This document shows positions 1 to 64,000 of a DNA stretch of 64,000 bases, piece after piece. This DNA is from Eledone cirrhosa (lineage: Eukaryota), in contig OZ024741.1 of assembly GCA_964016885.1 (NCBI GenBank), positions 384,648,001 to 384,712,000 of the forward strand. Reading direction: 5' to 3'. The first letter of the stretch is position 1, and every line of letters starts with the position of its first letter. A program made the position numbers and the translations under genes. The notes below the pieces were generated by a model, which saw nothing but the letters and a program-made list of their open reading frames with translations, did not search any database and was not told the DNA's origin.

Positions 1-109
1 TGAGTCCTTTACTCCCACGGGGTATTCCCCTGAGTCAAAAACAAAAAAAAACATTTTTTTTCATTCTCGGATTTTTCATTTTGTTTCTTCCTAACTACTA
101 TGCAATTAT

Positions 110-167
110 ACACCTGATGATGTCACTAGGTTCATACGTAGCCTAGCCAGTGAAATGTGCATAGTGT
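110..167 (+). ncRNA. Minimal type I hammerhead ribozyme motif (PLE pLTR-type)
   Basis: ACAC-CTGATGA-stem II (CTAGGTT/AGCCTAG hairpin, mismatched base)-GAAA-TGTGCA-TA-GTGT. Stem I is ACAC/GTGT, the triplet is AUA, and AATAAA follows at 175-180. Confidence 0.6.
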
Positions 168-806
168 TTGCAGTAATAAAACCTGTCCGGCCTCCTGTCA
201 TTTTACCCTATAATATAATTTAATTCCATTCCTGCACCAAAAACAAGATTCAACATCAAAGATCGATGAGATACTTAACGTCAAGCGCTTTTACAATACT
301 ACATCATGGTTTACTTCGAGGAAAGACCAATTCTATCCAGTGGTAAACCACCAAATTCAAGCGTATATATATGTATGTACGTATGTATGTATGTGTCTAT
401 GTATGTATATATATATGTGTGTGTCAGGTCGCTCTCGAGTGCTACTGGTAACGTGTAGCCCAGTCCAGCCTGTCTCATGGTCGGGTCGTCGGGGACTAAA
501 GCGGCAACCCACCAAGCTAGCTTGGTGAGGAGGGCGATATTTGGACACCCTGAGGGATGAAATACAAGACCCAGCAAAAGACGGAGGAACTCAGCAGAGT
601 TAACGGCCAAATAGTAGGTTTTTTCGATGCTCAGACAGTGGGATTGGTTGAGTGCAAGGCCTTTCCCTACTTAAAAAACCTTCAAAGCGCAGGCATTGCT
701 TGTTCGGGATATGTTACAGGTTCGTGTGGCTGGTCATAGCCTAAGAGTGCACCAAACTCTATAATCTGACAAGGTATTGCAATACTCTTAGAGTTTGCAG
801 CACTCA

Positions 807-851
<45 letters not shown>

Positions 852-954
852 GTATATGGGTCATACAAACATTCGTTCTTTCTTCCAGAGAAGAAGAGAG
901 AGAGTGGGATGAGAACAAGACAGAGGCAGGACAACCTCAGTATTGCACCGGAAC

Positions 955-1085
955 ATTTTTTATCAACCTCGAAAGGATGAAAGGCAAAGCTGACCTCAGT
1001 GGACTTTGACCTCAGAGAGCAGAGAGCCCGGAACAAAAACCGCAAAGCATTCTATCTGATGTCCTAACGATTGTCATTTGCTACT
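955..1085 (-). mobile_element. tRNA-derived SINE fragment (octopus-type family)
   Basis: Contains 'tttatcaacctcgaaaggatgaaaggcaaagctgacctc...tttgacctcaga', the core shared by about 13 copies in the window. Confidence 0.7.
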
Positions 1086-1109
1086 TCTTTACATACACAT
1101 ATGTGATGT

Positions 1110-1156
<47 letters not shown>

Positions 1157-1604
1157 GTGTGTGTGTGCTGTTGTTAGTGATAATAAAATTACCTTTTCTT
1201 TCTTATTTCATTACAACAAATTTTTTCGTATGCCTCTTGCTATGACAAAGAAACAGTTCTTTCATTTAGTTCGTAACAAGTATTTGTCTGTTGAATGCTT
1301 TTCGTTTTCTGTGTTTTGGGGGCGTAACTTTCTGTTGTGATTGTAGAAGCCATTGTTTACAATATCTCTGAAGGGAATCACAAAAATGTCAGAAACACCC
1401 ACTTTCTTCGTTTATTATGATTTTTTAAAAATAAACAATAAATCATAGAGAGTGTGTCTTAAACCAAGTAAAGAAAACATTTTTATTCGCTTTGAATAAA
1501 ACGGCAAAATTATGCAAACCTTTCAGGTATCAGGAGCCAATAAAGAAGGCGTGTTGACATGGCAGCAGCAGCAACAGCTTATAATAATAATAATAATAAA
1601 TTTC

Positions 1605-2575
1605 AGAAGTTCCATTTACTGCTGAAATGAAAAACACAGAAAAAGAAAGGTAGGTAAAAGTAACTGCAAAGAAAGAACTGCTACAGAAACTGACTAAGAA
1701 AAGCCTCTGTATGGAAAATACCCAAAAAGAGCTAACAATCCTGATGTTGACAAAACTTTAACCCATCAGTGGTTGGCATCCTCTGGACTGAAATAGGAGA
1801 CTGAAGGACTGATTATATCAGCACAAGATCAGTGTCTGCCAACAAAAAATTACCAAGCCAACATAATAAAAAATGGATGCAGCCCATTATGCCGTGTATG
1901 CAAAAAACAACCATGGACCATTGACCATATAATTTCAATGTGCAGTCTTATAACTCCAACCGAATACCTAAACAGGCACGACAGAGCTGCACAATACATA
2001 CATTGGATAATGTGTAAGCATTTTGACCTGCCCCATCAAAAGAATTGGTGGGCGCATTAACCACCTCCCGTACTTGTGGAACTTTAGCATCCAAACAGAC
2101 CGAAAAATAGATGCAAATAGACCTGATATAATACTGAAGGACTTTAAAAAGAGGGTATGCCTGCTAATTGATATGTCCGTTCCAATAGACAAGAATGTAT
2201 CTATAAAAACATTTGAAAAATTGAGCAAGTATAAGGACCTGGAGACAGAAATTGGAAAAATGTGGAAATTGAGAACTAAAACAATACCAGTGGTTGTAGG
2301 CGCTCTGGGAATGATACCTAAGGGGTCTAATGATTACTTATCGCAAATCCCAGGAAACCCGCGTATAGGAGAAATACAAAAGATAGTACTAATGGGAACT
2401 GCCCATATACTAAGGAAGATTCTGTCAATATAAGTACATCACAAGTCTAAACACTAAAGATGCATGTGTGTGTATGTATGTTCTTTCTTGAACATGGCGG
2501 ACCTTGTTGTCTCTTGAGGTCACTGGTTGTGACTTGGTGATAACTCGTATGAACATAAAGCAAGATAAATGCAAC
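1605..2575 (+). mobile_element. R4/Dong-type RLE LINE, 3' fragment (decayed)
   Basis: Translates to ETEGLIISAQDQ, a CCHC region (CRVC...HIISMC), RHD and LWNFSIQTDRKIDANRPDII..D..K (restriction-like endonuclease), with a stop and frameshifts. Confidence 0.85.
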
Positions 2576-2577
2576 TG

Positions 2578-2890
2578 TAATAATTGTTTCTACTTTAGGC
2601 ACAAGGCCAGCAATTACCCAGTGCATTACTGGTACTTTATTTTATCGATCCCGTAAGGATGAAAGGCAAAGTCAACCTCGGCGCTGTAATAATAATAATA
2701 ATTGTTTCTACTTTAGGCACAAGGCCAGCAATTATCCAGTGCATTACTGGTACTTTATTTTATCGACTCCGTAAGGATGAAAGGCAAAGTCAACCTCGGC
2801 GGGATTTGAACTCAGATCGTAAAGGGACGTAACTATGCTGGAAACATGGCGTCCGACCCTCTACCGATACTGCCAATCTACCGCCCTTGT
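2578..2890 (-). mobile_element. tRNA-derived SINE with a tandemly duplicated 3' part
   Basis: 2578-2685 is repeated at about 2697-2800. The second copy continues into a B-box-like 'gggatttgaactc' and the SINE head. Confidence 0.8.
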
Positions 2891-3988
2891 AGATTATTGT
2901 AATAATAATAATGATGCTTTCTTTATTAACCGCAAGGGTTTACACAAAGTAGACATTAAATACAGTACAGGACAATACAGGACAATACAGGACGGTACAA
3001 GTGGGCATTTCTGCGTGTAAAAAACAAAAAACAGAGGATGTAACAAAAAAAGAACAATGAAAAATTCCCCAATAGGGGGGGGGGGAGAGATTTCCGAGGG
3101 CCATCGTGGAGAAAGCCCATTTTAAAAAAAGGCAACGGTGACCCTGACCACCAGGGCAAGTGCCCTCTCCCAGTTTTCCACCTTCAATTTACAGGCATAT
3201 ACTCAGAGTCCATTCACTCGGGCCATTTTTGCCTCTCTCATCCATCTTTCAACAAAATGCTGGGAAGAGAGCACTTCTCTCTCTACCCTGATTTTCCTTT
3301 TCAAATGAAATTTGAAAATGTTAATCAGGGCATCACCGAAGAGGTAAGTGCTTGTCTTCAGCCCTTTCAAACGTGTCCACCATACTATCTCTTTCGCCAT
3401 GGCCACCAGACAGATAAAAATTGCCTGCCCTTCCCGGCTAAAGGAAGAGGGCGAGGCAATCCTCACGATGGACTCAGCTGATAGCCGGATCCGTTCTATA
3501 CGCGACAGCAGGTGTTCGACATAAACCCACAAGTCAGCAATGCTCGGACACTAGACGAGTGCATGCAGGATGGTCTCGTTGCCCTGTGCGCCTCTCGGAC
3601 ATGCCCGGCTGTCGGCAATTCCGTGCCTGTAGAGTTTATCCCGAACTGGCAAAGCTCCTCGGTAGCATTGCCAGGCCAGGGATTTCTGGAAATTGTCCAT
3701 AGGCCCCGGCCCGAAAGTTCTTCCGAAGAGATTGGCTAGTTGATTTTCGTCGACGCCTAAAAGTTTTCCCCAAGTACGTCGTTGCTCTTCCCCTCCACTA
3801 ATCCTCTATAGAACGCCAAGGTGGAGTTTCCACCGATCATATTTCCCAACTGGTCCAGGGCCGTAAGCGCCTGAAGACATCCCAGTCTCCAAGCGCTCCC
3901 TCTCGGTCTTCTCTTGACCAAGGACTGCAGCTCCATCAAGGAGACGAACTGGGGAAAGACGCGTCTAGCAAACGGCGACCACACCTGA

Positions 3989-5335
3989 TCATCGTCGAGG
4001 AAGAAGTGGAGATGTCGTAGCCTGAGCGCGGGTCTGTGATTCATCAGCCACGGCATGCCCAGCCCTCCATATAGCGGGTGTTGACAGCAGATGGACCGCC
4101 TGACCATCGGAACGCGTCCCTTCCAAGAGCAAACGCTCCAGTGCTGTCAGGCGGGGCTTATGACAATGTACGACGGTCAGGCGGTAGTAGATGACGGACG
4201 CGATGTACGCATTCGCCACTTCCGTTCGACCTTTCAGGGAGAGCTTCCTCTCTGCCCATTTCTGGGTGAGAGAAGCCACCCTGCTCGTCACCTCGTCCCA
4301 GTTTTTGTCCGTCTGGCGGTCCGGACCGAACCAGACCCCTATCAATTTAACCGGTCCGTCCGTCCAGCGCCCGACGACGCTATTGGACGGCATGGACCTG
4401 CCTCTCCAGGTGCCGAACTGCAGGCCTACCGACTTTTGCTGGTTGATCATTGCTCCTGTCACCGCTTCGTATTCTCTTAGTGTGGTGCCGATCGCCTCGA
4501 TGTGTTTGGCGTTCGACACCACTACGGTGACATTGTCCACATATGCTGACACGGATCTTCCGCATCCTAGTTCGCGCGGGACCCCCCTCAACGTCTCCAG
4601 TGTGTGCAGTAATGGCTCGAGAGTCAATGCGTACAAGAGGGACGAGGGGGGACATCCTTGGCGGACCGAGCCCATGATGTTGAACGGTTCAGAAAGGTGA
4701 CCGTTCACTCTCACCACAGAGCAGATGTCACTGTGCATGGCAGCGATCCAGCCTCTGAAGACGGGCCCAAAGCCAGCCGCCCTCAGGACTGACGCCAGAT
4801 AACGATTGTCGACCCTATCGAAAACTTTCGACTGATCTAAATTGATCAAGGATCCACCCGTTCCAGGTTCCCTAGCTACCCTCTCTACGATGTATCGCAT
4901 GAGGTGGAGGTTGTCGTGGATGGATCTGTCTGGAATGGCGCATGTCTGCGCCTCTCCCACCAGACCACCAACGACAAGCGCCAACCTCTTTGCTAGCACC
5001 TTTGCTGTGTTTAGCAGAGTTATGGGCCTGAAATTATCTATGTTATCCTCCTTGTTCGGATCCTTTCTCAGCAGCGCCACCGCTCCTCGGCTCGCAGAGC
5101 TGGGAATTCTCCTGTTATGTTGCCAGTTGCAGTAGACGTCCGCCAAGAGGCCTCCGAACAAGTGTAGCATCTGTACGTAAAGTTCATAGAGCAGACCATC
5201 CAAACCAGGCGATTTATCCCTTATGCAGCCAGTCATTGCCTCCCGTACTTCAGCGGCTGTTATCGGCTTTTCGCAACACTCCGCCTCAGTGGGAGAGAGC
5301 CGCGGCAGACCGTCGAGGTAGGCACTAAAGTCCAC
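3989..5335 (-). pseudogene. LINE ORF2 reverse transcriptase domain
   Basis: Motifs KSPGLDG, FRPITLLN, LDQSKVFDRV and VRQGCP. The catalytic YADD is mutated to YVDN. Confidence 0.9.
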
Positions 5336-5739
5336 CCCTCGATCAGGCGCGCCGCTGCCCCGAACAGCTGAGCGGAGTGTCGCTGAAAAGCTTCACACAT
5401 TTCCCCGGGATCGAGTAGTATGCGCCCGTCATAGTCCACTAAAGACCGGATCGTGGCTTTGTTGCCACGACGCGCCTCAACCACTCGAGCCCATTGAACG
5501 GCTTTCGTCCCCTCGTGTCTGAGAGCACGCACCCTAGCTCTGACAACGCAGCCTTCGTGCTTTGCATTGAAGAATTGGTCAAGGGCCAATTTCGCCACAA
5601 GTACGTCGGTCGCGATGCCTTTAATAAGCGCCTCGTCTAATTTTCTAACTAGTTCTCCCTCTGCTCTATTTTTCTCTATTGATAGAGCCTTACTAAATCT
5701 AATAGACTCTATTCTAATCGCTCTTTTCAGAGCAAACCA

Positions 5740-6540
5740 CTATCTGTTGTTGACGATGGCCCCCGTTAACGCCCGCTTAACTAGTTCGTTAATCCGGTCT
5801 CTGTAGGCCTTGCGCGTTGTTAATGTCACGTTTAGCTTCCAGTAGCCGGGTCCCTGTCTATGAAGCCTATCTAAGTCAACCTCACAGATCACGAATTTGT
5901 GGTCCGTGTAGCTGACTATCTTGAATTGTGTACATCCTATGCTAGACCTATCTATTTCCCTGCAAAATACTCTATCTAGATATGATCTGGATGACCCGAT
6001 GCGGTTTGTCCATCTCCACATTGGCACATTCGAGAAATCCAGGCGGTACCTGTCAGACAGTTGAAACCGTCTGAGCAGGTTTGAGAGGCTTTTACACCCT
6101 CCTCCCCTATCCGCTAATCCCACACAGTCCCAGCGTTCATCTAAGATCCCGTTCCAGTCGCCCACTAACACTAAAGAGCGGGAAGTTCCAAGAAAAGTCT
6201 TCAGACGCCGGAAGAAATCAGGCCGCCCTGCTCCTGTCGGGGCATAGACGGCCACTAGCCTGAAAGCTTGCCCGTCTCCGCTGGTCACGTCCAGCACCAC
6301 AAACTTACCTTCTGGGTCCAGGAAGATGGCCCGTATGGCGAGATCCAAACCTCTCCGAAAAAGCACAGCTACTCCTCCCCCCGATCCAGAACGGCTGGGA
6401 GATGCGTACACATCGTAGCCGCCGAAGATCGGTGCGAAGGCCCGTGCTTCGGAGATTCTGGTCTCGCTGATGGCTACCACATCAATGTTTAGTGACCTGA
6501 GATCGTTGAGCAGATGGCCCTGCTTCCATGACGACCTCAA
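5740..6540 (-). pseudogene. LINE ORF2 APE endonuclease domain
   Basis: Motifs NARGL, ISET, GGVAVL, VYAP, GDWN, YLDRVF and TDH. Confidence 0.9.
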
Positions 6541-8834
6541 ACCACGCGCATTTATGCTGCCTATTCTGAGTGAGGTAATGTTGAAAAAGAGTGGAAAAAG
6601 ATGGGAAAGACCACTTACCTCACTTCTCGTAGAGGAAGGATGGTTTGTCCATCCTTTTCACTGCTTGTGGCCTCCTCCGGAAGGATGTCCTTATAAATCC
6701 TCCTGGAGTGTGTTTGTCAGACGTCTCCGATGTCCTTGGGGAATTTTTCTTTTAGTGTCGTGTACGTTTTCTGTGTGATGCGAGTGATTTGTATGTGTGG
6801 AGGTGGTGTGAATTTTTGAGGTGTTGTGTGGTCTTTTTCTGTGATGCTGGTGTTGTGTTGGATGTAGTGTAATAATTGGTTGTTGTTCAAATTTAATGCT
6901 GTGTAGTGTGTATCATTTTGGTTGTACTGTTTTGTTTGCGTTTGTTGTGGGTTTGTTTCTGTTTCGTTTTTTCGTGATTTTTGTGGTGTTGGTGATGGTG
7001 GTTGTGGGGTTAATGATGGTGATGATGTAGATGTTTGTGGTGATGGGGCTGGTGATGCTGGTGTGGGTGGTGGCATAGCTGTCTTAACTTCTTTGTTTGT
7101 TTGCTTATTTGTTTCCCCCTGCATTTTGATTTTTGGAGGGCGAAAAAAGAGGATTTTTCTTTTTTAGGTTCTTTTTTTCTTTTTCTTTTTCCTGATGCCA
7201 TTTCGCACTCCTCCTCATCGTCACAATCTGTCTCCAGTTGCGATAGGTCGGGGAGTAGAAAATCCTCCACAGGGGTTGGTTTTGGTTGTGCTAATTCTGT
7301 CGCGATGGGTGGTGGTGGTGTTGATTTTGCTACTGTTGCTGCTACAGTTGCTGGGGTTGTTGCGGCTACAGTTGCTTCTGTTGTTGCTACTGTTGCTGGG
7401 GTTGTTGCTGCTACAGTTGCTTCTGTTGTTGCTGCTACAGTTTTTTCTGCCATTTCTGCGCTGGTTTTGATGCTAGAGTCACTAGGGTGGGTAGGAGAGG
7501 TGGCCTCAACTTTTTAGCCTGAGGGCAGAAACCTTTAGGTGGGTTCCTTCGCCACAAACGACACACCTAGGCCTTCTACTCTCAACGATTACGGTGAGGT
7601 GGCTGCCGTCATTGAGGTCTATCACCTCTGGAATTTCCTCAATGTTTTTGGTCCGCTTGGATCAGGAGCTCCATCCCAGATCCGGACCAGTTCTCCTGCT
7701 TTTCCTTTGTTACCTCAATTATTTTCGTGTTGGCCTCGATGCCGGCGAGAACGGCAGCCATTAGCCAGGGAATTTCGATGGCCGGCGGAACGTGAGTCAC
7801 CCTGATCTTCACGAGTCTCTGACCACAATAGCTTGGGACGAGTGTGAACTCGTCACTTCTTAATGGGGCCATGGAGTGCTCTCTGTCTTCCTGTGGGGTT
7901 CCAAAGAACACGTCCACGGTTCCATATTTGTGCCCACGTCTGATGTCCCAAAGCTTTTTGTATCTGGGACTCGGATGCCCTTTCCACTCAGTGTGATTTT
8001 GTGTTTATCGTCTGATATGACACGGTGCATAGGCGCCGATACTCCATTTTATTGGGTGGGTGAGGCTGACCCTGTACCCATCTTTTTTTACCATTCTCTT
8101 GGCTTCATTTAATTCATCCTGGCTTACCTCGATTGTTTCGCTTTTCTTGGCTACTTTGGCAAACGACACATTTTGTTTTGCGCTGGTGTTGATGTTGTTG
8201 TTGTTATTCTCATTGTAGTTGTTGTTGTTGTTGCTGTTATTGTTATTTTTGTTATTGTTATTTTTAGTTTCAGTCGTGGTGGTGGTGGTGGTGGTGGTGG
8301 TGGTGTCAGTGGTGTTCGGCGTGGAAGAGTCGATTCTGGGTGAATCCATTTCGATGTCACGAGATAATAATTTATTTTTTTTGTTTCTGTTGTCGCTGTG
8401 GTGGTGGTGAGGGTAGCGGCTTTAACACCTGCAGTTATTGGTAATGGCGGGAAATGAATGTCTGCATGTGACAAATTTAAATTATTGCCACTGCTTATAT
8501 TTTTAGTGTTGGCAAGCGTAGTAATGTCTACAATGGTGGTGGTGGTGGTGGTGGTGGTGGTGGGAGGTGTTGGTCTGTTATGAAGGCTGTCAGTTTTGTG
8601 TGGCTGAGAGCCGTCAATTTTTTTTTTCCAAAGAAAGTTTTTGTTTGATAATTATAAAAGTTTAAATTTTGGGCTCAAGGCCCCAATCTTTTTGAGTGTC
8701 CTTTTCAGAAAGCAATATATGTAAACTTATAAACACTTAACAACAAAACGTTTCCAGAACTGGCAATTTGAAACAACTGAAAACAACAAACCTTTGCGGA
8801 GCTCACGATAATACGATTTCCTACGTAGGTCGCC

Positions 8835-8875
<41 letters not shown>

Positions 8876-8877
<2 letters not shown>

Positions 8878-9345
8878 GATCTGAAGGTGGAAGAGGTCTT
8901 ATCAGCATAGAGGACTGTTTCAGATGGAGAAAAACAACCTGCACAAATACGTGACTGACAGTAGGGAGCCAATGCTCAGAATTGGAGGAGAGAACAATAC
9001 ACCAGGGGATGTCCAAGGAGGAAATAACAACAAGGAGGAAGAGCAACCTTCATGAAAAATCCCTTCATAGTACCTTCTTTGAGAAAACGGAACTTAGAGA
9101 TCCACAGACATGGAACTGGTTAAAAAGAGGAGACCTTAAAAAGGCTACAGAAGGAATGCTAATGGCTGAGCAAGAGCAGGCACTCAAAACGAAGTGGGTG
9201 AAACACCATATTTACAAGGAGGAGGCTAGCCCACTGTGTAGGATCTATGGAGAGAGAGAGGAGACTGTGGCTCACATTGTATCCGAGTGTAAACACCTAG
9301 CCCAGACTCGCTATAAAGGCTGGAGACATGATGTGATAGGCAGCG
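8876..9345 (+). mobile_element. R4/Dong-type LINE fragment
   Basis: EGGRGL, WLKRGDLKKATEGMLMAEQEQAL, ETVAHIVSEC and RHD; starts after a (TAA)n tract. Confidence 0.8.
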
Positions 9346-10255
9346 TCATGAATATTTGTATATGTCCATTGAAGCTCCTCCGGACAACATACTTCCAAGT
9401 CACATCAGTGTTAACCATTTATTTACATTAGACTACGAAGCTGAACACGTGTTAGAAGGCAATGTCTTTAACTGTGACTTGGGAATAAATTTCTGCATAT
9501 GTGTGTGACGCGCTTATCTCACTTGTCTCTTCACCCCGATCCCAGTTTTAAAAATAACACATATATCGTTATACACTCTACCACAACCGGGTTGCCTCTA
9601 TTTTCTTTTTATATGGTGCCAAGAAGACATCTGTGGTTTTGACATTACACAGATAGTTTATTTTCCTTCCCTATCAAACCTTTGTGACAGCCTTGAGTAG
9701 AATGCACCTGTTTTTGTGTTATAATACTGTCATACTGTCATGCATTCTTATTTCGTCTAAATGTTGCAAGTCTGAAGTTCGTGTGTTGGAAATTTTATAT
9801 ACAAAAGTCGAAACTGGTGTTTCACTCAAATTTTTATCGTTACTTTCATTTGGCAAAGCTTGTGTGAACGTTGTTGTTGTTGCCAAAACAGCGCTAGAAT
9901 TTTTCATACTAGTGTCGATAGAAAGTCATTATTTTTTTTCTTCTAAAACATATGTCTTACTGTATATTCTTATTCGTTTCTTTGGTGTATTTTTGTGTGA
10001 TTTTCTTCATTATCAATATAATATTCTCTTTGATGAAAACAAATAACAAAAAATATAATTTGAATAAAAACAAACTACTTCATTTGTTTGAACACTCTTT
10101 TGGCAGACTTCCAAATTCTCCGATGGTTCTCTGTATGAGGATAAATTTTAAAAAGTATATATTATTCTATGCAGCTGTATTTGGTAAAATCCTGCGCATG
10201 GAAGAGCGATTTGTAAACACGTCAGAGCAGGTCAGCAGTAAATAATACTAATAAT

Positions 10256-13190
10256 AATGTTTTTTTTATTAACCACAAGGGTTGATACAAGGCATGTGAA
10301 AATGCGTGTGAAAATAAAAACATAAAATAAAAAACAAAGGATGTAACAAAAAAACAAAACAAAGGAAAATTCCCCAATAGTGGGGAGACTTCCGAGGGTC
10401 ACTCGTCGAAAAAGCCCACAAAAATCCACGGTGACCCTGACCACCAGGGTGAGTGCCCTCTCCCAGTTTTCCACGTCCAATCTACAAGCGCATACTCAGA
10501 GCCGGCCTATTCACTCAGGCCATGCTCGCCTCTCTCACCCATCTTTCAACAAATTGTTGGGAAAGGAACACTTCCTTCTCCACTCTTATTTTCCTTTTCA
10601 AATGAAATTTGAAAAAGTTGATCAGGGCTTCACCAAAGAGGTAACTGCTCGTCTTCAGAACTTTCAAACGTGTCCACCATACGACCTCTTTCGCCATGGC
10701 CACCAGACAGATAAAATCTGTCTGCCCTTCCCGGTTAAAGGAAGGCGGCGAAGCAATCTTCATGATGGACTCAGCTGATATCCAGATCCGTCCTACACGT
10801 GACAGCAGGTATTCGACATAAACCCATAAGTCAGCAATGATCAGACACTCGACGAGTGCGTGCAGGACAGTTTCGTCGTCCTGCGTGCATCTCGAACAGG
10901 TCCAGCTGACAGCATATCCATACCTGTAGAGTTTATCCCGAACTGGCAAAGCTCCTCAGTAGCACTGCCAGGCCAGGGATTTCTGGAAATTGTCCATGGG
11001 CCCCGGTCCGAATGTTTTCCAGAAGAGACTGGCTAGTTGATTTTCATCAAAGCCCAGAGTATCCCCAAGGAGTCATCGCTCTTACTCCCCACTAACCCTC
11101 TTTAGAATGCCAAGATGGAGTTTCCACCGATCGTAGTGCCCGATTGATTGAGAACAGTGAGCGTCTGAAGACATTCCAGTCATCAAGCGTTCCCTCTCGA
11201 TCTTCGCTTGACCCAGGACTGCAGCTCCGCCAAGGAGATGAGCTGGGGAAAAATGTGTCTAACAAACGGCGACCACACCTGTTCCCCATCAAGGAAGAGG
11301 TGGAGATGCCGTATCCTCAGTGCATGTTTGCGCATCATTAACCACGGCATTTCCAGCACTCCACGTAGCGAGTGTTGACAGCAGATGGACCACCTGACAA
11401 TCGGCGCGTGTCCTTTCTACAAAAGGCGAAAGAGCAAACGCTCCAGTGCAATGAGGAGAGGCTTAGGACATGGCACGGCGGTCAGGTGGTAGTAGATGAA
11501 GGACGTGATGTACGTATTCGCCACCTCTGCCCGATTTTTCAGGGACAGTTTCCTCTAAGCCAGTTTTTGAGTGAAAGAGGCCACCCTGCTCGTCACCTCG
11601 TTCCAGTTTTTGTCCATTTGGAGGTCCAGACCAAATCAAACCCTGAGCATTTTAACCGGCCCATCCGTCGAGCGCCCAAGGAATCTGGTTAATAGTATGG
11701 ACCTGCCTCTCCAGGTGCCCAGCTGCAGGCCTACCGACTTTTCCTGGTTAATCTTTGCCCCCGTCATCATCTCGCACTTCTTGAGAGCAGTGCCGACTAT
11801 CTCAATATGTTTGGTGCTCAACACCATTACGGTGACGTCGTCCGCATAAGCTGACATGTTTCTTATGGGGTGTTGTGTAGTATTTCTGTGATGCTGGTGT
11901 TGTGCTGGATGTAGTGCAATAATTGTTTGTTGTTCGTGTTTAGAGCCGTGTAGTGCGTTGCAGTTTTGTATTTCTGTTGTGTTTGTGGTGGTGTTGATGT
12001 CTTAACTTTTTTGTTTAATTCTTTCTTTCTTTTCTTTCTGTTTTTGATGGTTTTCCACCCCTCCTCCTCGTCACAATCCGTCTCCAGTTGTGCGAAGTCG
12101 GTGAGGGGCCTGTTCTCCACAGATGCTCATGCTGCTTGTTGCATGTTGGATGGTGGTGGCGCTAGTGTTGCTTCTGATATGGTGTATGGTAGTGGTGCTC
12201 TTGATACCGTTGCTGCTGCCATTGCTGCTGTTGTTGGTAGTGATGGTGGAGCTAGTATGGGAAGTGGTGAAGGCAGCAGATGTGGCCTTCATTTTTTGGC
12301 CAATTCTTGGGGGAAGAAGGCCTTTAGGTGGATGTTATCCCCACACACGTGACACCTTGGCCTTCTACCCTCGACTGTTACGGTAATGCAGCTGCCACCA
12401 TCAAGGTCTATTACTTCTAGAATTTCTTGGATGTTATTCTAGTCCGTTTGGATCAGGAGCTCCATTCCTGATCCGGACCGGTTTTCCTGTTTTATTTTAA
12501 TTATTTACAGGATTTTGGTGTCGTCTTCGATGTCGGCGAGGCCGTCATCCGGGGAATTGCCATTGCCGGCGAAACTAATGTCACTTTCACTCTTACGAGC
12601 CTTTGTCCGCAGTAGCTTGGGACCAGAGTGACCATCGTTCTTTAGTGGCGTCATGGAATGTTCTCTGACTTCATGTGGGGCCACAAAGAACACGTCCGGG
12701 GTCCTATATCTTCTTCCATGCGTGATGTTGTTTTTTTGAGTCAACACATGTCCCAAAGCCTTGTATCTGGGACTTCGGCGTGTTTTTGCACTAACTGTAT
12801 GGTATGACACCGTACATAGCGTTCGTTGTTCCATGACATCGGATGGAAGAGTAAGGCTGACCTTGTATCCATTGTTTTAAAAATTCGCCTGGCTCCATTC
12901 ATTTCGTGTTCCGTCCGACTGTTTCCTTTTTATTTGCGACTCTCGCAAATGTGACAGATTTTGCGCTGTCGTTGTTGTTGTTGTTGGTACCGATGCTGTA
13001 GCTGCTGCCTCTACCATTGCAGCTGTTGTTCCTGTTATTGTTGGCGGCGTTGCCATTTGCTTCTATGTCGCTGCTGCTACTGCTGCTGTCTTTAACTGTC
13101 TCTGTTATACATGTTTTTGGTGCTGCTGCTGTTGTTGTTGTTGTTTTTTGTGGTGTTGGTGGTAGTGGCGGTGGTGGTGGTGGTGATAAC
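10256..13190 (-). mobile_element. Second Tx1/L1-like LINE copy with a large internal deletion
   Basis: Homologous to 2915-8620. The ORF1 C-terminus (HYTALN..LLHYIQHNTSITE) joins directly to RT at SAYADD (~11858), so APE and the N-terminal half of RT are missing. Confidence 0.85.
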
Positions 13191-15640
13191 CAGGTGCGCA
13201 GGGTTACTGGATTAAAAAGATAACGTCTCTCCAACTGATACTGGCAACCATGTTCAATGACTGCTTGGTGTCGGATGAAGTACCGCAGCGGTTGACAAAA
13301 GGTCCAAACCAAGGTAAATGACGTTACCAACTATAGGCCTATCATATGTCTGTCCTTTGTATGGAAATTACTAACAAGCATTATGTCTGAGGAAATCTAC
13401 CACCACCTCGATATAAACAACATATTGCCGGAAGAAGAGAAAGGATGCCGAAAGAAGTCCTGTGGTACAAAGGACCAGTTACTTATCGACAAGATAATGA
13501 TTTTTAGTATAAGCACAAGGCTAGTAATTTAGGGAGGAGGAAAAGTCGAAAAAATCGACCCCAGTACGTTACTGGTGCTTTATTTTATCGACCCCATAAG
13601 GATGAAAGGCAAAGTTAACATCGGCGGGATTTGAACTCAAACCGTAAAGGACCGTAACTCTATGCTGCGAAGCATGATGTCCGACTCTCTACTGGTACTG
13701 CCAATCCACCGCCCTTACTTATCGACAAGATAATAGTAAGGAACTGCAAGAGGAGACACACTGGCATTGCCATGGGATGGTCAGACTACAAGAAGGCATT
13801 CAACATGGTTCCTCATTCTTGGATAACCAAGTATCTAGATATATTTAAGGTGGTCGACATCGGACTGCTATTAAGTAATAGCATGGAGAACCGGAAGACA
13901 GAGTTAACATCGGGGAAAACTCCTTGGGAAGAATGAAAATTAAGAGAGGTATCTTCCAAGGAGATAGTTTGTCCCTTTTGTTGTTTGTCCTTACCCTCAT
14001 ACCCTTGTCCCTCATATTGCGAAAAGGGAAAGCAGGATACAAGCTGGGAAGAGGAGAGCTTACCATCAACTACCTCCTCTTCATGGAAGATTAAGTGAAA
14101 ATTAAGAGAGGCATCTTCGAAGGAGATAGTCAATTCCCTTTATTGTTTGTCCTTACCCTCATACCCCTGTCCCTCGTATTGCGAAGAGTGAAGGCTGGAT
14201 GCCAACTGGGAAAAGGAGAACTTACCATCAATCACCTCCTTTCCATGGATGACCTAAAACTCTTCGGGAAGAACGAGAAGGAGCTAGGTATACTCGCTAA
14301 TTCTGTTTGTTTTTTCAGGAATGACATTTGTATAGAATTTGGTATTCATAAATGTGGAGTCCTAGTGATGAAAGGAGGCAAATTGAAAAGAAGCAAAGGA
14401 ATCGAGATACCAACGGGTGAGATGATAAAGGAGATTGACACTGAGGAAGGATATTGGTATTTAGGTGCCTTGAAAGCAGATAACACCAGAGACAAAAAAA
14501 AAAACGAAGGAGAGGATAAGCTCTGAATACATAAAGAGAGTGAGAAATGTACTGAAATTACACCTGAATAGTAGGAATGTCATAAGTGTTATACATTCCC
14601 GAGCTGTGTCCATTATTTGGTATAGTGCGGGAATTCTTAAGTAGAGGGATGTTGATAGACTGTACTTAAGGAGAGCTGAAGGTGGGAGAGGTCTTATCAG
14701 CGTGGAGGACTGTGTTCAGATGGAGAAAAGCGGTTTGCATAAGTAAGTGTCCGTGAGTAACGAGCCAATGCTTAAGGCTGTATTGAAGGAGCAGACAATA
14801 GACCAGGGGATGTCCGAGAAGGAAGTAATAATGAGGAGGAAGGACAACCTGAATGAAAAAGCTCTCCAGGACGTCTTCTGTAAGAAAACAGTATTCAGAC
14901 ATCCGCAGACATAGGACTGGTTAAAAAAAATGGACCTCAACAAAACTACTGAGAGAATGCTACTGGCTTGCACATGAGCAGGCCCTTAGAATGGTTAGAA
15001 GAACTTAAACAAACAACAGTTTGACCACTAAAGGGAGAACCAGTCATTTCAGCTAGGGATATGAAGGAAGCCAGAAAAAAGATGAGTAACTGGAAGTCTA
15101 CAGGACTAGATGGAGTTCAATTCTACTGAATCAAAAGATTTAGTCAATGCCATAGATGAATAACAGAACAACTCACCACATTACTAAATGCTGATCAAGT
15201 GTTACCGGAGTGGCTGACAAAGAGCATGGCACTTTTGTGCTTAAAAGATATCACTAAAAGGAATGTGGTAGACAACTATAGACCGATAACATGGCTACCA
15301 CTTATGATTGACTGATATAATCGCAGAATCAATGTACGAACATCTTGAAGAAAATGGAGTTCTACCAGATGAGCAGAAAAGGTGCAAGCATAAGTGCAGA
15401 GGTACAAAGAACCAGCTTTTGATAGATGAAACAATACTTGAGGACAGCGAGAGGAGGAAAACAAACTTGACCATGGCAAAATTAAAAGCATTGAGGGGTT
15501 GGTCCTGTCATCAGGAAAGGTTATGAAGCAAATAGAAGAGGAAGGTTATAAGTACTTAGGGATATTGGAAGTTGATAAGATAATGCAGGAGGAAAGGAAA
15601 GAAAAATTTAAGGTGGAATACATGTGCAGACTAAGACTTA
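13190..15640 (+). mobile_element. Fragmented R4/Dong-type LINE RT pieces (at least two copies)
   Basis: NYRPI, KGCRK..GTKDQLLIDK, DYKKAF, IKRGIFQGDSL and MDDLKL. There is an internal ~160-bp duplication (13934/14095), and a second RT start at ~15040. Confidence 0.8.
13499..13714 (-). mobile_element. Full-length tRNA-derived SINE with a 20-bp target-site duplication
   Basis: TTACTTATCGACAAGATAAT occurs at both 13479-13498 and 13715-13734, flanking the SINE inside LINE RT sequence. Confidence 0.9.
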
Positions 15641-16206
15641 TTAATAGTAATAAACACCGTTATAGATAACAATGATGCTACCATCCCCTGAGATATAAAT
15701 AAGGAGTTCATACAAATAGAGCGTTACAAGACAAGAAGGATTGAAGGTATTTTAGCTTATTGTAAGTTGCTACAACGCCAGTTTAACTATAAAATAATTG
15801 AACAGGTGCTCTAAAGTTTGACATTGTTGCTATCATCCGGCATGCGGGGGATGCGAGTGTGATTCCCGCAGACGACTCTGTCCACTTTTACCGATTACAA
15901 AAGTATATATGTTCCTTTGTTCGACTATTTTATACTTAAATCTGCTATCGGAGCGGAGCTTGCTGTCCACAGGTGCGAGCCCTGTGGGATAGAGCAGTTG
16001 TTCCAGCGCAACTCCCTCGGCATCCTCTGGGACAATGTCTTCTCCAACCTGTCGCCCGGGACCACAATGCGGACTGGCCCTTAACTTTCATTTATGGTGG
16101 TGACATGGGAACTAGATTTACTTCGATAAGCATAATTATAGATATATGTAGTGTATGTGATTCGGTGAATTACTGGTGGTGGTAGTCGATGCACAAGCAG
16201 AGTACA

Positions 16207-16489
16207 TCTATATAATACTAAAAGTCTGTGATTGCTTGCTTTTCTGTAATGTAATACAGCCAAAAGGAAGTTGACCCTGAAATGGGAATACAAATGGAAT
16301 AAAACAAGTTTCGCGTAAATCGGAGCATGGGTTCCCGAGATATGGGGTTTTTCCGGGTACCTTCATACACAGAGAGAGAGAGAGAGAAAGAGATAGTGGT
16401 TGTGAAAGAGTAGATTGAAAGAGAGACATAGAGAGAGAGTGAGGTGACAGAGAAGGAGAATGGAAGAAAGAGAGAGCTGGTGGTGCTGT

Positions 16490-16545
<56 letters not shown>

Positions 16546-16779
16546 TGTGTGTGTATATATGTGTGTGTGTGTCTATGATCAGTGTATATAGATCACAGAC
16601 ACCCACATATATATATATATATATACATACACGTATATATATGGGCCTTCCAGTTTCATTTCACATTATATACATGTTTGTGTATATTTTAATTATTTAA
16701 AAATTGTTTTTAAGTGAATATGATTTTTTTTTTTTATATTTTCAAGTGAACGTGACCCAACGGGTCACTGGTGGTCTGG
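16207..16779 (+). mobile_element. Non-autonomous Helitron
   Basis: 5' end is A|TCTATATAATAC. The 3' end has the hairpin GTGACCC-AAC-GGGTCAC (16752-16768) followed by CTGG|T. A related copy lies at ~60300-60665. Confidence 0.7.
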
Positions 16780-16785
16780 TATATT

Positions 16786-16865
16786 AAGAAAAACGATGAA
16801 GTTTCTTTTACATGTAGTTAGTTTTAAAAAAACTTACATTTAAAAGAAACTTCATCGTTTTTCTT
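16786..16865. repeat. Hairpin with 25-bp perfect arms
   Basis: AAGAAAAACGATGAAGTTTCTTTTA ... TAAAAGAAACTTCATCGTTTTTCTT. Confidence 0.85.
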
Positions 16866-16939
16866 CATATATATATATATATATATATATACTGACCTAG
16901 TCAATACTTAACTGGAGCCACTGTATGACATATCTCTTT

Positions 16940-16991
16940 ATACTTGTGTGTGTGTATTTATGCATGTGTGTGCTATAATGTATATGTAGAT

Positions 16992-17056
<65 letters not shown>

Positions 17057-17203
17057 CTATTATGTGCCTGAAGATACATATGTGTGAATGCGTGTGTGTT
17101 TGTTTGTGTTTGTGCATGTGTGTGTGTGCTATAATGTATCTGTAGATACATGTGTGTGTGTGTATTTATGCATGTGTGTGTGTGCTATAATGTATCTGTA
17201 GAT

Positions 17204-17270
<67 letters not shown>

Positions 17271-17480
17271 ATTATGTGCCTGAAGATACATATGTGTGAA
17301 TGCGTGTGTGTGTGTGTGTTTGTGTTTGTGCATGTGTGTCTGCTATAATGTATCTGTAGATACATGTGTGTGCGTGAATATATGTGTGTGTGTGTATTTA
17401 TGCATGTGTATATGATATTATGTGCCTGAAAATACATATGTGTGAATGTGTGTATGTGTGTGTATGTGTGTGTATGTGTA
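16940..17480. repeat. (GT)n-rich tandem repeat, about three diverged units of ~190-230 bp
   Basis: Recurring 'gtgtatttatgcatgtgtgtg..ctataatgtatctgtagatac' and 'tattatgtgcctgaagatacatatgtgtgaatg'. Confidence 0.75.
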
Positions 17481-17758
17481 TAGTTAATGATGTGTAGTGT
17501 ATATGTTTATGAATGTGTAGCTACTATACATTTAAAAGTCAAGTAAGTCTCTGTCAGACCGTCTATGCTTTTGTAATAAAATATTTTTGTCACCATGGTA
17601 ACAGAAATGTTTCATTTCAAGAAGCTCTTTAACCAATAGAAATAAATATTCTTAATTCATCTTAGTCACTATATAATGTGAATTTGCTTTTGTTTCGAAA
17701 TTCGATATTTCCCGAATATATTTGCTATATTTTTTTCCTTGTTTTTAATCCAAATGTA

Positions 17759-17810
<52 letters not shown>

Positions 17811-17984
17811 GGACCTCCGTAGTCCTGACTATAAATGTTCTAGTTGTTTCAACAGCGGAAGAACTTGCTTGTGAAACTAATGAGCAAATATCTAATCACA
17901 GACACGTGTACCCCGGACGTAGATCTCATATATTAAATCGTATGAGTTACACACGAAGTCATTTTTTTTTTTTTTATTCTGATA

Positions 17985-18530
17985 ACAATTCCTTCTTTGA
18001 AGTGACATTCGGGACCTATATAGTGTCCATGGGAACTATATTGGTCAAACAAGTTTGACACTCAGACCATGGATGACAGTACACCATCAACAAATAAGGG
18101 AATCGTACATCATCAGAATTCCTCTTAGTCAACATATAGAAAGTTACGGAGGGCAAACGTTGATAAATTTCGATGTTTTCCTATACTGTCAATGCAGCTA
18201 TTCTGTATCGGAAGAACAACGCCTTAACAATGAAATATATTTTATAACTAAATACAAACCAAAACTAAATTCGTTGTTCATATAATTCATAAATCCATAG
18301 TTGCGTCCCTTGTCATAAGTGACGACGAGGACATATTAGAAAAAATGTAAACGGCAAATAACACATGGGAGATATATCCAGCTCGGCATGGAGCAACATG
18401 TGGAAAATATATCCAACACCGACACGAATCAAAATGAAACTTTGAAAGGTTACTCAGAGCGAAACCGGTTAGTACAAAAACTAATTAGATAATCATGACT
18501 ATTTCTGAAAATGCATATTTAAAAACAATA
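17985..18530 (+). mobile_element. PLE 3' remnant (GIY-YIG C-terminus and decayed pLTR)
   Basis: ORF 18055-18285 reads LRPWMTVHHQQIR...EIYFITKYKPKLN, typical of PLE GIY-YIG ends. A decayed HHR-like 'GAAACCGGTT' lies at 18461. Confidence 0.6.
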
Positions 18531-18639
18531 ACTATAATTTATGTTGATGAATAATTTCTTTTCGTTGTGTTGCTGTGTTTATAGAATTTCGCGTGTTTAT
18601 AGAATCATTAGGTGCATTTTTAAATGTTTATTATTATTA

Positions 18640-19940
18640 TTGTTATGCTATTTCGTTTAGCTCAGTTCTGTTTCTCTATTGCCGGGTTCAGGCCTTGAAC
18701 CTAGGGCAAAAGATGTCTTTGTTGTAGAGAGAGAACTTATCTGAGAACGTGTGCTGTTCCTAGTAGTCCGATCTTCTGTAGCTCATATTTGCTGTTCTTA
18801 CAGGGAATGACGCTAAGGTGCAGGTCTGAGGATTTGGGTATTAACCCTAATGCTCCTATTACCACAGGGATAGTATTTATGATCATCCTCCACATGCGGT
18901 TGATCTCTATTTCCAGGTCTTTGTATTTTGACAGTTTTTCCATTGTTTTTATAGATTTATTCTTGTCAGCTGGTACGGAAATATCTATAAGACTACATGT
19001 CTGATCTGTTTTGTTTTTTATGATGGTATCTGGTCTGTAGGCAGTGATTTCTCGGTCGGTTATCACAGGCATATCCCACAAGATGGAGATGTTGCCCTTT
19101 TCCATTACTGTTTTTGGTTGATGTTCATACCATTTATTAGAAGTTTGGATTTCATGAGAGCGGCAGAGCATCCAGTGCACAATGCGGTTGTGTCTTTCGA
19201 TATAGTCAGTTTTTGCCAGCTCTGGATACCCGGAGATAACATGATCTACTGTTTCTTCATATTTGTAGAATATATTCTGCATAGAGGGCTAGTCCCATCT
19301 TTCACTATTCTGTGTCTATAGGCCCGAGTGTTTAGAGATTGGTCTTGTGCAGCAACTAAGAGTCCTCCAGTCTCTCCTTTCAAACCAGCACTTCTGAACC
19401 AGGATTGCGAGCCATGCTGATCGATATCATTGTCAGAATGTCGTTTTGGGAATCTACCATGTAGTGGTTTTGCCTTCCATTCACGGCTTAGTTCTTCTGT
19501 TTGGAGTTTCTTTACTTTTATCTTCGCAGTCATAGTTAGCTATGCAGCACTCTGTTGTTAATTTTCTATGGCTATGTCTTGTTCCATGTTCAGTTTTTGC
19601 CTAAATGTTCTTGCCTCTTTTGTTAGTGAGTGTAGTTTCATAATTCGTTCATGCTTGAGTACAGGCTTAAGGAGTTAATCTCGGGTGTGGTGGAGGTAGC
19701 TATCCAATCCAATGGTTGCTGTTTTGTATGTAGCTTCCAGTTGTCGGAGCCCCCTTCCATCTTCTCTTTATGCAGCTTCCAGTGGTCGGAGCCCCTTTCA
19801 CCTTCTCTCCTTGAGATATACAGCCTATGTACATCGGCCTTAGAGTGATGCATTTTTCCGTTGTCAATAGTTTCCTTGTCTTAGTGTCCAACCTTTGTAG
19901 TTCTTGCAGGATCAAGTAAGAAGGCCTGCACTCCAATAAA
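18640..19940 (-). mobile_element. R4/Dong-type LINE 3' fragment
   Basis: KPLHGRF, GETGGLLVAAQDQSL, ETVDHVISG, RHN and LWDMPVITDREITAYRPD..KYKDL. Confidence 0.85.
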
Positions 19941-20363
19941 GCTGGGATTGGTTAAGCTGGTTTGCCTTTAAGTATGTTGTTGTAAGGTGGAGTTTTGTGT
20001 GATGTCCTCTGAATCCCTCTGCGAGGTCGTTCCAAATTATCGAGAGCCTTTCTTGTACTTTTTCCCGTTTTGGGAACTTGTAAGTAATAAAATTATGGTA
20101 TTATTTAGTAGTATAGTTTAGATGAAGCTTTGTGACATTTGAAGTTAAAATCGTTATAGGGAAGCCAGTACAATGCAAGTAAAATATACTAGTGATAACA
20201 AGAGTAAAGTAAGACAATACAAAACAACAGTTTACACTTTTGCTCTAGATTTCAGATTTCGTAGTAAATATTCCTTTATCAAAAGAAAAATTAAATGGAG
20301 TGTGATAGTGGTAGTAGTGAGCTGGCCTCCTGAAACAATTATAACTAAATCATTATTATTAAT

Positions 20364-20560
20364 GGATTTGGCAGAATCGTTAGAGCATCAATCAAGATGT
20401 TTTGTGTCATTTCTCTGACCCTTTACGTTCTGATTTCAAATCTGAGGTTAGCTTTGCCTTTCACTCTTACGGGGTCGGTAAAATAAAGTACCAATAACTG
20501 GGCTCGATTTAACCGACGTTCCTTTACCTTCAATTGCTGGCCTTGTACTAATTATAGAAA
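20364..20560 (+). mobile_element. tRNA-derived SINE
   Basis: 'ttggcagaatcgttag...tttgcctttcactcttacggggtcggtaaaataaagtacca'. Confidence 0.75.
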
Positions 20561-20818
20561 CAATTGTTGTTAATGTTATTGTTGTTGTCACCATCATCAC
20601 CAACATTATCATTATTCTTATTATGATAGTAATTATCCTTATATATATTTTTTTTTTCAATAAGACATTCCTCATGAAGAGACAATAGGAAAAGTATGAC
20701 GACTTAATAAATGAAGTCGGCCATCAATTGCCTTGTCGCCTGCTGATATCTAAAGAGCTGTATAGAAAAAAGAAAAAGTGAGAAAGGATAAAAAGAAAAA
20801 AAGGAAAAATTGAAGGAA

Positions 20819-21008
20819 ATAATTGTTTCTACTTTTGGCACAAGGCCAGCAATTACCCAGTACATTACTGGTACTTTATTTTATCGACCCCGTAAGGATG
20901 AAAGGCAAAGTTAACCTCGGCGGGATTTGAACTCAGAATGGCAAGGGCCGTAACTCTATGCGTCAAAGCATGGCGTCCAACCCTCTACCGATACTGCCAA
21001 TTCACCGA
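20819..21008 (-). mobile_element. tRNA-derived SINE
   Basis: Same family core as 2697-2890. Confidence 0.85.
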
Positions 21009-21204
21009 AATAATGAAACAAAAGGAAATAATGAAACAAAAAATAGCTGGGCAATGATAAAGAAAGTATATCAATGTCAAAATTTGTTTGTAACGTCTTG
21101 TTTAGCCTTGAGCCTTGTTTCTCTGATGATTAAATATCTCTTGTATGATGTTGGCACAAAAACAGAAATATGGCTGTTTGTTTCTTCCTTTAATAACAAC
21201 AATA

Positions 21205-21276
<72 letters not shown>

Positions 21277-21539
21277 GTAATGGTAATAATATAAAGTAAC
21301 GACAGTCAGTCGGGGAAAATAGAAGACTGACAAATGTAGTAAAGAAACGTGGATATAAACAAGACTGTTTTTTCTATAATAAAGTGGAGTTGAGCAGCGT
21401 GAAGTAAAGTGTCTTGTTCAAGAACACAACGCGTCGCCAAGGATCGAACTCACGATCGTAAGCAAAACAATCTAACCATTCAATCATGCGCCTTCTCAAG
21501 ATGTAATATAATATTCAGTGAAATTGTTATCCTTTCCAA

Positions 21540-21700
21540 CATGGCGAATTGGCAGTTATTAGAATGTTGGATAGAATAATGTGCAGTAATTGCTCCCACT
21601 TTCTGCTCTCTCACTTCAAATCCTGTCGAGGTCAACTTTGTTTTTCATTCATTCAAGGTCGATAAAAAAAATGACCCAGTATAGTACTGGGGTCGATTCT
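21540..21700 (+). mobile_element. Diverged tRNA-derived SINE
   Basis: 'ggcgaattggcag...ttcaaatcctgtcgaggtcaactttgtttttcattc...gtcgataaaa'. Confidence 0.6.
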
Positions 21701-23570
21701 TCCTCAATATCACTTTCTCACTTCCATTCTCTAACTTTCTATCCTTCTCTGGAAGAAATCTGCAGTATTCAGACCTGGAGAGGAGATGTGCTCCACCAGG
21801 TTTTTTAAATGCCCTAGAAACGCCGCATGTCAATACGGCGCCCCAACAATTCCCTCAAGAGTTACGGGGACATGCATGCTTGTTATCCTTGCCGTGGATA
21901 GGAACCAATTGGGAAAATGAAAATTCATTTGCTAAGTGCCCAACATCTTTTACGTTTTGAATTTCCCCCCTTATGGAAGCCAAAGACGATGTCAATAGAA
22001 GGCGTTGTACACAGAACAATACGTGTATCTGTTGTTATTAATATTTATCCTAACCATAGCAAAGTATTCGATCGACAAGATTCCAGACCTCATTCGTTTA
22101 CCGAGTGAAGTGGAAACTCGTCAAATGGGACCAAAGAAACAATGTTTCCATTCGTCTTTCCATTGCTGATACAATCTACCAGTTGCAACTCCTGGCAAAC
22201 TAACCTTAGCAAAAGATGTAAGGAAGGTGTCAGTAATAATTTCAATGTTGTTATGTGTGAACCTGTGTTTATTTTGCACGCCAGCAGCTGTAGCAGCAGC
22301 AGCAGCAGTAGTAGTAGTAGTTGTTGTTGTTGTTGTTTTGTTACTGCTGCTGCTGTTGTTGGTGTTGTTTGGTAGAACAGACATATGATCAAAACACTCA
22401 AAACGAGACCTTCCCGTCTTTTCCTCTGGTATATTGTATCTAGGACTACATTATCCAATGTGCCCTCTTCTATGATGGTAGAAATATGTGGCTGCTATTT
22501 CTCGCAGCTCAAGCGATCATGCAGAGACACCATCATTAATTCTTACTGTGCTTCATGGCGTTGGTGTACGTGCGTGTATGTGTGTGCATATGTGTGTGTG
22601 TGTATGTGTGTGTGTGTGTGTGTCTGTGTGTGTGTGTGCGTGTGTGTGTGTGTGTGTGTGTGCCTAAATGTGTATGTATGTGTGCGCGCGTATGTGTGGG
22701 TGCTAGCATACGTAGTAATCTCATAAGAATCTTGTATATGAAAAATTCTCATTTACTTTTTTCATACACATTAAAAAATATATTGTGTATAATAAGAATA
22801 ATAAATACATGTCTTAATATATTCATTTTCATATATAGATATTAGTAAACAAATTCGTTTCAGATTATTTATACAATATATAATCATTAGTATTCAGTGG
22901 TGGGTGGTTGTAGTGTTTTGTCTTAGCGAGAGTCAACGCAACATATATAAAATATATATGTATAAGGTTTTAGGTAGATTCCTTAGATTTTCTTATTCCA
23001 TAATATTATTCACAGATCTTATTCTAGAAGAAAACATCTTTGAACTGAAAAATCCTGTTGATAATATTGTAATATAATCTTTCCTTTTTTTTTCTCTTCG
23101 AATATCCAATTATTCGTTTTTTATCTTGTTTTTCTTTTTGTTTTGTTTTGTTTTTGTTTTTGTTGCTTTTGTTTTTAGATATTCCAACCAGTTTGTTTGT
23201 GTTAAAATTGCTCTCACATTCAGTCGGAAAAACACATTGTTTTTTCAAAATAGTTTAGCATGGCAGCTTCAGTAAATATTTGATTCGAATTGGTTAAAAA
23301 CTAGGAAGTATATTGAGGTGTAAAAATTCAAATAAAAGAAAAGTGTCTGAAATCTCTGTTGTATATTTCCCACAAGTGTAATGGTGATAGACGCTACTAG
23401 CTTTTGAATTCCTACAAGTAAATATTTTAAGTTCTGATTACGGTATCCATTCCATAGAAAAAAATATAAATTGAGCTTTAACAGGAGAAATATTCGTTTC
23501 TAATATAGACACAAGGCCAGCAATTTTGAGGAGAAGGACAGTCGGTTACATTGTCTCCAGCACACAACTA

Positions 23571-23760
23571 CAGGGTGGCACACGAAAAGGTAGCCCAGGT
23601 TCTGTAGTATAGTATAATACAGAAATAAATTTACACACAAGAAAAAACATCCAGCCTTTCGTTTGCAAGTGTCATTCCGTTATTTCGAACGCTTGTAAAC
23701 TGCTGAACCAAGATGGCGCACTATTCGAATGTTTGCTACGTTATCCTCACTTACGACTTC
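23571..23760 (+). mobile_element. Tc1/mariner-like 5' remnant
   Basis: TA|CAGGGTGG terminus followed by non-coding sequence; no matching second TIR found. Confidence 0.4.
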
Positions 23761-24511
23761 CTCAGAAGGGACCATGAATACATACATACAAGTAAGAAAA
23801 TATATTTAAGTTCAAGTAGTATAGTAAAGCTTTTTATGAACAACACTGGGGAAAACTTGACAAGATGTTCTTGAGATGAAGTAATTTCGTTTTGTTTTTT
23901 TTACTTCTAAAACTTCAAGAATGTGCCAATATGGCTATTGCTTTTTCATATATATTTTTATCTGAATGGCATTTTGATATTTTCTTCACACAGTTAATTC
24001 TATAGGCATCAGAGATTAAATGGACCAATTCAACAAGATGCAGCCAGACACAACATGAACCAGGATCAGTATGTGTATGTGTGTCTGTCTGTCTCCCTCT
24101 GTGTGTGGTGGGGGGGGGTGCAAAAAGCAAACAGAATTAACAAATTAAATGACACTGTGCAATGAGATATATATTATTACTTATATATATATATATACAT
24201 ATAAACTCCAGAGTAACAAGACTCACTATTTAGCCTAAATATATATATATATATATATAAATGAAAGGTATAGAAAGTGTTGTAGCAAGAAGCCAACAGT
24301 ATTCCATAATATATAAGTGACTATAGCGTCAAAATGGGAAAATAGTTAACGTAAGATGTGGGAAAAATAATTCAAACTCAATTCAAAAAGAATCAGGATA
24401 TAGATTTATCCAACAGAATTTAGTGAAATCCAGGGAAAAATCAATAGAGCCTTAACTCATGATAAAATAAAGTTTAAAATACTCATCCTTCAATTTGGGA
24501 CAACTACAAAT

Positions 24512-24594
24512 GCTCTGTATAGTCTTGAAAAAGACTATTTCACGAAAACTTTCAGTGGAGATGGTCACGGTTGGAATACGATCATCAGCAGAGC
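24512..24594 (-). ncRNA. Type I hammerhead ribozyme motif with a long stem III
   Basis: Minus strand reads GCTCTG-CTGATGA-(40-nt stem II region)-GAAA-TAGTCTT-TTTC-AAGACTA-TA-CAGAGC. Stem I is 6 bp, stem III is 8 bp and the triplet is AUA. It lies in an ORF-less ~640-bp block between TA tracts. Confidence 0.75.
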
Positions 24595-24899
24595 TCAACA
24601 CGATAGCCAAATTCTCACTGATTAATATGCCAAAAAGGGAATTTAAAAGCAGGCTAATTTAACATCATGCGTGATTATGAAAATAAAACGCACATGTGGA
24701 AAAACAGGGCTGGTGACGTCAGAATGAGACGAATGTTTGTTTACATGAAACAACAGTCAAAAACATTCCGAAAAAAAAACTCTACAATAAGGAGTTCAGC
24801 AAAAAGTAATATTATCGCGTTTTTTTTGTTTTGTTTTTTTTAAATACCGGGATTAGTCACAAATAATTTAAGCACTCTAGGAAAGAAATCCGAGTATAA

Positions 24900-24970
<71 letters not shown>

Positions 24971-25139
24971 AGTACATCTACCAACATATGTGTACAGATG
25001 TACACCCATGCTAGCAAATATATATGTTATGTCTTAGTACTTTTGTGGTTCTATGCAGGGGGATGCAGAACAATTATATGAAAGACGTAAAATAAGAAAA
25101 TTTAAAAAATTAAAAATCAACTTACTTACTAAAATTTTC

Positions 25140-25221
25140 ACTCCAACTAATTAGTTTCTGTAAGGGGATAAATATAGTTACATAATATAACTATGGAGAA
25201 TTCCTTACGTCATCAGGGAGT
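25140..25221 (-). ncRNA. Type I hammerhead motif (left arm of the foldback)
   Basis: Reverse complement of the motif at 25392-25473. Confidence 0.75.
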
Positions 25222-25391
25222 CTATTCTCAGCTAAATTCCCAGGCGATGCGCGGACACCAGGAACCCATATAAAAATATTTTTCAGTGCTCTGGAATTTA
25301 GTCCTCGTTAGCTTTATCCCATCCACTGAATTATTATTTTTATATGGGTTCCTAGTGTCCGCACATCGCCTGGGAACTTAGCTGAGAATAG

Positions 25392-25473
25392 ACTCCCTGA
25401 TGACGTAAGGAATTCTCTATAGTTATATTATGTAACTATATTTATCCCCTTACAGAAACTAATTAGTTGGAGT
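25392..25473 (+). ncRNA. Type I hammerhead motif with a palindromic stem III
   Basis: ACTCC-CTGATGA-C-GTAAGG..TATAGTTA/TAACTATA..CCTTAC-A-GAAA-CTAATTAG-TT-GGAGT. Stem III is the palindrome ACTAATTAGT and the triplet is GUU. Confidence 0.75.
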
Positions 25474-25571
25474 GAAAATTTTAGTAAGTAAGTTGATTTT
25501 TAATAATTTTTAAAATTTTCTTATTTTACGTCTTTCATATATATATATATATATGAAAGACGTAAAATAAG

Positions 25572-25609
<38 letters not shown>

Positions 25610-25655
25610 GGCTAAATAGACTGTAGTATATATATTTTATTATTATTATTATTAA

Positions 25656-25842
25656 GGGCGGTGAATTGGCAGTATCGGTAGAGGGCTGGACGCCATGCTT
25701 TGATGCATAGAGTTACGGCTCTTGCCATTCTGAGTTCAAATCCCGCCTAGGTTAACTTTGCCTTTCATCCTTACGGGGTCGATAAAATAAAGTACCAGTA
25801 ATGCACTGGGATAATTGCTGGCCATAGCCAAAAGTAGAAACA

Positions 25843-25850
<8 letters not shown>
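25656..25850 (+). mobile_element. Full-length tRNA-derived SINE with a (TTA)n tail
   Basis: GGCGGTGAATTGGCAG head, GAGTTCAAATCCC B-box and the family core. Confidence 0.85.
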
Positions 25851-25875
<25 letters not shown>

Positions 25876-25885
25876 AAAAAAAAAA

Positions 25886-40497: not shown

Positions 40498-41149
40498 TAA
40501 AGTAATGTTCATTCTTTAACTTGGTACAGTAAAACTACCACATATATAGTAAAAAGAGTCAGGGGAGTGCAAACATTATCTCTTGTAGTTATGGGTGGGG
40601 CCAATATGGACCAGCCCATAGATAAAATACTTGACGTGATAGAAAAAGTAGTCATTTTAAAACTCAGTGGCCCCAAATTACTCAAGAACATGTCTCAAAT
40701 TTAGGTTAGTCGAAAAAAAAGCAAAATTTTGTTGACCAGTGTTATTATATATGTCTCAATTATTCCATCTGATTTTGCCTGACAATCAATGTTGTTGCTA
40801 GGATTCACTTTGAAAGTATATAACATAGATCAGCAGTGACCTAGCATGGCTACATACCACTGGCTGTAAACAGTAAAGTAAAAGAATTTAAAAAAAAAGT
40901 CCATATTAGATACTAATAGAGACATTTATTCCCCAAACCTAATCTTAAAATTGAAATACATTTTGCTCATACTTATCCAATAAATAGTTTTTGATTATCT
41001 CTTAGTAAGCAATAAATATGGAGAAAAATATTGGAAATGTCCTGCCACTAATTCCTAGAAAATTTCATTCCTCTTTAGATTTCAGAAATAATTTTAAGTA
41101 TTCTTTTTACTGATTGTAGACAAATTTACCTATTTTAAGTGGTGCATCT

Positions 41150-41465
41150 AATAAGAACATGGAGGTAAGTCTTGTATATTGGATATAAGTTTGAACACTG
41201 TGTAAATGTGTGAAAAAGGCAGAGCTTGGATGAACTGAGGGAGAAACTGGGTCTTAGAGGAATCTGAAGCAGTGTGCAAAAGAGAAGACTGCATTGGTAT
41301 GGACATATGATGTGTATAGATGATGATCACTGGGTGAAGAAGTGCCAGGAAATCCCAGTAGAAGGAAGCTGCAGTAGAGGAAGACCTAGGTGGAGGTGGT
41401 GAGAGCTGATCTCAAATTGCTGAGGCTCACAGAGAAGATGACGAAGGAATATGACGAATGGAAAA
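41150..41465 (+). mobile_element. Decayed RTE-type LINE 3' fragment
   Basis: ELREKLGLRGI..RRLHWYGHM..WVKKC..VEG...RGRP. Confidence 0.7.
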
Positions 41466-41869
41466 ATGCTGAGCATGGAAAAATGGATGTAAAAATGATG
41501 ATGATGATGATGATGATGATAATTCACTGTATGATAAATGCCGACATTTAATGTCCCTACCTCTATGTAATACTAGATAGAAAATTGTGAATTCAACAAA
41601 AGTAATCAATAATGCATGTTTATAATTTTATTCACATTTATTACTGGTTGATAGATCAGATAAACTGTGACAAGATATAATTAACCATCGTAAAATGTAC
41701 ATATGATATGAGGTTTCATTTTTGACATCAAGTAAATAATACACAGAAAAGATGTTACTGATATTTTCAAAAAGAGGGAATGCTACATATATACTAAAAA
41801 GGTGAATACTGAAATTAAGTGAATGTACAAATATACATAACATATACAAGTTTATTTATGAGTTATATA

Positions 41870-41934
<65 letters not shown>

Positions 41935-42639
41935 ATGCTAGTATATCAGTTATGATTTGCAGGCATTGCTAGAGAAGTAAGCAGGAAGTTATACATGAGA
42001 TACTATTGTGGGAACCAACTCATGGGAGACGCAATAGAGGAAGATCTGCTTGAACCTTCATTGATCAACTCTCAGATGATGCAAACCTTAGCAGGGAGCA
42101 GTTGCCAAGAGCAATGGAAAATTGTGAAGAGACTTTGTCAGAAATGTTTGACTGTGGTTGCAATAATGATGATGATGATGATGATGATGATGGTGATGAT
42201 GGTGGTGGTGGAAATGATAATTACAACCAAAATTGTTGGCCATGTGTCTAAATCAAAACCATAATTTGAAGAAGGATCCAGCTTGAAATGTTAGAACTCT
42301 CTGTTCCCAGTGCACAATAACATCATTCACTTAACTTTATAGGGCATATATTTTACAGGTCACCACCAACCATCTCAAAACTAACCAGCAGGAGACCCAG
42401 CGATAGATCCTGAGCAAGATGGTTGGATAACATCCATGAGTTCAGCTGGTCTTACTTGGGGATCCAGCTGGATCAGTTGGAGATGGTTGGTTCTGACAGG
42501 ACCTGTTGGTAGGAATTTTTGAGGACTCTGTCCCCATGACCCTCTCAGTAATAAGTGGGCAAAGAATAATGGTGATGATGATGGTGGTGGTGGTCATGGT
42601 GGTGGTGATGTTAATGAGGAGGAGGAGAAGAAGAAGAAA

Positions 42640-43800
42640 AAGTAATGGTGTAAAGCAGGGCTGTGTACTGGTACCAATGCTGTTCAGTATGATATTCTCA
42701 GCAGAGCTCATAGATGATTTCAAGGATAATTTTCCTTCAGATGTTCATATCCACTACAAAATGGATGAAAAGCTTCACAACTCCACACACACCCGAAGGC
42801 TGTCATTACAGCCAAAGCCACCAATATTTATGACCTCCTCTTCCTCTTTCTCCTCCTCCTTGTTTAACATCCATTTTCCATGCTGAATAGGTTAGATGGG
42901 TTGTCACATTATGAGACAAGTTAGGTCTAGAGACCATGCCATGCTCATATGGATCTATATTCTGGCTTGGTTTCTATGGCTGGATGCCCTTCCTAACATC
43001 AACCACATTACAGTGTGGACTAGGTGCTATTTTGGACTGTTGTACATTTTGAATAATTGTACATTGAATGTCATATTTGCCAATGACATACAACAAAGTA
43101 ATGACATGCTTTCTGTGCCCTGCAACTTCAGCACACACACAAACACACAAAAACCTTCTGAAGTAATGTATCAACCCTCATCAGACCATGAAATCACAGA
43201 ACCCAAAACAATGAACAATAATACTGTTATGAAATTCGTTTCAATCAACCAATGAGCTGCCACCATGTTAGTAGGTGCAGACTACTTAGTTACGTGTGAA
43301 TCTGGCAACACAAATTGCAAGCATTCATAATTTTGCATTGTCAAAGAAGATTGGAATAAAGCCTTGTAACTTCTTTCTTACATATGTAACATTACAGTCT
43401 TATAACTTCTTATATATATAACACTAAATAAAGCCTTATAGCTTCTTACTATTGTGAATTAGTTGTGCTGAAATACCTTTCTTGACAGTGGAACAGTTCA
43501 CCTGTCTTGGTCACCTTCTTTCATGTCAAGCATGGTTGGATCAACCATTAAGGAAAATAAACACATGCTTAAGACATCAAGTGAAGAGGGGAAACATTTT
43601 AGTCAAATTAAATGTATCAATACAAAAGGAGCCCAGGAGACACATCCACATTAATGACAGAGTCAATTGCAGGATAGTTAAACTAAGTTCAGCTTTTGGA
43701 AGGTTACATTCCACAGTTTGAGATATTAGAGGTATCAGCACTGCTTTCAAACTGAATGTACACCAAGCCATCATATGCTTGGTCCACCTCCAAAACAGAT
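42640..43800 (+). mobile_element. Scattered RTE/BovB-like LINE RT remnants mixed with other repeats
   Basis: NGVKQGCVLVPMLFS (42644), VEQFTCLG (43488) and RIVKLSSAFGRL (43670). Confidence 0.55.
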
Positions 43801-43942
43801 TTTTTTACAGCAGACATGCTAAATAGATTGTGTGCTTTTTATCGTGGTACCAAAACGACCAACTGACAGGCTGGACTGGGTGCTTTTTGTTGTGTCAGAA
43901 TCGACCTCACAAGCCATCTATTTGTATATAATACAAAACCTA

Positions 43943-44331
43943 TATTCTTAGGTCTCGAATAATCGTTCTCTTCCCACTTATTAATTTTTCAGATTTGTCC
44001 CCCCCCCCCCCCCCCCCCCACTCTTATTCCAACCACTTCTCCCTGCTTATTAAATTTTGATAATCTATCTCTGGTGAAATTTTATTTTAAGTGGTAGCAT
44101 TCTTGTAACAATTAATTTTCTTTAGACATTAAAAACCATATACATGACAAAAGAAGAACGCTACAAGAAACCCCATGTTATAAAATAAATAGGATGGGTT
44201 GGGTTCTCAATATGTAAACTAAACAATTGATTCTCGTTTTTAAAAAAATCACTTGAGACAACCTAGAAAAATTACCAATTCCCTCTCCCCCCGTTTATTC
44301 CAAACCCCCTATTATTTGGGACATGAGAATA
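43943..44331. mobile_element. MITE with ~21-bp imperfect TIRs; a second, truncated copy at 44590-44886
   Basis: TATTCTTAGGTCTCGAATAAT ... ATTATTTGGGACATGAGAATA. The internal sequence is repeated at 44590-44886. Confidence 0.65.
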
Positions 44332-44974
44332 AGTCATGGTTTGACTACCAATGAACCAATTATCACTACTGGTTCAACAACCTAAATACACCCATTATTA
44401 ATGGTCATTTGTAACGTTGACTTTTAAACCCATGGTCACTCCTGTTCGAGTAAATCTATGACCAAAGACACTCCAGTCATGGCCATCCCATTACATTGTC
44501 CAGTGCGTTCATCCTTCTTTGATTTGAGTGATTTTAGCTGATATTTCTAGCGAGCTGAGGAATCAAGAGGCTCATCTAGTTACTCCAAATACTTCTGCTT
44601 ATTAATTTTTCTGACCACCCACTGCTCGTATTCCACCCCGCTTTTTACATTTTGCTAATTTATCCCGGCGAAATTTTATTTTAAGTGGTTGCACTCCTGA
44701 GACAATTGATTTTCTTTATACATTAAAAAAACACTATATATGACAGAAAAGTACTTTACTAGAAATCCCATGTTATAAAATAATTAGGATGGGTTGGGGT
44801 CTCAGTATGTAAACTAAACCTAGAAAATTACCGACTGCCACTCCCTGCTTATTCAAACCTTCCCTATTATTTAGGACCCGAGAGTACAGTAGTAATCTGT
44901 CATCTGTATTAGTTTTCTCTCTCATTTTCTAACAATGATGTGGAGAATTATTTAAAAAACAGACAACGTTTTAC

Positions 44975-45025
44975 GCAAGCGGACTTTTTCCCAGAATTCC
45001 CGCAGCAGCAAACTTCCTGTTTTAA
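44975..45025 (+). promoter_or_regulatory. Putative FRG1 core promoter
   Basis: Short CpG-containing segment with TTCCCAGAATTCCC (ZNF143/Staf-like) and ACTTCCTG (ETS-like), ~200 bp upstream of the ATG. The function is inferred. Confidence 0.4.
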
Positions 45026-45196
45026 ACGTAAACATTATTTTTCTATGCATCACTTCAATAGTTTCACATCAATTAAAAAAATCTGTCTAATTAATTCCAT
45101 ATTTTAGACATTTTATCGACGACTCGAATCATCATTTTTTATTTATTACATTTTATATCTCAGGTGTAAAATAACAACCAGCAACTTGAATATAGC

Positions 45197-45979
45197 ATGG
45201 CTGATTCATACGCGTTTGTGAAAGGTGGACGGCTAAAAGTGAAGGGACACAAGGATAAGAAACACAAAAAACATAAGAAAAGAAAACATGATGAGATTTC
45301 AGGTACCCAACAAAGTAAATCTCTTGATACCGATCGCTCTGGCTGGTGGAGTACATCATCAATTGAAGATTTATCCGGACCTATTGCTATCGAAATGAAG
45401 CCATCACGCTATATTAATACTTTAGACAACGGATTGTTTGAATTGGGACCCGAGCATCCTGAACACGACCCTCCCGACCCCACAGAAATTATTACAGCTA
45501 TAAAAGTGAATGAAACGAAAATCGCACTTAAATCTGGTTATGGGAAATATCTGAGTGTGGAAAAGTCTGGTGAAGTGGTGGGTCGGTCAGATGCCATAGG
45601 TGAACGAGAACAATGGGAACCAGTTTTCCAAGACGCGAAAACTGCGCTCTGTGGACCTAATGGATGTTTTCTTTCTTCCGATGAGGATGGAATTATAAGT
45701 TGTATAAAATCAAAAGCTGGTTCGAACGAAATGGTCTGCATAAAATCTTGTACCGATACAACCCCAGATCCCAAAGCTGATATTCCCATTGAAGAACGAG
45801 CTTCCGTTCGACAAGCCGAAATCAACTATGTGAAAAAGTTCCAAAGTTTTCAAGACCGAAGATTACGAGTGAGTAAAGATGATGTTAAAGTTCTAAAGAA
45901 GGCTAAAAAGGAAGGTTCCCTTCACGGAAATTTATTGGATCGACGCGAAAAAATGAAATCGGATCGATATTGTAAATAG
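45197..45979 (+). CDS. FRG1: Protein FRG1 homolog (fascin-like domain), 260 aa, uninterrupted CDS
   Basis: N-terminus MADSYAFVKGGRLKVKG with a K-rich NLS, then IALKSGYGKYL, GRSDAIGEREQWEPVFQ, EINYVKKFQSFQD and C-terminal LLDRREKMKSDRYCK. ATTAAA lies at 46014. Confidence 0.97.
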   Translation: MADSYAFVKGGRLKVKGHKDKKHKKHKKRKHDEISGTQQSKSLDTDRSGWWSTSSIEDLSGPIAIEMKPSRYINTLDNGLFELGPEHPEHDPPDPTEIITAIKVNETKIALKSGYGKYLSVEKSGEVVGRSDAIGEREQWEPVFQDAKTALCGPNGCFLSSDEDGIISCIKSKAGSNEMVCIKSCTDTTPDPKADIPIEERASVRQAEINYVKKFQSFQDRRLRVSKDDVKVLKKAKKEGSLHGNLLDRREKMKSDRYCK

Positions 45980-46211
45980 TTTCAACATTTTTATTATTTG
46001 ATATGAACACAGTATTAAACAAAATATATTGTCAAACTGGCTTCACTGCGTTTTTTTTAAATTTAAATTTAAAATTACTGTGTTTAAAACATGAAGTATG
46101 TTAACAGATTGAGTATCATGTATATATATCATAACCTTTGTGGTATCTAACTTCGCTTTATGTAGGGTCTTATATCAGGCTGAACGCTGGAGTCTGGCCT
46201 AATATTTGAAA

Positions 46212-46245
<34 letters not shown>

Positions 46246-46275
46246 ATCTATGTGTGTATGTATATATATATATAT

Positions 46276-46452
46276 CAAACCTGTCCACTCTCTTCGTCCG
46301 ACGGGGAGATCTCCCACTAACTTTGGGATGAATTTGTGAAAATGAGTATAGCTTTCATTAAGTAAAATCTCCCCATTTTGTCTCATTTCCCCCCCGTTTT
46401 GGGGCACATTTTTTCATGGTACTCCTCGTTTGGGTTTTTAGAGATTTGCAGG

Positions 46453-46456
<4 letters not shown>
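46276..46456. mobile_element. Small hAT-like MITE in (TA)n
   Basis: Ends CAAACCTGTCCACTCTCT and AGAGATTTGCAGGTCTG are imperfect inverted repeats. Confidence 0.55.
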
Positions 46457-46512
<56 letters not shown>

Positions 46513-46849
46513 TAGTGTATATATGTGTGTGTGCGTGTGCATAAAGATATTTGGGAAGAATATCAGAACAGTGAAATGCAGAAGCAGTAGAGGATACTTC
46601 ATGAAGGATAAAGCAAAGGCACTTGAGAGACAGACTATTGTTTAGAGTGAACACTAAATCCTGAGTGCAAAATAGTTATTGGCTGGTTGAAGCTGCCCCT
46701 AGTTTGGTAAAGTGGCTACATGGAGAACAAGAGGAAGAAAGCATGTTATGATGTCTCCCTTAAACCTGGATATTTCCTGTTAACATCAGTGCTGTTTGGT
46801 ACACCAATCGAGGTAGTGGTACCTGTTGTAAGGTGCCCGAGGGAATGTC

Positions 46850-47400
46850 TCACAATACTGGCAGTATGTAATATATATCTATGTGTATATGCTTTGTATC
46901 TGTACATGTGTACATGCAGAAGGTTGGGAAAGGTTTACATATTTCTACTGTTCCATTAATGGATTGTACTTGTAATTTCCTAACTAATCGTGTTCTTTCT
47001 GGTTCTGTGAAGCCCAGCTTCTCAAGATTTATACTGAGGGAGTTACTAACATATCCCATTACCCCAATAATCACAGGTGTAAATCTGAAGGTATAGTCAG
47101 GGTGGAGTATCTGCAGATTTTTCATTAGTTCTGTATAGATATTCTCATTTTCACTAATCTTTAATATTATATTGGCATCTGCTGGGCAGCTAACTTCCAC
47201 TACTGTACATGCCTTCTTTTCTCTATTCCATATCAATATATCTGGTCTGTTATGCCTGTATTTTATTGGGGTTTTGACAGGAATATTCCATCAGTACTCT
47301 TTTATATTATGTATGTATATCTCTTCCAAATTGCTGTAGCTTTTAATGTTTATTGTTGGGGCTATCTTTTCTATGGATTGCATTGTAGTGTTTTGGCCGA
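46850..47400 (-). mobile_element. R4/Dong-type RLE LINE 3' fragment
   Basis: NRPDILIWNREKKACTVVEVSCPAD..ENENIY..FTPVIIGVMG. Confidence 0.7.
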
Positions 47401-47459
47401 CCATGTTACAGTGGACGGAAATATATATACGTAATTGCCTGCTTTGGAGAGGGTTGTGA

Positions 47460-47845
47460 AGTCTTGGATAGTGAGCATGAGCAAAGGAAGAACCATACAG
47501 CTACCAACAAGACTCTACCGTCCCATAAAGTCAAGACAGCCCAAGAATGGATGTGTTACAATCTCCATGATTCCGTCTTGAATCTGTTGGACTACTATGT
47601 ATGGGGCATAGTTGAGAGCAAAGTCAATCAATGCCCCCATAAAACTATAAAATCTTTGAAGTCTGCCATAACTATCACAATAACCAGAATAGATACAGTC
47701 CATTTTATTCAGGTATGTCAACGTTTCAGACCTCATATTGAAGCAGTCATCAATGCTAATGGATTCATTGAGTAAATATGTGAAGAAGAGTCTCAAGATT
47801 ATTCATGCCAATTTCTTTTCCGAAATAAAGCTCTTCTTACATTAC
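47460..47845 (+). mobile_element. Tc1/mariner transposase C-terminal remnant
   Basis: LNLLDYYVWGIVESKVN..H...SLK.AI...RIEAVINANG-like DDE C-terminus. Confidence 0.8.
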
Positions 47846-47899
47846 TTATGCATCTTTTGCTAAATTTATGCAAATGTCCTCAAAAATTGTTCCTAGAAT

Positions 47900-48135
47900 A
47901 GTAGCTTGTGTATAACTTCTAGAGCAATGTCCTGTAAATTGTAACCATCTTTGAGCAATTGTAGTTGTTATTTTGGACAAGTTTCCATATAAACTTTCAG
48001 TTGTAATACATTGATGCCAGTTTATGGTTTGTACAACTCTAAGCATTTTACTGTATGCACTATCTAGTTTCTTCTCAAGTGTCAGGATCCATGTATCTGA
48101 TCCATACCACAACACTGACTTAACAGATGCTCTGA
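47900..48135 (-). mobile_element. RTE-type LINE fragment
   Basis: SVLWYGSDTW..KKLD.AY.KMLR..LYGNL.KI..QRWLQFTGHC. Confidence 0.7.
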
Positions 48136-49667
48136 AGTATCATAGTCCCTCTCATTACATGAAAATCCACCTCTAAACATACAGGCATGTATATATACAG
48201 GACCTTCTAGAAGACTACTAGAACAACATCCTCAAAACATTTTTCCCATTATCAAAGCAGGACAAGTAAAGTAACATATACATACAGAAGCATTAATAGC
48301 CTCACTGGAATGTTCACCATCACCAATAAATGCAATTGTCATTTTCTGATTGAGTTCATCTTATTAGTCTTTGCTATTGCTATCACCAGATTGCACAGGT
48401 GTACAGGAATAGAGTGATATACATCCACAATGTCACTCTGCACCTCATACTTTTCATCACTGCATATTGGAGAGTTCAGTATAATTTGTCAGTTACACAG
48501 AAATTGATCTGTGGGTTGTAGCTTTGTCATTTGGCCAAAATGAAATGAAATGAAATTTACAGCTCACAATGAATCAGATCTAACTAGCCTCCAACAAGTT
48601 TGCATCCCAAAGGAGATGTCTAGGGCGTTTTAGTAATAGGGCTCCAAGGCCTATCATGAAATAACACTGCTTGATCAGAGCTGACCTAGGATACACAACT
48701 ACATCTGTAAGATAATTTGGGAGCCCTCTTAGAAATAGCTCCCAAGTCACCCTTAAACAACATCTTAACATATTAAAAAAAGAAAAGAACACATTGGATT
48801 ATGTAGTCCTGGATATTCAAAAAGACAAGATGATTATGACTGGAACACTTTTGATCATAGATCAAGGTGGGCCAAGGGCTAAACAATAACTAGTACACAT
48901 GCAGATGGTTGAGGTTCAAATAAAACTGGAATCAATCACTCATGAACCATTATCATAATTTAACATCTGTTTTTCCATGCTTGCATGAGTTAGACAGGTT
49001 GTCATATTATGAGATAAGTCATACAGATCTGTGTTTTTTTTTTTGTTTTTTTTACAGCTGGATGACCATTCTCACTTCAACCACATTTACAGTGTGGACT
49101 GGGTACTTTTTATTGTGGTAAGAAAACAACCACATAACGGTGGTCTGGGCACTTTTTGTCATGTCACCATCATAATCACCATACAGGGTGGACTGGGTGC
49201 TTTTTCTTGTGTCACCATCATGATCACTTTACAGGATGGACTGGGTGATTTTGTTGTGACATAGAGGATATTACTTTTCTTGTGTGTATTTATATATTCA
49301 GGGGATTTTGAGATTATTTAATTAAAAATTTATTTAACCCTTTTGATATCAAACTTCCAAAAATTTCTCCTAGTTCTATGATACAAATCTGTTTATTCTA
49401 TTAAAAAATTTTTCCATCATAATTTCATGTTAGAATATTTGTGTTTCAAGCATCAGCTAAAAATGAGAAAGTTAGTTATTTTACTAAACCCTTTCAAATT
49501 CTTAATTAAAAAATCATTTGAAAACCACACTAACAATACGAAAAGGTTTATCTGTAAGAAATTTTATGCTAAGGAAAGAATTTTCTGGAACAATTGGATC
49601 CCTAATATATTAATAGCAGCAAAATGGTAGAAGCGCAAATTCTGTAAATTCGTTATGTTTGATAAGT

Positions 49668-49865
49668 AGTTTCTGATTTAGGAACAAAGCCAACAAATTT
49701 CGATTAAATCAAACACTGCGTTATTGGTACTTTTTTTTAGCGACCTCGTAACGATGAAAGGCAAAGCTAACTTCGGCGGGATTTGAACACAAAACACAAA
49801 GGAACATAACTTTATATCTCAAAGCATGGTGTCCGACGTTGTACCGATACTGCCAATCCACCGTC
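49668..49865 (-). mobile_element. tRNA-derived SINE (further 3' fragments at 50950-51060 and 55572-55691)
   Basis: Family core and 'gggatttgaac' B-box. Confidence 0.75.
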
Positions 49866-51305
49866 CTGTTATATCCGACAATAGTGTTTATATAAGAATG
49901 GTTTGCGTCTCCGTGTCCTGTGAGTACTAGGAAGAGCAGAGGGCTAAGGGAAACAACCCTGTCAGAAATATCACAACAGAGCCAACGCAGATGATGTATT
50001 GTCAAACTCTGCCAAGTATACGACAACTCTTGTATCTAATCTCTTCTCCAACCATTCTGACTGTGTCTTGTTTCTGCATTCAAATGACTCGGGACGAGAG
50101 AGTGTGAATGCTGTCGACCACGTTTGCCCCGCTCAAAACTAGGACATGCGCAAGTTATGACTCCTAGTCCGTACTAACGCGAGTTTTTGGAACCACAAAC
50201 AAACGGTTCGCCTTTCGTTGCTGGGTCGCACATTTTCGACATTGAAAACCGGCACTTCCATATTTTCATGACTTTTTAGATTAAAGAAGTCGCGATTCTC
50301 CTGCTCCCCCCTTTCCCGCACGACTGCCTCAACCGTTGACGTGCTGTGTGACCGAAGTCATGCTCTCCATCGATTATTGATAGACGAACACAATATAGTA
50401 TATGAATAGAAAGTCTAATCTATATGGTTCTAGGAAGATCTCTTTAAAGCTGAGATGCAGTAATGTAATATTTGTATTGATTTTAATGACGTTATGTGGA
50501 CGTAGCATGACCGAATAAGCAAGGAGCTTGCATCGCAATTTTTAAATCTTGGTCTTGATGTTACTGTGTGGCCCCTCCTTGAGCAAGTGTTATTTACGAT
50601 AGACTTGGGTTAATCCAATGTCTTGAAAATGTAACTGGGTAGACAGAAACTGTTTGTAAAAGGAAAGCTTTGTTGCACACTGTGTAACACTAAATCTCCC
50701 TGAGATTTACGTTAAAAGTAAGTTCACATATCTGAAATGTTCAATCACTTACAAGTTAATTTCATGAGCAGGCTATTCCGTTGAACGAACAACTGGAACC
50801 CTCATCGTTGAAACCGACGGAGGTTCATCCCAATGATTTTTTTTATCGTTAAGCACCTTACACAATCGCAACGATATATATACGGAGCCTATGAATATAG
50901 TGAAAGAAGGAAAGAGGAATTGATAATGTTCTGATGTAGACAGGACTAATAATAATTGTTTCTATTTTAGGCACAAGGCCGCAATTACCCAGTACATTAC
51001 TGGTACTTTATTTTATCGACCCCGTAAGGATGAAAAGCAAAGTTAACCTCGGCGGGATTTAATAATAAACGTTAATGGTGCCAAGCGCCAGTATTTACGG
51101 AAATTTGATAAAGTATTTCAACCAACTAGTTACCTGCTAGTCTGGTAAAACTGAGAACCGCATCAACACTCCCGTGTTAAGTGAATCTCCAGATATGAAT
51201 GTATATATATAAACATTCATCGCGGAAAAAGATGGATGTTTTTACCTAACTAGTTAAAATTGTGAAAGATGAAAGATTCATCTAACATAAACGATACTCA
51301 TTCAT

Positions 51306-51410
<105 letters not shown>

Positions 51411-52184
51411 TATATACATGTGTTTATGCGAACATAGTACACAAAGTTATTTCCCTTTAAAAGTATATTTTAGAGTTATCTACCTTCGTGCAGTTTATGC
51501 TATCAGTCAATATTTTAAATTTATACCAGCTAACAAACGCCCGTGCACATACACACCCGTTCGCACGCGCACACACACACACGCACATGCATATGCACAT
51601 ACACATAAATGCACACGTATGGTTACCGAAGTATGATTTATATAACAGATATAGAGACATGTCTATACAGGTCTAACCGGCATCTCAGCACTTACTTCAA
51701 TGTGCCGCCATACTACGATACTCTTCAGCCCTTTGATTCTAAATTTGAACAATTTCACTTGTATTTTACTTTTACTCTCAAATATATGAATGTGAGGGAC
51801 GAGAGCTATAAACATTCGCAGCTACTAACGATATCTGAATATATGAAACAGAACATTCAAATCATTATTTGTTAAGAAACGAATATATTCTATTCCCAGA
51901 TAATCGGTGATGAGTGGTTACGTTTCATGAACAGTAACTTCCCGACAAGGGAGATAACTATTACATGTCTACATGTTTATATGCGGGTTCTAACCTTCTA
52001 CTGCAGCTATGCTGGAACACATTATTTTGTAGTTAGATACATATTTTTATGATTCTCTATCGATTGGCTAATCACCAGAGTTAAACCCTCATCATGAACT
52101 TGAATATCACAAGGCAGTTACGGCTGTATTAAAACAAAACGAAGACAAAAAAAGGCTCCACCCACCCACTTATATATTTATATA

Positions 52185-52285
52185 CAGGGTGTCCTCCAAA
52201 AATGTATACACACTTTGATTACCTGTACAGGCAATATTTATTAGAATGCTGTTGAAGTGTATATACACTTTTTGGGCACACCATG
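52185..52285. mobile_element. Tc1/mariner-type MITE, ~101 bp
   Basis: TA|CAGGGTGTCCTCCAAAAATGTATACACACTT ... AAGTGTATATACACTTTTTGGGCACACCATG|TA. Confidence 0.7.
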
Positions 52286-52328
52286 TATATATAAGTATAT
52301 ACACATACATGAATACCAAACATACATC

Positions 52329-52361
<33 letters not shown>

Positions 52362-52572
52362 ATATTATATTTAGAGTTTAAACTCAAAGTCATTTACAAT
52401 TAATCAGCTCAAAGAAAGAAGCATTTCCGAGCAGTGAAATACAAGTTATATATTAATATATATGATAAACACATACGTGTTTGTATTGTTAATTAGTTTA
52501 TTTCGTTCTAGCTAACTTTGTCTCTTACAATACAAACACGTATATGTTTATCATATATATTAATATATAACT

Positions 52573-52645
<73 letters not shown>

Positions 52646-52677
52646 TATGTATACACACACACACACACACATATACA

Positions 52678-52917
52678 TTTTCGCTCTACATCGCTGAATA
52701 CAATAAATGTAATCTGAGTTTTTCGAATATTAATAATAACATTCGATTCGTTTGCAATTATGCATATACGTATATTGCAATTATGCAGTTCTATTCGCAT
52801 GCCAACACAAGAGAAAGAATGAACAGTTCATTCTACTGACATGGCTATAAAATTGAGGCTTGTTTGCATAATTGCAGACGAATCGAATGTTATTAATATT
52901 CGAAAAACTCAGATTAC

Positions 52918-52922
<5 letters not shown>
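52678..52922 (+). mobile_element. Short foldback relative of the element at 25886-26460
   Basis: 52704-52764 is inverted at 52865-52922, and 52784-52922 matches 26319-26460. Confidence 0.8.
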
Positions 52923-52992
<70 letters not shown>

Positions 52993-53099
52993 TATCCCGG
53001 GTTCAATCGGGGGTACATAGCAAATTATAAATATTTAATATAGGGCTTTCCAGGTGATTTCTCCCGAATGAAACAGCTCTAGTCCTGTAGAAGCCATTT

Positions 53100-54956
<1,857 letters not shown>

Positions 54957-55091
54957 TAGAAGGGGTATTTAATTTGTTGGAAGTTCGAACAATATAAATG
55001 TTTATAACTGATTTAGAGCACTCAACAGATTACTGGAGTAAATATTCAATGATATTAAATAAATGGAAACTATATTTATAAAAACCATATT

Positions 55092-55154
55092 TATTTTATT
55101 ATATAAATTTCAAGGGTACCAAAACATATTGGTACGCTTTCATCAGATAAAATA
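55092..55154 (-). ncRNA. Type I hammerhead motif
   Basis: TATTTTAT-CTGATGA-AAG-C-GTACCAA-TATGTT-TTGGTAC-C-CTT-GAAA-TTTATA-TA-ATAAAATA; stem I is 8 bp. Confidence 0.8.
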
Positions 55155-55314
55155 CAAACTTTGTTTTATAAATAGAGACATACCCATGAAAATCATACCT
55201 TATCGGTTGGATATTCACTGGATAGTGGAAATATATTAGGGATTTTTCAAACTTATGTGTGAATATGCAAATGAATATGTAAATAATTGAAAAACAACCG
55301 TTTATTTAAACGAA

Positions 55315-55384
<70 letters not shown>

Positions 55385-55999
55385 GAGACAGAGAGAGAGA
55401 TAAGAGGAGAGGATAAACTAGTGCGAGAGAGAGAGAGAGAGAGAGAAGAAAGAAACAAGAGAAGATGAATATGAATCCATATAACGTTAATTTGAGGGAA
55501 ATATATTCTAAGTATATATATTCTTAATAGTACGTGTATTTACGATTATTAGTTGTTTAAAATTTGTTTATAATATAATTGTTTCTATTTTTGGCACAAG
55601 GCCAGCAATTACCCAGTACATTACTGGTACTTTATTTTATCGACTCCGTAAGGATGAAAGGCAAAGTTAACCTCGGCGGGATTTGAACTCATAATATAAT
55701 ATTTTTCTTCTGTTATAAGTAGATAAATAAATAAATAAATAAATAAATGGGTATATCATGTTATAGATAATTTATGAGGGATATTGGTTTTGTATTTAAT
55801 GTAAATAAATATTAAGTTAAATTAAATTAAATTAAATTAACCGAGTTAATAAGAATATTTATATTTATATGATTTAAAATGGGAAGATACGGAAAAAACT
55901 CCGGTTTAATTTATTTATTCGTTAGTGTGAGACTATTTAGTTAAAATAAGTATAGATGTTGAAAGATACATTTAGTCAGAACCAGTTAGTGGTTATAGA

Positions 56000-56100
56000 T
56001 CTATTGAAAAATATTGAAAAAATATTGATGAAGTATTGAAAAAATATTGAAAAAGTATTGAAAAAATATTGAAAAATATTGAAAAATTTGAGAAAGTTTA
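56000..56100. repeat. Short AT-rich minisatellite (TATTGAAAAA)n
   Basis: About 8 units of 11-12 bp. Confidence 0.8.
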
Positions 56101-56566
56101 AAAATATTTTTTTATAAGAGATAAGTAATTTTTAAAGAAATAAAAATAAAGAAATACGAATTATTAAAATAAAAATAAAAATTAAAATAAAAAAAAAAGA
56201 TTAGAATTATATACGTATATATTTTATGAAACTTTAAGAAGTGTAATTACAACAAATGTTATAGATATTATGATTTAGAGATATCAATATATTAAAAACA
56301 AGTGGAAATAAGTAGAATTATTATAAGTATAATTATAAGTTATATATAGTTCTGAATGTTGAATTCTGGCGATGTCTACAAGAATTAAATAAATTCGTTC
56401 TTAGATTAATAGAGTTTTTACATTTAAATATGAAAAACATTTCCTCAATACACAATTTGCAGAATCTAGATAAAGCTGTGTTTCGGTATGCGGGTGGTTT
56501 TTGAAATTGTTTCCCAAGCTAATGAATAGTCCATATTCTTGCATTTTAAGTTCCATATCAGGTTTG

Positions 56567-56653
<87 letters not shown>

Positions 56654-57700
56654 ACGCGCACGCGCACACGCACGCACACGCCCCCCCCCCACACACACAC
56701 ATATTTAATTAAGGTGTTCGCTCCAACAAAGCTGTATACATATCAGTAATGATATAAGGGTATGTTTACGAACGAACATTTGGAAGCCTTTAGCTATGAA
56801 CTTTGGAAGCTGGTGGCGTATATACACGCGTAAATAAACAATTAGAGTGCCGTGAATTGAAATTCTGAGTAAATGTAGAACATTTCAAACACAAATTAGA
56901 CAATTGTGTAAAATATATTTGAAGACCGCTACAGAGAAACAAACTCTGTAACCTCGCACATTCTGACTGAGCGCTCTGTACCACTGAATTAAACGACAAT
57001 TGTCATCTAGATATAAGCAAAATAATATTTAGCGGCAGCTGGCCTCTTTTCCCCGTCTTTAGGCGTAACTAGACCACCCCTGAGCCTTTGGGCCACTTTC
57101 ACTTAAAAATATTATTTTAAAAATCATGTTCACTTAAAAATAATTTTCAAATAATTAAAATATACACGGACATGTATTGAATGTAAAATGAAATTGGAAG
57201 GCCCATACATCTTTTCACCACTTGATAATTTGTGTGTGAGACACGTTGTCTGAGGGCTTCTGACAGGAACTAATAGATTGATTCTTTTTAGCTTCCCGTC
57301 CCCACGTAAAATTTGTAAATCAGTGGCTAGTTGAGAGATAGAGTCCTATCGGTTGCCAGTTAATCGCTTTACCGTGTCAGTTGTCACAAACAGTCATGAC
57401 CGGCACGGGCCGGTGTTTGGATTATGTCGATCGATTGGTTATTGATTAGGCGATACCCGCTGGTGAAGCCGATTGTGCATTGTTGCATAATATATGCAGA
57501 CAGATGGTGCAGTGCACCTTACTGCTGCATTAGTGCGGCAGAAACTCGAGTCCGGGAACCTTATAGGCACCCGTTTTACGTGTGTTGTGTTGAGGCAAAT
57601 AAGTATGGGTATACTCTGGTAATGTATCTTACATTGCCCATTGAGTGCGCTGAGATACAACCGGTACTGGCATTGATAAATATGCTGTGTCCGTCAACCC

Positions 57701-57800
<100 letters not shown>

Positions 57801-57852
57801 TAAAATAAAATAAAATAAATAAGTCAAATGTTTAAAATTTGGCTTCGTTTAT

Positions 57853-57909
57853 GACTGCTATATATATTTCGCTGACAGCCATCTTTGGCTGTGACCTCCT
57901 CAGGCAGTC
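57853..57909 (-). ncRNA. Type I hammerhead motif with a palindromic stem III
   Basis: GACTGC-CTGAGGA-GGTC-ACAGCCA-AAGA-TGGCTGT-CAGC-GAAA-TATATA-TA-GCAGTC. Confidence 0.8.
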
Positions 57910-58289
57910 CGAATTAGTGTGGTAGAGACGAGTACACATGTTGTTGAGGTGTTTAACTTTGTCAATACTCTGATATGCCCAGTTCCTGGTTGGGTTGTTA
58001 TTTCACTGAGGAACTGGATTCCAGTTCCTGAGTGAAATAACAACATTGTATTGTAATTCTCATATTATATTACCATGTTGTATTTAATGTATTTGTATTA
58101 TACTGTAATTTCAACGTTGGTTTGACATTTTACTAACTTTCTTACTCTATAGTCTATATTTGTAACTGCACACTTTTAGCTTTAGCATGCTTTTCCTTCA
58201 TATCTTTCATAAGCTTTCATGTATATGAATTCCCTATTCTTCTGAGTTTTGGCTTGTTCTGGCCGTTAATGCTTCTTATCTGTTTAATT

Positions 58290-58330
58290 GCCCTGATGAG
58301 TCCTTATTAATGGGACGAAACATTGTAGGC
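58290..58330 (+). ncRNA. Minimal type I hammerhead motif
   Basis: GCC-CTGATGA-GTCCT-TATTAAT-GGGAC-GAAA-CATTG-TA-GGC, followed by AATAAA. Confidence 0.8.
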
Positions 58331-58477
58331 TAATAAAGACTTTTGATGTATTGAAGGCTTCTTTGTCTATTTTTATAATTTTTCGGCTCTGTTGTATTAC
58401 ATTGAGCTATATCCTATACTGTCATTTCTATAATACGACGAGTGTGTTTTACTCCAACGCACTCTCGTATTTTAATT

Positions 58478-58528
<51 letters not shown>

Positions 58529-58909
58529 TCATCATCATCGTTTAACGTCTATCTTCCATGCTAGCATGGGTTAGACAGGAGTTGTCCCACTTGAGGCAAG
58601 GTTGGTCGGGTGACCGTGTCTCGCTCATATAGGACTATCTGACAGGTTTTCTATGGCTGGATGCCCTTCCTAACACCAACCACATTTACAGTGTGGACTG
58701 GGAACTTTTTACCGTGTTACCTACATGACCATATTACAGCGTGGACTGGGTTTTTTTTGTCGTGACACCTACACGATCTCATTAGTTCCAGTCTGCGCAG
58801 GTCCTCTGCACACAATGCTCACGTCTCACTGCCATGTAACATTGTTGTTCGTATACAAGCATCATGCCTTTCATTTTCAGAGAGAAACCTTTTGTGGCAA
58901 GGACGAGTG

Positions 58910-60150
58910 ATTACTCCTTCATTACATTTATTGGTTGCTGACGCGCGTTTCGCCACTGATCAGCTCAAGGTTCGATCTGTATCGATGTAGCCTGACTCTG
59001 TAATCCACGGCTCGTCAGATCCCTTTTAATGGTAATAAAAAGATGATTATACATGGCGTATGAGAAAGTCTGATGTTCCTATGGTGGTCAGTGAGGTTTG
59101 TTTTGATTGGTGGCTTAATTCAGAGAGATGTTTTTGGCTGTAGTGTATGTGGTGGGGGTGGGGGTGGTGATTAGTTGATGGTGCGGGGCATAGGTTGAGG
59201 TGAGTGGCGGTGTACGGCCTGCTGATTGTCGCTAGACAGTTTGACGTGTAGATGGGGGCTGATTTTTGTGTGGGGTGTGGTGTGGTGGTGGTGCGGTTTA
59301 AGATACTGGATGAAAGGTTGTGGTGTTTAGGGTGGGGTGTTAGGTGTGGAAATAGATTGTTAAGGGGACTCATGTTATAAGGAGTTAATGATCAGAGTGT
59401 ATGTAAAGGCATATAGATACATATATACACGCAGCCACTCACATATAGTATACACACATGTGTGTGTATATACACCCGTGTGGATACGTGGTGTGGGCGA
59501 GTGCGTAAACATACGTACACACACACATGCGGTGTTTAAGGTGGGGTGTTAGGTGTGGTATGTGTTGGTGAGGTTGCTGGTTGTGGATGTATGGCGATGT
59601 GTTTGCTGGTGAAGGTGGGGGTGATGAATGCGACATCACATTTACAGGATCGAATCTTACAATGGGTACATGTTAAAATATGACAGAGAAAACAATGGTA
59701 CTGAAATGAGAGGCGGTGTGGTAAGGCATTGGTGATTATCCCTATGTTGAGTTCAAGTCAGGGTTAGTCCTTGGCGTATGGCCGAATGTCTGTGCGGAGA
59801 AGGTGTTCTTCCTGATGTGTTATTTATTATTATGTCTGATCTCGAATTTATGGACGATTTCAATTTGACGATCTCGGCCGACTCGACCAGGCATAACCTG
59901 CAGTGGTTTCCGTCATTGGGGAATTGGGTCACGTGTCTCTTAACTGACCATTTGATCTGGTATCTCAGGTTCTTGTCTTTGAGGTCCCAAATCAAGCCCG
60001 CCAGTCTGGCTTGGGAGCGTTTGGGCCTGTGGTTGAAAGAGCTTTTGTGGTTATACCAACGCTCTTTAAATGTAGTCAAGGTCACGCCTATGTAGGAGTA
60101 TTCCTTTCGGCCGGCTGTGACATCGCACTGGTAAATAATGTTTTTATATA
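58910..60150 (-). mobile_element. PLE 3' fragment (Naiad-like GIY-YIG, 3' UTR and HHR)
   Basis: NIIYQCDV..YIGVT..FKERWYNHKSSF..IWDLKD..CRLCLVE. An HHR lies downstream on the same strand. Confidence 0.8.
58933..59023 (-). ncRNA. Type I hammerhead motif with an extended stem II and a weak stem I
   Basis: CTGACGA-GCCGTGGATTA...TGATCAGTGGC-GAAA-CGCGCG-TC, then AATAAA. Stem III is the palindrome ACGCGCGT and the triplet is GUC. Confidence 0.65.
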
Positions 60151-60299
60151 CACACATATATACACACACACACACACATAGAAACCCTACCTATTTAGCA
60201 GGAAATATGATACATATGACTTAATATTCAGTCACCAAATTCGAGCTAGATATAGTAATGGTGTATTCGATTTCTTGAAGCCACGTGTTATAATGTCAT

Positions 60300-60333
60300 T
60301 AAACTTTTTCTCTTCCATTTTCCTTCCCTGTCT

Positions 60334-60425
<92 letters not shown>

Positions 60426-60665
60426 CTCTCTTTCAATCTACTCCCTCACAACCACTATCTCTTCCTCTCTCTTTATTTATGAAGGTACTCGGAAAACCCC
60501 CATATCTTGGGAATCCGTGCTCTGATTTACGCAAAACTTGTTTTATTCCATTTGTATTCCCATTTCAGGCGCAACTTCTTTTCAAAGTATTTTGCTATTA
60601 TGCGCTGTTTTGGGTGTATTAAATTACAGACAAGCACACAATCACAGAGGTTTAGTAGTATATAA
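60300..60665 (-). mobile_element. Helitron-like 5' part, same family as 16207-16779
   Basis: Reverse-complement similarity to 16207-16475. Confidence 0.65.
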
Positions 60666-60864
60666 ATTTACCAAATTTTCTAAGCTATTATTTATAGCAC
60701 ACAAATGTTGAACAGTTATTTTCTGCGTTTGAAATGTTCTACATTTACTAAGAATACACACACACACACACTTTTATATATATATGTATATATATATATA
60801 AGTACTTATATTTAAGTAACAGCCGTACTAAGAGTGGGAAATGAAATTTCGTTTCATTTTTTCC

Positions 60865-60922
<58 letters not shown>

Positions 60923-60923
<1 letters not shown>

Positions 60924-62908
60924 ACGAGGGAATTGTGGTAAGGAACCAGGTGGACCATAACGCACCAGAGTACTCAATACTTATGGTAGTAGACTGGGTG
61001 ATAGGAAAAGGTATGACCCCGACGGCAGAGCTCAAGCCGTTTCGACGGCTATTTCAGGACTAAATTAGAATTGTTAGCCTGGTAAATAAATAGCCGAACT
61101 TATCAAGGGGAACTTCCTTATATGGGAAGATTGTAGTTGTCAAGAGTGGCTTCCGGGAGGAAATATCCTTTATCCAGCTTCCCTTCGCGGAACCAGCAGG
61201 CGACACCGCCGCTCACGCCATGTAACGTGGTTCAATCCTCCCCACAATGCCGAGGTGGCAACACCTATCGGGAAAATCTTCTTTAGGCTCCTCGAAAAAC
61301 ACTTCCCACCACAACACCGCTACCACAACATAATCAACAAAAACACCATCAAACTCTCCTACAGCACCACACCTAACTTCGCACAAAACATCGTCTCCTC
61401 AAACAACAAAAAATTCAACCCCTATGGAAGAAATAACCTAGACATCAGTGGAGAGCCGACCAGGAGGTGTAACTGCCATGATAGATCTACGTGCCCCTCA
61501 AAAACAAATGCCGAGAACGTAACGTGATCTACCAGTGCAACGTGAGGACGGACACTTCCAACAAAGCTTATATAGGATTAACCGCTTGTGACTTCAAGAC
61601 CCGACTTTACCAACACCGACATACTTTCCGTAACCCGGTTCGGCGATATGCCACTACACTTTCGGGCCACATCTGGGACCTCAAAGATAAGAATATAACC
61701 TACAATCTCACTTGGAGCTTATTGTCTAGAGCTAACCCTTACACGGGAGGACGCCGTCCGTGTAACTTATGCTCGGAGGAAAAATTACAAATGCTGTTTT
61801 CGAAGGACCAACTCCTAAACAAGAAAGACGAACTGGTAGCCGCATGCAAACACAGATTGCATAGGACCTACCTCGCCCTCAAACCCCATAACGACCCGGG
61901 TGGGTAGACAAGGGTTGATACCCCCCACTTGCCGAATAAGTTAGAGGAAACCCCTGCTTACATAGGTAGAAGTACCTCTTTTCTTTTCCTCTACGTTCCC
62001 CCCCCCGTCTCATTCTATCACTTCCTTCCACCCCGATCTTCTTCCTCGTCTGTCTTTCCCCTTTCGCCTACCCCGAGGCAGCCCATCGGTCCTCTGTCGC
62101 CTCAGTGATTTTAAGCCCCTGTAATTTTAAGATAGAATTGGCCGATTACGCTTTACTAACTATTTATAGCAGACGTGTTAGACCCCATGTAATTTCTTTT
62201 TTTTGTCACTACTCCATTTCTACAATTTCAATATTTCCCATTTAATAGTTTCTTCTCTCTACTTATTAACCTGTAATTGTAAGATAACATCGGCTGATTA
62301 CGCTTTACTAACTATTTATAGCAGCTGTGTTAGACCCTTGAAAAATTTGCATTATATTTTTCACGACCCACTTCTATCCTCTCTTATTTAGTATTTTACA
62401 CTCTCCACTTATTAAACTTTCTTATAGCTTTGCCGTACTAGCTACACCTACTAATTATAGCAGCTGTTTCTAGACTCTACTGTATTTGTTTTTTTCATTT
62501 CTCAATATTTAATTTTTTATATATATATATATTTTTATTTATTTTCATTGTCTTCGACTTACCTATTCTTTATACCCCCCCTCCTTTTCCTCAGAACATT
62601 CTTTCATACACTATCCTTGGAATCTGTTGTATAGATTTCACTTTCAACGCCTGACAGGCTTTACTCACTCCTTCTTTGTTCTACCGGCAAGTTCAGCCAC
62701 CCCCACCTCCCACCAAATACCATGACAGATCTACTTGTCTTTACAACAAAATTTGACCATTCCTCTTGACAACTACAATCTTCCCATATAAGGAAGTTCC
62801 CCTTGATAAGTTCGACTATTTATTTACCAGGCTAAAAATTCTAATTTAGTCCTGAAATAGCCGTCGAAACGGCTTGAGCTCTGCCGTCGGGGTCATACCT
62901 TTTCCTAT
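60923..62908 (+). mobile_element. PLE (Naiad-like), truncated to linker plus GIY-YIG, with an inverted 5' copy of its 3' end
   Basis: WFNPP..KHFP..KLSYS, CNCH....C, VIYQC..AYIGLT and CNLCSEEK. 61001-61146 is the reverse complement of 62763-62908. Flanks are (TA)n. Confidence 0.85.
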
Positions 62909-62935
62909 ATATGTATATATATATATATATATATA

Positions 62936-63636
62936 TTAGCAGTGCATCTCGGCGTTGCACGGGTAATAAGGTAATAGCACCTCCAATGAGAAACGTTTAT
63001 TTGTGAGTGCCTGTTAAAAACTCACGAAAATATACCGACAGGGAACTTGTTTTATTTGGAGAAAATTAAGAAGTTGAAAGTACAGTTTAGCTGTCTACGT
63101 GCATTGTTTATAGAAATATTGTTGAGCTCCTTCTTTTCATACTCCTCTGTTTTGGCCTATTGGAGTAAATGTGAAAGAGAAAGTCACAGGTTAAGTTGGC
63201 AGAAGGTTCCAGTGTCGTAGCAGTAAGGCGTAAGCTACTTACCTCAAAAGTTCATTCGCACTCTTTCCACTAAGTTACTCTTTCTCTCTATCCCTCTCGG
63301 TGCAGTTCCTTGCGAATTTCTCGCGTAGGCCTGGTGTATATTTGCACCCGATCCATCTGCCCGATGCACATGTCCACTTTGTACGGCTTTTGGAGGAAGG
63401 AGTGACCAGAAGTACGTTGTTCGGTATTATTACGAAAAGGTGTAGCAGAGAGTCCCGCGTGAACTAACAGCTCTGGAGGAAACTGCTTACCTCGAAGATT
63501 CATTCGCCATCGTTCTCGTCAACGTTCCGTTTAGTTGGTATTTGTTGGTCTACAGTTAGATGAATGGCGCACAAAGGGTTAATGTTTATTGGGAAGTAAT
63601 GGCAACTGGGCTGGCCTGCTTCGCTTATATTATATA
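62936..63636 (-). mobile_element. Probable non-autonomous Helitron
   Basis: The minus-strand end CCCGTGCAACGCCGAGATGCACTGCTAA|T resembles a hairpin plus CTRR. The start resembles TATATAATATAAGCG. Confidence 0.5.
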
Positions 63637-63841
63637 TTAAAATAACAGATTAAAGTTTAAGCAAAGAATCGCTGCTTTCACCCTTAACGGGATCTTCTGA
63701 AACTAAAAAAAAACAATCTGTGAGCGCAGAAGTAAATATTTCGAAAAACGTTGCAACCGAAGGAAAACAGGAAGACGATACTTTGGTTCGTAAAGACGTT
63801 CCCTGGCAATGAACGGAAAATAGCGAACATAATACGTCATC
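63636..63841 (-). mobile_element. Solo pLTR of the 33147-35997 family, with a CAGAAGA hammerhead-like motif at 63654-63704
   Basis: Clear similarity to 33150-33351; the HHR-like segment is nearly invariant. Confidence 0.8.
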
Positions 63842-64000
63842 AATGTTTGTCATAATGTCGTAATGTAGACAGCCAGACACACAGACAGATATTATAAGGG
63901 CGCGACGGAGATCGATAACCAGCGCCTAACACCCCTTTAACAACAGAAAATTGAAAAATAAAAGCTGCAGTTGATATCTTTAGACCGCAAGGAATATATA

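Follow-up and report, generated by a model that had tools for sequence, protein, structure and literature searches.

Insertion ends of a hammerhead-bearing, Penelope-type repeat in Eledone cirrhosa are enriched from the predicted ribozyme cut onward

The repeat discussed here is best compared with three described systems: the metazoan non-LTR retrozymes (Cervera and de la Pena 2020, PMC7229834; Li, Clavereau and Pollet 2026, 10.64898/2026.07.22.740005), the Penelope-like elements (PLEs) and R2. With regard to the retrozymes, the accessible parts of the two papers deal with cleavage in vitro and with linear and circular RNAs, and in those parts genomic 5′ junctions are not mapped to the cut. 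As far as the available text describes them (PMC7229834), the repeat has in common with these elements a non-coding unit, a type I hammerhead and head-to-tail repeats; it is also retrozyme-like in its thousands of copies and in sharing its genome with Penelope elements. It differs from them in two respects: its copies are mostly truncated two-armed insertions rather than arrays (PMC7229834; 10.64898/2026.07.22.740005), and the variable seam between its units lies at a T-tract, not at the ribozyme.

The hallmarks of PLEs, in the available portions of Craig et al. 2021 (PMC8557442), match the ends, arms and targets of the repeat: an inverted, 5′-truncated copy at the 5′ end, a tail of 30-40 bp at one end, and AT-rich or (TA)n targets. 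The likeness extends to two start sites of reverse transcription (RT) downstream of the hammerhead and to two-strand nicking, as given in the accessible text of Frangieh et al. 2024 (PMC11167929). Unlike PLEs, the 438-nt repeat is without an ORF. What, then, does the hammerhead do? Its in vivo role in PLEs is described as unshown or unclear in the available parts of Cervera and de la Pena 2014 (PMC4209133) and of PMC8557442, and for the anole Penelope element the accessible text reports that cleavage is dispensable for insertion in vitro, that uncut RNA is the dominant substrate and that no RNA reads end at the cut (PMC11167929).

R2, with its HDV-like ribozyme, offers a precedent: according to the available text of Eickbush et al. 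2013 (PMC3774820), cleavage sets the RNA's 5′ end and is legible in the genomic 5′ junctions. The repeat resembles R2 in having variable 5′ junctions joined by microhomology. However, the R2 cut defines the full-length 5′ end (PMC3774820), whereas the predicted cut of the repeat is internal, would concern a minority of the templates and would yield truncated copies that lack the ribozyme. In a literature search made mostly among papers accessible without subscription, and within the parts of them available, none maps the genomic 5′ junctions of a retrozyme or PLE to the hammerhead cut.

A non-coding unit with Penelope-type ends

The window, meaning the whole 64,000-nt stretch of Eledone cirrhosa DNA analysed here, holds two copies of the repeat, and in the 3.0 Gb genome an exact 36-nt motif of it (m357-392) occurs 1406 times. 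Fetched loci give a unit of 438 nt that runs head to tail through a T-tract; in the numbering used here m1 is window position 26060, and the predicted cut falls at m260|m261. The unit is short and non-coding, carries a type I hammerhead and is repeated head to tail, as expected of a retrozyme, and no ORF of at least 120 aa is present at either window copy.

As for the build of the insertions, arms reach 867 nt and some span the ribozyme twice. Head-to-head joined segments account for 121 of 182 in the unselected sample described below and for 409 of 619 at loci partly selected on their junctions, and an inverted, 5′-truncated arm lies beside the 5′ end, as in Penelope-type copies. The outer ends combine a long ("tailed") and a short 3′ terminus in 87 insertions, two short termini in 2 and two long ones in 1, with at least one end unclassified in 119 further pairs; by this pairing the 30-40 bp tail is found at one end only. 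Microsatellite or AT-rich targets are the rule, since 337 of 373 3′ ends enter (TA)n or (CA)n-like DNA. Judged from its sequence, the 438-nt repeat appears to work like a Penelope-mobilised non-LTR retrozyme, and it is a newly found member of an already known class.

GIY-YIG domains are abundant (10597 candidates). Of these, 150 were scored and 30 loci were compared with the repeat for similarity to the pLTR of an autonomous PLE; no autonomous partner was found among the 30, none of which has sequence in common with the repeat apart from one nested copy of it. Do the two arms of an insertion derive from the same RNA? Diagnostic alleles agree between the arms at 468 of 543 sites and between tandem passes at 198 of 242, whereas random pairs agree at 60%, and rare variants are shared in 11.6% versus 2%. 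Such sharing fits one RNA source, and also same-time activity or later conversion.

Two other ideas were set aside. A-to-G rates do not differ between strands to any extent (12.7 vs 12.6 per 1000), so there is no RNA-editing scar, and a Pol III origin is not supported: an A-box-like motif occurs at m10, but with no B box, with internal T runs and with no tRNA.

A further, abundant repeat of ∼185 nt is often nested within m369-386 of the element, and 36 of 39 loci of this kind show a target duplication; the ∼185-nt repeat is seen in the window at 25637-25858, 2578-2908, 20818-21007, 40337-40497 and elsewhere. A family related to the 438-nt unit exists in another organism, since 1661 contigs of a run from that organism match the unit, mostly at 82-95% identity.

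Two insertions and a hammerhead-like motif

At 52679-52923, this non-coding, hammerhead-bearing repeat with Penelope-type ends is inserted as two arms. Its inverted arm (52679-52764, minus strand) runs from m427 to m342, is 99% identical to the family reference and has the long 3′ terminus as its outer end. The sense arm (52784-52923, plus strand) covers m261-m403, so that it opens with the base at which the predicted 3′ product would start, and terminates at the short 3′ terminus. The targets, read from the sequence, are microsatellites: (TA)n/(CA)n on the left (52574-52678) and (TA)n on the right (52924-52989). A 51-nt inverted repeat lies immediately left of the insertion, at 52439-52577, and is outside the 438-nt family.

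Between the two arms stands a junction insert of 19 nt (52765-52783). It consists of a 10-nt palindrome, read directly from the sequence at 52765-52774, followed by a re-copy of the end of the inverted arm, whose last 13 nt (52752-52764) are duplicated at 52775-52787. We infer that this insert, of a kind typical of template switching, arose during end joining. The initial annotation had placed the start of family similarity at 52784, with no hammerhead sequence upstream and with a TGCA microhomology blurring the joint by up to 4 nt. Both statements agree with the alignment: 52784 pairs with 26319 of the relative copy, no hammerhead sequence precedes it, and TGCA (52784-52787), assignable to either arm, also closes the 13-nt duplication, so that the junction is fixed only to the equivalents of 26319-26323, an interval of 4 nt.

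The second copy is more complete. Its sense arm (26053-26466, plus strand) begins at m432, inside the T-tract, and covers nearly a whole unit up to the short terminus at m408. Its inverted arm (25873-26048, minus strand) runs from the long 3′ terminus to m265 and stops at the equivalent of 26323, 4 nt downstream of the cut, as had been noted at the outset. At ∼260 kb distance, locus L001 (G000:C2:384936395-384939615) carries the 25873-26466 insertion together with its flank in inverted orientation and at 100% identity, as either a recent duplication or an assembly duplicate.

The sense arm of this copy contains a type I hammerhead-like motif with an extended stem I (26270-26331, plus strand), whose predicted cut after GTC, first placed from the letters alone, agrees with the fit of core motifs and stems. 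The core pieces CUGANGA, GAAA and NUH occur in order, as CUGAUGA (26285-26291), GAAAC (26305-26309) and GUC (26316-26318), with stem II at 26292-26304 and the predicted cut at 26318|26319; per-base identity among copies is 93-99%. In the predicted fold stem I, which is open, comprises 6 bp, an internal loop and 6 bp; stem II has 3-4 bp and stem III 3 bp. The predicted hammerhead fold (-13.0 kcal/mol) is less stable than a rod fold (-20.7 kcal/mol).

The pair G10.1-C11.1 of type I hammerheads is highly conserved, though not absolute. It is absent here: in the family, two A residues face each other at the base of stem II (97% and 95%), and the window copy has A-U, with G-C one step further out. 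A comparable case is HHR_Amex2 of the axolotl, which, in the accessible text, has U-U at the base of helix II and still cleaves (22% in one hour; PMC7229834). Rfam returns no hammerhead match at E≤1 over the whole window or at E≤10 over 26200-26400, and for this reason the hammerhead label depends on the core motif and the stem fit. More hammerhead-like cores, belonging to other repeat families, are seen at 58293 (plus), 53410 (minus) and 31262 (minus).

Insertion ends around the predicted cut

The junction at 52784 has a 4-nt ambiguity and a templated insert, and the two window junctions alone prove nothing. The family has more to say. A sample of 90 loci, most of the first 100 listed matches of the m357-392 motif (1406 in total), is unselected for 5′ ends because the loci were chosen on that motif. 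Duplicates and segments below 30 nt were removed from it, and neither the 23 same-strand rearrangements nor the 10 places where another repeat interrupts the unit were scored as ends. Two other sets, the 30 best BLAST loci and 30 loci picked for an end at m261, had been selected on the 5′ end and were consequently excluded from all rate estimates; the pattern behind the latter has 74 matches genome-wide, of which about 24 of the 30 examined are true junctions.

In the 90 loci, m260-282 holds 34 5′ ends in 2236 nt at risk, or 15.2 per 1000. Upstream, m201-259 has 17 ends in 4212 nt (4.0 per 1000; p=3e-6 against m260-282), and m283-360, further downstream, has 41 in 10462 nt (3.9 per 1000; p=3e-8); the rate over m20-200 is 3.4 per 1000. 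This family-level excess is far above chance. By arithmetic from the rates, it corresponds to about one in four of the arms reaching the site, and about 70% of arms read through the predicted cut. Within an insertion, the two arms tend to share one fate at the site: among unselected pairs 7 both stop, 6 are mixed and 13 both pass (p=0.009). The concordance falls short of significance in the sets selected on junctions (p=0.09), and it may reflect a general correlation in length.

How sharply is the edge placed? Three allele-specific patterns for junctions at m238-270 have 127, 121 and 255 matches genome-wide, and the first 100 of each were used (300 of 503). Ends were called by eye, and the removal of 10 rows (6 read-through indels, 4 duplicates) left 290 junctions; script and eye agree in 88 of 90 calls. 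Among the matches listed, 199 ends fall in m260-270 and 91 in m238-259, that is 18.1 vs 4.1 per nt, and script calls alone give 61 vs 25 in 90 rows (p=1e-12). The best change point in these matches is m260, with m259 and m261 each 7.6 log units worse, and it coincides with the predicted cut within 1 nt. Of the matches listed, 15 end at m260, and in most of these, by eye, the extra G can also be read as a base of the partner arm; since it may belong there, the edge fits m261 as well. A partly overlapping set from contig 1, in which 99 of 100 rows were called and 19 lay outside the range scored, has 14, 24 and 42 ends in m246-259, m260-266 and m267-282, which pools to 66 ends over the 23 nt from m260 and 14 over the 14 nt before it (p=7e-5).

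The initial annotation had proposed a histogram of 5′ junctions relative to the GUC and expected a peak at the cleavage site, with an even spread as the outcome that would speak against it. An even spread did not appear: the density steps up ∼4-fold at the predicted cut. What follows the step is a plateau of ∼20 nt rather than a peak, and no significant spike is found at the cut base among the matches listed (p=0.20 or 0.94). Within the same matches m261 has 28 ends, m262 has 2 and m269 has 37; 45 lie at m260-262 and 154 at m263-270. The step is also weaker in the older copies with the TA/TG alleles (57 vs 40 ends, against 142 vs 51; p=0.015, matches listed), in which the consensus of the ribozyme core is the same. 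Contigs and RAD reads aligned to the unit yielded no histogram of junctions that could be used. RAD read starts at 26333/26336 were considered as a junction signal and rejected: they lie on a GCATGC restriction-type site, which makes them a library effect.

The excess of insertion ends, ∼4 times commoner in the ∼20 nt from the predicted cut, is likely there because part of the RNA was self-cleaved before Penelope-type copying. In the mechanism that we propose, a Penelope protein, probably a dimer, would nick both strands of a (TA)n site, and cDNA would start at two 3′ sites, m403-408 (short) and m434-438 (long), mostly on RNA of one source. On cut RNA, the cDNA could reach no further than m261; it would stop there or slightly short, or be trimmed by 0-20 nt during joining. 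The two cDNA ends would then be joined at microhomologies, sometimes with templated inserts such as that at 52765-52783. Cleavage would be partial, with about a quarter of the ribozyme-reaching cDNAs stopping and most reading through, perhaps owing to competition between the hammerhead and an inactive rod. For the copy at 52784, the family statistics make a cut template likely, as the initial annotation had proposed, but not certain.

Several points stand against cleavage. There is no spike at m261, and the plateau, m261-282, coincides precisely with the extended stem I on its 3′ strand. To these are added the A-A at the base of stem II, the greater stability of the rod, the lack of an Rfam match, the weaker step in TA/TG-allele copies and the autonomous partner that was not found, and also, from the accessible text on the anole element, insertion without cleavage (PMC11167929).

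Could the RNA have been uncut instead? RT might pause or dissociate as it opens up stem I of a folded hammerhead along that stem's 3′ strand, or at a bound protein, and the block would end where stem I meets the core. A folded, uncut ribozyme would leave a similar pattern, since the plateau is the 3′ strand of stem I; the missing spike suits it too, and so does the weaker step in TA-allele copies, which accompanies a G-U replacing a G-C pair in that stem. We nevertheless regard such a roadblock as rather unlikely. A longer and more continuous hairpin, m29-165, has only 11 ends in the 3454 nt at risk of its 3′ strand, m103-165 (3.2 per 1000), which is no excess. At stem I the density stays high up to the last bases (3.4 per nt in m260-266 vs 2.6 in m267-282), at which little duplex would remain to be unwound, and then drops abruptly. 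In addition, the predicted rod pairs m251-260 too (0.70) and would extend the block to m251, yet m251-260 is at baseline.

It is improbable, to a clearly greater degree, that another kind of RNA 5′ end, such as a transcription start, a splice acceptor or a nuclease site, happens to fall near this position. A plateau could result if starts formed a broad cluster, and we take m262-267 to be initiator-like and m261-265 to be AG-acceptor-like, which counts in its favor. However, the 45 ends at m260-262 fall upstream of both sites, against a baseline of ∼12, and among the matches listed neither m264 nor m266 stands out as a peak and no upstream exon recurs; that the edge should come to lie within 1 nt of the cut by accident is unlikely. 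Least probable of all, and largely refuted, is a joining artifact in which palindromes (CTGCAG, GCATGC) and TGCA microhomologies favor arm-to-arm joints near the cut: most arm-to-arm joints among the matches listed do have 2-4 nt overlaps, the m261/m342 TGCA joint of the 52679-52923 copy recurs at loci L288 and L320, and palindromic or A/T positions, m269 for one, carry local peaks, but m260-270 exceeds m238-259 in its supply of microhomology by a factor of only 1.1-1.6, ends joined to flanks show the step as well (12 vs 3, matches listed), and other TGCA sites are flat (m342 0, m343 1 and m350 1 end, for 18 junctions in 30 loci).

A junction step at the cut is the sort of in vivo evidence that has been used for R2 ribozymes, and it suggests that integration does draw on cut RNA as a template. 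The cleavage of retrozyme RNA in cells is already known; what is new is the link to integrated copies. For any hammerhead-bearing family, the step is a cheap readout of whether, and where, the ribozyme cut in the germline.

Template, unit seam and other features of the window

Another question is whether the template is linear or circular. Immediately ahead of the T-tract, 10 nt (m424-m433; around window 25876-25890, minus strand) are hypervariable: they match the consensus in 36 of 122 long 3′ ends and in 14 of 42 unit seams, compared with 131 of 182 for an adjacent control. Non-consensus variants of these bases are fully shared within one insertion in 0 of 18 cases. This suggests that the seam is re-made at each event, or that homopolymers slip. 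The stretch spanning the cut, with 100 of 193 exact, shows no unusual variability. A second cluster of 5′ ends is found at the T-tract, m428-m10 (window ∼26053-26069), where 10 arms stop and 27 pass, and it is possibly the RNA's 5′ end.

The seam and the T-tract cluster together hint at a linear RNA on which RT re-initiates, and homopolymer slippage could explain the seam too. On this basis we put forward, as a tentative and somewhat doubtful idea, that a linear RNA of unit length is copied rather than a ribozyme-ligated circle, that RT re-starts at the long 3′ site and that the hammerhead serves as an internal self-truncation switch. RT would build tandem repeats by re-starting after running off the RNA's 5′ end; as it would re-start each time, the unit seam would carry the same fresh errors as the insertion ends. 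Truncation by the hammerhead would stop about a quarter of the cDNAs. If this is true, the genome logs, copy by copy, the efficiency of cleavage in vivo together with two-site, two-strand priming.

The window has other features of its own. A weak, sub-cut-off match to Pfam L_protein_N (E=1e-4) at 18737-19288 (minus) may be due to chance. A LINE with AP endonuclease and RT domains occupies 3989-6657 (minus), with a second copy at 10385-11864, and 45170-45979 (plus) contains an FRG1-like reading frame that runs without interruption for 269 aa and may be a retrocopy.
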